Shown here: in pieces, positions 1 to 64,000 of the stretch
Numbering within the stretch: the first letter of the stretch is position 1
How the letters are laid out: each line of letters begins with the position of its first letter
Source: an uncultured Gemmatimonadales bacterium
GTDB lineage: Bacteria > Gemmatimonadota > Gemmatimonadetes > Gemmatimonadales > GWC2-71-9
Assembly (NCBI GenBank): GCA_963817715.1
Contig: CAWFPG010000009.1
Coordinates: 203,133 to 267,132 of the forward strand
DNA length: 64,000 nt
Direction: 5' to 3'
Program-made: the position numbers and the translations under genes
The notes under the pieces: generated by a model
The model's input: the letters and a program-made list of their open reading frames with translations, nothing else
Told to the model about the DNA's origin: nothing
Database searches by the model: none

Positions 1-631
1 GGTTCGGCAGGAACGCGCCGCTGCCGATCTTCACGTCGAGGACCAGGCCATCGAGCCCCTCGGCCAGCTTCTTCGACATGATGCTCGCGGTGATCAGGGG
101 GACCGACTCGACGGTGCCCGTCACGTCGCGGAGCGCGTACAGCTTCCGGTCGGCCGGGACGATCTCGGCCGTCTGCCCGAACATCACCGCGCCGATCGTG
201 TCGAGCTGATGCTCGGCGTCGGCAAGGGTGCGCATCGGCGAGAAGCCGGGGATCGCCTCGAGCTTGTCGAGAGTGCCACCGGTGTGCCCGAGGCCGCGGC
301 CCGACATCATCGGCACGGCGACCCCGGCAGCGGCGAGCAGCGGGGCGAGCAACAGCGACGTCTTGTCGCCCACCCCGCCGGTCGAGTGCTTGTCGACCCG
401 AGGCGAGCCGCCCGGTCGCCTGGTCAGGCGAGCCCCCGAGGCGAGCATCGCCTCGGTGAGGGCGGTGAGTTCCTCGCCGCTGAGGCCGCGGAACATCACC
501 GCCATCAGCAATGCCGCCATCTGGTAGTCGGGCAGCGTGCCGGCCGTGTAGTCGGCCACGAGGGCGCGCCACTCGTCGCCGCGGAGTGCTTCCCCGGCTC
601 GCTTGCGTTCGATCAGGCGCGGAACGACCAT
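1..631 (-). CDS. pdp: Thymidine/pyrimidine-nucleoside phosphorylase (5' part; runs off the window start)
   Basis: Manual minus-strand translation from ATG at 631: MVVPRLIERKR...DKHSTGGVGDKTSLLLAP...MMSGRGLGHTGGTLDKLEAIPG, the family signature motifs. Absent from the ORF track because there is no stop in the window. Confidence 0.9.
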   Translation of the reverse strand, partial: MVVPRLIERKRAGEALRGDEWRALVADYTAGTLPDYQMAALLMAVMFRGLSGEELTALTEAMLASGARLTRRPGGSPRVDKHSTGGVGDKTSLLLAPLLAAAGVAVPMMSGRGLGHTGGTLDKLEAIPGFSPMRTLADAEHQLDTIGAVMFGQTAEIVPADRKLYALRDVTGTVESVPLITASIMSKKLAEGLDGLVLDVKIGSGAFLPN

Positions 632-672
632 TCGTCCTCGGAAGTGTTGAGCTCGACCAGAAGGGGACCGTG

Positions 673-4048
<3,376 letters not shown>

Positions 4049-4049
4049 C

Positions 4050-4560
4050 TCAGCTGCCGACCCAGCCCTCGCAAGTCGGGCCGGGTCACCAGTTCGCCGC
4101 CCTCCACCACCTCCCGGTCCCACGGCAGCACGATCGCCTTCTCGGTCTCGAAGGCGTGAAAATCCGGCTGCCAGCGCCCGGTCTTGAACGAGACCGCCGT
4201 GCGCATGTCGGCGGGCCGGGTCGCCTGCACCTCGTGGAGGGCCAGCTTGAGGGTGTCGCCGGTGTCGCAGGTCTCATCGACCAGGAGCACCCGCTTCCCC
4301 TTGAGCGAGGCCGGCGGGCCGGCCACCAGCTCGGGATCGGCATCGTCCGACGAGCGGGTGATCGCGATGGCGACGAACTCACGTTGCAGGATGGTGGCGA
4401 TGATGGCGGCCGGGATCACGCCGGCCTTGGCGATCCCGACGATCACCTCGGGATCGAAGCCGCGGGCCACGTGGACGGCCAGGGCCCGGCAGAGCTCGCC
4501 GAAGAAGGCCCAGTCCACCTCGAGGACGTCGCGGGTTGGGGTCGGACGCGGCCTGGGCAC
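4050..4560 (-). CDS. Type I phosphoribosyltransferase
   Basis: GTG start at 4560 after GGAGG. VGIAKAG, RVLLVDETCDTGDT PRPP loop, IVLPWD. Stop inferred at 4050-4052 after an apparent indel. Confidence 0.8.
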
Positions 4561-4649
4561 GAGACCTCCGGATGGGCGGGTGGCGGGACGATCCTCTTGG
4601 GGCAACCTACACCCGGCCCCCGGGGGCGCCAGCGGCCCGATCGAACGCG

Positions 4650-4678
4650 TTGCCCGCGACTCAAGCGACACCTAACTT
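4650..4678 (+). promoter_or_regulatory. Candidate sigma70 promoter TTGCCC-N17-TAACTT
   Basis: Hexamers at 4650-4655 and 4673-4678, in the divergent gap upstream of the TPR gene. Confidence 0.4.
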
Positions 4679-4714
4679 GCTATGAATGGCCCATTTCGCG
4701 ACCGGTCCCTCGGC

Positions 4715-5161
4715 ATGAGCTGGTGGAAGCGGATCCTCACCGGCGACGACGACGCGCTCTCGCCCAAGCGACTCGACTACCTCAACGAGGGGTTGGCGCT
4801 GGAGCGGCAGGGCGATTTCGATGGCGCCGTGACCTCCTACCAACTCGCGCTCCGCGACCAGCCGCACAGCGTCAGGATCCTGCAGTACATCGCCATCGCC
4901 CTCTCCAAGACCGGCCGAATCGAGGAGGCGATCCGACACTACCGCCGGGCCCTCGAGCTGGAGCCGGATGCCGCCGGGGCCCACTACGGGCTCGCCTTCC
5001 TGTTGCTCCGCCGCGGCGACCGCGACCGAGCCGCCGAGCATCTGCGGACCTTCCTCGCCAAGCCCCCGCGCGACAGCGAGATGGAACGCTGGGTGGGGCA
5101 TGCCCGCGAGGTGCTGTCCCAGCTGGAGTCGGCCGCCGTCAACGAAGGCGGTGCCTCGTGA
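4715..5161 (+). CDS. TPR protein
   Basis: MSWWKRILTG... followed by three TPR-like repeats (e.g. AIRHYRRALELEPDAAGAHYGLA). Confidence 0.85.
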   Translation: MSWWKRILTGDDDALSPKRLDYLNEGLALERQGDFDGAVTSYQLALRDQPHSVRILQYIAIALSKTGRIEEAIRHYRRALELEPDAAGAHYGLAFLLLRRGDRDRAAEHLRTFLAKPPRDSEMERWVGHAREVLSQLESAAVNEGGAS

Positions 5162-5508
5162 GGTCGATCGGTCGGTCCATGCTGCTGGCGGGCCTGCTGG
5201 CAGGGTGCGGTCAGTTGCCGGTGACCGGCGACGGCGTGGTGGCCCTCGAGGTGACCCAGCCCGCGTCGCTCACCCTCGCCGCCGGCGCCACGGTCCAGCT
5301 CGAGGCCCGGGCGCTCGACCAGAACGGCGACGAGGTGGCCACCAGCATCCTCTGGGGCACCCCCGACACCACGATCACGGTCGATTCGGCGACCGGCCTG
5401 GTCACCGGGGTCACCGAGTCGGGGACCGGTCGGGTGCAGGCCGCCGTCGGGACGCTCCACTCCAACCTGATCACCTTCACGCTCACGGCACCAGCCGCGG
5501 GACCATGA
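5158..5508 (+). CDS. Lipoprotein with Ig-like (Big_2-type) domain
   Basis: GTGA overlap with the previous gene; lipobox LAGC; TVQLEARALDQNG...W.TPDTTITVDSATGLVTG. Confidence 0.7.
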   Translation: MRSIGRSMLLAGLLAGCGQLPVTGDGVVALEVTQPASLTLAAGATVQLEARALDQNGDEVATSILWGTPDTTITVDSATGLVTGVTESGTGRVQAAVGTLHSNLITFTLTAPAAGP

Positions 5509-7354
5509 CCCCGCCCGCCACGCTCAACGAGCTCTTTTTCGGCGCCATCGCGCGTCATCGCACCGAGTCGGCGGCGTTGATGAGCAAGCAGGGCGGCGAC
5601 TGGATCCCGATGCGGCACGACGAGCTCCTCGCCCGGGTCCGGGCGGTCCATGCCGCGCTCCGCACCGCCGGCATCGCCCCGGGCGACCGGGTGGCGATCC
5701 TCTCGGAGAACCGCCCCGAGTGGGCGATCACCGACTTCGCCTGCCTCACCGCCCGCGCCACCGACGTCCCGGTCTACCCCACCCTGCCCCCGCACCAGAT
5801 CGCCTACATCCTCCGCGATGCCGGATGCCGGATGGCGTTCTGCTCGACCCGGGAACAGCTCGACAAGCTGCTCGAGATCCGCGACGACGCTGCCGGCACT
5901 GGAACGGATCGTCACCTTCGACGAGGGGACTGAGCGAGCCGGGCGTGGCGTCGTTCAGCGTCCTTCGAGGCGGAGGGGCAGGCCGTGGAGGCCAGCTGGC
6001 CCGACTGGGAGAGCCGAAGCCTGCCAGGTGGGGCCCGACGACCTCGCCACCCTGATCTACACCTCGGGCACCACCGGTGACCCCAAGGGCGTGATGCTCA
6101 GCCACGGCAACATCACCAGCAACGTGGTCGGGCGCGCTCGAGGTGCTGAAGAACCGCACCGGCGATCGCTGCCTCTCCTTCCTGCCGCTGTCGCACATCT
6201 TCGAGCGGATGGTGGGTCACTACACGATGCTGCAGGCCGGCACCACGATCTGCTACGCCTCGAGCATGGACGCCGTGGCAGCCGAGATGCGCGAGATCCA
6301 GCCCACGGTGATGGCCAGCGTGCCACGCCTCTACGAGAAGATCTATGCCCGGACGGTCGAGGCGGCCATGAGCGGCGGCAGCTTCACGCGGTCGATCTTC
6401 GAGTGGGCCCGCGCCACTCGACGAGAAGATCCTCGACTACGAGCTCGAAGGAACGGACCCCACCGCCGGCGCTGCGCCTGGGCGGCGCGATCGCGGACCG
6501 GCTGGTCTTCACCAAGCTGCGGGCCCGGACCGGCGGGCAAGCTGCGCTTCTTCGTCTCGGGGGGTGCCCCGCTCAACCCCGACATCTGTCGCTTCTTCCT
6601 CGCCGCGGGGCTCAAGATCCTCGAGGGCTACGGCCTCACCGAGACCTCACCGGTGATCACCGTGAATCCCGAGGACCGGATCAAGCCCGGTACCGTCGGC
6701 CTGCCGATCCCGGGGGTGGAGGTCCGAATCGCCGACGATGGCGAGATCCTCTGCCGCGGCCCCAACGTGATGCTGGGCTACTACCACAAGCCGGAGGCGA
6801 CCGCCGAGGCGATCGACGCCGACGGCTGGTTCCACACCGGTGACATCGGCGAGATCGACGCCGACGGCTACCTGCGGATCACCGATCGCAAGAAGGACCT
6901 GATCGTCACGGCGGGCGGCAAGAACATCGCCCCGCAGCCGATCGAGGCGCTGCTGAAGACCAACGAGTTCGTGAGCAACGCGGTGATGATCGGCGACAAG
7001 CGGCGCTTCCCCAGCATGCTGCTGGTGCCCAACTTCGACCGGCTGCGGGCCTGGGCCACCCACAAGGGCATCCCGGAGATGCCCACCGAGGCGCTGGTGG
7101 CCCGCGACGATGTGCGCGAGAAGATCGAGCGCGAGGCGCGCAAGTCGCTGCGCGACCTGGCCCACTACGAGGCGCCCAAGAAGTTCCTCATCCTGCCCCG
7201 CGACTTCACCATCGATGGCGGCGAGCTCACGCCCAAGCTGTCGGTGCGCCGCAAGGTGGTGAACGAGAAGTACCACGACCAGATCGAGGCGATGTACGCC
7301 GAACACGGAGAACGGAACGAGGACAGGCGGACGGAGGAAGCGGCGAGCGCCTAG
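5505..7354 (+). CDS. Long-chain fatty acid-CoA ligase (frameshifted)
   Basis: [63 protein letters not shown], distributed over three frames. Confidence 0.9.
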
Positions 7355-7385
7355 TCGCTCTCCGTCGTCCCCCTGCCCTCCGTCA
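7305..7385. repeat. Degenerate heptamer inverted array (ACGGAGR / TCCGTCN) spanning the stop codons of convergent genes
   Basis: acggaga acggaac..acggagg before the ligase stop; tccgtcg..tccgtca after it. Confidence 0.4.
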
Positions 7386-7959
7386 TCCCTTCTTCACCAC
7401 CCACACCCCGCCGGCCTCGGCGATCACCTCGTCACCGACTCCCAGCGCCGGCACCGCCCCTTCTCCGACGATTCTGAGTCCCGGCAGCGCGCTGGGCAGC
7501 GCGGTGGCCGGATCGACCGCGTCCTCGCCAAGCACCACCCCGCGCATCGCGTGGCGCTTGATCGGCCAGCGGCCTGAACGGATCACGCTGACCACATCGT
7601 CCGGCACGACCCCCTCGGGGGGATTCACCGCGACCAGCGACACATCGGGCAAGAGCGCCGCCAGGGTCACCGGCGAGGGCCCCCGCTCGCCCCCCCAGCG
7701 CCAGCCAGCCACCCGGCCCCTCGATGCCCAGCATTGCCAGCGCCGACCCGGCATCGAACGGTGGGGCGGTCGTTGCGGCTGCGGGAGGAACACCGAACAC
7801 CGGCACGCCGTCGCTCCAGTCGGTGCTCCAGCCACAGACCGGGCAACCGAGATGACCGGCGACCACGCGACGGCCGTCCATCCGGTCCGGGATCAGGACG
7901 AGGAAGGCCTCGTCGTGATCCTCGGGGCAGCGCAGGTGGTCGGTGAGTTCGATATGCAT
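7383..7959 (-). CDS. Hypothetical protein with Trm112-like Zn-knuckle N-terminus (frameshifted)
   Basis: MHIELTDHLRCP...HLGCPVCG; the C-terminal part is read in another frame (…VIAEAGGVWVVKKG). Confidence 0.65.
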
Positions 7960-7964
7960 GGCGC

Positions 7965-9562
7965 CTAGGGCCGGAACTCGACCCAGGTCATCATCCCGGG
8001 CGCGACGGTCACGGTGCGCTCCACCCACCGGCCGTCGATCTTCGCGCGCAGGGTGTGTTGCCCCGCCGGCACGTCGCTGATCGCGAAGTGCTCACCGTAC
8101 ATCGGGCTCGGGTGGTTGCGCGGGCCGTACGTCTCAGCAAAGGCGAACGGCGTCTCGCGTGGCTCCGGCTTGCGGATCCCGTAGATCCGCGCCTGCGGCA
8201 CCGGCGTTGCCCTCGGCGTCGAACACCTGCCCGGCAATGATCCCCGTCTCCGGCAACGGCTCGATCCAGAGCTCGGGATTGGTGGTGTAGGGCGGATAGC
8301 GCTCGTCGGGGTTCACGATGTACCCCACCGAATCGGTTGGCGCGGCGTGCACCTCGAGGTGCAGGTGATCGTTGGTGGCGCGGCCGGTGTTGCCGACCCG
8401 CGAGATCACCTGGCCGCGACGCGACCCGGTCGCCCACGTGCACCAGCAGCGCCGAGTTGTGGTAGTAGACCGAGAAGACGAAGCGCGATGAGCCGTCGGG
8501 GAGGCGGAGCAGCGAGTCGTGCCGGATGGCGACCGTGAGCGCTCCCGCCTCGGCCGGGCCGCTCCAGGCCACGGTGCCGTCGCCGATCGCGTGCACCGGC
8601 GTGCCGTCGGCGTTGTTGAACTCCACGCCCTGATGCGGCTGGAAGTTGCCGCCCATCGTCGAGCCGTAGCGGTAGGTCTGGTCGATGTACTGATTGCCGT
8701 CGCCACCGATCGGACGGCCAAAGGGAGGATCCCAGGCGGGACCGTGGGGGTCGTACTTCTCGATCAGCTGCTGGTGTTCCGCGTCCATGATCTCACGCCA
8801 GTTCGGCACCGGGTCGACCGGAGCGTGATTGAGGCGCATCGAGCCCGGATGCCGGGCAACCAGGTCGGAGAGCGTCAGTTCCTGCCATTGGAACGACGGA
8901 GAGGGCCAGGGTGGTCGGCATACCACAATCCTGCCCGCAAGCCACTCTGGTACCGGACGGCCTGCGTCTCGAATCGTCACTGCGATGTCGTTCTCGCCAA
9001 GGCAGGTTATGTACTCGTTGGCCAGCGCCGCGATCGCGGTGTCAGCTGGACCCTTGGCCGGTGGACCGGTCGTATCGACGACGGCCAACCAGTGACGGCC
9101 ATCATCGGTAGTGATCTGCAACCCGTCCGCAGTGGCGATCACCGTGGTGTCGCCGACCGTGAGGATCCCGCCCGGCGCCACGTACTGCCACTCGGGGCCG
9201 AGCTGGTCGTAGGTCCAGTTCTTCCAGGTCCGGCCGTCGTCGGTCGAGAGCCCCCAGCCGTTGCCGATGGTGCCGTACCAGACCTCGCCGCGCGGCCCGA
9301 AGGCGATCGCGTGCACGAAGTCCCAGGAGAGCGAGTTCGCCGAGGTGTCGTGCTGGATCCGGCGCCATGTGCCCTGCCCGGCCGGGTGGACCAGGATGCC
9401 GTGGCCGTAGGTGCCGACCCAGACGGAGCTGTCGGGCGCGATGGACCGGGTGAGCTGGATCACCGGCCAGCCGTCGAGCTCGGCGGGGAGCTGCTGCGCG
9501 GCAAGGGGGGCGGTGAGCGCCAACCCGGCCACGAGGAGGAGGAGGGGTCGGCCGCGCCGCAC
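7965..9562 (-). CDS. Secreted M23 metallopeptidase with N-terminal beta-propeller/BNR repeats (frameshifts near 8420 and 8205)
   Basis: Signal peptide; STDDGRTW and TTDDGRHW Asp-box repeats; HQGVEF...GTPVHAIGDG; YYHNS; VGNTGRATNDHLHLEV. GTG start at 9562 preferred, ATG at 9598 possible. Confidence 0.85.
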
Positions 9563-9564
9563 TC

Positions 9565-9586
9565 GTCCTGAGCGCAGCCGAAGGAA
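9565..9586. repeat. Possible single arm of a REP-like element (GTCCTGAGCGCAGCCGAAGGA)
   Basis: Resembles from memory the CCTGAGC..CGAAGG type of extragenic palindrome; only one copy seen here. Confidence 0.3.
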
Positions 9587-9608
9587 GCGACGCTGCATCG
9601 GGTCGAAC

Positions 9609-9648
<40 letters not shown>

Positions 9649-9649
<1 letters not shown>

Positions 9650-10353
9650 CACCCCGGCCCCAGCCGGACGCTTTCCACGTGGCTCCGTGCCGGCCGGGTC
9701 GCCGCCCAGACGATCGCGTCGGCCACGTCGTCGGGGCGGAGCATCGCTTCGCGACCGGGGAACCCATCACGGGCGTCGGGATCGAACGGATCCCACACCG
9801 TGGTGTCGGTCGGGCCGGGCGAGACCAGGCAGCACTGCACCCCGCTGCCGCGGTACTCCTCGAGCAGGACCTCGTGCATCCCCCGGGCGCCGAATTTCGA
9901 CGCCGAGTAGGCGGCATTCTCCGGGAAGGCACGACTGTCGGCCACCGAGCCGACCAGGATGTGCCGTCCCGACCCGCGCTTGCGCATCCGGGGCAGGAAG
10001 AACCTGGCAATGGCGAACGGCGCCTCGAGATTGATCGCCAGCTGCTCGCGGAGCAGCGCGTCGCTGGTGTCCTCGAGCGGTGCCAGCAGGAAGGTGCCAG
10101 CATTGTTGATCACCACGTGCGGCACGCCATGCTCGCCGAGCACCTGCTCCAGGAACGCCTCGCGATCGCGGGGATCGGCCAGGTCGGCACGGTAGTCGAT
10201 CGCCCGGTCGATCGGCGGCATCGCCGAGCGAGCGACGCGCAGGACCGTGGCGCCCAGGGCGGCGAGGCGCATCGCGGTCGCCGCGCCGATACCCCGCGAC
10301 GCCCCGGTCACGAGCACCAGGCGGTCGCGCAGCGCCCCGGCCGCCTCACTCAC
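9649..10353 (-). CDS. Short-chain dehydrogenase/reductase, candidate sepiapterin reductase
   Basis: TGASRGIG, NNAG, YSASK motifs; overlaps the upstream PTPS gene. Confidence 0.85.
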
Positions 10354-10759
10354 CGACGTACTCCACGTAGTTGCGCGGCGTCTCCCAGAGCCGGACCCTG
10401 GCGAGCCGGCCGGCGGGAATCCGATCCACCAGCTGTTCCCAGATGAAGATCGCGATGTTCTCCGCCGACGGCAGTCGGTCGGCGAACCATGACACGTCGA
10501 GATTCAGGTTGCGGTGGTCGAGTACCGCGTGGACGTGCGCGTCGAAGAGCGACTTCAGGATCGCCACATCGAGCACGTAGCCTGTCTCCGCGTCGATCTC
10601 GCCCTCGACGTGCAACTCGGCCTCGTAGTTGTGGCCGTGGTAGTTGGGGTGGTTGCACGGCCCGAAGGTGCGGCGGTTCCACTCGTCGTCGCGGGCGGGG
10701 TTGTGCAGGCGATGGGCCGCGTTGAAGTGCACGCGGCGGACGACGATGGCGCGCGGCAT
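10346..10759 (-). CDS. 6-pyruvoyl-tetrahydropterin synthase family protein (QueD/PTPS; PTPS-II-type motif)
   Basis: FNAAHRLH, CNHPNYHGHNY, LDHRNLN, PSAENIA, LWETPRN. Confidence 0.9.
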   Translation of the reverse strand: MPRAIVVRRVHFNAAHRLHNPARDDEWNRRTFGPCNHPNYHGHNYEAELHVEGEIDAETGYVLDVAILKSLFDAHVHAVLDHRNLNLDVSWFADRLPSAENIAIFIWEQLVDRIPAGRLARVRLWETPRNYVEYVGE

Positions 10760-10820
10760 CAGGGTACCTCCGGGAACGGATGCGCGAACGGCGTCGCTTG
10801 CACTCTGGCGAGCGGCGCCG

Positions 10821-10995
10821 CATGACCGTGTCGATGGCGAGGAGGTGTTCTTGAAGCCCGGGGAGAAATGCTCGGCGCCCTCACCCCATCGTTCGTCGTC
10901 CCCACGGTGGGGGCATGACGTTCGGATGAAGCATGCGGGCCCATCCTCGGACATGTTGGCTCAAGTACGTATGGCTCCTCGCCACCGCACGGTCT
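10821..10995 (-). ncRNA. ssrS: 6S RNA-like rod-shaped ncRNA (about 175 nt)
   Basis: Closing stem GACCGUG-CGGUGGCGAGGAG / CUCCUCGCCAUCG-A-CACGGUC, then CUUGA-GCC / GGC-U-UCAAG, a central bubble and a terminal stem. Starts just after a strong promoter; no credible ORF. Confidence 0.65.
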
Positions 10996-11000
10996 GGGGA

Positions 11001-11029
11001 ATAATACCGGCCTGAACGGGGGCAGTCAA
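11001..11029 (-). promoter_or_regulatory. Sigma70 promoter TTGACT-N17-TATTAT
   Basis: Plus-strand agtcaa at 11024-11029 and ataata at 11001-11006; each is 5/6 consensus, with 17-bp spacing. Confidence 0.75.
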
Positions 11030-11037
11030 ACGGGAAC

Positions 11038-11141
11038 GTGAATGGTGGCGGGTGCATGGGGCACCCGGACCGACGGCTCGCACCCCCGACCCCATTCCCG
11101 ACTTACCAATTACCATTCACCATTCACCATTCACCACTCAC
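11038..11141. repeat. Heptamer inverted array (GTGAATG / CATTCAC)
   Basis: Left arm gtgaatg gtggcgg gtgcatg; right arm cattccc gacttac caattac cattcac cattcac cattcac cactcac. Confidence 0.85.
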
Positions 11142-11158
11142 GAACGGTCGAGGTCCGC

Positions 11159-11311
11159 GTGCGCGAACTTGTCGTCGGCTTGCTGCTGCTGGTCGCCTGG
11201 GGCGTGCTGCAGTTCGGGGTCCAGCCGTCGACCGGCTGGTTCCACCTGCTGCTGATTGCCGGGGTCGTCCTGGTGATCCGCGGCATCGTGGTGCGCGACA
11301 GCGGCCGCTAG
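11159..11311 (+). CDS. Small two-helix membrane protein (lmo0937/DUF5670-like)
   Basis: GAGG then GTG; 50 aa: LLLLVAWGVLQFG..GWFHLLLIAGVVLVIRGIV. Confidence 0.65.
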   Translation: MRELVVGLLLLVAWGVLQFGVQPSTGWFHLLLIAGVVLVIRGIVVRDSGR

Positions 11312-12489
11312 CGCACCGTCGCGGTGGCCCAGGGCGCGGCCACCCGGCGGCAGGCGTCGCGGAGCACATCGGGCGGTGCCACCATCGAGATGCGGATGTA
11401 GGGCGCCCCGCCCGGTCCGAAGCCGCTTCCCGGCGTGAGCACGATTCGCTCCTCCGCCATCAGCAACTCGGTCACACCCCAGTCGGTCATCCCCCGGGGA
11501 ACCGGAATCCAGAGATACATGCCGGCCGCGGGCGGGGTCACCGTCACGCCGGCATCAGCGAAACCGGCCACCGCGGCGGCGAAACGGGCGCGATACCCCT
11601 CCCGAAGCACCCGCGACAGCTCTTCGCTGTGACCGAAGGCGTAGGTGCCGGCGCGCTGGACCACCGTCGGCACGCCATAGCCCACCAGCGTGCGATAATC
11701 GTTGAGCGCCGCGATCACGTCGCGTCGTCCGCAGACCACACCGAGACGCAGTCCCGCCATCGAGAAGTTCTTCGAACCCGAATGGATCTCGACCGCCACT
11801 TCCCTGGCGCCCTCGACCTCGAAGACACTCGGCGCCGCCGGTCCCTCGAGCACCAGCTCGCTGTAGGCGATGTCACTGATCAGGATGATGTCGTGCCGGC
11901 GACAGAAGGCGACCGCCTCGGCCCAGCGCTCGCGCGTGGTGACCGCTCCGGTCGGGTTGTTGGGAAAGTTGAGCAGCAGGAACTTGGCGCGACGGGCATG
12001 ATCGACGCTCACCGCATCGAGATCGGGCCAGTAGCCGTCGGCCTCGCGAACCGGCAGTCGCACCAGGTCAGCGCCGCTCGCCGCCACCGCGCGTTCGTAG
12101 ACCGGATAGGCCACGTCGGCGATCAGCATCGCGTCGCCCGGTGCGCAGTAGGCCGAGACCAGGTGCGCCAGGCCCTCCTTGGCCCCGGCGGTCGGGGTCA
12201 CCTCGGCCGGCACCTCGAGCGTGACGCCGAAGCGTCGCTGCATGTAGGCCGCGAATGTCTCGTGGAAAGCCGGCTCACCGAACATCATCGGGTAGCCGTG
12301 CGCCGTGGTGTCGCGGGCCGCCTCGGCGATCGACTCGATCAGTGCCGGCGGCATCGGCTGGTCGGGCGAGCCGAGCGAGAGGTCGAGCACCCGATGCCCC
12401 TGCGCCTCGATCACCCGCTTCTTGCGGATCAGCGTGGTGAAGACGTACGGCTGGATCGACTGCAGGATCTTGGTCGGACTGGGCACCAC
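11308..12489 (-). CDS. PLP-dependent class I/II aminotransferase (LL-DAP aminotransferase-like; candidate aromatic aminotransferase)
   Basis: DLSLGSPD, GAKEGLAH, LNFPNNPTG, SDIAYSE, HSGSKNFSMAGLRLG, PGSGFG...YIRIS. Confidence 0.9.
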   Translation of the reverse strand: MVPSPTKILQSIQPYVFTTLIRKKRVIEAQGHRVLDLSLGSPDQPMPPALIESIAEAARDTTAHGYPMMFGEPAFHETFAAYMQRRFGVTLEVPAEVTPTAGAKEGLAHLVSAYCAPGDAMLIADVAYPVYERAVAASGADLVRLPVREADGYWPDLDAVSVDHARRAKFLLLNFPNNPTGAVTTRERWAEAVAFCRRHDIILISDIAYSELVLEGPAAPSVFEVEGAREVAVEIHSGSKNFSMAGLRLGVVCGRRDVIAALNDYRTLVGYGVPTVVQRAGTYAFGHSEELSRVLREGYRARFAAAVAGFADAGVTVTPPAAGMYLWIPVPRGMTDWGVTELLMAEERIVLTPGSGFGPGGAPYIRISMVAPPDVLRDACRRVAAPWATATVR

Positions 12490-12529
12490 GAACTCCGATG
12501 TCGGGACACCGCAATATGCCCCGGGAGCC

Positions 12530-12587
12530 CGGAGGACGGAACGACGGAGGGCGGAGGACGGAGCCGGTGCCCCTCCCTCCGTCCTCA
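12530..12587. repeat. Heptamer inverted array (CGGAGGA / TCCGTCC) after the aroH stop
   Basis: cggagga cggaacga cggaggg cggagga cggagcc ... ccctccc tccgtcc tca. Confidence 0.7.
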
Positions 12588-12989
12588 GGATTCCGTCAGG
12601 TCCGGCCGCAGCACCGATGCCTCGCGCAGGTAGACGTGCCGCGGTGGGCTGCCGTTCCAGTGTCGTTCGACGTGGAGCATCACCCGGAGGCAGCGCGGCA
12701 AGCCGTCGGGGACCGGAATCTCGGTGGTGCAGAGCAGCGGCACTCGGTGCCAGCCCGCGGCGCGTGCCGCTTCGGCAGGAAAGGCACTCACGAGATCGGG
12801 GGTGACGGTGAAGATCGCCGAGATCACGTCCGACGGGTCGAGGTCATTGGCGCGTCGCAGCTCGGCGAGGAGTTCGTCGACCGCCATGGCAATCCCGCCG
12901 GGGGAGTCGTCGGCCACGGCAGTCGCGCCACGGATGGCGCGCACCGAGGGAAGCCGCAGCGCCCGTGCCAGCCATCGCGCCAGCCTCAT
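12585..12989 (-). CDS. aroH: Chorismate mutase, AroH class
   Basis: VRAIRGAT, SAIFTVTPDL..AFPAEAAR, VPLLCTTEIPV.DGLPRCLRVM, HVYLREA..LRPDL; ATGA overlap with pheA. Confidence 0.92.
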   Translation of the reverse strand: MRLARWLARALRLPSVRAIRGATAVADDSPGGIAMAVDELLAELRRANDLDPSDVISAIFTVTPDLVSAFPAEAARAAGWHRVPLLCTTEIPVPDGLPRCLRVMLHVERHWNGSPPRHVYLREASVLRPDLTES

Positions 12990-13555
12990 GCCGCCACCTC
13001 GCGGCTCGCCGCGCGGCGCGCCACCACGGCGAAGGTGGTCCGGTTGTCGGTGGCATCGGCGATATCGCGAGCCAGGATCGCGAGTCCGTAGCGCGCTGCG
13101 GCGTCGGCGGGGGCGATCGCCGCCCGGGTCCAGTCGCGGTCGGCCGCGATCGCCCGGGCGGCCCCGGCCGTGTCCGGAGCGACCCGGGGCGCCAGCCGAT
13201 GACCCGAGAGCCAGCGGGCGCACTGGGCCAGCGCCACCGGATGCGACTCGGCCCAACGCAGCGACCCCAGGTCGGCGCCATCCAGCGCCAGCAGGCAGTG
13301 CTCGATGTCGCGGTCGAAGCGGTCGACGATCTCGAGCGCCGGGCACTCCCCCAGCACCGCGACGGCCTGGCGCACGTCGCCGACGATCGAGTTCCAGATC
13401 GGCAGCAGTCCCAGCTCGGTCCGCCCGGCGGCCACCGAGGACGCGACCGCGGCAAAGTCACCGAGGCCCACCGGACGGGCGTCGGGGATCCGTGCCAGGG
13501 CGGCAAGGTGGCTGTGGGCGCCCGGGGCACCCTGGTAGGCGATCCGCATCGTCAT
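12986..13555 (-). CDS. pheA: Prephenate dehydratase, catalytic domain only (no ACT domain)
   Basis: IAYQGAPGAHSH, LLPIWNSIVG, SHPVALAQC, DTAGAA, DNRTTF; ends at 189 aa. Confidence 0.88.
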   Translation of the reverse strand: MTMRIAYQGAPGAHSHLAALARIPDARPVGLGDFAAVASSVAAGRTELGLLPIWNSIVGDVRQAVAVLGECPALEIVDRFDRDIEHCLLALDGADLGSLRWAESHPVALAQCARWLSGHRLAPRVAPDTAGAARAIAADRDWTRAAIAPADAAARYGLAILARDIADATDNRTTFAVVARRAASREVAA

Positions 13556-13570
13556 GCTCCAGCAGGGGTC

Positions 13571-13605
13571 AACAGAAACGGCCCTCTCGGGATCGAGAGG
13601 GCCGT
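13571..13605 (-). terminator. Attenuator terminator hairpin upstream of pheA
   Basis: Minus strand: ACGGCCCTCTCG-atcc-CGAGAGGGCCGT followed by TTCTGTT; 12-bp stem ending about 15 nt before the pheA start. Confidence 0.8.
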
Positions 13606-13631
13606 GGGGTGGTCGGTGCGCTGTCGTTCAG

Positions 13632-13709
13632 CTAACGCGTACGCCGACTCCCGGCCCTCTCCAGGGGAAAGGCCGCAAAGGCGAACGGAAAGCGATAGGC
13701 GCGTGACAT
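13632..13709 (-). CDS. Phe/Tyr-rich leader peptide (pheL-like), MSRAYRFPFAFAAFPLERAGSRRTR
   Basis: 25 codons with TAT, TTT, TTC, TTT, TTT clustered in codons 5-14; contains GAGAGGGCCG, complementary to the terminator 5' arm. Confidence 0.75.
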   Translation of the reverse strand: MSRAYRFPFAFAAFPLERAGSRRTR

Positions 13710-13717
13710 GGTCCAGC

Positions 13718-13747
13718 AGGGTACCGGGTGGCCCCAGTGGCCGTCAA
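13718..13747 (-). promoter_or_regulatory. Candidate promoter TTGACG-N18-TACCCT for the pheL-pheA leader
   Basis: Plus-strand cgtcaa at 13742-13747 and agggta at 13718-13723; places the TSS at or very near the leader ATG. Confidence 0.45.
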
Positions 13748-13831
13748 GTGCTCGGCGCGAGCTCCGCGAACGAGTAGATTCGAGCTTTCCCCGTGGCCGC
13801 CTCCCGCAACCGACCCAGGATGCCTCGCCGG

Positions 13832-14356
13832 ATGACCCTCGATCGTAGCCACCTCGATGCCGCCTTCGTGGCGGCCTACGACGAGCTCCGCCGGCTGGCC
13901 GGCCACCTCAAGCGCCGTGAGCCGGGGATCACCCTCGATCCCACCGGGCTGGTGAACGAGGCGTGGATCAAGCTGTCGCGTTCCCCCGAGCTGGCCGACA
14001 CCTCGCCGCTCCATTTCAAGCGGATCGCGGCGCGGGCGATGCGCCAGGTCCTGGTCGAATCGGCCCGGCGACGCCATGCCGAGAAGCGCGGCGGTCCCGA
14101 CCGGGTGGCGATCACGCTCGACGACAACCTGTCAGACCCCGCCGCGATGGCCACCGACGTGCTGATGCTCGACGGTGCCCTGGACGAGCTCGAGCGGCGC
14201 CACCCCCGCCCTGCTGCCGTGGTCGAGGCGCGCTTCTTCGGTGGACTCACGACATCCGAGATCGCTGAGTCACTGGCGATCTCCGAGGCGACGGTGCTGC
14301 GCGACTGGCGCACCGCGCGAGCCTGGCTCGCGACCGAACTCGAGACAACCCACTGA
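13832..14356 (+). CDS. ECF sigma factor, kinase-associated (TIGR02999-like) type
   Basis: YDELRRLA...TLDPTGLVNEAWIKL...AARAMRQVLVE.ARRR.AEKRGG...VVEARFFGGLT..EIA...TVLRDWRTARAWL. Start could be 13820. Confidence 0.9.
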   Translation: MTLDRSHLDAAFVAAYDELRRLAGHLKRREPGITLDPTGLVNEAWIKLSRSPELADTSPLHFKRIAARAMRQVLVESARRRHAEKRGGPDRVAITLDDNLSDPAAMATDVLMLDGALDELERRHPRPAAVVEARFFGGLTTSEIAESLAISEATVLRDWRTARAWLATELETTH

Positions 14357-14359
14357 CCG

Positions 14360-16960
14360 ATGGTGCAAACCGACGACTGGGACCGACTCGCCGAACTCTT
14401 CGAGCGCGCCCGGGCGCTCTCGACCGACGAACGGGACGCCCTGATCGCATCGGTTCGGCGCGACGACGCCGCGCTCGCCACGCGCCTGCTGGCGATGCTG
14501 GCCACCGATCCAGGTGCCGCTTCCGTGCTCGACCGACGGGACGCCGTGGTGGAGACCCTGGCACCACCTGGGGGGACGGTATTGCCGCCCTCGCATGTCG
14601 GCCCCTACCGGATTCTCCGACTGCTGGGCGAGGGGGGCATGGGGCGGGTCTACCTGGTCGAGCGCGAGGCCCTGGGGGGCTTCGCGGCGCTCAAGATCCT
14701 CCGCGACGCCTGGATCTCAGAGGAGCGACGCCAGCGATTCATGGCCGAGCAACGCTCCCTGGCGCAGCTCAGTCATCCAGGCATCGCGCAGCTCTACGAG
14801 GCCGGGACCCTGCAGGACGGCACGCCGTGGTTCGCGATGGAGTACGTCGAGGGCGAAACGATCACCGAACATGCCCGTGCCAGGCAACTCACCGTCGCCG
14901 AGCGCCTGACGCTCCTGCGCGCGGTGTGCCGAGCAGTGCAGCACGCCCACGCTCACGCGATCATCCATCGTGACCTCAAGCCGTCGAACGTGCTGGTGAC
15001 GCCGACCAGCGAGGTGAAGCTGCTCGACTTCGGCATCGCCAAGCAGCTCGATGTCGAGGGCGAGGATGCCGAGCGGACCCGCACCGGCTACCGGATGCTC
15101 ACGCCGTCGTATGCGGCGCCCGAGCAGTTCACCGGTGGTCCGATCGGGGTGCGCACCGACGTCCACGCGATCGGCGTGCTGCTCTACGAACTGCTCACCA
15201 ACCAACTGCCGTGGCCCTCGGTTGACGAGACCAGCCAGAGCCCGCTCGCTGGTCGGAGCCGCGAGGTGACCCGGCCGTCGGTGATGGCGACCCGCGGCGA
15301 GGTCGCCCCCGGCCGGGCGGGCTGGCGGGAGCTCGACGTGATCGTCCGGACCGCGATCCATCAGGACCTCGACCGCCGCTATGCAAGCGTCGAGGCGCTC
15401 TCGCGCGATCTGGGCCATTACCTCGCCAGCGAGCGCCTCGAGGCCCGGGCCGACACCCTCGGGTATCGACTCGGCCGGCTGGTGCATCGTCGCTGGCGCG
15501 AGCTCGCGGCGGGAACGGCCCTCCTGATGCTGGTGGTCGCCCTCACGGCGGCCTACGCCGTCAACCTCACCCAGGCCCGCGACACCGCACAGGCCGAGGC
15601 CGAGCGCAGTTCGAGGATCCAGTCGTTCATGCTCGGTCTCTTCCGCGGCGACGAGGCCGACGCCGGTCCGGCCGAGTCGCTCCGGGTGGTGACCCTGATC
15701 GATCGTGGTGTGCAGGAGGCCGACGCCCTCGACGCCGAGCCCGATGTGCAGGCCGAGCTACGCGAGACCCTCGGCGACCTGCGCCGCCAGCTCGGCGACC
15801 TCGACTCCAGTGACTCGCTCCTGGCCCAGTCGCTCGCCGAGCGGAGGCGACTGCACGGCAATCGGTCGGTAGGTGTGGTTCGCTCGCTGCTGGCCATCGG
15901 CCGGCTGCGTCTCGACCAGGCCCGCTTCCCCGAGGCCGACTCGATCATCCGCGAGGCCCTGGCGATGGCCCGACCGGGCCTGGCACCGGACCACCCAGTG
16001 GTACTCGATGGGTTGGCCTTGCTGGGCCGCGTCGCCGAGGAGGAGGGACAATTCGCCGAGGCGATCGTGGCAGAGGACTCGGTGCTGGCCCACCTGCGCC
16101 CCGACACCACCTCGCTCGAGTACGGGAATGCCCTGGTTGCCTTGGCCAACACCCACTTCTATGCCGGGCACCTCGACACGAGCGACTCACTCAACCACAT
16201 GGCGCTGGGGATCTTCCGGGCCCGCCGCGGCGATCGCCATCCCCTCGTCGCCGACGTGCTGATCAACCTGGGCGCCACCCAGTTCGAGCGCGGCAACTAC
16301 GCCGAAGCCGAGCGATTCGATCGCGAGGCGCTCGACCGCACCATTGCCTGGTACGGCCACGACCACCCGGTGACCGCCTCGGCCATGACCATGCTGGGCC
16401 GGGCCCTGGTGCGCGATGGCAAGAATGTCGCTGCCGACAGCATCCTCAACGAGGCCGTGGCGATTCTCGAGCGGGTCCACGGCCCGGTGCACCCGGCGGT
16501 CGCCTCGGCGCTCAACGAGCTCGGCACCATGGCGCTGCTGCAGGATCGCTATGCCGACGCCGAGCGCTACTTCGCCCGCAACCTCGCGATCTACGACTCA
16601 CTCTACCAGGGTCACCACTGGCTGGTAGGGATCGCCCAGGCCAACATCGCCTCGGTGTGGCTGGCGGAGAAACGCTACCACGACGCCGAACTGCTCTACC
16701 GCAAGGCGCTCAAGCAGTTCATCGACAGCCAGGGACCGGCGCACGTCAACACGGCGATCGGTTACATCAAGCTGGGTCGCTCGCTGCTGCGACAGCACCG
16801 CTACCGCGAGGCGGCCGACGCCTCGCGCCAGGGCTATGACATCCTGATGGCGATGCCTGAGGCGCCGGAGGGATTCGTCAAGGCGGCCCGCACCGACCTC
16901 GCCGCCGAGTACGAGCACCTCGGCGACACGCAGGAGGCACGGCGGTTCGCCGAGCCCTGA
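14360..16960 (+). CDS. Membrane Hanks-type Ser/Thr kinase with extracytoplasmic TPR array
   Basis: LGEGGMGRVY, ALK, HRDLKPSN, DFGIAK, YAAPEQ, one TM helix, then many TPR_12-like repeats. Confidence 0.95.
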   Translation: MVQTDDWDRLAELFERARALSTDERDALIASVRRDDAALATRLLAMLATDPGAASVLDRRDAVVETLAPPGGTVLPPSHVGPYRILRLLGEGGMGRVYLVEREALGGFAALKILRDAWISEERRQRFMAEQRSLAQLSHPGIAQLYEAGTLQDGTPWFAMEYVEGETITEHARARQLTVAERLTLLRAVCRAVQHAHAHAIIHRDLKPSNVLVTPTSEVKLLDFGIAKQLDVEGEDAERTRTGYRMLTPSYAAPEQFTGGPIGVRTDVHAIGVLLYELLTNQLPWPSVDETSQSPLAGRSREVTRPSVMATRGEVAPGRAGWRELDVIVRTAIHQDLDRRYASVEALSRDLGHYLASERLEARADTLGYRLGRLVHRRWRELAAGTALLMLVVALTAAYAVNLTQARDTAQAEAERSSRIQSFMLGLFRGDEADAGPAESLRVVTLIDRGVQEADALDAEPDVQAELRETLGDLRRQLGDLDSSDSLLAQSLAERRRLHGNRSVGVVRSLLAIGRLRLDQARFPEADSIIREALAMARPGLAPDHPVVLDGLALLGRVAEEEGQFAEAIVAEDSVLAHLRPDTTSLEYGNALVALANTHFYAGHLDTSDSLNHMALGIFRARRGDRHPLVADVLINLGATQFERGNYAEAERFDREALDRTIAWYGHDHPVTASAMTMLGRALVRDGKNVAADSILNEAVAILERVHGPVHPAVASALNELGTMALLQDRYADAERYFARNLAIYDSLYQGHHWLVGIAQANIASVWLAEKRYHDAELLYRKALKQFIDSQGPAHVNTAIGYIKLGRSLLRQHRYREAADASRQGYDILMAMPEAPEGFVKAARTDLAAEYEHLGDTQEARRFAEP

Positions 16961-16969
16961 CGGCCGGCC

Positions 16970-17707
16970 CTAGCGGTATTCCGGGTTCTGGTGATCGAAG
17001 TGACAGCCGGCGTCCCAGAGCGAGCGCTGGTTGCCGTGCGCCGGGATGCCGCCCTGGTCCTTCAGCATCCTGGCGAGGTGGAGCATGTTCCACGCGGCGA
17101 AGGTGGTGTTGCGCTTGGTGAAGTCGTTGTCGAATCCCACCCTCCCACCGCCGGTCACCTCGTCACCATAGCTCGCGCCGGGGCCCGCCTCGCCGATCCA
17201 GCCGGCATCGGCCTGCGGTGGGATGGTGTAGCCGATGTGCTGCAGGCTGTACAGCACTCCCATCCCCACGTGCTTGATTCCGTCCTCGTTGCCGGTCACG
17301 ATGCAGCCACCCACCTTGCCGTAATAGGCATACTGCCCGCGGTCGTTGAGTTGCCCCGACATGCCGTAGAGTCGCTCGATCAACCGCTGGCAGACGCTCG
17401 ACTTCTCGCCGAGCCAGATCGGGGTGCCCACCACCAGGATGTCGGCTGCCTCCACTTGGCGATAGAGCGCTGGCCAGGCGTCCTCGCTGGCGCCGTGATG
17501 GGTCATGTCGGCCTGGACCCCTTCGGCGACCGGCAGGTCCACGAGTCGCACCTCCTCGACGCCGACGCCCTGTTTCCGGAAGATCTGGCCCACCACATCG
17601 AGCAGCAGGGCCGTGTGCGAACGTTCCGGCGATCGCTTGAGGGTGCAATTGACCAGCAGGGCCCGCAGGTCATCGTACCGCGCTGGTGGTGTGGTGGCTT
17701 CGGTCAC
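16970..17707 (-). CDS. Flavodoxin-fold NAD(P)H-dependent FMN reductase family protein
   Basis: NCTLKRSPERSHT, ADILVVGTPIWLG, YYGKVGGCIVTGNEDG; GTG start after AGGAG. Confidence 0.85.
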   Translation of the reverse strand: MTEATTPPARYDDLRALLVNCTLKRSPERSHTALLLDVVGQIFRKQGVGVEEVRLVDLPVAEGVQADMTHHGASEDAWPALYRQVEAADILVVGTPIWLGEKSSVCQRLIERLYGMSGQLNDRGQYAYYGKVGGCIVTGNEDGIKHVGMGVLYSLQHIGYTIPPQADAGWIGEAGPGASYGDEVTGGGRVGFDNDFTKRNTTFAAWNMLHLARMLKDQGGIPAHGNQRSLWDAGCHFDHQNPEYR

Positions 17708-17805
17708 GGAAGACTCCTGATGTGTGGCGGGCCGGGCCCAGGGTGGGACGGCCTCTGGCACGGTGCGACGTCGGGCCGCGGCGGCGAGGCCGGCAGCCCT
17801 GTCCG

Positions 17806-18510
17806 TCAGGGTACCCCGGCGACCGGCCGGAGACGGCTACCGTGCGACCCGGCCATCCGTCGGGCGAGCACTCCGAGCGCCGCCCCGAATGCCACGTGGG
17901 CCAGCAGCACCGTCGCCGGGAAGCCGATCGAGAAGTCGAGCCCGAACCGGCCAACACCCATCGCCATCACGACCGGACTGACCAGGAAGCCGAGGCCGAC
18001 CAGGATCGCGAAACCGACCGCCAGGGCCGGCCGGCGCGTGCCGACCAGCAGTACGTACATCAGCCCAAAGCTGGCACCGTTCCACAGGTGTGCCAACCAG
18101 CCGACGACATCGGAGGTGATCGACGGACCGAGCGCGAAGCGGTCGAGCAGCAGCACACCCATCAATCTCGGCATGTTGCCCGGCATGTAGCCGAGCTTGT
18201 ACCCGAGGAGGCGAACCACCTCGAGCGCGAGGGTGGCCAGTATCCCGGCCGCCGCACCACCCAACAGGTCGCGCGAGAACCAGGACCAGCGGCGGCGGGA
18301 CAGCACCGTGAGCACGAGGAGTCCCGCCACGGCCGGCAGTTCGAGGTGGCTGCCCAGCCAGGCCATGCTGCCGTGGCCCGATTCGGCGAGCGGGAACACG
18401 AGTGGACCGACGCCGGCCAGCAGCAGTGCCAGGCCGACCAGGATCAATTGAATCATCAGGATGCTCCCCGCCGCGAGACGCGCATCGTTGCGCGCCTCGC
18501 GGCCTGGCAT
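17806..18510 (-). CDS. Multi-pass membrane protein of unknown function
   Basis: About 6 hydrophobic segments; HLWNGASFGLMY, LLAHVAFG. Start uncertain. Confidence 0.7.
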   Translation of the reverse strand: MPGREARNDARLAAGSILMIQLILVGLALLLAGVGPLVFPLAESGHGSMAWLGSHLELPAVAGLLVLTVLSRRRWSWFSRDLLGGAAAGILATLALEVVRLLGYKLGYMPGNMPRLMGVLLLDRFALGPSITSDVVGWLAHLWNGASFGLMYVLLVGTRRPALAVGFAILVGLGFLVSPVVMAMGVGRFGLDFSIGFPATVLLAHVAFGAALGVLARRMAGSHGSRLRPVAGVP

Positions 18511-18524
18511 GGATCGGGACGTGA

Positions 18525-18998
18525 TTACTTGGTCACCATCGCGACGAGATTGCCGACCTTGGCATCAAGCATCCCGGCCGTCTTGTCGATCGCCGGATCA
18601 TGGAACTGGCCCAGCACGGCCGACGGACGGTCATAGCTGACGAAGGTCGTGCCGTCCTTGTCCTGGTAGACGTAGACGCGCAGCGGCAGGTAGAGCCCCG
18701 CGCCGGGATCGCTGCCGAACACCTGCTTGCCCACCGCCGGATTGCCGACGAGGAAGAGGTGCCCCTGCATCTTCAGGCCGGTCATCGACATGATGTTCCC
18801 CTGGTCGACCTCGGCCATCACCATCATGCCGCCCTTGCCGACGGCACCCTTGAGTCCGGCGACGGTTTCGGTGAACGAATGATGGCTGGCCACCGTCTCG
18901 CGGGGACCCTGGGCGGCCACCGGCGCGGCGGATGCGGCGACCAGCACAGGGATCATGAGGAAGGCGGCAATGCGGAATCGCGTGAACATGCGCAACAT
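18525..18998 (-). CDS. Secreted DUF302-domain protein
   Basis: Signal peptide; SFTETVAGLK..V, VGNPAVG, AGLYLPLRVYVY...VSYDRPS; GGAGAG RBS. Confidence 0.85.
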   Translation of the reverse strand: MLRMFTRFRIAAFLMIPVLVAASAAPVAAQGPRETVASHHSFTETVAGLKGAVGKGGMMVMAEVDQGNIMSMTGLKMQGHLFLVGNPAVGKQVFGSDPGAGLYLPLRVYVYQDKDGTTFVSYDRPSAVLGQFHDPAIDKTAGMLDAKVGNLVAMVTK

Positions 18999-19000
18999 GG

Positions 19001-19077
19001 CACTCTCCGTAACGGCCCGAAGGCCGGGGTAAAGGAACAGCGGGCCGATGCTCGGTCGAGCACCGCCACGGAGAGTG
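19001..19077 (-). promoter_or_regulatory. Structured 5' leader sequestering the DUF302 RBS
   Basis: 10-bp outer stem CACTCTCCGT/ACGGAGAGTG enclosing hairpins GGTGCTC-gacc-GAGCATC and CGGCC-ttcg-GGCCG. Confidence 0.55.
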
Positions 19078-19193
19078 TTGCGGGAGCGCGGGGAATCCTT
19101 ACACGGACACGGAGCAGGACACGCCGATGCCGGGAGGGTTGCGACTCGAGGGGCCACTGGACGCCGGGAGCGAGTGCCCCGGGGGCCGGTGGG

Positions 19194-20156
19194 TCAGATC
19201 TCCCAGTTGCTCAGCAGGACGCCGCGCGGTTCCGGATCGGGAAAGCCATCGAGTGTCATCCGGAGGTCGGTCCACTGGACCCGCCAGCCCAGCTCGATCA
19301 GCGCAGCGTAGAGGGCCTGCTGGGCGCCCTGACAGCGCACCGTGACGTGCGGCCGGCGTCGGCGTACCGCCTCGCCGGCGACCGCATCGAGCAATCGTCG
19401 GGCGACGGCCAGATCGGTGGCCACCAGCTTGAGCACGCGCAGCTCCTCGCTGCGGCGTCCCTCCGCCAGTGCGGCGTCGTGCCAGAGGGCAAAGCCGACC
19501 AGCTCCCCACCCCGATCGCGGGCAAACTCGACATCGCCCAGTCCCAGCTTGAGCGTCAGGGCGCATTCGCGATCATAGGATGCCCCTGGGTTCACCCGCT
19601 CGGTGAGCGCCGCACACGCCGCCAGGAGTTCCTCCCGATCGGGTGCCGTGCCTTCGCCGATCCGGCCGGTGCCCGGCACCGTGCCTCGCGTGGCGGGCCC
19701 CTGCAGGGTGACCGTCAGTGGGCCGGGTCGAAAGCCGAGCCGTGAGTAGAAGCCGATGTTGTCGATGGTGCGCGGCATCGTCTCGAGGCCGATGGTCCGG
19801 ACACCGGCATCGCGGAGCCAGGTGATCGCGGTCTCGACAATCCGCCGCCCCAGACCACTGCCCTGATGGTCGAGGCGCACCGCGAGCGGCCCCATCCAAC
19901 CCTCGCCGCGGCACTCGTGGGCCAGGTTGAACGCGGCCAGGTCACCGCGCGCGTCGCGCCACACGAAGGCCCCCGCACCGGCATTGGCGATCGCATACTC
20001 CCAGACCGCGGGGTTGAGGTAAGGCACCCGGACCCCCTGCATTCCGTCGCGACGGTAGCGATCGGTGAACGCGTCGCTGAACAGCCGGTTCAGTCCCGCA
20101 ATATCGCGAGGCGCGGCCCGCTCGGCATCGCCGACGGTGCGGTCAGTCCGCCACAC
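19194..20156 (-). CDS. GNAT acetyltransferase
   Basis: WMGPLAVRLDHQGSGLGRRIV (motif A), IGLET...NIGFYSRLGF; overlaps the rad50/sbcC stop. Start uncertain. Confidence 0.85.
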   Translation of the reverse strand: MWRTDRTVGDAERAAPRDIAGLNRLFSDAFTDRYRRDGMQGVRVPYLNPAVWEYAIANAGAGAFVWRDARGDLAAFNLAHECRGEGWMGPLAVRLDHQGSGLGRRIVETAITWLRDAGVRTIGLETMPRTIDNIGFYSRLGFRPGPLTVTLQGPATRGTVPGTGRIGEGTAPDREELLAACAALTERVNPGASYDRECALTLKLGLGDVEFARDRGGELVGFALWHDAALAEGRRSEELRVLKLVATDLAVARRLLDAVAGEAVRRRRPHVTVRCQGAQQALYAALIELGWRVQWTDLRMTLDGFPDPEPRGVLLSNWEI

Positions 20157-22557
20157 CGGCCAGCTCCGGGACGTCGTCGCGCAAGGTGGTGACGCCCTTT
20201 TCCACGTCGTAGCTCACTCGCACGACCCGGTCGAAGGCATCGCGCATCCCCTCCACGTGCGAGATCAGGATCACCTGGGGGAAGCGATCGGCCACGGCAC
20301 GCAGCAGGTCGATCACCGCCTGACGGCGTTCCTCGTCGAGGCCACCGAAGATCTCGTCGAGGACCAGCAGTGACAGCGGCTGCCCGGCACGATCCGCGAT
20401 CATCTGCGAGATCGCGAGTCGCAGCGCCAGGTTGACCACGTCCTCCTCGCCACCAGAGATCACCGGTTTCGCCTCGCCGTCCTCGACGATGGTCGGGACA
20501 TAGTCCTCACTCAACTCGAGGTCATCGTACCGACCGCGCGTCAGTTCCTGGAGGAAGAGCGTGGCCCGTTCGCGCAGGTCGGGACGCAGCTGCTGGTTGA
20601 GCTCGGTTCGCAACTCGCCGAGGGCGCGGTCGAGCTCGTTCCAGCGCTCGATCTCCGACGCCAGGCGGCGGGCCGTCTCCGCCTTGGCGACCCGATCCTC
20701 CTGGCGCGCCAGCGCCGCGGCACGGAGCTGGGTGGCACCGTCGATTGCCGCGACGGCCCGAGCCAGCGCGACCTCCGCCTGCTGGGCCGTCTCACGGCTC
20801 GCGGCGATGCGGGCCTCGAGCGCCCCGAACGCCTCGGCGTCCCACCCCAACGCCTCGATGCGCCGGTCGAGTTCGGTGAGGGCCACCTCCGCCTCGGTGG
20901 CGCCCTGCTCGGCCAGGGCCGCCTCGGCGACCAGCGCCTCGGCGCGCCCCGCAAGACCGCTCAGCTGGTCGTGCTCGCGCCGCACCGGCTCCAGTTCGGC
21001 CAACCGGGTCCGCACCGTCCGGTGCCGCTCGGGATCGTAGTCGACCGCCGTTCCCGCCAGCTCCCCGGCGAGCCGATCCAGTTCGGCAGCCAGGCGTTCG
21101 CGCTCCTCCCCGAGCCTGGTCCGCCTTGTGCGCACCCCTTCCGCGGTGGCCAGCACCTCCGTGGCTCGGCGGAGCTCGGCCTCCAGCTCGGTGCGCTCGG
21201 CCTCCATCGTCGCCAGTTCTTCCGGTGCGGCCTTGAGTTGCTCGACCCGCTGCCGGAAGTAATTGCCACTCGCCTCGACCTCCTCCATCTGGGCGCCGAG
21301 CAGTGCGACCGTCTTCGGAAAGTCGTCGCCCAGCGGTCGCTTGCAGAAGGGGCAGATCCCCTCGGGGCCCTCGGCCTCGAGCGTGCTGCGCTGCTCGCGC
21401 AATTCCTTGTAGCGATCGCGGTAGAAATCGAGCTTGGTCTTCGCCTCCTGCTCATCCTGCTTCCAACGCGTGCGTCGCTCGGCGATCCGCTCGTCGAGCG
21501 CGTTGCGTGCGGTGACCGCGGCGGTGCGGCGGGCCTCCAGCCCGTCGAGTGCGGCCGCGTCCGGCAACTCGCCGAGCTCGGCGTCGATCGCCTGCTGGCG
21601 GGCCAACGCAGCCTCGCGGCTCGCGACGGCACGGCTCCGGGCGGTGACCTCGGCCGCGGCCTTGTCGAGCGCGTCCCGTTCGGCCACCAATGCCGGCCAC
21701 TCGGCCAGCGAGGTGGCGAGCGGAGCGAGACGATTGCGCGCGTCGAGCGCCCCGGCCAGGTCACGATCGAGCGCAGCAAACGCGGTCCGCGCCGCGAGCA
21801 CCCGGCCCTCCGCCACCCGCCGCTCACCGTCGAGGCCCTGCCACGCGACGCGACGCTCGGTGGCCGCCTTCCACTCGGGTTCCAGCGCCTGGACCGCCTC
21901 GCGCGCCGCCGCGCTCGCCGCCTCGGTGCGCTCCCGTTCGGCCCGGGCATTCTCCAGCGCCTCGGTGGCCTGCGCCAGGACCCCGGCGAGTTCTTCGGGG
22001 TCGGCGAGGCCCTGCTCGAGGCCGGCGAGTTCGGCCCGCCGCGCGCTCCGTCGCTCACGGAGCCGTTCCTGGGCCGTGCGAAGCTTCTCGTACCCGAGCA
22101 CGCGCGACAGGAAGCGGGCGCGTTCCGCCGGCGTCATCGAGGCCATCACCGCCAGGTCCTTCTGGCCAGTGAAGTAGGTGTTGAAGAACTCGTCGCGCGA
22201 CATCCCGAGCAGCGCCGTCACCCGTTCGGTGACGGTGCCGGTGCTGTTGGCGATGACCTGACCGTCCTGGGCCAGCTCGGCATTGGTGAGGGTGCGGGTG
22301 ACCCGATAGGTGTGGAGACCGAGCGTGAACTCGAGATCGACGGCGACGCGGGCGCGAGGCGGAGCGCCGCGCCGCTTGATGGTGTCGCGAGTGCCGCGGG
22401 CCGCCGCGGTGCCGTAGAGGGCCCACGCGATCGCCTCGAGCAGGGTGGTCTTGCCCGAGCCGTTCGGACCGACGACGGCCAGCAGTCCGGGCCCGAGCGC
22501 GAGCTCGGTGCGCTCGTGCTGGCGGAAGTTGGTCAGTGCCAGGCGGAGGAGCTGCAT
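20143..22557 (-). CDS. sbcC: Rad50/SbcC SMC-family ATPase
   Basis: LTNFRQH, Walker A GPNGSGKTT, coiled coil with central CPFC zinc hook, ISGGEE signature, LVLDEIFGGLD, LISH. Confidence 0.95.
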   Translation of the reverse strand: MQLLRLALTNFRQHERTELALGPGLLAVVGPNGSGKTTLLEAIAWALYGTAAARGTRDTIKRRGAPPRARVAVDLEFTLGLHTYRVTRTLTNAELAQDGQVIANSTGTVTERVTALLGMSRDEFFNTYFTGQKDLAVMASMTPAERARFLSRVLGYEKLRTAQERLRERRSARRAELAGLEQGLADPEELAGVLAQATEALENARAERERTEAASAAAREAVQALEPEWKAATERRVAWQGLDGERRVAEGRVLAARTAFAALDRDLAGALDARNRLAPLATSLAEWPALVAERDALDKAAAEVTARSRAVASREAALARQQAIDAELGELPDAAALDGLEARRTAAVTARNALDERIAERRTRWKQDEQEAKTKLDFYRDRYKELREQRSTLEAEGPEGICPFCKRPLGDDFPKTVALLGAQMEEVEASGNYFRQRVEQLKAAPEELATMEAERTELEAELRRATEVLATAEGVRTRRTRLGEERERLAAELDRLAGELAGTAVDYDPERHRTVRTRLAELEPVRREHDQLSGLAGRAEALVAEAALAEQGATEAEVALTELDRRIEALGWDAEAFGALEARIAASRETAQQAEVALARAVAAIDGATQLRAAALARQEDRVAKAETARRLASEIERWNELDRALGELRTELNQQLRPDLRERATLFLQELTRGRYDDLELSEDYVPTIVEDGEAKPVISGGEEDVVNLALRLAISQMIADRAGQPLSLLVLDEIFGGLDEERRQAVIDLLRAVADRFPQVILISHVEGMRDAFDRVVRVSYDVEKGVTTLRDDVPELAGVAD

Positions 22558-22558
22558 C

Positions 22559-23740
22559 TCAGCTGTCGACCGTCTCGTGCTCGACCTCGTCGAGCAGCGC
22601 CACCCCATCGGCGATGAAGCGGTCCCGATCCATGCCGGCCGGCAACCGCCGCGCGGCCAGGAAGCTCTCGAGCTCCTCGGCCAGGGTGCGGCGGGCACCG
22701 GGAGCCCCCACCCCGACGGTTCGGCGGGCCGTGTCGGGACGGCGCAGGTCGAGCTGGAAGTGCAGTGCCCGCGCCTTCCATTCACGGAGCACCGCGTGAT
22801 CGAGTTCGCGTGCCACCGCCCGCGGCACGTCGCGCACCACCTGGCGCACCACAGCACCCTCGATCCCGCCGGCAACACCGTCGACGGCGCCGGCCAGGAG
22901 GCGGTCGAGCTCTGCCGCCGCCAGGTCGCGCCCCTCGAGCCACGGCAGGTCGATCACCCGGCGGGGCGCCTCGATCGGCCGGCGCATGACGGTGTCCTGA
23001 TCGAGATCGGCCAGCAGCCACCCCTTGCCGACGATCCGATCGGTGCGCTCCTCGCGCAACTCACCCCAGGGATTGGAGGAGACGTAGTCGAGTGCCCCGG
23101 CATACCAGACCCGCGGCGACACCTGGTGCTGGACGTGATAGTGCCCCAACGCCACGTAGCTCCAGTCGCCACCCTGGAGATCCGCCTCGGTGAGCAGTGC
23201 CCCGCCCGGTTCCGCGGTGGTGCGGTCCGGCCCGAAGAGGCCCGGCGTCTCGCCGTGCAGCACGAGCACCTGATGGCCGAACGCGCCGGCCGGCTCCAGG
23301 GCGGGGCGCGGCTGGGCGAAGAGTGCCTGGTGCGGCACCGCGAGAATGGCGAGGTCAAGCTCGGGGAATTCGAGCCGGCGCGGTTCCGTCAGCGCCACGT
23401 GCACGCCCAGGTCGTGGAACAGCCCGAAGATCGACACGGTGTCGGAGGAGCGCGGGGTGTCGTGGTTGCCGGCGATCAGCACCAGCGGCGCATCGGGCAG
23501 CGCCTGCCGCAGCCGGGTGAACTGGCGGAAGGCCTGCAGGATCGCGGAGTTGGTCGGGCGCACCGAATGGAAGAGATCGCCAGCGATGATCACCACATCG
23601 GGGGCCGCCTCGATCACCCCATCGACGGCACGTGCCAGCGCCAGCGCCACGTCGGCCTCACGCTGGTTGTGTCCCCGCGCGGTCAGCCGGTGATACTGGC
23701 GGAAGCCGAGGTGCGGGTCGGCAAGATGGGCGATGCGCAT
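22559..23740 (-). CDS. sbcD: Mre11/SbcD metallophosphoesterase nuclease
   Basis: HLADPHLG, IAGDLFH, AGNHD, VLHG, YVALGHYH, YAGAL. Confidence 0.95.
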   Translation of the reverse strand: MRIAHLADPHLGFRQYHRLTARGHNQREADVALALARAVDGVIEAAPDVVIIAGDLFHSVRPTNSAILQAFRQFTRLRQALPDAPLVLIAGNHDTPRSSDTVSIFGLFHDLGVHVALTEPRRLEFPELDLAILAVPHQALFAQPRPALEPAGAFGHQVLVLHGETPGLFGPDRTTAEPGGALLTEADLQGGDWSYVALGHYHVQHQVSPRVWYAGALDYVSSNPWGELREERTDRIVGKGWLLADLDQDTVMRRPIEAPRRVIDLPWLEGRDLAAAELDRLLAGAVDGVAGGIEGAVVRQVVRDVPRAVARELDHAVLREWKARALHFQLDLRRPDTARRTVGVGAPGARRTLAEELESFLAARRLPAGMDRDRFIADGVALLDEVEHETVDS

Positions 23741-23743
23741 CGA

Positions 23744-25679
23744 TCAATATGGGGCGAAGGGATCATCATCGTCGCGGGTGAGCGGCGGCAGGCCGGGCGG
23801 CAGGACACCCTGATCCACCGGGATCACCCGCCTGAGACAGGCCTGGAAGTAGGCCAGCACGTCGTCGGGCCGCTGGCGCGCCACCAGCCCCAGCGCCCGA
23901 CGCACCTCCTCCTCAGGCCGCCCCTCGATCGCCAGCTTCACCGGGTCGCCCTTGATCGCCGGATCGAGCCGCCGGAGCCGGGCCACCACCGCGTCGGCGA
24001 ACGGCAGGTCGGGCTCGGGGGGAAAGGCCTCCACCCCCTCGCGGCCCGACAGCACGGCGGGTCGCGGGAACCGCACGAAGACCGGTTGGGTGAAGTGCGG
24101 GTGACGCACCAGCAGCTCGCCCTTGGGGAGCGCCGCCAGCTTCGCCTTCACCGCTGCGGAGAAGGTGGCGTAGCCGGGCAGCGCCAGTTCATCGCCATCC
24201 ATCCGACCATAGACCGCCGTGCCGGCGTTGCCCACCACCCGACGCAACACCTGGGAACGGAATTGCTGGGCCGAGAAGAGCACCAGCCCGAGGTAGCGAC
24301 CCCGCTCGGAGAGATCGAGCAGCATCCGCTTGACGTAGGTGTCGTGCCCCTCCGCCGACGCGTACTTGTTGAGCTCGTCGACGAACACGACCACGTGATC
24401 CACTCCGAGGTCGCGGCGCTCGAGATGCTCGCGCAGGCTGGAGATCACCCGGGCGAAGACGAGGTCCTGGGCCAGCGGGTCGACGGCCGCGACATCGATC
24501 ACCGTCACCGAGCGGTCGCGAAACTCGCCCCATGGCAGGTCGTTCGCCACGGCATCGTCGGTCACCAGCCCCTTCGAGCGCGTGGCAATGTTGCCGAGCC
24601 GGTTGCGCACCTTGCGGATCGTCGCCACGTGATGGGTGCGCCACACCTCCGCCCCGCGGGTGCTCGTCTCGAGATGATCGAAGACCGCGCGGAAGAGCTC
24701 GTCGAGATCGGCAAACGACTCGACCGCGAACTCGGCATCGCGCAGCTCCGGCGCATGGAACCGCTTGCCGACCACGCGATCGGTGAGGAAGTCGATCAAC
24801 GCCCCGGCCTTGGCGTCGATGTCGTCGCGATTGAGGACCACCTCGGCATAGTCGAGGATCTCGCGCAGTCCCCACACCAGCGGCTCCACCTGGTCGCGCA
24901 ACGCGGGATGGGTGCGCAGGGTGTTGAGATTGACCCCGTCGGCCTTGTGGGGCGCATAGATCGTGACGTCGGTGAACGGTGTCGCGGTCAGGCCGAGTCG
25001 CTGCCAGAGGGCCAGGTCGTCGGCCCCGAGCGGGGCCGCCTGGTCGAGGAAGCAGAGATCGGGACCCTTCACGTTGAAGCAGACGGCCGCCACCGTCCCC
25101 TTCTCCCCGGGGAAGCGCTGGAAGATCGACGACAACAGGAAGGTGACCGCGCTGGTCTTGGTCGCCAGCCCCGACATGCCGGTGATGTTGAGATGCGCCG
25201 CCTCGGGCCCCAGCAGGAAGTCGGCGTCGAGGTAGACCGGCGCACTGGTGCCACCGGCGGCGTAGAGGCCGACCGGGATACCCGCCGCCTCGCGCGTAGC
25301 CATCCATCCGGAGCGCCACCTGCACGTCGGCGTCGTCGGCCATCGTCACGGCGCCGAACGGCACCGGTTGCATCGGTTCGTCGGGGAGCTGCCGCAACAC
25401 GGCGGCCCGCCAGAGCCGGATCTCGGCGCGGCGGGTCGGCTCGTCCTCGATCCGGGCGGGATCGCCGTCGGCACCGATCACCGCGTCGAGCGGCCTGGCC
25501 AGGTCGGCGTAGGCGAAGCCCTCGGTCACCACGCCGAACACGACACGGTTCTCGGCCTCGACCCGCACGATGCTGCCGATGCCGATCGCCACCTGGGCCG
25601 CGGTCCAGAAGTGGAAGTCGTGCGGCGTGCTGGGACGCAACTCGGTGGCGACGACGCGACCGATGTGGGCTGGTGTCAT
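23744..25679 (-). CDS. herA: HerA-family ATPase/translocase (frameshift near 25295)
   Basis: N-terminal HAS-barrel-like region (GRVVATE..PSTPHDFHFW...VFGVV); Walker A variant GMSGLATKTS; FNVKG; VVFVDELNKY; ERGRYLGLVLFSAQQ. Confidence 0.88.
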
Positions 25680-26602
25680 GCCGACCTCAGGCGGAGCCAA
25701 CGCTCCACGTCGTGAATGCCATAGAGCAGCCGATCCTGGCGCGGATCACCCGCCAGCGGGGCGCGCTCGGCCAGGAGCCAACGCGCGAGCGCGTCGGCGG
25801 TGGCGCCCGGGACCGGCGTCGGGGCGAACTCGACGCGCACCAGGCCGTGCAGCAGGTCGCGCCCCTCCCAGGGCCAGAGCCGCAGCGCCATCGCGTGGAC
25901 CGGGGCCACCCGGCGGGTCGCCGGCGCGAACACCGAGGTGCGCTGGCCCGCTGGCAGGGTGAGGTAGCACTCGAGATCGTCGCCCTCGAACGGCAGCGTC
26001 GCGTGACTCTTGATCACCCCCACCATCCGGCGGTCACTGGTCCAGTCGGGCGACACCGTGAGGGCACCATCGACCACCAGCCAGCCCTCGGGCTCCTGGC
26101 TCCGGAATCGGCGGGCCGCGGCGATCTCGAGCGCGGTGCGCGCCTCATCGACCCTGGCGCGGGCACGATCGACGTCGCCGACCGGGTGGGGCGGCTCGTC
26201 GTCGTCGACCACCATCGCTTCGGTCCCTGGCGGGAGCGCTCCCAGTGCGTCGAGCGCTGCGGCGCGCCCCACGAGCAACACCCGCTCGAGCGCCACGGCT
26301 CCGATCGAGCGCCGGTCGCATCGCCGCCGGACGCCCGCCGCGATCCGGGCGGCGAGGACCGGGGTGGTGCCGACATAGCCGAGCAGCTCGGTGCGTTGGA
26401 CTCCGTCGAGGAATGCCAGCGGCTCGCCGAGTGCCTCGGCCGCACCCGGATCGCGATGACAGAGTGGCGGCTCGACCAGCTCGGCGAGGCGGATGGCGGG
26501 TTCGTCGAGTCGGCGCCCGGCCGCCTCCGCCGGGGTGCTGGCCGGACGGCCGCCAGCCCGGGCGAGCTGGCGGCGAAGCCCCTGGAAAGCAAGCACTCGC
26601 AT
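25676..26602 (-). CDS. nurA: NurA-family 5'-3' nuclease
   Basis: AFLDGVQR, WLVVDGAL, GVIKSH, GQRTSVF, GLVRVE, D.R.DRLLYGIHDVERWLR; ATGA overlap with herA. Confidence 0.75.
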   Translation of the reverse strand: MRVLAFQGLRRQLARAGGRPASTPAEAAGRRLDEPAIRLAELVEPPLCHRDPGAAEALGEPLAFLDGVQRTELLGYVGTTPVLAARIAAGVRRRCDRRSIGAVALERVLLVGRAAALDALGALPPGTEAMVVDDDEPPHPVGDVDRARARVDEARTALEIAAARRFRSQEPEGWLVVDGALTVSPDWTSDRRMVGVIKSHATLPFEGDDLECYLTLPAGQRTSVFAPATRRVAPVHAMALRLWPWEGRDLLHGLVRVEFAPTPVPGATADALARWLLAERAPLAGDPRQDRLLYGIHDVERWLRLRSA

Positions 26603-26608
26603 CGGGCC

Positions 26609-27112
26609 TCAGGCCGTTTCCGGCTGGGGTGGCACAGCCTCGAGCCAGAACCCGGCGAGCCGGCGCGCGGCGTCGACCTCGGCCAGCAGGCGCGAGGCGA
26701 CCCGGATCGGCTCGACTGCCCGACGGGTCCCGATGCGCAGGTGGAAGGTCCGCTCCGCCGGATCGGCGGTGACCGAGAGCGCGGTGTCGAACTCGAGCGC
26801 TGCGGTGCCCCGCTGCGCCGTGCGCGACGGCACCACCACGAGTCCTGCCGGCGCGTCGGACGGCGGGGCCAGTCCCTCGAGCACCACGATCTCCGGCCAG
26901 ACCACAACATCGAGGCCGCAGAGGACGCCACCCACGACCTCGAGCACGGCGATCGAGCCCTCCTCGTCGTTGAGCTCGACCGTGCCGGTGTAGCCGGCCT
27001 GACCGGTCTCGGGGGCGAAGGCGCCGGAGAGGATGTCGGTCTCGCGATCCCAGCGCCACGACAGCCCCGGCGGAGATCCCGCCACCGGCAGGACGTGCAC
27101 ATCCACCGCCAT
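26609..27112 (-). CDS. Hypothetical protein with two DUF2283-like repeats
   Basis: TGATG overlap with the aminotransferase; halves WRWDRETDILSGAF...VLEVVGGVLCGLDV and VTADPAERTFHLRIG...AEVDAARRLAGFWL. Confidence 0.65.
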   Translation of the reverse strand: MAVDVHVLPVAGSPPGLSWRWDRETDILSGAFAPETGQAGYTGTVELNDEEGSIAVLEVVGGVLCGLDVVVWPEIVVLEGLAPPSDAPAGLVVVPSRTAQRGTAALEFDTALSVTADPAERTFHLRIGTRRAVEPIRVASRLLAEVDAARRLAGFWLEAVPPQPETA

Positions 27113-28317
27113 CAGGCGGCGCCGTCGAGGCCATCGATGAACCGCACCAGCCGGTCCACCGCGCTCTCGAGCTCGAGATCGGAGACGCTGTAGGAGAGTC
27201 GCACCCAGCGGTCGTCGCCAAACGCCGCGCCCGGCACCAGGGCGACGCCCTCGTCGGCCATCAACCGCTCGCAGAACGGCACCCCGCGCATCGGCTCGCC
27301 CTGCCGGAGCCCATCGACCCGGAAGAGGAGATAGAACGCGCCGTGCGGCTCGACAAACTCGATCCCCGGCACCTGATCCTGGAACCGCGCCACGAGGTAA
27401 TCGCGCCGTCGACGGAACGCGGCGACCATCCGGTCGACGTCGGCATCGACGGCCGGATCGCTGAACGCCGTGGCGGCCGCCCACATCGCGGGATGGTTGG
27501 CGCCGGTGGTGGTGTGGCTCTGCAGCGCGGCCATCGCCTTGTGCACCGCGGGCGGGACGTGGGCCGCCCCGATTCGCCAGCCGGTCATCGCATACGCCTT
27601 CGACACGCCGAAGATCACCACCGCGCGCTCGAGGGCATCGTCGTCGAGGTCGAACAGCGACGGCGCCGGACCCGGGCCGTAGTGGATTCGCCGGTAGATC
27701 TCGTCGCTGATCAGCCAGAGCCCGTGCTGGCGGGTCCACTCGCTGATCGCCCCGACCTCGGCCGCAGTGTAGACCGCGCCGGTCGGGTTGCAGGGCGAGC
27801 AGAGAATCACCCCGCGGGTCGCCTCGTCGCGATGCCGCTCGAGGTCGTCGACGCTCACCTTGAGGCCCCATTCCGGGTCGCCGGGCACCGGCACCGGCTC
27901 GGCACGAGCGAGATGCACGATCTGGGGATACGACACCCATGCGGGAGACGGGATCAGCACCTTGTCGCCGGGGCCGAAGAGCGTGAAGCAGGCATTGAAC
28001 AGCGCCTGCTTGGAGCCATTGCTCACCAGCAGCCGGGCTGGGTCGACGGGGCGTCCAGCACTCATCCGCGAGAGCGAGCCGGCCATCGCCTCGCGCAACT
28101 CGGGAATGCCGATGTTGGGCGGATAGCGGGTCTTGCCGGCGCGGATCGCCGCGATCCCCGCCTCGCGGATCGGCTCGGGGGTGTCGAAGTCGGGCTCGCC
28201 GACACCGAGGTCGAGCACATCCTCGCCTGCCGCCTTGCGTCGCTTGGCTTCGTTGCTGATGGCCACCGTCTCGGAGGCCTTGAGATATGCGAGGTTGGCG
28301 GACGGCTGAAATGGCAT
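27112..28317 (-). CDS. Aspartate aminotransferase-like (class I/II)
   Basis: LGVGEPDFDTP, NGSKQAL, CSPCNPTGAVY, SDEIY, GVSKAYAMTGWRIG, VPGAAFG..VRLSY. Confidence 0.92.
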   Translation of the reverse strand: MPFQPSANLAYLKASETVAISNEAKRRKAAGEDVLDLGVGEPDFDTPEPIREAGIAAIRAGKTRYPPNIGIPELREAMAGSLSRMSAGRPVDPARLLVSNGSKQALFNACFTLFGPGDKVLIPSPAWVSYPQIVHLARAEPVPVPGDPEWGLKVSVDDLERHRDEATRGVILCSPCNPTGAVYTAAEVGAISEWTRQHGLWLISDEIYRRIHYGPGPAPSLFDLDDDALERAVVIFGVSKAYAMTGWRIGAAHVPPAVHKAMAALQSHTTTGANHPAMWAAATAFSDPAVDADVDRMVAAFRRRRDYLVARFQDQVPGIEFVEPHGAFYLLFRVDGLRQGEPMRGVPFCERLMADEGVALVPGAAFGDDRWVRLSYSVSDLELESAVDRLVRFIDGLDGAA

Positions 28318-28360
28318 CGGCAGTTCCGGTGCGGAGCGATCGGGTGGATGGGGATGCGGA

Positions 28361-28389
28361 AAGGTCCGCCCCTCCCGGCCGGGTGTCAA
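28361..28389 (-). promoter_or_regulatory. Candidate promoter TTGACA-N17-GACCTT for the aminotransferase-nurA-herA-sbcD-sbcC unit
   Basis: Perfect -35 (plus-strand tgtcaa at 28384-28389), weak -10. Confidence 0.4.
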
Positions 28390-28403
28390 CGTCGCCGATG
28401 CTC

Positions 28404-28432
28404 TTGGCCGTCGGCGATTCGGCGGCTACGAT
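28404..28432 (+). promoter_or_regulatory. Candidate promoter TTGGCC-N17-TACGAT
   Basis: Hexamers at 28404-28409 and 28427-28432, upstream of the DbpA-domain gene. Confidence 0.35.
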
Positions 28433-28479
28433 TCCCGCGCGCCATCCAGGCGCGGCACGACTTGACAATCGAGGGCGGC

Positions 28480-29961
28480 GTGACGCACGAGGACTGGTGG
28501 GGGCTGGCACCCGAAGTGGTGGCCACCCTGCAGCAACGGGGATGGACCGAACAGGACGACGCGATCCGGCAGGTGCTGCCGGCGGTCGCGCGACACGGCA
28601 ACGCGGTGGTGGCAGTGCCGCCGTCGCCGGCACGCGCGGCACCTGCCCTCGCGGGGATGACCGCCGCTGTGGCGACCAGCCGCGGCCGCGGGCTGATCCT
28701 CGCTGCCCCGGCAATGGTCGAGGCGCTGGGCAGGGAAATCGGCGCCCTTGCCGCCGCCACCGAACTGCGGGTGGTGACCGCGACCGGACCGGCTCGCGCC
28801 GCCCGGCATCTGGCCGCCGACACCGTCGACCTGCTGATCACCTCGCCGGCCACCGCCCTGGCGCTGCACACCAAGTCGGCCCTGGCCATCGACCGGATCA
28901 CCGCGGTCGCCATGGCCTGGCCCGAGGACTGGAGCGCCGAGGAGGCGCTCACCGTGCTGCTGGCCGAGTTGCCCAAGACGGCCCAGCGACTGGTCCTCAC
29001 CGGCGAGCCCCGAAAGGTGGTCGAGCTGGTCGAGCGCCACGTCCGCCGCTCCCTCACCGTCGGCTTCGGCGACGCGACCACCGCCGAAGCCGAGGCGCCA
29101 CGCTCGCTGCGCACCTTCAGCGTCAGCTGGCCCGGCAGGGCCGCGGCGATCGGGACGCTCCTCGAGTTGCTCGATCCGGCGGCTCTGGCGATCTGGACCG
29201 CCGACGGGGGCTCGGTGGCCGAGTTGCGACTGGCGGCAGCCGAGCTGCCCGAGACCGAGGTGCTGGTGCGGGAGGCACCGTCCGCCAGCCTGGTCATCTG
29301 CCACGACCTGCCAACCCCGGCCGAGCTCGCCGATCTGGGCGCGGGCCGTGACGTGGTCCTCCTGGTCCCGCCGGGCACCGAGGGCTACCTGGCGCGGATC
29401 GCCCCCGCCGCCCAGGCCATCCGGGTGGAGGGATCGATCGACCGGCTCCGCGACCAGGATGCCGTGATCCGGAGCGCGATCGCCGATCGGATCGAGCACC
29501 ACGACCTGCGACCCGCCGCCTACGTGATCGCCCCGCTGCTCGACCGCCACGATCCGCAGGCGATCGCGGCGGCGTGCTACGGCCTCTGGCGTGAGGCCCT
29601 GGCGGCGGGCCCGGCACCCGGGCGCCCGGGCGAGGCGGCCACCGATCCGGTGGCAACCCCGGTGGGGGGCGTGGCGAATTCCCGGCTCTGGGTCGGGGTC
29701 GGCCGCCGCGACGATGCGACGCCCGGTGACCTGGTGGCGGTGCTGATCAAGGAGGTCGGCATGGCCCGAGAGGCGATCGGACGGATCGAACTGCGGGAGA
29801 CCTTCTCACTGGTCGAAGTCCCTGCGGCCGAGGCCGATCGGGTCGCCGAGCGGCTGACCGGCCTCACCATCCGCCGCCGAAAGCTGGTGGCGAGGGTCGA
29901 CCGGGGCGCCCCGGGGCGGGGGGCTCCGCGGGGGGGCGGGCGGCCCCCGAGCCGCCGCTGA
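28480..29961 (+). CDS. Degenerate DEAD-box helicase-like protein with C-terminal DbpA RNA-binding domain
   Basis: RLWVGVGRRD..TPGDLV...IGRIELRETFSLVEVP DbpA domain plus RG-rich tail. RecA-like remnants (GLILAP, DLLITSP) but no GxGKT, DEAD or HRIGR. Confidence 0.75.
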   Translation: MTHEDWWGLAPEVVATLQQRGWTEQDDAIRQVLPAVARHGNAVVAVPPSPARAAPALAGMTAAVATSRGRGLILAAPAMVEALGREIGALAAATELRVVTATGPARAARHLAADTVDLLITSPATALALHTKSALAIDRITAVAMAWPEDWSAEEALTVLLAELPKTAQRLVLTGEPRKVVELVERHVRRSLTVGFGDATTAEAEAPRSLRTFSVSWPGRAAAIGTLLELLDPAALAIWTADGGSVAELRLAAAELPETEVLVREAPSASLVICHDLPTPAELADLGAGRDVVLLVPPGTEGYLARIAPAAQAIRVEGSIDRLRDQDAVIRSAIADRIEHHDLRPAAYVIAPLLDRHDPQAIAAACYGLWREALAAGPAPGRPGEAATDPVATPVGGVANSRLWVGVGRRDDATPGDLVAVLIKEVGMAREAIGRIELRETFSLVEVPAAEADRVAERLTGLTIRRRKLVARVDRGAPGRGAPRGGGRPPSRR

Positions 29962-29980
29962 GGCACCCCCGGGAACGCTG

Positions 29981-30006
29981 ACGGGCCGCCCAGCGGGGCG
30001 GCCCGT
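29981..30006. terminator. GC hairpin between convergent genes
   Basis: ACGGGCCGCCC-agcg-GGGCGGCCCGT, 11-bp stem, no U tract. Confidence 0.5.
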
Positions 30007-30044
30007 AGTCATGCGAGGAGAGGGATGACCGGTCAAACAGGGCC

Positions 30045-30335
30045 CTACTTGGCCTTGTTCACCACATCCTTGAGACCCTTGCCGGGCCGGAAGGCAGGCA
30101 CCTTGGAGGCCTTGATCTTGATCGTGGCGCCGGTCTGGGGGTTGCGGCCCTCACGCGCGGCCCGCTTGCGGACCTCGAAGCTGCCGAAACCGGTGAGGTT
30201 GATGCTGCCGCCCTTCTTCAGCTCCTTGGCGAGCAGGCCATCGGCCGAGAAGAACAGGTCCACGATCTCGCCTGCATGTGCCTTCGAGGTGTCGAGGGTC
30301 TTCGCAACCGCCTCGATGAGCTCCATCTTGTTCAC
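30045..30335 (-). CDS. hup: HU family DNA-binding protein
   Basis: GTG start after AGGAG; NKMELIEAVA...GFGSFEVRKRAAREGRNPQTG...VPAFRPGKGLKD. Confidence 0.95.
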   Translation of the reverse strand: MNKMELIEAVAKTLDTSKAHAGEIVDLFFSADGLLAKELKKGGSINLTGFGSFEVRKRAAREGRNPQTGATIKIKASKVPAFRPGKGLKDVVNKAK

Positions 30336-30515
30336 GGGACGCTCCTGGGTAGAAATGGGTGGGGCTGGTACCCGGGCCCGAACGGCCGGGGACGCGCGAG
30401 AATATGGGGACCGTGCGCGAAACTCCGCAAGATCCCTGACGATTCCGGCCATCTGGCCTCGGACCCCTTGCGGGACAAGGCCTGCCGACCGATACCACTA
30501 GACGGAAGCCGATTC

Positions 30516-31124
30516 ATGACCCACCACCGCCAGGGCCGGATCGAGATTGTGGCCGGCGTGATGTTCAGCGGCAAGAGCGAGGAACTCATCCGCCGGGTGC
30601 GCCGCGCGCTCATCGCGCGGCGCCGCGTTCGCGTCTTCAAGTCGCACCTCGATGCGCGCTACGAGGGACTCCATCGGGTGTCGAGCCACACCGGCATCAC
30701 CATCGAGGCCGTGCCGATCGATCGCGCCGAGGAGGTGCTCCGGTTGGTCGAGGATCCCGACACCGTCGACGTGGTCGCGATCGACGAGACGCAGTTTCTC
30801 GATGTCGGCGTGGTGGAGGTCGCCACCCATCTCGCCGAGCGCGGCGTGCGCGTGATCTGCGCCGGCACCGACACCGATTTCCGTGGCGAACCGTTCGGCA
30901 TGATGGGACACCTGATGGCGATCGCCGAGGAGGTCACCAAGTTGCAGGCGATCTGTGTCGTGTGCGGCGACCTGGCCTGTCGCAACCAGCGCCTGGTCGA
31001 CGGCCGGCCGGCGCCGTGGGACTCGCCTGTGGTGCAGGTGGGGGGCAGCGAAAGCTACGAAGCCCGCTGCCGGCGCTGCTTCCAGCTGCCGCGCCACGAC
31101 GAGGATCAGGTGGCGCTGCTGTGA
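30516..31124 (+). CDS. tdk: Thymidine kinase
   Basis: GVMFSGKSEEL, IDETQF, DFRGEPF, AICVVCG, YEARCRRC. Confidence 0.95.
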   Translation: MTHHRQGRIEIVAGVMFSGKSEELIRRVRRALIARRRVRVFKSHLDARYEGLHRVSSHTGITIEAVPIDRAEEVLRLVEDPDTVDVVAIDETQFLDVGVVEVATHLAERGVRVICAGTDTDFRGEPFGMMGHLMAIAEEVTKLQAICVVCGDLACRNQRLVDGRPAPWDSPVVQVGGSESYEARCRRCFQLPRHDEDQVALL

Positions 31125-31717
31125 CGCGCGTCATCGCGCTCACCGGCAATGTCGCGGCGGGCAAGTCGCACGTGGCGCAGTTGCTGCGCGCCCGGGGCGC
31201 CACCATCATCGACGCCGACCGCATCGTGCGCGAACTGCAGGTGCCCGGTCAACCGATCTTCGAACAGATCGTGGCGCACTTCGGTCGCAATGTGCTCACC
31301 GCCGATGGTACCCTCGATCGCGCGGCCCTGCGCCATCGCATCCTCACCGACAAGGACGCCCGACGCGAGCTTGAGCGCATCGTGCATCCGGCCGTCTCGG
31401 TGCGGCGCCAGGCACTCACCGACGAGGCGCGACGCCGAGGCGACCGCGTGGTGGTCGTCGACATTCCGCTGCTCTTCGAGGCCGACGACCCGAGTCGCTA
31501 CGATGCCATCCTGCTGGTCGACGCCCCGGCACCGGTGCGCCGCGAACGGCTGATCACCGAGCGGGGCCTCGCGCCCGACGAGGCGGATCGACTGCTCGCC
31601 GCCCAACTCCCCAGCGGACCCAAGCGAAGTGCCTCCCACTTCGTGATCGACAACGACGGCGACCTGGCGTCGCTCGAGGCACGAGTCGGCCAGGCGTGGG
31701 CCGCCCTGGTCGGGTGA
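31121..31717 (+). CDS. coaE: Dephospho-CoA kinase
   Basis: IALTGNVAAGKS, IIDAD, LERIVHP, DIPLLFE, VIDNDG. Confidence 0.93.
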   Translation: MTRVIALTGNVAAGKSHVAQLLRARGATIIDADRIVRELQVPGQPIFEQIVAHFGRNVLTADGTLDRAALRHRILTDKDARRELERIVHPAVSVRRQALTDEARRRGDRVVVVDIPLLFEADDPSRYDAILLVDAPAPVRRERLITERGLAPDEADRLLAAQLPSGPKRSASHFVIDNDGDLASLEARVGQAWAALVG

Positions 31718-32469
31718 CCGAGCACGTCTGGCTCGACCGGGAGCCGCGCGAGGCCTCGGAGCAGATGGCGATCGACCTGGCCATGCTCGATGTGGCCCTC
31801 GAACGAGGCCTGGTGCTGCTGCGCCTCTACCGCTGGCGCGAGGACACCCTGTCGCTGGGGGCCAATGAATCGGCCCGGCGCACCTGGGACCGGACCGCGC
31901 TGGAGCAGGACGGCGTGCCGTGCGTCCGCCGCCCGACCGGCGGGCGAGGCGTCTGGCACGCCGCCCGGGACCTCACCTACGCCTGGGCCGGGCCGAGCGG
32001 GGGGCCAGCGGGGGTGCGCCAGCGCTACCGCGATCTGCATCGCCGGCTGGCAGGGACGGTCACCGCCCTCGGGGTGGCCGCCGATCTTGCCGCTGCACCA
32101 CTGCGTGGCCCCGGACTGGTCGGCGCCTGCTTCGACAGCGCCGTGGGTGGCGAGGTGCTCATCGGTGGACGCAAGACGATCGGCTCGGCCCAGAAGGTGG
32201 TCGGGACGATGCTGCTCCAGCACGGGGCGATTGCCCTGGCCGATGCCCCGACGCCCGACCGCTACCGGAGATCCGCCCCGCCAGCGACGGCACGATCATC
32301 GCAGGAATCGACGCTGCCCGATGCCGATCGGCTGGCCGAACGGCTCCGCGCCGACTGGCTCGCCTCCGGCGCCGTGCAGGCCGGCCCCGAGTTGACGTCC
32401 CGGATCCTGCAGGCCAGCGTGCAGCACGGGGACCGGTTCCGGGATCCCGGTTGGACCTGGCGCCGCTGA
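31714..32469 (+). CDS. Lipoate-protein ligase/octanoyltransferase family protein (LplA/LipM-like)
   Basis: QMAIDLAML, LRLYRW, VRRPTGGRGVWH, ACF, GRKTIGSAQ, LLQHG. Confidence 0.85.
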   Translation: MTEHVWLDREPREASEQMAIDLAMLDVALERGLVLLRLYRWREDTLSLGANESARRTWDRTALEQDGVPCVRRPTGGRGVWHAARDLTYAWAGPSGGPAGVRQRYRDLHRRLAGTVTALGVAADLAAAPLRGPGLVGACFDSAVGGEVLIGGRKTIGSAQKVVGTMLLQHGAIALADAPTPDRYRRSAPPATARSSQESTLPDADRLAERLRADWLASGAVQAGPELTSRILQASVQHGDRFRDPGWTWRR

Positions 32470-32498
32470 CCTCCGCTCCCCAGACCGCAGGGACCCCG

Positions 32499-34130
32499 AT
32501 GCGTCGATTCCTCGCTCCGCTGCTGGTCCTGTTCGCCCCGCTCGGCGGGGCCGCGCTGGCGGCCCAGGCCGCAGCCCCCGCCGGCACCCTGGTGATGGCG
32601 GTGCCGGCCGATCCCCGCCCGATCCCCTATGTCACCTTCCGCGGCACCCACGATGCCGACGTCGCCGACCAACTTTTCCTGCGGCTCGCAGGCCTCGGCC
32701 CCTCCCTGCGCACCACCGGTGACGCGGCGATGCAACCCGAACTCGCCTCGAGCTGGCGACGACTCGACTCGGTGACGGTCGAGTTCACCATCGACCCGCG
32801 GGCCCGCTGGCACGATGGCGCACCCGTGACCAGCCGCGACGTGACCTTCACCTGGCGGTTGATCCGCGACCCGGCTCTCGGCGTGGACCAGGCGCCGTTC
32901 GCCCTGCTCGACAGCGTCACGGCCGCCGATCCGCGGCACGTCACCTTCCATTTCAACCGGCCCAGCAGCGAGCAGGTCTATGTGGCGGGGTTCCAGTTCC
33001 AGCCCCTGCCGGCACACCTGCTCGCGGCGCTGCCAACCGACTCGATCGCCACCTCGAGTTTCGCCGCGAGTCCGGTCGGCAACGGCCCGTATCGGTTCGT
33101 GCGCCGGGTGCCCGGCCAGCTCTACGAGCTCCGTGCAGCCGCCAGCTTCTTCCGCGGCACGCCCGGGCTCGCCCGGCTGGTCTTCCGGGTGATCCCCGAT
33201 GCCACCGCACGATTCACCGCCCTGTTGAGCGGCGAGACCGACGTGATGGACAACCTCACGCCGTCGCAGGCGACGACCGTGCGAGACCGGAACGGTCTGC
33301 ACACGGTTGCGATCCCGAACAACCTGGTGGTCTACCTGCTGTTCAACGCGCGGACGCCGGGTGACCCCACGACCGCGCACCCGATCCTCACCGACTCGCG
33401 GGTGCGCCGCGCCCTGGCCCTCGCGCTCGACCGGCGCACCATCGCCCGCACCACCTTCGGCCGCTCGACGCTGGCACCAGAGGCAGTTCGCTCGCAGGCG
33501 TGGAACTGGCTCGGCACCATCCCGCCACCGGCGACGGCCGATCGCAGCGCGGCGCAGCGACTGCTTGCGGCGGCCGGGTGGCGCGACAGCGACGGCGATG
33601 GCACCCTCGATCGCGACGGCCAGCCGCTCGCGTTGCACATCATCTACCCAGCGCCGTCGGCCGCGCGCAGCGCGATCGCGGTGCAGGTCGAGCGAATGCT
33701 GCAGGCGGTGGGGGTGCACGCGATCCTCGAACCGCTCGATGGTCCGGTCTGGTACGGGCGCCGCCGTGCCGGCGCGTTCGACATCGACATCTCGGCGGTG
33801 AACCAGGATCCGACGCCGCTGTCGCTGGTGCAGAGCTGGTCGTGCGGTTCGGCCTCGCAGGCGACATCGAGCAACGTCGGACACTGGTGTGACCCGGAAT
33901 TCGATCGACTGCTTGCGGCCGCCGGCCGGGCGCGCGACCCCGAAGCCGGCTATCGCCTCGCCCTGGCGCGGATGGCCGAGTGGCGACCAGCGGTGACGGT
34001 GGCGGCGCCGATCAATCTCATCGCAGTTCACGCCCGCTACACGAACGTGATCGCCCATCCGATCAAGACCTGGACCGATCTCTGGCGGTGGCGAGTGCGG
34101 CCCGGGGCCGAGCTGCCGCGCGATCGCTGA
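32499..34130 (+). CDS. Peptide/nickel ABC transporter substrate-binding protein
   Basis: Signal peptide; ARWHDGAPVTSRDV.FT, PVGNGPYRF, DSRVRRALALALDR, AGWRDSDGDG. Confidence 0.9.
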   Translation: MRRFLAPLLVLFAPLGGAALAAQAAAPAGTLVMAVPADPRPIPYVTFRGTHDADVADQLFLRLAGLGPSLRTTGDAAMQPELASSWRRLDSVTVEFTIDPRARWHDGAPVTSRDVTFTWRLIRDPALGVDQAPFALLDSVTAADPRHVTFHFNRPSSEQVYVAGFQFQPLPAHLLAALPTDSIATSSFAASPVGNGPYRFVRRVPGQLYELRAAASFFRGTPGLARLVFRVIPDATARFTALLSGETDVMDNLTPSQATTVRDRNGLHTVAIPNNLVVYLLFNARTPGDPTTAHPILTDSRVRRALALALDRRTIARTTFGRSTLAPEAVRSQAWNWLGTIPPPATADRSAAQRLLAAAGWRDSDGDGTLDRDGQPLALHIIYPAPSAARSAIAVQVERMLQAVGVHAILEPLDGPVWYGRRRAGAFDIDISAVNQDPTPLSLVQSWSCGSASQATSSNVGHWCDPEFDRLLAAAGRARDPEAGYRLALARMAEWRPAVTVAAPINLIAVHARYTNVIAHPIKTWTDLWRWRVRPGAELPRDR

Positions 34131-34131
34131 C

Positions 34132-35103
34132 GTGACCGCCTGGGCGATCCGCCGCACCATCGAGGCAATCCTGCTCACCCTGGCGGGGACGATCATCCTC
34201 GTGGCACTGGTGCACCTCCTCCCCGGCGATCCCGTCGGCGCGATCATCGGCGACCGGGCACTCGAGCCGGGCGTCGCGGCAGCGTTCCGGGAACGATGGG
34301 GACTCGATCGCCCGCTCCTCGCCCAGGTCGGGGGATTCCTCGCCGGCATGCTGCATGGTGACCTCGGACGCTCGCTGATCCAGGAGCGACCGGTCACCAC
34401 GATTCTCGCCGAGCGGCTCGGGCCGACCCTGCTGCTGGGCGGCCTCACCCTGCTGATCGACTTCACGATCGGCCTGGCGATCGGTCTCTGGACGGCGCTT
34501 CGTCCGCGCACGCCCGCGGCGCGTGCGGTCGGCGTGCTGACGCTCGCCACCTACACGATTCCGTCGTTCGTGATCGGACTGGTGCTGGTCTGGCTCTTCG
34601 CCGTGGTGTGGCACCTCCTCCCCGCCGGCGGGGCCGCCGATCCGCTGCTCGCCGGCGATGCGACGACCCTGGCCATGCTGACCGACCGGCTCCGTCACCT
34701 CGTCCTGCCGGTGGCCACGCTGGTGCTCGCGACCATTGCGGTCCCGATCCGTCAGCAGATGAGCGCCGCGAATGGTACCCGGCAGGCGGCATGGGTGACC
34801 GCGGCGCGCGCCCGCGGCGTGTCCCCATGGCGAGTGGCGTGGCGGCACATCTGGCAGCCGGCGCTCTCGCCGATCATCACCCTGCTGGGGCTCTGGCTGC
34901 CGCTGCTGGTCTCGGGCGCCGTGTTCGTCGAGGCGGTCTTCGCCTGGCCCGGGCTCGGTGCGCTGATCGCCGAGGCGACGGCGAGCCGCGACCTGCCGCT
35001 GGTGATCGGCGCGGGGGTCCTGCTGGTGGCGGCGGTGCAATTCGGTTCGCTGGTGGCCGATCTCCTCTATCGGGTCGTCGACCCGGCGCAGCGCGACGGA
35101 TGA
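34132..35103 (+). CDS. Peptide ABC transporter permease (DppB-like)
   Basis: LLPGDP, GDLGRS, HLVLPV, TAARARG, VEAVFAWPGLG. Confidence 0.92.
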   Translation: MTAWAIRRTIEAILLTLAGTIILVALVHLLPGDPVGAIIGDRALEPGVAAAFRERWGLDRPLLAQVGGFLAGMLHGDLGRSLIQERPVTTILAERLGPTLLLGGLTLLIDFTIGLAIGLWTALRPRTPAARAVGVLTLATYTIPSFVIGLVLVWLFAVVWHLLPAGGAADPLLAGDATTLAMLTDRLRHLVLPVATLVLATIAVPIRQQMSAANGTRQAAWVTAARARGVSPWRVAWRHIWQPALSPIITLLGLWLPLLVSGAVFVEAVFAWPGLGALIAEATASRDLPLVIGAGVLLVAAVQFGSLVADLLYRVVDPAQRDG

Positions 35104-35906
35104 CGGCCGCCACCCGCCTGGGACTCGGCTGTGCCACCGTCGTGGCGCTGCTGGCGATCGCTGGCCCGCTGCTCACCGGTGATCCGCTCGCCCAACCGGA
35201 CCTGCTCAACGGCGCCCTGCTGGCACCATCGATGACCCATTGGCTGGGGACCGACCAGTTCTCACGCGACGTGCTGGCCCGACTGGCCCACGGCGCGCGA
35301 CTCTCGCTGCTCATCGCCCTGCTGGCGATCACCATCGCCGGTAGCATCGGCACCGGACTCGGCCTGATCGCCGGCGGCGGCCGCGGTGCCATCGCGGCCA
35401 CCGCCACGCGGCTGATCGATCTGGCGCTCGCCCTCCCTCGGGTGGTGGTGCTGCTGGTCCTGGCCACCGCGATCGGCACCCTGCCCCCAGCACTCCTTGG
35501 GGCAGTCCTCGGGCTCACCGGCTGGCCCGGGATCGCGCGCCTGGTGCGCGGCGAGGCACTGCGGCTCCGCGGTGCCGATTACGTGACGGCAGCCGTCGCC
35601 CTCGGGGCGACCCCGAGCCGTGTGCTGGTGCATGAGGTCCTCGCCGGCACCCTGCCCCCGGCACTGGTCGCGGCCACCCTCGGGCTCGCCGACGTCCTGC
35701 TGCTGGAGGCCGGACTCTCGTTCCTGGGCATCGGCGTGCGGCCGCCGGAGCCGACGTGGGGCAACATGATCCTCGAGGCCCGACCCCACCTGGCGGCGGC
35801 ACCGTGGCTGCTCCTCGCCCCGGGCGCGGCCTTGGTTGTCGCCACGGCCGCGGCCACATTGCTCGGCGACGCCCTCCGATCCCGGCTCCAGGCGCATACC
35901 CGATGA
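35100..35906 (+). CDS. Peptide ABC transporter permease (DppC-like)
   Basis: HWLGTDQFSRD, DYVTAAVALGA, EAGLSFLGIG..PP.PTWGNMI. Confidence 0.92.
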   Translation: MTAATRLGLGCATVVALLAIAGPLLTGDPLAQPDLLNGALLAPSMTHWLGTDQFSRDVLARLAHGARLSLLIALLAITIAGSIGTGLGLIAGGGRGAIAATATRLIDLALALPRVVVLLVLATAIGTLPPALLGAVLGLTGWPGIARLVRGEALRLRGADYVTAAVALGATPSRVLVHEVLAGTLPPALVAATLGLADVLLLEAGLSFLGIGVRPPEPTWGNMILEARPHLAAAPWLLLAPGAALVVATAAATLLGDALRSRLQAHTR

Positions 35907-36892
35907 CTGCACTCCTCGACGTCAGCCAGTTGCGAGTCTCGTTTCCCGGTCAGGGAACGGGGCGAACCGTCGCAGTCGACGGGATCTCATTCGAGATCGG
36001 GCGCGGCGAGCTGGTGGCCCTGGTTGGCGAATCGGGCTGCGGCAAGAGCCTGACTGGCCTGGCGCTCCTCGGCCTGCTCCCCGCTGGGGCCCGGCTCGAA
36101 CCGGGGAGCGCGGTGCGATTCGAGGGCACCGACCTCACGACCCTCCCCGCGGCCAAGCTCAGGGCCTACCGCGGGGCCCGCATCGCGATGGTCTTCCAGG
36201 ATCCGATGTCCTCCCTCAATCCGGTGATGCGAATCGGTGACCAGGTCGCCGAGGCGATCCGGGCCCACCGCTCCGCCAGTCGCGCCGAGGCCCGAGCCAG
36301 GGCAATCGAGCTGCTCGGCGAGGTGGGGATCGCCGACCCGGTCTCGCGGGTCGATGCCTGGCCGCACCAGTTGAGCGGCGGCATGCGGCAGCGGGTGATG
36401 ATCGCCATCGCGCTGGCGGCCGAGCCCGACCTGCTGATCGCCGATGAACCGACCACGGCGCTCGACGTCACCGTCCAGGCCCAGATCCTCGAGTTGCTCG
36501 ACCAGATCCGCGCCACACGCGGGATGGCGGTACTGCTGATCACCCACGACCTCGGCATCGTGGCTGGCCGGGCAGAGCGCGTGCTGGTGATGTACGCTGG
36601 GCGAATCGTCGAGTGGGCGGACACCCGCGATCTTTTTGCCGACCCGATGCACCCCTACACTCGCGGTCTCTTCGGGTCGCTGCCGCGCATGGACAGCGAC
36701 GACGAGCGACTGCAGCCGATTCCGGGGACGGTGCCACCACCCGATCGCTGGCCGGCAGGTTGCCGTTTCCATCCCCGCTGCCCGCTGGCGATCGCCCGTT
36801 GTGCCGAGGAGGTGCCGCCGCTCGAGGTCCTGGCCGACTCGCACGCGACGGCGTGCTGGGTCGCGATGGCCGACACGGCGGCGGCTCGATGA
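35903..36892 (+). CDS. Peptide ABC transporter ATP-binding protein (DppD-like)
   Basis: [41 protein letters not shown]. Confidence 0.95.
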
Positions 36893-37863
36893 CCACGCCG
36901 CTCGTCGAAGTGCGCGACCTGGTCAAGCACTATCGCCAGGGCGGCTGGCTCACCGGCGCCAAGCCGGTGGTCCGCGCGGTCGACGGCGTCTCCTTCGACG
37001 TGGCGCCCGGAGAGACCCTGGGACTGGTCGGCGAATCGGGGAGCGGCAAGTCGACGGTGGGACGCGCGGTGCTGCGACTCGAACCGCCCACGGCCGGCAC
37101 TGTCCGCTTCGACGGCACCGACCTCGCGTCGCTCGATCCTGCGGCGCTGCGCGCCCTGCGACGGCGGATGCAGGTCGTCTTCCAGGATCCGCACGGGGCG
37201 CTCAACCCGCGGCGCACCATCGGTGCTTCGATCGCCGAGGGGATCATCATCCACCGGATGGCGCCTCGCGCTGAGCTCGCCGGGCGCGTCGCGGCCCTGC
37301 TCGAGGAAGTCGGCCTCGACCCGAGCTACGCCGACCGCTATCCGCACGAATTCTCCGGTGGACAGCGCCAGCGCATCGGCATCGCCCGGGCGCTCGCCGT
37401 GGAACCGTCGTTCATCGTCTGCGACGAACCGGTCTCGGCGCTCGACGTCTCGATCCAGGCCCAGGTCCTCAACCTGCTGGTCGACCTGCGCGAGCGACGT
37501 GACCTGGCGTACCTGTTCATCGCCCACGATCTCGCGGTCGTGCGCCAGATTGCCCAGCGGGTGGCGGTCATGTACCTCGGCACCATCGTCGAGCTCGGAC
37601 CCGCGCGCACGGTGATCGGCATGCCGCGACATCCGTACACCAAGGCGCTGGTGTCGGCGGTGCCACATCCCGATCCGGATCACGCCACGTCGCGCATCGT
37701 GCTCGAGGGCGAGCCACCATCGCCGTCTGCGCCCCCACCGGGCTGCCCATTCGAGCCGCGCTGCTTCCATCCCGCGAAGGATGCCCGCTGCCGAGCCGAA
37801 CGCCCGGCGTTGCTGCCGATCGACGACCGGATGGTGGCGTGTCATCATGAGGTCGGGAGTTGA
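36889..37863 (+). CDS. Peptide ABC transporter ATP-binding protein (DppF-like)
   Basis: [32 protein letters not shown]. Confidence 0.95.
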
Positions 37864-37869
37864 TCGCCG

Positions 37870-38661
37870 ATGTCCTCGACACTCCACCTGATCGACGCCT
37901 TCACCGACCGGCCCTTCGCCGGCAACCCCGCGGGTGTGGTGTTGCTCGACGCGGCGCGCTCCGACGGCTGGATGCAACGCCTGGCCATGGAGATGAACCA
38001 GGCCGAGACCGCCTTCCTGCTGCCGGAAGATGAAGGCTGGTCGTTGCGCTGGTTCACGCCACGAGCCGAGGTTGATCTCTGCGGCCACGCGACACTGGCG
38101 TCGGCCCACGCCCTGTGGACCCACCATGGGGCGACCGCGGCCCGGTTGCGCTTCCAGACCCGGAGCGGCGAACTGCTGGCCGAACGCGACGGCGATGGAG
38201 CGATCACGATCGACCTCCCCGCCCTCGACTCCGAGCCGGTCGCGCCGCCACCCGATCACGAGGTCGCGCTGGGCCTGGTGCCGCGAGAGAGTTGGCGCGG
38301 GCCGTACGACCTGATGTTCCTGCTGGATGATCCCGAGGCCGTGGCCGCACTCGACCCCGACCTGGGTGCACTGGCGCGCTGGGACGCGCGCGGGGTGATC
38401 GTCACCGCCGCCGGCGGCCCCGACGGGGTGGACTTCGTCTCTCGGTTCTTCGCACCGGCCCTCGGCGTGCCCGAGGATCCCGTGACCGGGAGCGCGCACT
38501 GTGCCCTGGCACCGTGGTGGCAGGCGCGGTTGGGACGGGGAACGTTGCGGGCGGCGCAGCTCTCGCCGCGCGGTGGCCGGATCACCTGCCGGGTTCGCGA
38601 CGATCGGGTCGAACTCACCGGTCACGCCTGCACCACACTCGAGGCGGTGGTGCTGGCCTGA
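37870..38661 (+). CDS. PhzF family isomerase
   Basis: DAFTDRPFAGNPAGV, ETAF, LRWFTP..EVDLCGHATLA, EDPVTGSAHC. Confidence 0.93.
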   Translation: MSSTLHLIDAFTDRPFAGNPAGVVLLDAARSDGWMQRLAMEMNQAETAFLLPEDEGWSLRWFTPRAEVDLCGHATLASAHALWTHHGATAARLRFQTRSGELLAERDGDGAITIDLPALDSEPVAPPPDHEVALGLVPRESWRGPYDLMFLLDDPEAVAALDPDLGALARWDARGVIVTAAGGPDGVDFVSRFFAPALGVPEDPVTGSAHCALAPWWQARLGRGTLRAAQLSPRGGRITCRVRDDRVELTGHACTTLEAVVLA

Positions 38662-38686
38662 TCCCGTGACCTGCCAGGGAAGCGGC

Positions 38687-39547
38687 CTAGTTGCTGACCG
38701 GGCCGGCGTCGATCGGGGCAAGTGGCGGCCGTGACCCGGAGCCGGTGGAGCTGGGCAGCGGATCGACCGGTGCCAGTTCCACCCGGATCACTGCCGGACC
38801 GCGAATGACCAGCAGGTGCTCGCCATCGGGCTTCACCGCAGTCCGCCGGATCACCGCGCGCGCCTCGGGATCGACCCAGTAGTGCAGCACGTGTCCGCCG
38901 AGCTTGGCCTGAATCACCCAGACCGGCTCGAACACGATCCCGCCGCGGATCATTCGCGGCTGGCTGACCTGCTCGACGATCTCGAACTGGAGCCAGTCCA
39001 TTCGATCGCCGATCCCGGTCACCACCGGTAGCGCCCCACCGGTTCCCGCACGCATCGGCATCGCCCCGAGCACCACGTCGATCCCCGCCAGGCCGTATGG
39101 TTCGGCGGTGTGCAGCCCGCGCCATTGCCGGCGATGCCCGTCGGGAGTGATCTGCTCCCCGCGCACGCTGCGCCGGTCGAACTGCAGGCGGGTGACGCCA
39201 TCGGAGTCGTGACGCACACTGCGAATGGTCCTCAGGGAATACCGATCCATCCAGATGCTATCGAGCACTGGTTGGCCAAGGGCGTCCACGCTGTTGCGAG
39301 TCACCAACCAGATCCGCTCGCCCTTGATCCGGACGGTATCGAGACGAAACTCGCCCTCGAGCACATCCACCGTGTCGCCATCGATCGGTCGGCGGACCCG
39401 CTCCACCACGTTGACCGGCTTGAGCCTGCCGCCGTTGGGGGTCGGGTTCGCGCCGAAGAAGCCGTAGTTCTGGAGTTCCAGACCAACCGCGGAACAACCG
39501 GCAACCAGGATGACCAGGATCGGCAGTGATCGGAGGGAGAGACGCAG
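38687..39547 (-). CDS. Hypothetical lipoprotein
   Basis: Hydrophobic stretch with lipobox VAGC; beta-rich body. Start inferred at CTG 39547, 6 nt after GGAG. Confidence 0.65.
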   Translation of the reverse strand: MRLSLRSLPILVILVAGCSAVGLELQNYGFFGANPTPNGGRLKPVNVVERVRRPIDGDTVDVLEGEFRLDTVRIKGERIWLVTRNSVDALGQPVLDSIWMDRYSLRTIRSVRHDSDGVTRLQFDRRSVRGEQITPDGHRRQWRGLHTAEPYGLAGIDVVLGAMPMRAGTGGALPVVTGIGDRMDWLQFEIVEQVSQPRMIRGGIVFEPVWVIQAKLGGHVLHYWVDPEARAVIRRTAVKPDGEHLLVIRGPAVIRVELAPVDPLPSSTGSGSRPPLAPIDAGPVSN

Positions 39548-40093
39548 CGTCGGCTCCGCGGCAGGTGACGTGGGCAAGCGCCCGGCGAGAACCGGGAGGT
39601 GACCGTGGTACGACAAGCTAGGCGGGCTGGTTGAACAGTGGTAGCGACCGCCGTCCCGCACCGGCACGCCTTGCGACCGGCCGAACGCCGCGACCAGGCA
39701 CAGGGTTGGCAAGCACGGCCCGAAGGAGGACCCCCCGAGCCTCGGCATTGGTCACAACGGCCGTGGTCGCCAGGAGCCGGGCGGTGGCGGGTCATCTCGA
39801 AGGCCGACCTACGGATGCCCGCATTACCAACCCAAAACGGCAGAAACGGGAACCCAATCTCATCTTTGTTGGGCCCCGGAGCATCGCGCCGAGTCGGTCG
39901 GGATGTGGCGAGATGTGCCGACCAGGACCTCTCCAGCCGTTCCATGTGACCTCGATCCGAGGACGAGGGTCTCTCGTACTGGCTACCGCCCCCAGTCGGC
40001 AGTACACCCTGCTACCCTTCTCCGTCCTCCCTTCGCGGGAGGGATCCCGATCCTGCCCAGACTTGCATCACGACCCTGACGCTCGAGCCCCCA

Positions 40094-41215
40094 ATGAAGC
40101 CAGCGTGGTCGCATTTCCTCGTTAGCCTGATGGTGCTCACCGCCTGCAGCCACAGCGATCCGTTCCCGACGGGCCCCCAGCTTGGCGATGGCTCCTACGA
40201 CCAGATCGAGCCGATCCGCCTCACGTTCAGCCCTGGCGACGACGGGTGGCCGACGGTGAGTGCCGACGGCCAGTGGATCTCGTATCGCTATGCCCGGGGG
40301 ACAGCGGATCGTGACTTCTGCGCCGGGCTCCTGCCGATCGCCGGCGGGCAACGCCTCGCCAGTCTCTGCGCCTGGGAGACCAACGACGCCAGCCGCTCGG
40401 ACGACTTCCGTTCGGCGGTGCTCCTCGACGACCAGACGGTCGCGTATACCCGCTACTCGTCTGGCACCGGGAACCAGTCGCCCCAGGTGGCGGGACTCTA
40501 TGTCGCCAAGCTCGACGCCCTGCGCGACGCCCGCGAGGTGCTGCCCCTGCTCGGCCGACCCGCCGGAGGGAGCGACAACTATCTCTATCTGCTGGGTCCG
40601 GTGCGCGAGGACGACCACACGATCCTGGTGCTGGCGACCAAGGCCTACATCGGCCCCAAGTACGCCAATGGGCCGGTCGACACCACCTACCGGGGCGTCG
40701 AGATCTCGCGGATCGATGTCGCCACCACCCCGGCCAGCGTGACCCCGATCGCCCCGGCCACCGATGCGGTGGGGTGGGCCTTCGACCCTTCAACCCGAAT
40801 GGCCTACTTCCACCGGCCGACCTATTCCGCCCCGCCGGGGAGCGGCTCCTTCAGCGTGGTGGCCGACACGATCTTCCGGGTGTCGCTCGCTGGCGGCACC
40901 CCGGAAGCGGTGTACGGTCGTGCTCCCGTCGCGGGTGAGTATGAAGGGGCACTCGACGGCTTCACGGTGGTGGAGGGCCGCCTCTTGGTGAGCCAGCACT
41001 CCACGCGGATCCTGCCGTCGCCCCCGGGCGGATTCGAGACCAGGAGCGAAATCGGCGAGGTACAGCCCGACGGATCGCTCGACCCGCTCAACATCCGGCT
41101 CACCCTGAATGGCGCACTCTGGACGAGGCTCGCGGCGAGTCCGGACGGTCATTCGCTCGTGGCCGCGAGTGTCCTTCTCGGCCAGCGCGACCTCTACCGG
41201 TTCGACCTCCAGTGA
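40094..41215 (+). CDS. Lipoprotein with TolB/WD40-like beta-propeller features
   Basis: Lipobox LTAC; PTVSADGQWISY, AASPDGHSLV, RDLYRFDL. Confidence 0.7.
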   Translation: MKPAWSHFLVSLMVLTACSHSDPFPTGPQLGDGSYDQIEPIRLTFSPGDDGWPTVSADGQWISYRYARGTADRDFCAGLLPIAGGQRLASLCAWETNDASRSDDFRSAVLLDDQTVAYTRYSSGTGNQSPQVAGLYVAKLDALRDAREVLPLLGRPAGGSDNYLYLLGPVREDDHTILVLATKAYIGPKYANGPVDTTYRGVEISRIDVATTPASVTPIAPATDAVGWAFDPSTRMAYFHRPTYSAPPGSGSFSVVADTIFRVSLAGGTPEAVYGRAPVAGEYEGALDGFTVVEGRLLVSQHSTRILPSPPGGFETRSEIGEVQPDGSLDPLNIRLTLNGALWTRLAASPDGHSLVAASVLLGQRDLYRFDLQ

Positions 41216-41274
41216 CGGCCTCCACCATGCTGGCCGCTGCGACTTCCGACTGTCCCCCTGCTCGAGGACGTCCG

Positions 41275-44058
41275 ATGCCCTTCCTCCGCTCTCGCGTCGC
41301 GCTGCTGCTCCTCGCCGTGGCCCTGCCTGGTGCCGCCCTTGTCGCGCAGGCCTCCGGCGGCCTGGTGGGCATGGTGGCCGATGCCTCCACCAACGCTCCC
41401 ATCTCCGGGGTCGAGGTGCGACTCGACGGCGGGCGCTACCGCGCCACCACCGACCCCCGCGGCGAGTTCCGCTTCCGTGGCATCCCGGCCGGCCTCCACA
41501 CCCTGGCGGTGACGTGGCCCGGCTACCGGCCGGCCAGCCGCGACAGTGTGTTCGTGCGTGCCGGCGAGATCGTGCGGGTCGATGTGCGCCTCGCCCCGAC
41601 CGCGGTGCAATTGCAGGATCTCGTCGCCGTCGGAGTGCAGGACCCGGTGCTCGACCCGCTGGCGACCCAGACCGTGCAACGGATCAGCGAGGAGGATCTT
41701 CGCCGCCTTCCCGTGTCGTCGCTCGAGGACGCGATCGCGCTGCAGGCCGGCGTGGTGGGGGGATCGTACCGCGGCGGACGGGTGGGCCAATCGGCCTTCG
41801 TGCTCGATGGGCTCGGCCTCAAGAACCAGCTCAGCGCCTCGACCAACGGTCCGGCGATCCGGATTCCGCCCGACCTGATCACCGAGGCCCAGCTGGTCAC
41901 CAACGGTTTCAGTGCCAAGTACGGCCAGGCGCTGTCGGGCCTCGTCAATGTCACCACCCGCGATGGTGGCGACACCTGGCGTGGACGGCTCGCCTACGAG
42001 ACCGATCGACCGATGTCCGGCATCGCCGACCTCGGCCTCGACCGGATCGTGGCCGAAGCCGACGGTCCCCTGATCGGACGGGCAACGGTGGTCGGGGTGA
42101 TCGACCTCTCGGCGCGACTCGACTACGACGCGGTCAACGCGCCTGCGGCCAGCGACCCCCGTGATCCGCGCTTCGACACCCCGCGACCGCTGCCGCACAA
42201 CAGTGGCGAAAGCTGGACCGCCGGCGGCAAGCTGACCGTGCCCGCCGGCGACCGCGTGATCGGCCGCGTGTTCGGCCTGTTGAGCACCGAGCAGCAGTAT
42301 CTCTACGACCAGCGCTTCAAGTACGACCCCAACTTCGGGCCGGGTCGCCGGGTCGATGGCAAGCTCTTCTCGGGGCACCTCCAATTGCTCCCCGGCTCGA
42401 GCGCACACCCGGTGCTCGGTGACCTGCGAATCGGCTACTTCGACCGCGAGTTCATCCGCGGTGCCGTGGCACCACCCGACTATACCTTCGGGGCGTTCAC
42501 GGGGTCGCGCTTCGACATCCGTGGCGAGGCGCTCGCCAAGGCGCAGGACACTCTCAGCACCCGCAGTGCGATTGCCGGCTTCACGCCGCCGGAGTTTTCC
42601 GACCGCACCCCGTGGGGGGTGCCGGGGTTCTTTCTCGGTTCCGCCTCGAGCGGCGAGATCTCGTGGAACACCTTCACCGAGATGCGCGGCCAGCTCGACC
42701 TCAGCGTCGGCCTGGGGCAGAACGGTGACCTCTCCTTCGGCGGACTCTATGCGTCACAGGACGTGCAGACCTTCCAGCGGGTGCTCGCGGCGGAACCGGT
42801 GGGCGGCGACGTCCCGCCACCCACCGCCTCATCGTTCTCGCCACTGATCACCGGCGCCTATGTCGAGGCCCAGGCCCGGGCCAGCGATCTCGGCTTCACG
42901 ATCGGTGTGCGCTACGACGGCTTCGACCCCGGCGCCGATCTCAACAACGCCACCCTTGGCACCCGGACCTCGATCAATCCGCGCGCCGCGGTCTCGACGG
43001 TCCTCAACGGGGCCACCGTCGTCGGCAGCATCGGCCGCTTCTCCCAGCCGCCGGACCTGCAATACCTGGTCGACGCGGCATTCGACGACACGACGCGCAC
43101 CGGCCGCTTCCGGCAGGGGAATCCCGATCTCGGCTTCGAACAGGGCACGCAGTTCGAGCTCTCGGGCCGGATCCGGGTCCGGGAGAAGACCTCGCTCAAG
43201 CTCAATGTCTACACCAAGAACCTCGAGGGACTGGTGGCCACCGCGCCGCTGGGGGTGAACCCCGACTCGAGCCAATTCGTCAACGCCGATGTCGGCAACG
43301 TGATCGGTGCCGAGATCATCTTCGAGCGCGAGCGAGTCGACGGCTGGGGCAGCCGCCTGGCGATGGTGGTTCAGCGCGCGGAGGGCACGGTCACCGACGC
43401 GTTTCAGCTCAACCGCCTGGTCCGGATCGACCCCAACACCGGCGACACGCTGGCCGCCCCGGCGCGGGCCCAGTTCCCGCTCGACTTCGACCGGCGCCTG
43501 GCGCTGATCGCGACCTTCGATGGTGAACTCCACGAACGGGCCGGCCCCACCATCCTGGGTGGCCACCCGTTCGGCTCGGTGCTCGCCTCGGCGGTGTTGC
43601 GCTACGGCACCGGCCTGCCGTTCTCCCGCACCGACATCTCCGGCGACTCGCTGGCAGCGGAACCGAACGGCTCCCGGCTGCCGTCGCAATGGACCCTCGA
43701 CATGCTGCTCCGCAAGCCGATCCGGCTGGGCCGGTTCCGTGGCGGCCTCTACCTCGACGTGCGCAACGTCGCGAACGTCCGCAATGTCCTGTCGGTGCGT
43801 CGCGACACCGGCAATCCCAACGCCTCGGAGACCTATCTCAACACCATCGCCGAGCAGGCCTATCAGGCCAATCCGCAAACGATCCCGTTCGAGTCACCCC
43901 GCTACCGGCGTTTCGGCGACCTCAACGGTGACGGCCGGATCGCGGGCCACGACGAACTCTTCCCGCTCTACCTCGCCGCGGCACGGGATTACAGCCAGCC
44001 CTTGTTCGTCTATGGTCCCCCACGCCAGATTCGTTTCGGCATGGAGCTCCTCTTCTGA
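41275..44058 (+). CDS. TonB-dependent receptor with N-terminal carboxypeptidase-regulatory-like domain
   Basis: GMVADAST.APISGVEV, plug region TNGFSAKYGQALSGLVNVTTR, GVRYDGF, QGNPDL, C-terminal PRQIRFGMELLF. Confidence 0.9.
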   Translation: MPFLRSRVALLLLAVALPGAALVAQASGGLVGMVADASTNAPISGVEVRLDGGRYRATTDPRGEFRFRGIPAGLHTLAVTWPGYRPASRDSVFVRAGEIVRVDVRLAPTAVQLQDLVAVGVQDPVLDPLATQTVQRISEEDLRRLPVSSLEDAIALQAGVVGGSYRGGRVGQSAFVLDGLGLKNQLSASTNGPAIRIPPDLITEAQLVTNGFSAKYGQALSGLVNVTTRDGGDTWRGRLAYETDRPMSGIADLGLDRIVAEADGPLIGRATVVGVIDLSARLDYDAVNAPAASDPRDPRFDTPRPLPHNSGESWTAGGKLTVPAGDRVIGRVFGLLSTEQQYLYDQRFKYDPNFGPGRRVDGKLFSGHLQLLPGSSAHPVLGDLRIGYFDREFIRGAVAPPDYTFGAFTGSRFDIRGEALAKAQDTLSTRSAIAGFTPPEFSDRTPWGVPGFFLGSASSGEISWNTFTEMRGQLDLSVGLGQNGDLSFGGLYASQDVQTFQRVLAAEPVGGDVPPPTASSFSPLITGAYVEAQARASDLGFTIGVRYDGFDPGADLNNATLGTRTSINPRAAVSTVLNGATVVGSIGRFSQPPDLQYLVDAAFDDTTRTGRFRQGNPDLGFEQGTQFELSGRIRVREKTSLKLNVYTKNLEGLVATAPLGVNPDSSQFVNADVGNVIGAEIIFERERVDGWGSRLAMVVQRAEGTVTDAFQLNRLVRIDPNTGDTLAAPARAQFPLDFDRRLALIATFDGELHERAGPTILGGHPFGSVLASAVLRYGTGLPFSRTDISGDSLAAEPNGSRLPSQWTLDMLLRKPIRLGRFRGGLYLDVRNVANVRNVLSVRRDTGNPNASETYLNTIAEQAYQANPQTIPFESPRYRRFGDLNGDGRIAGHDELFPLYLAAARDYSQPLFVYGPPRQIRFGMELLF

Positions 44059-44417
44059 ACGCGATTCTCGCTGCGATCGGTCTCGGTGCCGGTGTGCTCT
44101 CGGGCCTCTTCGGCATCGGGGGCGGCGTGGTGATCGTGGCGGCGCTGGTGGGACTCGCCAAATTCCCGATCCACAAGGCGACCGGCACCTCGCTGGTCGC
44201 CCTGCTGCTGCCGGTCGGGCTGCTTGGTGTGGCGGAGTACTGGCGTGCCGGGCACGTCGACCTCAGGGCGGGTGGGATCATCGCCGTGGGGCTCTTCCTC
44301 GGCGCGTGGTTCGGCGCCAAGCTCGCCCAGCACGTCAACAGCACCACGATGCAGCGCGGCTTCGCGATCTTCCTGGTCGTGATCGCCGTGCGGATGTGGA
44401 TCGAAGCCGGCCGCTGA
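44055..44417 (+). CDS. TauE/SafE (TSUP) family protein, half-size
   Basis: GVLSGLFGIGGGVVIV, ATGTSL, GAWFGAKLA; start inferred at CTG overlapping the upstream TGA. Confidence 0.85.
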   Translation: MNAILAAIGLGAGVLSGLFGIGGGVVIVAALVGLAKFPIHKATGTSLVALLLPVGLLGVAEYWRAGHVDLRAGGIIAVGLFLGAWFGAKLAQHVNSTTMQRGFAIFLVVIAVRMWIEAGR

Positions 44418-44493
44418 CGCACATCAGCCCGTTCTCGGGCCCTCCTGCAGGTCTGCACAGCCCCCGCTGAGTCGTCACCCCACCGAGGCCTCG

Positions 44494-45333
44494 ATGGCAC
44501 GCACGATCACCCCACGACGGCTCTTCCCGATCGTCGCCCTCGCGGTGGCTGCCTGCAGTGCGCCGCAGGCTCCGGTCGCTGAGGCCGCCACCGACAGCAT
44601 CCCGGCCTACACGCTGGCGCCGATTCCCGACGGACCGATCGGCGTCAGCATTCGTCGGGGCGAGGCGATCCTCCGCTACACCGCCGACTCATTGCCCGAC
44701 CATGTCGGCAACGACCTGACCTGCTTTTCCTGTCACCTCGACAAGGGCATGCGTCCCGATGGCAATCCGTTGGTCGGCACCTATGGCCGCTTCCCGCAGT
44801 ACAACGGCCGAGCCGCCCGGGTCTTCACCATCGAGGACCGGATCAATGGCTGCCTGCAGCGATCGATGAACGGCACGCCGATGGCACCCGACGACCCCAG
44901 GATGCGCGACATGGTGGCCTGGCTGGCGCACGCCAGCCACGGGATCCCCGGCGGCTCCAAGGTGCCCGGGCAAGGCGTGCCCAGGCCAACCGCGCTCCAG
45001 GGTGACACGGTGGCCGGAGCCCAGGTCTGGGCCACCGTCTGTGCGCGATGCCACGGTCCCGATGGACAGGGCAGCCCACTCGCCCCACCGGTGTGGGGAC
45101 CGCGCTCGTTCAACATCGGCGCCGGGATGGCGCGGATTCGGACGGCGGCGGGCTTCATTCGCCACAACATGCCGTTCGACCTGCCCGGCACGCTCACCGA
45201 CACCCAGGCGCTCGACGTGGCCGCCTACGTCACCTCGCGCCCCCGCCCCGACCTCCCAGGCAAGGAGCACGACTGGCCCAATGGTGGCGCGCCCGAGGAC
45301 GCCGCCTATCCGGTGCTGTCGATGAAACCCTGA
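44494..45333 (+). CDS. Diheme c-type cytochrome, thiosulfate dehydrogenase TsdA-like lipoprotein
   Basis: Lipobox VAAC; CFSCH and CARCH; RINGCLQRSMNG; PPVWG..SFNIGAGM; HNMP. Confidence 0.85.
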   Translation: MARTITPRRLFPIVALAVAACSAPQAPVAEAATDSIPAYTLAPIPDGPIGVSIRRGEAILRYTADSLPDHVGNDLTCFSCHLDKGMRPDGNPLVGTYGRFPQYNGRAARVFTIEDRINGCLQRSMNGTPMAPDDPRMRDMVAWLAHASHGIPGGSKVPGQGVPRPTALQGDTVAGAQVWATVCARCHGPDGQGSPLAPPVWGPRSFNIGAGMARIRTAAGFIRHNMPFDLPGTLTDTQALDVAAYVTSRPRPDLPGKEHDWPNGGAPEDAAYPVLSMKP

Positions 45334-45455
45334 AGGCGAAACGCCTGACGCTCAAGGCTGAACGCTTGACGCGGAAGGCTGGACGGAGGGCCCGACCCTT
45401 GGCGTTCAGCGCTAAAGATCAACCGTTGAGCGTTAAGCGTTGGACGTTGAGCCTC
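45333..45455. repeat. 8+8 heptamer inverted array (AAGGCTG/AACGCTN vs NAGCGTT)
   Basis: aaggcga aacgcct gacgctc aaggctg aacgctt gacgcgg aaggctg gacggag ... tggcgtt cagcgct aaagatc aaccgtt gagcgtt aagcgtt ggacgtt gagcctc. Confidence 0.85.
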
Positions 45456-46332
45456 TCGTCCGTTCCGCCACCTCCGCATTCGTCATCGCCCCCAGCGGCA
45501 GCGCCAGCAGCGCGCCAATCCGCAGGTCAAGTTCCGCCGCCGTGGCCGTGAACGCCGCCATGCACTCCGCGCGGTCGCCCTGCACCGCCGCGGGGTCGGG
45601 CAGTCCCCAATGCACCATCAACCGACCGGGCACCACCGGGCACGCCTCCTGGGCGTCGTCGCAGACCGTGATCACCAGGTCCCAGTCGCCGCCGACCTCG
45701 TCCAGCGACTTGCTGCGATGGCCAGCCCAGTCGATGCCGAGGCCAGCCAGTGCGTCCACCGCGAGCGGGTGGGGACCAGGGCCGGGAGCAGTTCCGGCGC
45801 TGGCGGCCCGGATCAAGTCACCACCTCGGTGTCGCAACAGCGCCTCCGCAATCTGGCTGCGGGCACTGTTCGCGGTGCAGATCACCAGGATGCCGAGCGG
45901 AGCCACGCGACGGACCATCACGGTGGCAGTGGCCGGGCAGGCCTCGCTGAATTCATGGCTGGTGCGGATCGCCTCAGGCACCTGATCGCGGGAGACCGGG
46001 CGAAAGCCGAAGTGCTCGAAGAACCCCTCGGCGCCCTCGGTGAGCAACCAGAGCGACGTCACTCCGCCTTCGCGCGCCTGATCGAGCAGCCGGGCCACGA
46101 GGCGTTGCCCAAGCCCCGCACCGCGCCCTGCCCGGGCGACGGCGAGCGAGCGGAGCAAGGCCACATCGCCGCGCCGCTCGAGCCCGCCGACCCCGACCAC
46201 CTCCCCTGACCGGTCGGCGACCACGAGGCCGTCGAGGGCCGCCTCAACGCCGCCCAGCGGCAGCGCCTCGCCCCGCAGGAGCAGCTTGATGGCGGGAAGG
46301 TCGGTGGACTGGGCGCGGCGCAGGGTGATCAT
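45433..46332 (-). CDS. Fusion of ArsN2-type GNAT and LMW-PTP-type arsenate reductase ArsC
   Basis: ALLRSLAV...RGAGLG...LWLLT..AEGFF...S.EFSEACPATATVM, then ICTANSARSQIAE, VITVCDDAQEACP, HWGLPDP. Confidence 0.88.
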   Translation of the reverse strand: MITLRRAQSTDLPAIKLLLRGEALPLGGVEAALDGLVVADRSGEVVGVGGLERRGDVALLRSLAVARAGRGAGLGQRLVARLLDQAREGGVTSLWLLTEGAEGFFEHFGFRPVSRDQVPEAIRTSHEFSEACPATATVMVRRVAPLGILVICTANSARSQIAEALLRHRGGDLIRAASAGTAPGPGPHPLAVDALAGLGIDWAGHRSKSLDEVGGDWDLVITVCDDAQEACPVVPGRLMVHWGLPDPAAVQGDRAECMAAFTATAAELDLRIGALLALPLGAMTNAEVAERTRGSTSNA

Positions 46333-46359
46333 CGGGATCCCGGAGGCTGAGGTCGGCGA

Positions 46360-46387
46360 ATTATATCAAGAAATATTGATATGCCAA
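46360..46387 (-). promoter_or_regulatory. Extended -10 promoter overlapped by an ArsR-type operator ATATCAA-N6-TTGATAT
   Basis: Palindrome at 46363-46382; minus strand reads TTGGCA-N16-TATAAT with TGn before the -10. Confidence 0.8.
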
Positions 46388-46462
46388 CTCCACCGTCACC
46401 CCCTGATGCGCCAACCCGAGCCGAACGAGCCGGGACCCGGCGCTGGAAACAGCCCCGCAGAT

Positions 46463-46504
46463 CCCGGCTCTCCGTCCTCCGTTCTCCGGTCTCCGGTCTG
46501 GGTC
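46463..46504. repeat. Heptamer array (CTCCGKY) after the POT transporter stop
   Basis: cccggct ctccgtc ctccgtt ctccggt ctccggt ctgggtc; degenerate purine-rich counterpart at about 46415-46450. Confidence 0.8.
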
Positions 46505-48043
46505 CTACTGCTGCGACGTCTCCCGCATCATCCGGCGGATCGGCACGATCATCAGCGCCAGGATCAGTGCCGAGCCGAAGAGGAAGCCCGCCGTCATGGT
46601 GAACAGCTGGGGCATCTGCTCGAGCTTCTCGGGGTCGACCCGTCCGCCGACCAGTCCCGCGATCAGGTTGCCGACCGCGGCGGCCAGGAACCAGATCCCC
46701 ATCATCTGACCCAGGTACTTCCGGGGCGACAGCTTGGTCATCGACGAGAGCCCGACCGGCGACAGCGACAGCTCACCGATGGTCTGGAAGAAGTAGCTCC
46801 CGACCAGCCACCATGGCGCCACGAGCAGCGCTCCGTTGGCGGCGACGACCTTGTTGGCGGCGAAGACCATCAGCGCGAAGCCGACACCGGCGAACGCCAG
46901 GCCCATGCTGAACTTGGCGGGACTCGACAGGTCGCCCGGCCCCTTCGAGAGGGCGATCCACACCGCCCCGGCCACCGGTGCCAGCACGATGATGAAGAAG
47001 GAGTTGATCGACTGGAACCAGAGGGCCGGCATCTGCCAGCCGAAGATCGTCCGGTCGGTGAAGTCGCGGGCGAAGAGGTTGAGCGAGGTCGGCGCCTGCT
47101 CGAAGGCCGCCCAGAAGATCGACGCGAACACGAAGAGCACCAGGATGACGAACACCCGCTTCATGTCGTCGCGGTCGAGCCCGCCGAAGAGGAAGACGTA
47201 GCCGAAGAAGGCCACCGCGATCGCGAGGAGCACGACGACGTAGCTCTCGCCGACCGCCTGGGGATCGATGGTGAACAGTCCCGCCGCGCCGGCAAGGAAG
47301 ACCGCGACGAGGATCGCCACCATCGCGACCACTCCCGTCTTGACCCGGCGCTCCCGGGTGGCCTGCACCGCGGGGTCGGGGTCGCGCACGATGTCCAGCC
47401 CGAGATCGCCCAGGGTGCGCGGCGCGAAGTACCGGAACGACACCAGGCCAAGGAACATGCCGAAGCCGGCGATGCCGAAGCCCCAGTGCCAGCCGATCTT
47501 CTCACCCAGCAGGCCGGTGGCGAGCTGGCCCAGCATCGCGCCGGTATTGATTCCCATGTAGAAGATCGAGAACCCGGCGTCGCGCCGGGCACCGCTCTCG
47601 GGATAGAGGTCACCGACGATCGCCGAGATGTTCGGCTTCAAGAGGCCGGTGCCGATCACGATCAGCACCAGGCCGAGGAAGAAGACGCTCCTGCCGGCCC
47701 GGCCGTCGCCGGCGAAGCCCGAGAGGCCGATCGACAGGTGGCCCAACGTGATCAGCAGGGCGCCGGTGGAGATCGCCCGTCGCAAGCCGAGCCAATGGTC
47801 GGCGATCCAGCCACCCGGCAGCGACGAGAGGTAGACCGACGCGGAGTAGATCCCGACGATTGCCGCCGCCTGGGTCCGTTCGAAGCCGAACCCGCCGTCG
47901 AGCAGCGCGGCCGACATGAAGAGGATCAGCAGCGGCCGGATCCCGTAGAAGGAGAACCGCTCCCACATCTCCGTCAGGAAGAGGGTGCGGAGTCCGACCG
48001 GGTGGCCGAAGAATCCCGTCCTGGGTGCCTGGTTCACGCTCAC
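46505..48043 (-). CDS. POT/PTR family proton-dependent oligopeptide MFS transporter
   Basis: FFGHP.GL, EMWERFSFYG, GTGLLKPN, FYMGINTG, FQSIN, GELSLSPVG. Confidence 0.95.
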   Translation of the reverse strand: MSVNQAPRTGFFGHPVGLRTLFLTEMWERFSFYGIRPLLILFMSAALLDGGFGFERTQAAAIVGIYSASVYLSSLPGGWIADHWLGLRRAISTGALLITLGHLSIGLSGFAGDGRAGRSVFFLGLVLIVIGTGLLKPNISAIVGDLYPESGARRDAGFSIFYMGINTGAMLGQLATGLLGEKIGWHWGFGIAGFGMFLGLVSFRYFAPRTLGDLGLDIVRDPDPAVQATRERRVKTGVVAMVAILVAVFLAGAAGLFTIDPQAVGESYVVVLLAIAVAFFGYVFLFGGLDRDDMKRVFVILVLFVFASIFWAAFEQAPTSLNLFARDFTDRTIFGWQMPALWFQSINSFFIIVLAPVAGAVWIALSKGPGDLSSPAKFSMGLAFAGVGFALMVFAANKVVAANGALLVAPWWLVGSYFFQTIGELSLSPVGLSSMTKLSPRKYLGQMMGIWFLAAAVGNLIAGLVGGRVDPEKLEQMPQLFTMTAGFLFGSALILALMIVPIRRMMRETSQQ

Positions 48044-48570
48044 TCCCGTCCGAGTTTTTTCTTGAGCATCTCGAGTTGGGCATCGACCGCGGCCTCGCGG
48101 GCCTGGCGGTCGAGCCGCGGGTCGTCGGGGGTCGTGCCGCTGCCGTCGTCATCCGCGAGGCGCTCGCGCACCGGCTCGCTCGGCAACCCGTGGGTCGCCC
48201 GGCGAAAGCGCTCGTGGGTGTCCTCCATCTCGCGCTCGGCGATCACCAACTCGTCGCGCAGGACGATCACCTTGCGTTCCAGCAGGTCGACCCGTTGCCG
48301 GGTCCTCGTCACGAACTCCTCGGCCACCCGCACCGTCTCGGCATCCTCGATCTCGGCCGCCAGTCGGCCCCGGCGCTCGTAGTCGACCAGCTCGCGGCGG
48401 GTCCGGTCCAGGTCGGTCTCGGTTCGGGCCAGCCCCTCGCGCAGCTGGTCGACCGCGACCCGGAACTCGATCAGCGCTTCGCGCAGGGCACCGGCCTGCT
48501 CCCTGGTGGAGCCGGACGGACGCTGGGCAAAGAGCCGGTCGAGGTGGGCCTTGATGTCGTCGAAGCTCAT
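48040..48570 (-). CDS. PspA/IM30-like coiled-coil protein
   Basis: All-helical; RRGRLAAEIEDAETVRVA; C-terminal VDAQLEMLKKKLG. Confidence 0.6.
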   Translation of the reverse strand: MSFDDIKAHLDRLFAQRPSGSTREQAGALREALIEFRVAVDQLREGLARTETDLDRTRRELVDYERRGRLAAEIEDAETVRVAEEFVTRTRQRVDLLERKVIVLRDELVIAEREMEDTHERFRRATHGLPSEPVRERLADDDGSGTTPDDPRLDRQAREAAVDAQLEMLKKKLGRE

Positions 48571-48687
48571 CCGTAGGAGGGCATGCGGGTGTGGTGGGAC
48601 CGACAATGGTAGGTCGCCGTGGCCCAAGCGGTCAAGCAAGCCGCTGGCGGGGGTAGATTTCGGTCCCAGTCCCCGACGGAGGCTTCG

Positions 48688-49164
48688 ATGGGAAGGATTC
48701 AGCTACCCGCCGTCGCCCTGGCCCTGGCGGTAGCCGCCTGCGGCGGGGGTGACCGACCCTCGCCGGCATGTGGCATCGCGGCGCTCACCGGCCCGCTGGT
48801 GGCACTCGAGGGGTTCGCGCGCGGCGACGGCCTCGCCGTGGCTCCGATGGTCCCGGACACCCTGCCGGGCCGATTCGTCGCCGGCCCGGTGACCAGGGTG
48901 CTGATGAGCCGAAACGACTCGGCCCGACTGGTGGCCTCGGTCGAGGGGACCGCGCCGGAGCAGGCCCGGCCTGGCTACGGGGTGCTGCTCGTCGATCAGG
49001 CGGATGGCCCGAAGGGGATCCTGGTCTTCGATGGCCAGCCGGTCCGCGGCGCGATCACCCTGGGCACCATCGATGTCGGTGACACGATCCTGCCGCTCTA
49101 TGGCCTCCGGGTCACCGCGGCGACGATCGAGGATCCCCGCTGTCCGCTCTTCGGCCCCGAGTGA
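48688..49164 (+). CDS. Hypothetical lipoprotein
   Basis: GGAGG RBS; lipobox VAAC; two further Cys. Confidence 0.7.
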   Translation: MGRIQLPAVALALAVAACGGGDRPSPACGIAALTGPLVALEGFARGDGLAVAPMVPDTLPGRFVAGPVTRVLMSRNDSARLVASVEGTAPEQARPGYGVLLVDQADGPKGILVFDGQPVRGAITLGTIDVGDTILPLYGLRVTAATIEDPRCPLFGPE

Positions 49165-49173
49165 CTCGGGGCC
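49153..49173. terminator. Palindrome at the convergent gene junction
   Basis: GGCCCCGAGT-g-ACTCGGGGCC. Confidence 0.4.
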
Positions 49174-49890
49174 TCACGCCGCATCGCGTCGCAGGTCACG
49201 CAGCATCCGGTCGGGCGTGACAACCTGCGGGAAGAACACCAGGTCACTCAGTCGGTTGAGGGTCGACCGGAGCGCCGGGAATCGCTCGGCCGCTGTCGCC
49301 AGCAGGCCGTCGAGTCCCGCCGCGTTGGCCATGGCATGACTGCTGGCCACGGCGAATCCCCGTCGGCCGAGTTGGTCGTAGTAGCTGACATCGGGTCCGC
49401 CGCGACGCGCGTGGCGGGCGGCGATCCGGTCGGGAAAGAGCCCGGCCAGCCAGAGGGCGTAGTTGCCGAGGTGCACCGTCACGAGGAACCGGTCGGGACC
49501 GTCGCTCGCCTCGATCGTGGCGAGCAGGCCGGTGAGGTAGTCGTGCGCCACACCGTCGCCCACGGTCACGTGGCGGGCACGGTCACCCTGGCCGAAGTCG
49601 AGCAGCAGGGCGGCGAGGTAGTCGGCCAGCTCGATGTCGGCCAGGCCGCTGTCGAGGAGATGGCGACGCACCAGCACGTAGATGAACAGCGCCGGCGACG
49701 GCGCGATGATCGTCCGAGCCGCGAGCAGACGCTCGAGGAGCCCGGGATGGTCGAGAAGCGCATCGGGCCCCTCGCGCTCGAGACGGCATTCGAGGTCGGC
49801 ACGGCGAGTGGCATTGCCGGCGGCAAGGACGATCAGGACGAGCTGCAGATCGGCCTCGCGCAGTCGGCTGCGAGCATTGGCACGAATCAT
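49174..49890 (-). CDS. Conserved hypothetical protein
   Basis: Typical codon usage; S..LFIYVLVRR, ADYLA.LL.DF, HLGNYALWLAGLFPD. Confidence 0.75.
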   Translation of the reverse strand: MIRANARSRLREADLQLVLIVLAAGNATRRADLECRLEREGPDALLDHPGLLERLLAARTIIAPSPALFIYVLVRRHLLDSGLADIELADYLAALLLDFGQGDRARHVTVGDGVAHDYLTGLLATIEASDGPDRFLVTVHLGNYALWLAGLFPDRIAARHARRGGPDVSYYDQLGRRGFAVASSHAMANAAGLDGLLATAAERFPALRSTLNRLSDLVFFPQVVTPDRMLRDLRRDAA

Positions 49891-49919
49891 GGCTGGTTCC
49901 CGAAAGGACGTTCAGGCTG

Positions 49920-51032
49920 GTGAATCAAGTCTCGACAACCACGGGTCAGGAATCAACCCGGCTGCAGGTCATCCACGTCGCCAGCGGGCGCGAGTGGCGC
50001 GGTGGGCAGCGGCAGGTGCTGCTGCTGGCGCGCGGCCTCGCCGCGCGACCCGACGTGGCAACGTCGGTCGTGACCGGCAGCGGGACCACGCTCGCTGAGC
50101 GACTGGTCGCGGCCGGCGTGACCGCCAACCTGGTGCGTTGGTCGATGGGCCTCGACCCACGAGTGGTCGCGGCGCTCCTCGCCGCCATCACGCCGGACAC
50201 CATCGTGCACGCCCACGACAGTCACGCTCACACCCTGGCCGACGCGGCGATCCGCATCAGGCCGGCGCGACTGGTGGTCACCCGGCGGGTCGACTTCCCG
50301 ATCCGGCATGCCCGTCGCTGGCAGCGGGTCGATCATGGGATCGCCCTCTCCCAACCGGTGCGCGACCGGATCCTCGCCGTCGGGCTGCCGGCCGATCGGG
50401 TCACGGTGATTCCCCCGGCGGTCGATCAAGATGGGCTCGATCCGCTGCCTCCCTGGCCTGCGGCGGTGCTGCCGCGGCGCGACCCCGCGCCGTTCGTGGT
50501 CTGCGTCGCGGCCCTCACCCCCGAGAAGGGTGTCGACGTGCTGCTCGACGCCGCAGCCCGACTCCATGCCACGCATCCTGCGGTGGAGTGGGTCGTCCTC
50601 GGCGACGGCCCCCAGCGCAATGCGCTCCTCGAGCGCCGGAAGACGCTGGGACTCGACGAGGTGGTGCAGTTTCCCGGACACGTCGAGCACCCCGAGGCCG
50701 TCGTCGCACGGGCCCGGGTCAAGGTCCAGCCATCGCGAAGCGAGGGCTTCGGCTCGTCGGTCCTCGACGCCCTCGCCCTCGGCGTGCCGGTCGTCGCCAG
50801 TGCCACCGGCGGCCTGCCGGAGTCGCTGGCCGCCGGCGGCGGCCTGCTGGTGCCCCCGGGCGATCCCGGCGCACTGGCCGGCGCCGTCGCCACCCTGCTC
50901 GACGACCCCGCGCAACACGAGCGGCTCTCGGGCGACGGGCGGGCCGCCGCCGAGGGATTCGACGTGGCCCGATTGGTCCGGCGGACGCTCGACGTGTATC
51001 GTTCGCTCGCCATGACCAGCCCCACACCATGA
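49920..51032 (+). CDS. Glycosyltransferase family 4
   Basis: WRGGQRQ, HAHDSHA, TRRVDF, EKGVDVLL, PSRSEGFGSSVLDA. Confidence 0.92.
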   Translation: MNQVSTTTGQESTRLQVIHVASGREWRGGQRQVLLLARGLAARPDVATSVVTGSGTTLAERLVAAGVTANLVRWSMGLDPRVVAALLAAITPDTIVHAHDSHAHTLADAAIRIRPARLVVTRRVDFPIRHARRWQRVDHGIALSQPVRDRILAVGLPADRVTVIPPAVDQDGLDPLPPWPAAVLPRRDPAPFVVCVAALTPEKGVDVLLDAAARLHATHPAVEWVVLGDGPQRNALLERRKTLGLDEVVQFPGHVEHPEAVVARARVKVQPSRSEGFGSSVLDALALGVPVVASATGGLPESLAAGGGLLVPPGDPGALAGAVATLLDDPAQHERLSGDGRAAAEGFDVARLVRRTLDVYRSLAMTSPTP

Positions 51033-51823
51033 TCTACTTCTGCATTCCGGCCCGCGACGAGGCCGCCACCATCGGCCTGGTGCTCTGGAAGATCCGCCAG
51101 GTCCTCCAGGCCTCGCGGCGCGAGTACCAGCTGCTGGTGGGCGACGACGCCTCGAGCGATGCCACCGCGGAGGTGCTGGAGCCCTACACCGAGGCGCTGC
51201 AACTCACCGTGCTGCGCAGCGACGAGCCGATCGGCTACGCCGCCACCGTGGAGCGGCTGCTGCGCCACGCGCTCGACCAGTCCGACCGGCACAAGCGCGA
51301 CGCGGCGATCCTCTGGCCTGCCGACTACACCGTGGACCCGGCCGAGCTCGAGGACTTCCTCAAGCGGCTCGACTCGGGAGCCGACCTGGTCGTCGGCGAA
51401 GGCACCCTGGTCGGGGAGGAGCGCCGCGGCCGACGCCTGATCCGGCGCTGGGCCTCGCGGCTGCTGGGCCGCCGGGTCCGTGTGCCGGGGGTGCACGATG
51501 TCGTCTCCGGGGTGGCGGCCTTCCGGCTCGTCGCCCTGCGCCATGCCTTTCGCGACCGTCCCGACCGGTGGCTCACCACCGAGGGGTGGGCGGCGAACGC
51601 GGAGCTGGTGGCCTGGGCGGCGGCAGGAGCGCGGCGCACCGAGAGCGTGCCGATCACGGTGCACGCCGACCGGCGCCAGCGTCCCAGCCGGATCGAGCCG
51701 TGGCCGCTCGCCCGCGCACTCTGGCATGCACGTGGGCGCCTGACTGCCCCCCCAGCCGGCGCGATGCCGACCCGGGAGCGCCAGTCCCGGGGGTCGTCGC
51801 GAAACAAGGAAGTCGTCTCATGA
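51029..51823 (+). CDS. Glycosyltransferase family 2-like (DxD motif altered)
   Basis: IPARDEAATI, VGDDASSDAT, GADLVVG, DVVSG..AFR; WPAD at the expected DxD position. Confidence 0.8.
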   Translation: MIYFCIPARDEAATIGLVLWKIRQVLQASRREYQLLVGDDASSDATAEVLEPYTEALQLTVLRSDEPIGYAATVERLLRHALDQSDRHKRDAAILWPADYTVDPAELEDFLKRLDSGADLVVGEGTLVGEERRGRRLIRRWASRLLGRRVRVPGVHDVVSGVAAFRLVALRHAFRDRPDRWLTTEGWAANAELVAWAAAGARRTESVPITVHADRRQRPSRIEPWPLARALWHARGRLTAPPAGAMPTRERQSRGSSRNKEVVS

Positions 51824-52572
51824 TGCTCAGCGCCGTGATGCTCGCCCTGCAGGCCGTCGCCTCACCACCGGTCGCCGCCCACCCGGCCGCGCCCTTTGGC
51901 GTGGGCGAGAAGCTGGAGTACGGCGGCAAGTGGACGCTCTTCAACGTGGGCCAGGCCACGCTCACCGTCGAGAAGATCGACACGGTGCGCGGCGTCCCGT
52001 CATGGCAGTTCGACTTCCAGACCGACGTGACGATCAACGCCGGCGTCGCCAAGTACGCCAGCAGCAGCAAGATCCGGTCGTGGACCGGGATCGACGACTG
52101 GATCTCGCGTCGCTTCAGCAAGGACATCACCGAGAACGGCAAGGCCCGGCACGAGATCTTCCGGATCTACCCCGACTCGGGCTTCTTCCGCCGCAACGAC
52201 AACGCCGAGGTCAAGCCGACCCCGGCACGTCCGCTCGACGACATCGCCTTCATGTACTGGGTGCGCACGATCCCGTTGGAGCTCAAGAAGACGTATCGCT
52301 TCAACAACTACTTCCGCGCCGAGCTCAACCCGGTGATCATCAAGGTCGAGAAGCGCGACACCAAGGAACTGCCCGACGGCACCAAGGTGCCGGCGCTGCT
52401 GTTGCGCCCCATCGTGAACGAGGATGGCGGCATGTTCAGCAAGGCGTCGAAGGCGAAACTCTGGATCACCGATGATGCCCGTCGCATCCCGCTGGAGATC
52501 GAGTCGACCTACTACTTCGGCACGGTGAAGCTCTCGCTCAAGAAGTTCACCCCGGCCCCCGGCGGCGGATGA
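51820..52572 (+). CDS. DUF3108-like secreted protein
   Basis: Signal peptide; PFGVGEKLEY, PLDDIAFMYWVR, KLWITDDARRIP. Confidence 0.8.
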   Translation: MMLSAVMLALQAVASPPVAAHPAAPFGVGEKLEYGGKWTLFNVGQATLTVEKIDTVRGVPSWQFDFQTDVTINAGVAKYASSSKIRSWTGIDDWISRRFSKDITENGKARHEIFRIYPDSGFFRRNDNAEVKPTPARPLDDIAFMYWVRTIPLELKKTYRFNNYFRAELNPVIIKVEKRDTKELPDGTKVPALLLRPIVNEDGGMFSKASKAKLWITDDARRIPLEIESTYYFGTVKLSLKKFTPAPGGG

Positions 52573-53543
52573 CGCCGCACGAGGCCGATCCGACCCGGCT
52601 GCGCACGGTCCCCTTCGCAGGTCGGCGCAACAAGGTCGACGCCTCGCTGCTTGCCGCGACGCCGGGGGCCGATCGGTCCCTGACGGCGTTCCTCGCCTCG
52701 CTCCCCGACATCCTTGCCGCCCGCGACCTGCGCCGGGTGATCGCCCACCTGGTGGCCGCGACGGAACACGGCCGCGGCGTGGTGGTCCTCCTCGGTGGCC
52801 ACGTGATCAAGGTCGGACTCGGCCCGCTGCTCGCCGACCTGATCGCTCGCGGCGTGGTGACCCATGTGGCGATGAACGGCGCGGCGGCGATCCACGACTA
52901 CGAGCTGGCGGCCTTCGGTGGCACCAGTGAGGATGTCGAGGCCGGCCTCGCCGACGGCACCTTCGGGATGGTCGAGGAGACCGGGGCGGAGATGAACGCC
53001 GCCATCACCGGGGCAGCCCGACGCGACGAGGGTCTCGGCGAGGGATTCGCCAACGCGCTGGCGGCGCGCGACGATCTTCCGGGCACCGACACCTCGCTGC
53101 TGCTGGCCTGTCGCACCCACGGCATCGGCCTCACCGTCCATCCCGCGATCGGCGCCGACATCATTCATCAACACCCATCATTCGACGGCGCCGCCCTCGG
53201 CGACACCGCAGCGCGCGACTTCCGACGACTGGCCGGGGTGCTCCCGACGATCGACGACGGCGGTGCGGTGCTCAACATCGGCAGCGCGGTGATGATGCCC
53301 GAGGTGTTCCTCAAGGCACTCACCGTGGCGCGCAACCTCGGCGAGGGACGGCCGCGCGACTTCCTCGCGGCCGACTTCGACATGATCCGCCACTATCGCC
53401 CCCGCATGAATGTGGTGCAGCGACCGACCCGGACCGGCGGCACCGGGATCCAGATCACCGGACACCACGAAATCCTCATCCCACTGCTGGCCTGGGGGGT
53501 GATCGATGCCCTGGAGCATCCGATCAATCCGGCCGACGCCTGA
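52569..53543 (+). CDS. Deoxyhypusine-synthase-like fold protein of unknown function
   Basis: LGGHVIKVG, HVAMNGAAAIHD.E, TVH.AIGADIIHQHP, NIGSAVMMPEVFLKA, GHHEILIP. Confidence 0.75.
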   Translation: MTPHEADPTRLRTVPFAGRRNKVDASLLAATPGADRSLTAFLASLPDILAARDLRRVIAHLVAATEHGRGVVVLLGGHVIKVGLGPLLADLIARGVVTHVAMNGAAAIHDYELAAFGGTSEDVEAGLADGTFGMVEETGAEMNAAITGAARRDEGLGEGFANALAARDDLPGTDTSLLLACRTHGIGLTVHPAIGADIIHQHPSFDGAALGDTAARDFRRLAGVLPTIDDGGAVLNIGSAVMMPEVFLKALTVARNLGEGRPRDFLAADFDMIRHYRPRMNVVQRPTRTGGTGIQITGHHEILIPLLAWGVIDALEHPINPADA

Positions 53544-53550
53544 ACGCACG

Positions 53551-54078
53551 GTGCTGGTGCTGCTCGCCCTGACGGCCTGCGGTGGTGGCAGTCCGCCACC
53601 CCAGGTGATGCCGACGACGGCGCCGCAGGTCACCACCACCATGGCCGCACTCGAGGCCGACTCGGTCGCCAACACCTTCATCAGCCGACTGGTCCAGAGC
53701 GAGAACGACCTGACGGAACCCGACTCGCTGTTCGCCGACGATGCCCTGGTGATCGCCGACGGGGAGCCTCGCGGCTCGGTACCTCGACTCGCCGGCGTCG
53801 GCCTCGGCGGCATCCTGCAACTGGTGACCACTCGGGTCGCGAGCCGGGGGGCGTTCGTCTGGGGAGTGATGGAGTACCGCTGGCTGCCGAGCTTCGCGTC
53901 GGATGTCCTCCGGGTCGGCGTGGCGACGCTGATCATCGCCAAGCTGCCCGACGGGACCTGGCGGATCGTGCACCTGCACTCCTCCTCACCACGGCCGGCG
54001 AGCCCAGCCGCCGAACCGAATGACACCACCAGCGACCCGGGAGGCGCCCCAGGCATCACTGGCCCAGGAGGTCCGTGA
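53551..54078 (+). CDS. Lipoprotein with NTF2/SnoaL-like domain
   Basis: Lipobox LTAC; LFADDA; C-terminal DGTWRIVHLHSS. Start uncertain. Confidence 0.65.
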   Translation: MLVLLALTACGGGSPPPQVMPTTAPQVTTTMAALEADSVANTFISRLVQSENDLTEPDSLFADDALVIADGEPRGSVPRLAGVGLGGILQLVTTRVASRGAFVWGVMEYRWLPSFASDVLRVGVATLIIAKLPDGTWRIVHLHSSSPRPASPAAEPNDTTSDPGGAPGITGPGGP

Positions 54079-55565
54079 TGGTTTCCCTTTCCGCTGTGCT
54101 GGTCGCCATGGCCGCCTTGTCGGCCCCGGCACCCGATTCGCTCGAGCCATTGCCGACCCTCAGGCACCTCGACCTGCAGGCCACGGTCGACGTGGCCGAG
54201 GCGAGCCTCACGGGCACCGCGACCCTCACCCTGATCAACCGCGGGTCCCGACCGATCGCGACGATTCCCCTCCTGCTGAACCGGCTGCTCCGCGTGGAGC
54301 AGGTCGACAACGGCACCGGGATGCCGCTCGCCTGGCACCAGCGGCTGGCCGAGTTCGAGGATTTCGCCGCCTGGCAGGTCCGGGCCGTCATGGTGAGGCC
54401 CCAGGTCCCGCTCCAACCGGGCGGCTCGACGCGCGTCCGGGTCCACTATGCGGGCGCGATCGCCCCGTACACCGAGACCGGGATGCAATACGTCCGGGAT
54501 CATGTCGATCCGGACTTCACCATCCTTCGTGCCGACGCCCTCGCCTTCCCGGTCGTCGGATCGCTCTCGCTCGCCAGGAACCGGCGTGCCACCCGCGCCG
54601 ACTTCACCTTTGCCACCGAGGTGACGGTGCCTCGGGGACTGACGGTCGCCAATGCGGGCGCACCCGGAACGCGCACCGAGCAGGGCAACGCCGTGACCTG
54701 GCGCTACCGCTCGACGGCCCCGGTGCCGTTCCTGCTGATTGCGATCGCGCCGTATCAGCGGCTGACGGACGGCGGGGTGACCACCTTTGCCTTTCCGGCC
54801 GACACCGGCGGCGCCAGACAGTTGCTCGCGGCGGCCAATGAGGCGATGGATCGGTTCGCGACGTGGTTCGGTCCGCTGCCTTCGGCGGCGCGGGTCACCG
54901 TGATCGAGATTCCTTCCGGCTGGGGCTCACAGGCCAGCGCCACCGGCGGGATCATCCAGACCGCCGAGGCCTTCGGCGACCCGGACCAGCTGCCGCAGCT
55001 CTACCACGAACTGAGTCACCTCTGGAATGCCCACGATGTCGACCTGCCGTCGGCCCGCTGGAACGAGGGGCTGGCCATGTGGCTGCAGTACCGGATGGCG
55101 CGAGAGATCTCGGCCGGCTACAACGCCGACAGTGCGCTCTCGGTCCGTCTCGACCGGTTGCGCCGGGCCGTGGCGAGCGACACCTCCTGGTCGACCACGC
55201 CGATGCTCCGCTTTGGCGACGCCGGCCTCACCGACCGATCCTACACGCTCGGGGCGATCGGCTTCGCGCTCATGAATGCGACGCTGGGAGACGAGGAGTT
55301 CTTTCGCCGGTACCGGAACTACCTTCAGGCGCATTGGCAGTCTGGCGCGACCTTCGGGGGGATGCTCGACGCCCTCGGCCGGGGAGCCCCGACCGCTGTC
55401 ACGCAGGTGGCGGATGATTGGTTCCGGTCGACCGACTGGGTCCGCCTGGTGCGAGGCGGCGACGACCTCGCTGCGCTTCGGGCCCGATACGCGCCCGAAC
55501 ATGCACCACAGCCGGGGCCGCCCGATACACAGGGCGACCCCGGCCGGGGGGGAGGAATCCTCTAG
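54075..55565 (+). CDS. Secreted M1/gluzincin-type metallopeptidase
   Basis: HELSHLW...WNEGLA (HExxH plus downstream E); YTLG...LGDEEF. Confidence 0.85.
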   Translation: MMVSLSAVLVAMAALSAPAPDSLEPLPTLRHLDLQATVDVAEASLTGTATLTLINRGSRPIATIPLLLNRLLRVEQVDNGTGMPLAWHQRLAEFEDFAAWQVRAVMVRPQVPLQPGGSTRVRVHYAGAIAPYTETGMQYVRDHVDPDFTILRADALAFPVVGSLSLARNRRATRADFTFATEVTVPRGLTVANAGAPGTRTEQGNAVTWRYRSTAPVPFLLIAIAPYQRLTDGGVTTFAFPADTGGARQLLAAANEAMDRFATWFGPLPSAARVTVIEIPSGWGSQASATGGIIQTAEAFGDPDQLPQLYHELSHLWNAHDVDLPSARWNEGLAMWLQYRMAREISAGYNADSALSVRLDRLRRAVASDTSWSTTPMLRFGDAGLTDRSYTLGAIGFALMNATLGDEEFFRRYRNYLQAHWQSGATFGGMLDALGRGAPTAVTQVADDWFRSTDWVRLVRGGDDLAALRARYAPEHAPQPGPPDTQGDPGRGGGIL

Positions 55566-55566
55566 G

Positions 55567-55788
55567 TCAGGCGGTCGAGCTGCGCTCGCCGCGGATCGTG
55601 TCCCGGATCTTGGTCGCGGTCCCCGGCGAGAAGATCTTGATGATCGTGTAGATCACGAACCCGACGAAGGCCCACCAGAGAATGTTGAGGACCAGGGCAA
55701 GCAGGCCCCCGAACACCGCGGCGAGCATCTTCCAGGCGATCAACGCCACGAAGGCGAAGGCCGCGAAACCGCCGATGTTGCGAATCAT
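55567..55788 (-). CDS. Small membrane protein
   Basis: GGAG RBS, two hydrophobic helices, typical codon usage. Confidence 0.75.
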   Translation of the reverse strand: MIRNIGGFAAFAFVALIAWKMLAAVFGGLLALVLNILWWAFVGFVIYTIIKIFSPGTATKIRDTIRGERSSTA

Positions 55789-55880
55789 GGTGTGCTCCCT
55801 TGCATCAACTGGCGGCGCCCCGTGCGCCCCCTCGGGTATCGTTACGCTGGAGGCCCCGTGAAGGTTTCAAGTCGAATCGT

Positions 55881-56986
55881 ATGAGCAACTCAAGCGATGT
55901 CCTCGTGGTTGGCGGTGGCGCCGTTGGCGCGGCCTGTGCCCGAGCCCTGGCGGGCTCCGGCGCCTCGGTGACCGTGATCCGGCGTCCCGAGGTCGCCGGC
56001 GAGGCCTGGCGGGCCGCGGCAGGGATGCTGGCGGCCCAGATCGAGGCCGTCCCCGAGGAGCCGATGTTCAACCTCGCGGTGGCCGGGCGGGCCTTCTACC
56101 TGCGCGAGGCCGGGCTACTTCGAGAGGCCACCGGAATCGATATCGGCCTGGAACAGACCGGCATCCTCCAGGTGGCCACCGACGAGACCCAGGTCGCCGC
56201 CTTCAAGGCCAAGGTCGCCTGGCAGCGCCAGCAGGCCGAGCACGCCGACTGGCTCGACCCCGCAGAGGTGGAGGAGGGGTGGCCGTGGCTCCGTCCCGGG
56301 CTGGGGGCCTTCTGGTCGCCCGAGGACGCTGTCCTGGCCCCCGATCGACTGGTCGCCGCGCTGCTGGCCGATGCCGAGGCCCATGGGGCCCGAATCATCG
56401 ACGATCGGGTCACCGCCCTCTGGCGAGACGGTGGCGAGCTGCAGGGGGTCGTCGGTGCCGACACCCGATACGCCGGCGATGTGGTTGTCCTCGCGGCCGG
56501 CGCCTGGTCCGGGCGAATCGAGGAGCTGCCCCGACCGCTTTCGATCGAGCCGGTGCGGGGCCAGATGCTCGCGTTTGACTGGCCGGCCGACGCCAAGCCG
56601 ATCACCGTCTTCGGGGACCACTGTTACCTGCTCCGCCGCGGCGACGAGATGCTCGCCGGCTCGACCATGGAACACGCCGGCTTCGAGCTGGGGAGTTCCC
56701 CGAGGCCGACGCGGCGATGCTGGCCCGGCTCACCGGGATCTATCCAGCGATCGCCGCGCTGACGCCGCGGCGACGCTGGTCGGGGTTCCGGCCGGGCACC
56801 CCCGACGGTCGCCCGATCATCGGGCCTGAGCCACGGCTCGAGGGGCTCTGGTACGCCACCGGTCACGGTCGCAACGGCATCCTGCTGGCCGGCATCACCG
56901 GCGAACTGGTGGCCCAGGCCATCGGCGGCGAAGCACTCCCCGAGGAACTCCACATCGTGCGACCCGAACGATTCTGGAACTGGTAG
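55881..56986 (+). CDS. Glycine oxidase ThiO/DAO family FAD oxidoreductase (frameshift near 56700)
   Basis: VVGGGAVG, AAAGML, LAAGAWS, PVRGQM, GFRPGTPDG.PIIG, ATGHGRNGILLA. Confidence 0.88.
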
Positions 56987-57149
56987 GCCACGGGAAGGCC
57001 CAGCCGTGATCGTGCTCCCGTCACTCCCCCCGCGGAGACTGAGCCTACCCTCCCGATCCACGCTCCTCCCCCCGCTGGGCGAATAGCGCCCATCTTCAAG
57101 GCAGGGCTATCTTTCCGGGCTCATTCCGACCCGCCCAGGGGGAGATTCG

Positions 57150-58097
57150 GTGGCCGTACCGCTCGTCCAGCTCAGTCGTCAGGCCCCGGTCGGGGCCGCC
57201 CCGCCGCCGACGGTGGTGCCGATCAGCCAGGCGCGCAAGCCGTCGTGGCTCAAGGTCAAGGCACCGGGCGGCGGCGAGTACCTGCGACTCCGCCGACTGA
57301 TGCGGGAGCTCGACCTCCACACCGTCTGTGAGGAGGCGCGCTGCCCCAACATCGGTGAGTGCTGGGAGCACAAGGCCGCCACCTTCATGATCCTCGGCGA
57401 CGTCTGTACCAGGAACTGTGCCTACTGCGCGGTCTCGCACGGCACCCCCAAGGCGTTCGACCCCGCAGAGCCGGTGCGCCTGGCCGAGGCGGTCGAGGCG
57501 ATGGGGTTGCAGCACGTGGTGATCACCTCGGTCGACCGCGACGACCTCCCCAACGGCGGGGCCGAAGCGTTCGCCGGCTGCATCACCGAGATCAAGCGAC
57601 GGCTCCCCGGCACCTCGGTCGAGGTGCTGATCCCCGACTTCAAGGGATCGGAGCGCGCCCTGCGGATCGTGATGGATGCCAAGCCCGACATCCTCAACCA
57701 CAATCTCGAGACCGCCGAGCGGCTCTACCGACTGGCGCGGCCGGGTGGCCGCTATGATCGGGCGCTGCGGGTGCTCGCCAACGCCCGCGCGATGGACGCC
57801 GATGCGCTCACCAAGTCGGGGATCATCCTCGGCATGGGCGAGGAGTGGGACGAGATCGTGACCTGCATGCGCGACTTGCGGCGCAGCGACGTGAACATCA
57901 TCACGATGGGGCAGTACCTGCGTCCCTCCGACGGCCATCTTCCGGTGGTGCGCTACTACGCTCCCGACGAATTCGCCGAATTGCGCGATATCGGGCTCGA
58001 CCTGGGCTTCGCCCACGTGCAGAGCTCGCCACTCACGCGATCCTCCTACCATGCCTGGGAGCAGAGCGACCAGGCGAAGGCTGCAAGGACCAGCTGA
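57150..58097 (+). CDS. lipA: Lipoyl synthase
   Basis: CEEARCPNIGECW, CTRNCAYC, TSVDRDDL, NHNLET, RSSYHA. Confidence 0.97.
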   Translation: MAVPLVQLSRQAPVGAAPPPTVVPISQARKPSWLKVKAPGGGEYLRLRRLMRELDLHTVCEEARCPNIGECWEHKAATFMILGDVCTRNCAYCAVSHGTPKAFDPAEPVRLAEAVEAMGLQHVVITSVDRDDLPNGGAEAFAGCITEIKRRLPGTSVEVLIPDFKGSERALRIVMDAKPDILNHNLETAERLYRLARPGGRYDRALRVLANARAMDADALTKSGIILGMGEEWDEIVTCMRDLRRSDVNIITMGQYLRPSDGHLPVVRYYAPDEFAELRDIGLDLGFAHVQSSPLTRSSYHAWEQSDQAKAARTS

Positions 58098-59119
58098 TGG
58101 GCTCTTCGACCCAACGCAGCACCCGCACCGCGGGCGAGGCCCGCCACAGCGATTCCTACCGCGAATGGCTCCGGAAGATGCTGTTGATCCGGCGCTTCGA
58201 GGAGCGCGCCGGCGAGGCGTATGCCGTCGGCCAGATCGGTGGCTTCTGTCACCTGTACATCGGCCAGGAAGCGGTCGCCGTCGGCTGCATCTCGGCGCTG
58301 GGAGCCGACGACTACGTGATCAGCGCCTATCGTGAACATGGTCAGGCGCTGGCTCGTGGCCTGTCGGCGCGGAGCGTGATGGCCGAGCTCTACGGCAAGG
58401 CCACCGGTTGCTCGGGTGGCAAGGGCGGCTCGATGCACCTCTTCGACACCTCGCTCGGCTTCATGGGCGGCCACGGCATCGTGGGCGGCCAGATCGCGCT
58501 CGGCGCCGGGCTGGCCTTCTCGGCCAGGTATCGCGGCACCGACCAGGTGGCGCTGACCTTCTTCGGCGAGGCGGCCGCCAACATCGGCACCTTCCACGAG
58601 GCCCTCAACATGGCGGGGCTCTGGAAGCTCCCCGGGATCTTCGTGATCGAGAACAACGGCTACGGCATGGGCACCGCTGTCCGGCGCGCCGCGGCGATCA
58701 CCGACCTGGCCGAGCGGGCCGAGTCGTACGGCATGCCCGGTGTGACCGTCGACGGCCAGGACGTGGTCGCGGTGCGCGACGCGATGGACGAGGCCGTCGC
58801 CCGGGCCCGCGCCGGCGACGGCCCGACCCTGCTCGACATCGAGACCTATCGCTACGTGGGGCACTCGATGTCCGATGCACCGCACGGCACCTACCGCACC
58901 AAGGACGAGGTCGAGGAACACCGGCATCGCGACCCGATCACCCTGCTCGCCGACCGGATGCGCGAGCTGGGGCTGCTCGACGACGACCGGATGGCCGAGC
59001 TCGAGGCCGACGTCGCGGCCGAGGTGGCCGACGCGGTGCAGTTCGCCGAGGAGTCGCCGGAGCCCGACCCTGGCCAATTGTGGGCCGACGTGTACGCGCC
59101 CGAACAGGAGAACTCGTAA
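58097..59119 (+). CDS. pdhA: Pyruvate dehydrogenase E1 alpha
   Basis: GGFCHLYIGQEA, GKGGSMH, GEAAANIG...ENN, TYRYVGHSMSD. Confidence 0.95.
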   Translation: MGSSTQRSTRTAGEARHSDSYREWLRKMLLIRRFEERAGEAYAVGQIGGFCHLYIGQEAVAVGCISALGADDYVISAYREHGQALARGLSARSVMAELYGKATGCSGGKGGSMHLFDTSLGFMGGHGIVGGQIALGAGLAFSARYRGTDQVALTFFGEAAANIGTFHEALNMAGLWKLPGIFVIENNGYGMGTAVRRAAAITDLAERAESYGMPGVTVDGQDVVAVRDAMDEAVARARAGDGPTLLDIETYRYVGHSMSDAPHGTYRTKDEVEEHRHRDPITLLADRMRELGLLDDDRMAELEADVAAEVADAVQFAEESPEPDPGQLWADVYAPEQENS

Positions 59120-59120
59120 G

Positions 59121-60101
59121 GTGGCGACGCTCACGTACCGGGACGCACTCAACGCGGCACTCCGTGAGGAGATGACACGCGACGGCGACGTCTTCCTGAT
59201 GGGCGAGGAGGTCGCGGAATACAATGGCGCCTACAAGGTGTCGCGCGGCCTGCTCGACGAATTCGGCCCGATGCGGGTGGTCGACACCCCGATCGCCGAG
59301 CTCGGCTTCACCGGCATCGGGGTCGGGGCCGCGATGACCGGCCTGCGCCCGGTGGTCGAGATGATGACCTGGAACTTCGCCCTGTTGGCGATCGACCAGA
59401 TCGTCAACTCGGCGGCGAAACTGCGCTACATGAGCGGCGGGCAGGTCCCCTGCTCGATCGTCTTCCGCGGGCCGGGGGGCGCGGCGCTGCAGCTGGGTGC
59501 CCAGCACTCGCAGGCCTTCGAGAGCTGGTATGCCCACATCCCCGGGCTCAAGGTGCTGGCGCCCGCCACACCAGCCGATGCGAAGGGACTCCTCAAGAGT
59601 GCCATCCGCGACGACAACCCGGTGGTGTTCATCGAGGGCGAGATGCTCTACAACATGAAGGGTGAGGTACCCGACGAGGAGTACCTCACCCCGATCGGCG
59701 TGGCGGAGATCAAGCGCCCCGGCGCCGACGCGACGCTGGTCTGCCACTCCAAGACGTTGGCGCCGGCGCTCAACGCGGCGAAGACGCTCGAGGGAGAGGG
59801 GATCGACTGCGAGGTGATCGACCTCCGCACCATCCGCCCCCTCGACACCGCCACGATCCTCGCTTCGGTGGCCAAGACCAACCGCCTGGTGATCGCCGAG
59901 GAAGGTTGGGAGTTCGCCGGGGTCGGGGCCCAGGTGGCCGACGTGGTGCAGCGCGAGGCGTTCGACGACCTCGATGCGCCGATTCGCCGGGTGCATCAGG
60001 CCGATACGCCGATGCCCTACAACAAGCACCTCGAGAGGGCGGCCAAGGTCGACGCGACGAAGATCATCGCGGCGATCCATGCCGTCTGCTACCGGGACTG
60101 A
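59121..60101 (+). CDS. pdhB: Pyruvate dehydrogenase E1 beta
   Basis: GEEVAEYNGAYKV, DTPIAE, AQHSQ, DLRTIRPLD. Confidence 0.95.
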   Translation: MATLTYRDALNAALREEMTRDGDVFLMGEEVAEYNGAYKVSRGLLDEFGPMRVVDTPIAELGFTGIGVGAAMTGLRPVVEMMTWNFALLAIDQIVNSAAKLRYMSGGQVPCSIVFRGPGGAALQLGAQHSQAFESWYAHIPGLKVLAPATPADAKGLLKSAIRDDNPVVFIEGEMLYNMKGEVPDEEYLTPIGVAEIKRPGADATLVCHSKTLAPALNAAKTLEGEGIDCEVIDLRTIRPLDTATILASVAKTNRLVIAEEGWEFAGVGAQVADVVQREAFDDLDAPIRRVHQADTPMPYNKHLERAAKVDATKIIAAIHAVCYRD

Positions 60102-60104
60102 CCG

Positions 60105-61370
60105 ATGGCAACCAAGGTGGTCATGGAGGCGCTCTCCCCCACGATGGAAGAGGGACGCCTCGTCGAATGGAAGAAGGCCGAGGGCGACGCGGTCGCCACC
60201 GGCGACGTCATCGCCGAGGTCGAGACCGACAAGGCGGTGATGGAGCTGGTCGCCCGCGCCGACGGCGTGCTGCTCAGGCAGGTCGCCGCCGCGGGGGACA
60301 CGGTGCCGGTTGCCGAAGTGGTCGGCTGGATCGGCGCCGAGGGCGAGGCGATTCCGGGGGGTGAGGCGAAACCGGCCGCACCCGCTGGCGCGCCGCCCGC
60401 GGCGCGGGATGCCGCCACCACGCCGGGGCCATCCGCGCCCGTACCCGCCGACGTGCCACCCGCGGCGCACGATGCTGCCAGCTCGCCGGAGCCGTCCGCG
60501 CCGCAAGCGGCGCGGCAGCAGGGCGATCGCATCAAGGCCTCGCCGGTGGCCCGCCGGATCGCCCAGGAGCGCGGCCTCGACCTGGCGATGATCGCCGGCA
60601 GCGGACCCGAGGGACGGATCATCAAGCGCGACGTGGAGGGCACCGGGCCGGCCGTCGGCGCCGCGATGCCGGCCGGCTTCGATGTGTCCGGCTTCACCGA
60701 CGTGCCGCTGTCGCAGATGCGCAAGGCCATCGCGCGTCGGCTGGTCCAGTCGATCGGGCCGATCCCGACCTTCTACCTCACGGCCGAGGCCGACATGGAA
60801 CGCGCCGCCGAGGCGCGCGACGCACTGCTCGCCCGCGAACCGGAGGGGAAGTTCTCGTTCAACGACATCATCATTCGCGCCTGTGCCAGTGCACTCCGGC
60901 AACACCCGTGGGTCAACGCCTGGTGGATGGACGACCGGATCCGGCAGTGGCAGGACGTGCACGTGGGCGTGGCGGTCGCGATCGACGAGGGACTCATCAC
61001 CCCGGTGATCCGCCACGCCGACCGCAAGTCGCTGCGCCAGATCGGTGCCGAGGTGAAGGAGCTCGCCGGCCGGGCCCGGGCCAAGCGGCTCCAGCCCGAG
61101 GAGTACACCGGGGCCACCTTCTCGGTGTCCAACCTCGGGATGTTCGGCATCGATGAGTTCACCGCGATCATCAACCCGCCCGAGGCCGCAATCCTCGCGG
61201 TCGGCCGCCTCGAGCCGAAGCCGGTGGTGGTCGACGGTGCGGTGGTGGTGCGGCGCCGGATGCGGATGACCCTGTCGTGCGACCATCGGGTGATCGATGG
61301 CGCCACCGGGGCGCAGTTCCTCAAGACGCTGGTGGGGATGCTGGAGAATCCGCTGGCACTGGTGTGGTAG
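60105..61370 (+). CDS. pdhC: Dihydrolipoamide acetyltransferase E2
   Basis: Lipoyl domain EVETDKA, ASPVARRIA..G.GPEGRI, SNLGMFG, DHRVIDG. Confidence 0.95.
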   Translation: MATKVVMEALSPTMEEGRLVEWKKAEGDAVATGDVIAEVETDKAVMELVARADGVLLRQVAAAGDTVPVAEVVGWIGAEGEAIPGGEAKPAAPAGAPPAARDAATTPGPSAPVPADVPPAAHDAASSPEPSAPQAARQQGDRIKASPVARRIAQERGLDLAMIAGSGPEGRIIKRDVEGTGPAVGAAMPAGFDVSGFTDVPLSQMRKAIARRLVQSIGPIPTFYLTAEADMERAAEARDALLAREPEGKFSFNDIIIRACASALRQHPWVNAWWMDDRIRQWQDVHVGVAVAIDEGLITPVIRHADRKSLRQIGAEVKELAGRARAKRLQPEEYTGATFSVSNLGMFGIDEFTAIINPPEAAILAVGRLEPKPVVVDGAVVVRRRMRMTLSCDHRVIDGATGAQFLKTLVGMLENPLALVW

Positions 61371-61372
61371 AA

Positions 61373-61453
61373 GTCGATGGTCGATGGCTGATGGTCGATC
61401 GCCGGCCCGACGAGCCGGCGGCGGTCCATGTCCATCGACGATTGACCATCGAC
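61373..61453. repeat. Heptamer inverted array (GTCGATG / CATCGAC) between pdhC and lpdA
   Basis: gtcgatg gtcgatg gctgatg gtcgatc ... catcgac gattgac catcgac. Confidence 0.85.
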
Positions 61454-61490
61454 CTCGCGAAGCGACTGACCTGAACCGGAGTTCCCTGCA

Positions 61491-62891
61491 GTGGCCAATC
61501 ATTCCTTTGACGTCATCATCATCGGCGGCGGTCCCGCCGGCTACCCCTCGGCCATCCGGGCCACGCAGCTCGGCCTCAGCGCCGCCGTGGTCGAGCGGGG
61601 CAAGCTGGGCGGGGTCTGCGTCAACATCGGCTGCATTCCCACCAAGGCGCTGCTCCATTCAGCTGCCCTGCTGCGGAGCCTCCAGCACGATGCCAAGGCG
61701 AACGGCATCACCACCGGCGAGGTGAGCGGCGACTACGGCGTGGCGATGAAACGCTCGCGCAAGGTCGCCGACCAGAACTCGAGAGGTGCCGAGTTCCTGA
61801 TGAAGAAGAACAAGGTGACCGTCTTCAAGGGCACCGGCGTGCTGACCTCGGCCAACACCGTGACGGTCGGCGACGACACGCTCACGGCGAAGAAGGCGGT
61901 GGTGCTCGCCACCGGGTCGCGCACCAAGGGGATTCCGCAGGTCGGCCTCGCCGTCGATGGCAAGGTCGTCATCACCTCCGACGAGGCGCTCTTCCTCGAG
62001 CAGGCACCGAAGCGACTCGCGATCGTCGGCGCCGGCGCCGTGGGCACCGAGTTCGCCGACATCTTCCGCACCTTCGGCAGCGAGGTCACCCTGATCGAGG
62101 CGCTGCCGCGCATCCTGCCGATCGAGGATGCCGAGTGCTCCGACGTGATCGCGAAGGCCTACAAGAAGCGCGGCATCAGCGTGATGGCCGGCGTGAAGGT
62201 CGTCAAGGCCGACGTCGGCGCCAACGAGGCGACGCTCACCCTCGAGGTGGGCGGCAAGAGCGAGACGGTCACCGCCGACCAGGTGCTGATGGCTGCGGGG
62301 CGGGCGGTCAACACCGAGGGCCTCGGCCTCGAGGAGGTCGGCGTGACGCTGACCGATCGCGGCTTCATCCAGGTCGATCCCGCCACGATGCAGACCAGCG
62401 TCAAGGGCGTCTACGCGATCGGCGACGTCGCCGGCCCGCCGATGCTGGCCCACAAGGGGACCCGCGAGGGCGTGCACGTCGCCGAGGTGATCGCCGGTCA
62501 CCAGCCGGGCGCGATCAACTACTCCAACGTGCCGAGTGTCACCTACTGCCACCCCGAAGTGGCCAGCATCGGGATGACCGAGGAGGCCGCCAAGGCTGCC
62601 GGCCACGACTATCAGGTCGGCCGCTTCCCGTTCTCGGCCAACGGCCGTGCTCGCGCCACCGACGAGACCGACGGCTTCGTGAAGATCATCCGCGACAAGA
62701 AGTACGGCGAGATCCTCGGGGCCCACATCGTGAGCGGCCATGCCTCGGAGATGATCCACGAACTGGTGCTGGCCCGCACCAGCGAGTACACGGTCGAGGA
62801 AGTCGACCTCGCCATCCACGCCCACCCGACCCTCTCCGAGGCGATCGCCGAGGCGGCGCTCGACTCGATGGGCCGGGCGCTGCACATTTGA
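61491..62891 (+). CDS. lpdA: Dihydrolipoyl dehydrogenase
   Basis: GGGPAG, GGVCVNIGCIPTK, GAGAVG, AIGDV, HAHPTLSE. Confidence 0.97.
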   Translation: MANHSFDVIIIGGGPAGYPSAIRATQLGLSAAVVERGKLGGVCVNIGCIPTKALLHSAALLRSLQHDAKANGITTGEVSGDYGVAMKRSRKVADQNSRGAEFLMKKNKVTVFKGTGVLTSANTVTVGDDTLTAKKAVVLATGSRTKGIPQVGLAVDGKVVITSDEALFLEQAPKRLAIVGAGAVGTEFADIFRTFGSEVTLIEALPRILPIEDAECSDVIAKAYKKRGISVMAGVKVVKADVGANEATLTLEVGGKSETVTADQVLMAAGRAVNTEGLGLEEVGVTLTDRGFIQVDPATMQTSVKGVYAIGDVAGPPMLAHKGTREGVHVAEVIAGHQPGAINYSNVPSVTYCHPEVASIGMTEEAAKAAGHDYQVGRFPFSANGRARATDETDGFVKIIRDKKYGEILGAHIVSGHASEMIHELVLARTSEYTVEEVDLAIHAHPTLSEAIAEAALDSMGRALHI

Positions 62892-62963
62892 GGCGACAGG
62901 CGACAGGCGAGGAGCGAAGGGTGGCACCGTGCCGCGACTCCACTCGCCCCTCGCCCATCGCGG
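62891..62963. repeat. Heptamer inverted array (AGGCGAC / CTCGCCC) after lpdA
   Basis: aggcgac aggcgac aggcgag gagcgaa ... ctcgccc ctcgccc atcgcgg. Confidence 0.75.
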
Positions 62964-62976
62964 CGTGGCCCCTCGG

Positions 62977-63453
62977 ATGACCACCCCACCCGTCTCGCCG
63001 AACCCGCTGGGCGACGCCGCGGCCACCGTCGACCAGGTGCCACTGGCGGTCCGCGCGATCGGCGCCGAGGCGGCGGTCGCGATCTGCTGTCTGGCGCTGG
63101 TCACGTGGGGGACGCTGCAACTCGCCGGGCCCGACGTCGCGGCCACCCGCCAGCAGATCGATCCCAGCGCCGCCTACGTCAACCTGCTGCTCTTCGGCAC
63201 CGTCTCGACCATGCCGATCACCGCACTGGTCGGCTGGCGGCTGATGCGGAGCATCGCCAACACCTGGCGCCGCACCGGGCTGGTGGCAACCGGCGTGCTG
63301 GCGGGAATGGTGGCCGGGATGCTGGCGACGATCGCTGCCCGCCAGATCGGCGGGCCGGCGGGATTGCTGGTGCTGGCGCTGCTGGCCCTGCTCCTGGCGC
63401 GCCTGCTCGCCATCGCGGCCGGCCGGGCGGCCGCGACCGCCTCAGCCCAATGA
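62977..63453 (+). CDS. Four-TM membrane protein of unknown function
   Basis: Hydrophobic segments; ATGA overlap with lipB. Confidence 0.65.
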   Translation: MTTPPVSPNPLGDAAATVDQVPLAVRAIGAEAAVAICCLALVTWGTLQLAGPDVAATRQQIDPSAAYVNLLLFGTVSTMPITALVGWRLMRSIANTWRRTGLVATGVLAGMVAGMLATIAARQIGGPAGLLVLALLALLLARLLAIAAGRAAATASAQ

Positions 63454-64000
63454 CCGCCCCGCTCGGGGTGATCGACCTCGGGCGCCGCGACTACCTCGAG
63501 ACGCTCGAGCTCCAGCGCGCCCTCCGCCTGGCGCGACTCGACGGCAGTGAGCCGGATGACTTGCTGCTCCTGGTCGAGCATGAACCGGTCTATACCCTGG
63601 GCCGCGGGACCCGCGCCTCCTCGCTCCCGATCGCACCCGACGCGCTGCGGGCGCGCGGGGCCACCGTGGTCGAGATCGAGCGCGGCGGCGACGTGACCTG
63701 GCACGGCCCGGGTCAGCTGGTCGGGTACCCGATCCTCGACCTGCGCGGCCATCGTCAGGACCTCCACTGGTACCTCCGCCAACTGGAGCGAGCCCTGATC
63801 GACGCCCTCGGCACCCTGGGCCTGCCCGCCAGCCCCGATCCGGGTCGCACCGGGGTGTGGACCGGGGGGCGCAAGATCGCCAGCATCGGAATCCACGTGA
63901 AGCAGTGGGTTACGCTCCACGGCTTCGCCCTCAATGTCCATCCCGACCTCGCCTGGTTCGAGGCGATCGTCCCCTGCGGTCTGCATGGCGTGACGATGAC
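63450..64000 (+). CDS. lipB: Octanoyltransferase LipB (partial; runs off the window end)
   Basis: Manual translation: LLLVEHEPVYTLGRG, ERGGDVTWHGPGQLVGYPILDL, RKIASIGIHV..WVTLHGFALN, IVPCGL. Confidence 0.95.
   Translation, partial: MTAPLGVIDLGRRDYLETLELQRALRLARLDGSEPDDLLLLVEHEPVYTLGRGTRASSLPIAPDALRARGATVVEIERGGDVTWHGPGQLVGYPILDLRGHRQDLHWYLRQLERALIDALGTLGLPASPDPGRTGVWTGGRKIASIGIHVKQWVTLHGFALNVHPDLAWFEAIVPCGLHGVTM

Follow-up and report, generated by a model that had tools for sequence, protein, structure and literature searches.

The locus and the question

Transcription attenuation by way of a leader peptide is a textbook mechanism, known mainly from the Proteobacteria and Actinobacteria. Whether it also operates in the Gemmatimonadota, a soil phylum that is abundant and for the most part uncultured, is the question raised by a short region upstream of pheA in an uncultured soil member of the Gemmatimonadales. 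A sequence-only reading of the 64 000 nt of DNA analysed here (the window) had proposed that this region holds a ribosome-mediated Phe attenuator, evolved independently in a phylum in which none had been described. The comparative evidence (the ORF with its ATG and stop codon, the promoter spacing, the helices and the co-occurrence with pheA) supports the first of these proposals, and the unit is very probably a ribosome-mediated transcription attenuator responding to Phe, and probably also to Tyr, and probably on a leaderless mRNA. Searches for literature on attenuation, leader peptides, leaderless mRNA or transcription starts in the Gemmatimonadota found no relevant paper, and within the literature searched the statement that none has been described in the phylum therefore holds. 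The features of the locus are listed in Table 1.

Table 1. Features of the pheA leader and of the genes downstream, with positions in the window
Feature	Position	Strand	Basis or remark
-35 hexamer TTGACG	13742..13747	-	Read from the sequence
-10 hexamer TACCCT	13718..13723	-	18 nt 3' of the -35 hexamer; 8 nt 5' of the ATG
Leader ORF, 25 codons + TAG	13632..13709	-	Sequence reading and translation
Control codons Tyr5 (TAT), Phe7 (TTT), Phe9 (TTC), Phe11 (TTT), Phe14 (TTT)	13668..13697	-	
Region 1, leader nt 35–45, contains the Phe14 codon	13665..13675	-	RNAalifold consensus; pairs with region 2 (anti-antiterminator)
Region 2, GAGAGGGCCG, leader nt 49–58, codons 17–20	13652..13661	-	Pairs with region 1 or region 3
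Region 3, terminator 5' arm, contains CGGCCCTCTC	13594..13605	-	Complementary to regions 2 and 4
Region 4, terminator 3' arm	13578..13589	-	12 pairs, nine of them GC (terminator scan)
T-tract TTCTGTT	13571..13577	-	Directly after the terminator stem
pheA, prephenate dehydratase (PDT) catalytic domain	12986..13555	-	Pfam PDT, E 1.5e-41, profile 1–179 of 181
aroH-type chorismate mutase	12585..12989	-	Pfam CM_1, E 2e-40
Class I/II aminotransferase	11308..12489	-	Pfam Aminotran_1_2, E 5.8e-55

Leader ORF and control codons

The 25-codon ORF was found with the peptide that had been proposed for it, as were the four Phe codons (three of them TTT) and the single Tyr codon described within codons 5–14, where Phe and Tyr make up five of the 10 codons. 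TTT had been called rare in this DNA, and in a set of 1251 ORFs of the host genome that were long and GC3-rich it accounted for 5.3 % of Phe codons, at a frequency of 1.66 per 1000 codons. The host encodes one tRNA-Phe (GAA) and one tRNA-Tyr (GTA).

All 36 distinct leaders compared began with ATG and ended with an in-frame stop codon (TAG in 31, TGA in four and TAA in one), and 31 of them encoded 25–27 codons. Phe made up 14.0 % of their codons, compared with 3.1 % in the long ORFs of the host genome, and Tyr 6.1 %. There was a preference for T in the third position of these codons (TTT 84 vs TTC 43; TAT 39 vs TAC 16), which amounted to 66 % of Phe and 71 % of Tyr codons, against 25 % (11/44) of the other NNY codons. 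Outside the Phe and Tyr codons the GC3 of the leaders was 81 %, compared with 88 % in the long ORFs of the host. Synonymous changes represented 29 % of codon differences between leaders when counted in frame and 18 % in the other two frames, and the Gly/Arg-rich C-terminal tail of the peptide was kept through such changes. Short ORFs with at least four Phe and Tyr codons in 10 were found in none of 61 pheA upstream regions from outside the Gemmatimonadota.

Promoter and start of the leader

The promoter that had been claimed upstream of the leader ORF was also recovered, with the hexamers and spacings given in Table 1. The TTGAC and TAnnnT positions were invariant in 14 relatives, with a variable spacer between them, and TAnnnT lay 5–9 nt 5' of the ATG in 35 of the 36 distinct leaders. 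A generic promoter scan did not call the leader promoter, since its -10 hexamer matches the consensus at only three of six positions. By this spacing the A of the ATG falls 6–10 nt past the -10 hexamer. This geometry leaves no space for a Shine–Dalgarno sequence, so that the ORF probably starts at or beside the transcription start and the leader transcript is, to judge from promoter spacing, probably leaderless. A strict pattern of promoter plus start codon had 22 matches genome-wide and yielded four short ORFs, and an amino-acid bias was present only in the pheA leader; as a test of leaderless starts in the whole genome the pattern gave no signal, 12 of the 22 matches opening ORFs of at least 100 codons where the background rate was 0.425 (p 0.18).

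Alternative hairpins and terminator

The sequence-only reading had rested its switch on a repeat, which was confirmed: GAGAGGGCCG, occupying region 2, recurs in the terminator 3' arm, and its complement CGGCCCTCTC is located at 13604–13595 in the terminator 5' arm. A terminator scan called the claimed 12 bp stem at 13605–13578, followed by TTCTGTT, a T-tract that is interrupted; in 1.4 kb, two terminator-like sites were observed where 0.3 were expected. A T-rich tail 3' of a GC-rich stem was present in all aligned relatives, and the ribosome-binding site of pheA lies outside the leader hairpins.

The leader RNA folded more stably than 199 of 200 shuffled sequences, and the consensus fold of the relatives (RNAalifold) yielded a hairpin between regions 1 and 2 together with the terminator. 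The 1:2 hairpin is a third helix, absent from the sequence-only reading. Over 36 sequences, 97.5 % of cells in the 1:2 helix were paired, with both sides changed in eight of its 10 pairs, and 91.5 % of cells were paired in the terminator helix; these two helices are favoured by the fitting of alignment A6 to the 1:2 plus 3:4 structure. The 2:3 antiterminator helix (10 bp) had been left out of the model. The share of its cells that were paired was 94.3 % with 14 sequences and 90.8 % with 36, compared with 50–59 % in a slid control, and only two of its 10 pairs showed both-side changes. Considered together, the three helices had 91–98 % of cells paired vs 44–63 % when slid, with compensatory changes, the covariation counts being drawn from related sequences. 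Such changes had been put forward as a check on the proposal, and they were found in the terminator, the antiterminator and the 1:2 hairpin; one position varied in step across regions 1, 2, 3 and 4. When the stretch spanning regions 2 and 3 was folded freely, at least eight of the 10 antiterminator pairs formed in 29 of 34 leaders. An amino-acid-enriched ORF, an intrinsic terminator, an antiterminator that pairs with the terminator 5' arm and a competing 1:2 hairpin, the features by which an attenuator is recognised, were thus all found at the locus.

Predicted energies were -12.9 kcal/mol for the 1:2 hairpin, -24.7 kcal/mol for the 3:4 terminator and -34.7 kcal/mol for the extended 2:3 structure. 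Region 2 still paired with region 3 in a 116 nt nascent RNA in which the nucleotides under a ribosome halted at Phe9 or Phe11 were forced to be unpaired, and the 2:3 structure was the minimum-energy fold of this RNA even without a ribosome. As 2:3 is more stable than 1:2, the ‘off’ state would depend on kinetics or on the cover that a ribosome gives to region 2. The stop codon of the leader is situated 18 nt past region 2, and a terminating ribosome would therefore not mask region 2, in contrast to trpL.

Downstream genes and Phe/Tyr physiology

The product of pheA is an unfused PDT that lacks an ACT domain. A GGAG motif lies 7 nt 5' of the second ATG of the gene (13549), the probable true start, and the ATG of aroH overlaps the pheA stop codon (ATGA). 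The unit probably ends with the aminotransferase gene. In 29 of 30 loci of the genus the leader was followed by PDT and then AroH, the thirtieth being cut by a contig end, and the aminotransferase followed in 18 of the 30 within the DNA fetched.

The host genome encodes a phenylalanine hydroxylase, and prephenate dehydrogenase, which was found in all 14 control genomes, was undetectable in it. The probable source of Tyr is therefore Phe, a route of supply that fits the presence of Tyr among the control codons. No aromatic leader was found upstream of the host's own phhA or DAHP synthase genes.

Conservation in the genus and the phylum

Conservation of a Phe-rich ORF upstream of pheA in relatives, the other check that had been suggested, was borne out, with the ATG and an in-frame stop retained. 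Leader ORF and promoter were present at all 13 genus loci with pheA that were compared, and at two loci of another family. Of 52 genus genomes, 36 had a single full-length match to a covariance model built on the leader (R1); the score was at least 51 bits in 35 of them, and one match was weak (genome G058). Among the 25 genus genomes searched for both leader and pheA, 14 had both and 11 had neither. A further R1 match (G014:C11, 24.6 bits) was rejected, having neither Phe enrichment nor a promoter.

Other families and a Longimicrobiales MAG also had Phe/Tyr-rich leaders of the same layout with different stems, upstream of PDT or DAHP synthase genes. In a phylum-wide draw, an aromatic-rich short ORF and a terminator preceded pheA at 33 of 81 loci. 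Peptide sequence outside the aromatic block was not conserved between families, and aromatic-rich ORFs of similar length recurred in lineages with stems of unrelated sequence. Complementarity between the 3' part of the ORF and the terminator 5' arm clearly exceeded that of shuffled sequences in seven of 33 divergent leaders by a contiguous-run test of low power (threshold ≤10 of 200 shuffles); the duplex-energy test that replaced it gave 13 of 33. A MAFFT alignment with three divergent leaders (A3) misaligned the Longimicrobiales terminator arms and was excluded from the pair counts. Six weak matches in the phylum (L145, L146, L148, L156, L157 and L161) resembled gene ends followed by terminators and were not accepted as leaders. 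Other attenuator candidates in the host were sought among 1521 terminator-like hairpins. Filtering for a complement upstream and for a short ORF left 74, none of which was convincing apart from the pheA leader.

Proposed mechanism

From this anatomy we infer the transcription start, leaderless initiation, translation of the ORF, stalling, termination and direction of the response as follows. Transcription would start at or beside the ATG of the 25-codon ORF, in which case the leader would be translated as a leaderless mRNA. The signal sensed would be charged tRNA-Phe, and probably tRNA-Tyr too, and the operon under control would comprise pheA, aroH and the aminotransferase gene. With Phe plentiful, the ribosome would pass the Phe/Tyr codons and region 2, and 1:2 would re-pair behind it; region 3 would then be free to form the 12 bp 3:4 terminator, and RNA polymerase would halt at the T-tract, short of pheA. 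Under a shortage of Phe-tRNA, the ribosome would stall at the codon for Phe9 or Phe11, covering region 1 and leaving region 2 free to pair with region 3 as region 3 emerges, so that the terminator would be blocked and the operon transcribed. Most of the control codons are the rare TTT and TAT, which the single tRNA-Phe (GAA) and tRNA-Tyr (GTA) read through G:U wobble; this would plausibly give a sharper response.

Comparison with known attenuators

The nearest counterpart is the enterobacterial pheL–pheA leader (Rfam RF01859, Phe_leader), which shares the prephenate dehydratase target, a Phe-rich ORF, the set of 1:2, 2:3 and 3:4 hairpins and an intrinsic terminator before pheA. RF01859 (gathering score 55 bits; the Escherichia coli control scored above this cut-off) gave no match in positions 12500–14500 of the window at E values up to 10, nor in the whole genome at E values up to 1, and the leader thus has no detectable similarity of sequence or structure to Phe_leader. 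The suggestion of independent evolution stands only to the extent of this absence of detectable similarity. All Rfam 15 matches in 12500–14500 at E values up to 10 were at chance level, and no T-box or riboswitch family was among them. The leader also differs from pheL in having no space for a Shine–Dalgarno sequence, whereas in RF01859-type leaders the ORF follows a 5' UTR that carries a ribosome-binding site; in its Phe codons, only four in number and spaced rather than in runs; in the Tyr among its control codons; and in its stop codon beyond region 2. One paper lists 53 pheL genes in Gammaproteobacteria, and in its text the possible cases outside the Proteobacteria are Bacteroides and Desulfobacterium only (PMC3082878).

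Leaderless leader peptides have already been reported in Deinococcus and in mycobacteria and are not new in themselves. In Deinococcus deserti, a role in transcription attenuation was predicted for 14 putative peptides of this kind (PMC4007540). They share with the pheA leader an ORF at the 5' end of the transcript, enrichment in one amino acid and a position upstream of biosynthesis or tRNA synthetase genes; they belong to another phylum, and their starts were mapped, whereas here the start is deduced from promoter spacing alone (PMC4007540). The word phenylalanine does not occur in the main text of that paper, although its supplementary table S9 may list a Phe leader. The leaderless polycysteine short ORFs of mycobacteria (10.1101/834739) are similar in that the short ORF is the first cistron and controls the genes that follow it in response to a single amino acid, which in that system is Cys. 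The pheA leader has a conserved intrinsic terminator and antiterminator.

Alternative explanations

The three alternative helices are supported independently of the ORF, and could belong to an RNA switch worked by a protein or a small ligand, with the ORF untranslated and its Phe codons incidental. This would leave unexplained the ATG and in-frame stop in all 36 leaders with all three stop codons in use, and a GC3 that is gene-like save at the Phe and Tyr codons; it also sits badly with the aromatic-rich ORFs of similar length on unrelated stems in other lineages and with the lack of a riboswitch or T-box match, and we consider it scarcely credible. Translation of the ORF could also serve another end, if the product were a functional small protein with an aromatic core and a basic tail, or if the leader RNA acted in trans, control of pheA being secondary or absent. 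Precedents exist in the trans-acting attenuator RNAs and leader peptides of Sinorhizobium (PMC6614838, PMC7298713), and the maintenance of the Gly/Arg-rich tail by synonymous changes is in keeping with a peptide function. Such a role is very unlikely, given that the unit always lies directly 5' of pheA or a DAHP synthase gene, that the leader was not found in genus genomes without a detected pheA, that region 2 accepts amino-acid changes (Arg to Gly) which preserve pairing, and that conservation of the peptide between families does not extend past the aromatic block.

A third reading accepts that stalling is sensed and places the output elsewhere than in intrinsic termination, in Rho-dependent polarity, mRNA stability or the translation of pheA. 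The T-tract is short as well as interrupted, and the leaderless Cys-rich short ORFs of mycobacteria have been reported as attenuators of operonic gene expression (10.1101/834739), both of which speak for it. The retention of a GC-rich 12 bp stem and T-rich tail in all aligned leaders, and the position of the pheA ribosome-binding site outside the hairpins, make it improbable to a high degree.

Implications

As a very probable ribosome-mediated attenuator, the pheA leader extends leader-peptide attenuation to the Gemmatimonadota. Units of this kind are missed by ORF callers, and can be recognised by annotators from an aromatic-rich leaderless ORF that has a promoter before it and is accompanied by three hairpins. 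The preference for TTT and TAT is confined to the control codons and offers a clean natural test of codon choice for the sensitivity of attenuators, the idea that attenuators choose codons in this way having been discussed before (PMC1183508). That a prephenate dehydratase lacking the ACT domain is found together with an attenuator suggests that in this case regulation has passed from the allosteric to the transcriptional level.

A wider reading, which is possible and is put forward tentatively, is that aromatic synthesis, and possibly other pathways, are run in the Gemmatimonadota by a family of leaderless leader-peptide attenuators. On this reading, the operons of pheA or DAHP synthase in several families may begin with leaders rich in Phe and Tyr (and Trp), the use of rare, wobble-read TTT and TAT control codons may be systematic and serve as a tuning device, and similar units of a leaderless ORF and terminator may precede aspartokinase (a Met-rich ORF), O-acetylhomoserine sulfhydrylase and glutamate synthase genes. 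If this were true, then in lineages such as the present one, in which the ACT domain of the PDT has been lost, the supply of Phe and Tyr would be governed mainly by attenuation in place of allosteric feedback.

Leader region upstream of pheA

The sequence-only reading had described, upstream of the prephenate dehydratase (PDT) gene pheA, an ORF of 25 codons with four Phe (three of them TTT) and one Tyr in codons 5–14, a segment after these control codons identical to the terminator 3′ arm, a 12 bp terminator with TTCTGTT ahead of pheA, and a promoter ahead of the ATG. That description held in every particular. The ORF was recovered by ORF reading on the minus strand, the terminator was called by the terminator scan, and both promoter hexamers were read in the sequence ahead of the ATG. 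The repeat was likewise present, the ten letters of GAGAGGGCCG recurring as the core of the terminator 3′ arm. TTT is indeed rare in this GC-rich DNA (source genome GC 69.1 %): in 1251 long GC3-rich ORFs of the source genome it made up 5.3 % of Phe codons, and Phe and Tyr accounted for 3.1 and 2.1 % of all codons.

Features of the pheA leader and its operon in the window (leader nt 1 is the A of the ATG)
Feature	Window position	Strand	Leader nt	Remarks
-35 hexamer TTGACG	13747-13742	-		Read in sequence
-10 hexamer TACCCT	13723-13718	-		Read in sequence; after 18 nt spacer
Leader ORF, 25 codons	ATG at 13709; TAG at 13634-13632	-	Stop codon 76-78	ORF reading; ATG 8 nt past -10
Control codons Tyr5, Phe7, Phe9, Phe11, Phe14		-		In leader ORF; TTT in three of four Phe codons
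Region 1		-	35-45	Includes Phe14 codon
Region 2, GAGAGGGCCG	13661-13652	-	49-58	Within leader codons 17-20
Region 3		-	106-115	
Region 4		-	122-131	
Terminator hairpin, 12 bp, then TTCTGTT	13605-13578 (stem)	-		Called by terminator scan
pheA (PDT)	12986-13555	-		Starts 22 nt past T-tract; Pfam PDT, E 1.5e-41; 189 aa; ACT domain absent
aroH-type chorismate mutase		-		Overlaps pheA at ATGA; CM_1, E 2e-40
GC-rich strong hairpin	12522-12607	both		In 95 nt aroH-aminotransferase gap
Class I/II aminotransferase		-		Downstream of aroH; Pfam search
ECF sigma factor gene (PF07638), then 4 nt on Ser/Thr kinase gene with long TPR region	13793-16960	+		Divergent to leader promoter

The 157 nt leader RNA folds at −65.4 kcal/mol, a value equalled by one of 200 shuffles. 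In its minimum-energy fold, regions 1 and 2 form a hairpin not mentioned in the sequence-only reading, so that the leader RNA has the full classical set of an anti-antiterminator (1 : 2), an antiterminator (2 : 3) and a terminator (3 : 4). The upstream regions of 80 pheA loci, drawn from named public genomes, were searched for short ORFs containing four or more Phe plus Tyr in 10 codons; such an ORF was found at five of the 19 labelled Gemmatimonadota loci (one of the 19 having only 13 nt of upstream DNA) and at none of the 61 non-Gemmatimonadota loci. The divergent ECF sigma factor and kinase–TPR genes are not part of the unit, since the gene next upstream of the leader is not the same in all relatives.

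Conservation in relatives

The leader unit was found upstream of PDT in all 13 same-genus genomes with a PDT match and in a further two from a neighbouring family. When 14 genus sequences were aligned, TTGAC and TAnnnT proved invariant and the 18 nt spacer varied freely, which is a promoter signature, as judged from the alignment. An AT-rich motif of about 11 nt, which might serve as an UP-like element or bind a regulator, lies a few bases 5′ of the −35 hexamer in six relatives (L006–L010 and L013) and is absent from the window's copy.

A covariance model of the leader (R1), built from 16 leaders, found a single full-length copy in 36 of the 52 genus genomes, with scores of 51–144 bits for 35 copies and 29 bits for one in the unpublished genome G058. 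When 25 genus genomes were searched for leader and PDT alike, the two were jointly present in 14 and jointly absent in 11. The order leader–PDT–AroH was seen at 29 of 30 genus loci, the 30th ending at a contig edge, and an aminotransferase followed at 18 of the 30 within the DNA fetched. Alignment of pheA upstream regions in relatives had been proposed as a check; the Phe-rich upstream ORF was conserved (36 leaders) and compensatory stem changes were found.

Codon usage and signs of translation

Coding signals were examined in 36 distinct leaders, of which 34 come from the genus and the others are L065 and L072. All 36 start with ATG and have an in-frame stop in the same place (TAG in 31, TGA in four and TAA in one), and 31 are 25–27 codons long. 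TAnnnT lies only 5–9 nt 5′ of the ATG in 35 of the 36, too close for a ribosome-binding site to fit between them. Phe and Tyr make up 14.0 and 6.1 % of the codons, respectively. In counts that overstate independence, as the leaders are all related, TTT outnumbers TTC (84 vs 43) and TAT outnumbers TAC (39 vs 16), whereas the other two-fold NNY codons keep the genomic preference (11 T-ending, 33 C-ending); GC3 of the non-Phe/Tyr leader codons is 81 %, compared with 88 % in the long ORFs of the source genome. With tRNA-Phe(GAA) and tRNA-Tyr(GTA) each encoded once in this genome, TTT and TAT are wobble-read. Of the pairwise codon differences, 29 % are synonymous in the leader frame, against 18 % in each of the other two frames. 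These signs are indirect but consistent, and suggest that the leader frame is read by ribosomes and that its Phe/Tyr codons are under their own selection.

Alternative helices and proposed mechanism

RNAalifold, applied to the 14-sequence alignment, predicted exactly the 1 : 2 hairpin and the terminator. In this alignment 94.7 % of cells were paired in 1 : 2 plus 3 : 4 (44–63 % when slid) and 94.3 % in 2 : 3 (50–59 % when slid). In the model-aligned set of 36 distinct leaders, which was fitted to 1 : 2 and 3 : 4 and hence favours those two helices, the values were 97.5 % for 1 : 2 and 91.5 % for 3 : 4 (46–61 % when the two were slid together), with both-sided changes at 16 of their 23 pairs. 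The model leaves out helix 2 : 3, whose count is therefore the cleaner test: 90.8 % of cells were paired (50–58 % when slid) and 18 cells had changes on both sides. One position covaries in all four regions (T/C in regions 1 and 3, A/G in regions 2 and 4); in region 1 it is either silent or exchanges Phe and Tyr, and in region 2 it replaces Arg with Gly, so that there pairing and not the peptide is kept. At least eight of the 10 antiterminator pairs formed in the unconstrained fold of the region 2-to-3 segment in 29 of 34 genus leaders.

Stalling was modelled with a ribosome assumed to cover about 12 nt past the first base of the A-site codon, the covered stretch being forced unpaired. With a stall at Phe9 or Phe11, region 1 was covered partly or nearly wholly, region 2 was free, and 2 : 3 paired in the constrained fold of the 116 nt nascent RNA. 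A stall at Phe14 covered part of region 2, and with a stall at Tyr5 or Phe7 the 1 : 2 hairpin remained intact in the full-length fold. Isolated energies were −12.9 kcal/mol for 1 : 2, −24.7 kcal/mol for 3 : 4 and −34.7 kcal/mol for 2 : 3 with its inner stems. Even with no ribosome present, the nascent RNA has 2 : 3 as its minimum-energy structure, and 18 nt separate region 2 from the stop codon downstream of it. These two features are a weakness of the classical reading, and termination under Phe-replete conditions must therefore rest on the ribosome or on kinetics. The ribosome might cover region 2 during synthesis of regions 3 and 4; alternatively, faster local folding of 1 : 2 behind the ribosome might lead to termination. 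By either route, smooth translation would give termination and stalling at Phe would give read-through.

The conserved Phe-rich ORF, the three covarying alternative helices and the co-occurrence with PDT support the ribosome-mediated Phe attenuator that the sequence-only reading had proposed. On this comparative evidence the leader is very probably a ribosome-mediated Phe (probably also Tyr) transcription attenuator of the pheA–aroH–aminotransferase operon, its ORF most probably being translated from a leaderless mRNA.

Distribution in Gemmatimonadota

R1 matches were found in 26 of 151 genomes drawn evenly from the phylum. Leaders of equal length (138–146 nt, ATG to T-tract) and layout, with different stem sequences, were present in another family (L015, L016 and L019) and in a Longimicrobiales MAG (L066). 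Among 19 weak full-length R1 matches inspected, six were aromatic-rich ORFs, leaderless by position, one with seven Phe in 25 codons. They precede PDT-ACT, a PDT-ACT–DAHP synthase unit or DAHP synthase; Pfam confirmed five of the six downstream genes; at L143, the sixth, the tested ORF had no Pfam match.

R1 also picked up short ORF plus terminator units before other genes (L153, L142/L160, L152/L155 and L149), the ATG mostly lying just past a −10-like hexamer. One is Met-rich (five Met in 21 codons) and lies ahead of an amino-acid kinase (aspartokinase-like) gene; another, conserved and containing Cys/Met, precedes a Cys/Met PLP enzyme gene (metY-like); two more precede the glutamate synthase large subunit and a HAD hydrolase, respectively.

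A rule-based scan of 1.5–1.8 kb upstream of PDT (an ORF of 12–40 codons with at least four Phe/Tyr/Trp in 10 codons, then a hairpin and T-run) was positive at 33 of 81 PDT loci outside the own genus. The antisense-strand control was positive at five of 81, of which four resemble true leaders, all in one genus, of a divergently oriented gene. In one genus of the neighbouring family (L224, L225, L227 and L232), an aromatic-rich leaderless short ORF and terminator on the strand opposite pheA presumably head a divergent gene; at L072, a similar opposite-strand case heads DAHP synthase with a ferredoxin-like domain. When scored by contiguous run, complementarity between the 3′ part of the ORF and the terminator 5′ arm beat shuffles (at most 10 of 200 as good) in seven of the 33 divergent leaders; scored by duplex energy, it did so in 13. 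The predicted antiterminator is well supported in the own genus and some other lineages, not in all.

DAHP synthase catalyses the first step of the common pathway. Trp codons, nearly absent from own-genus leaders (5 of 906 codons), are common in leaders of DAHP-synthase-containing units (L139, L144, L186, L191, L196, L201–L203, L205, L206, L209, L210, L222, L236, L237 and L239). The rule is not strict, as several PDT-ACT–DAHP synthase units have Phe-only leaders.

Aromatic amino acid metabolism and neighbouring genes

The ACT domain carries allosteric feedback by Phe. It is present in several other PDTs scanned and absent from the own-genus PDT, which is a bare catalytic domain. PDT was found in 87 of the 151 phylum genomes (a tally that includes the unpublished G114); it was not found in 64, many of them more than 95 % complete, or in 11 of 24 other genus genomes. 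These absences suggest that Phe auxotrophy is widespread or that Phe is made by a different pathway.

The source genome (93.6 % complete) encodes phenylalanine hydroxylase (PF00351, E 1.5e-42) and gave no match to prephenate dehydrogenase (PF02153), which was matched in 14 of 14 control genomes; the probable source of Tyr is therefore Phe, which would account for Tyr among the control codons. No aromatic leader was found upstream of its DAHP synthase gene or phhA. At the phhA locus (L162, G000:C4:742619-743326), the region upstream of the gene contains a two-codon mini-ORF (ATG, one codon, stop) after a −10-like hexamer, then a small hairpin before the ribosome-binding site.

A 151 nt stretch with the hairpin of the aroH–aminotransferase gap folds at −79.6 kcal/mol (none of 200 shuffles as good). 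Its hairpin has no T-tract, was not called by the terminator scan, and might stabilize the mRNA or serve as a processing site.

Comparison with known systems

As the sequence-only reading had held, the leader shares the logic of the enterobacterial pheL–pheA attenuator: a Phe-rich ORF, the 1 : 2/2 : 3/3 : 4 alternatives and a terminator before pheA. Unlike the E. coli control, which was recognized, it falls outside Rfam Phe_leader: a search of the leader region with E up to 10 and one of the whole genome with E up to 1 gave no match. One paper counts 53 pheL genes in Gammaproteobacteria and names, outside Proteobacteria, only Bacteroides and Desulfobacterium as possible (PMC3082878). According to a 2010 paper, its authors knew of demonstrated leader-peptide systems in Proteobacteria and Actinobacteria alone; the paper then adds Firmicutes (PMC2965389). 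Leaderless leader peptides are already known, from Deinococcus deserti, where 14 were predicted with mapped starts (PMC4007540), and from mycobacteria, where Cys-sensing leaderless short ORFs were reported (10.1101/834739). Control-codon bias in attenuators is likewise a known theme (PMC1183508). In agreement with the earlier statement that no attenuator was known in the phylum, the literature search found no paper tying Gemmatimonadota to attenuation, leader peptides, leaderless mRNAs or mapped transcription starts.

The leader would thus be a new member of a textbook attenuator class, in a phylum for which no published examples were found. What is notable for specialists is its putative leaderless initiation, together with control positions that selectively use rare codons read by wobble.
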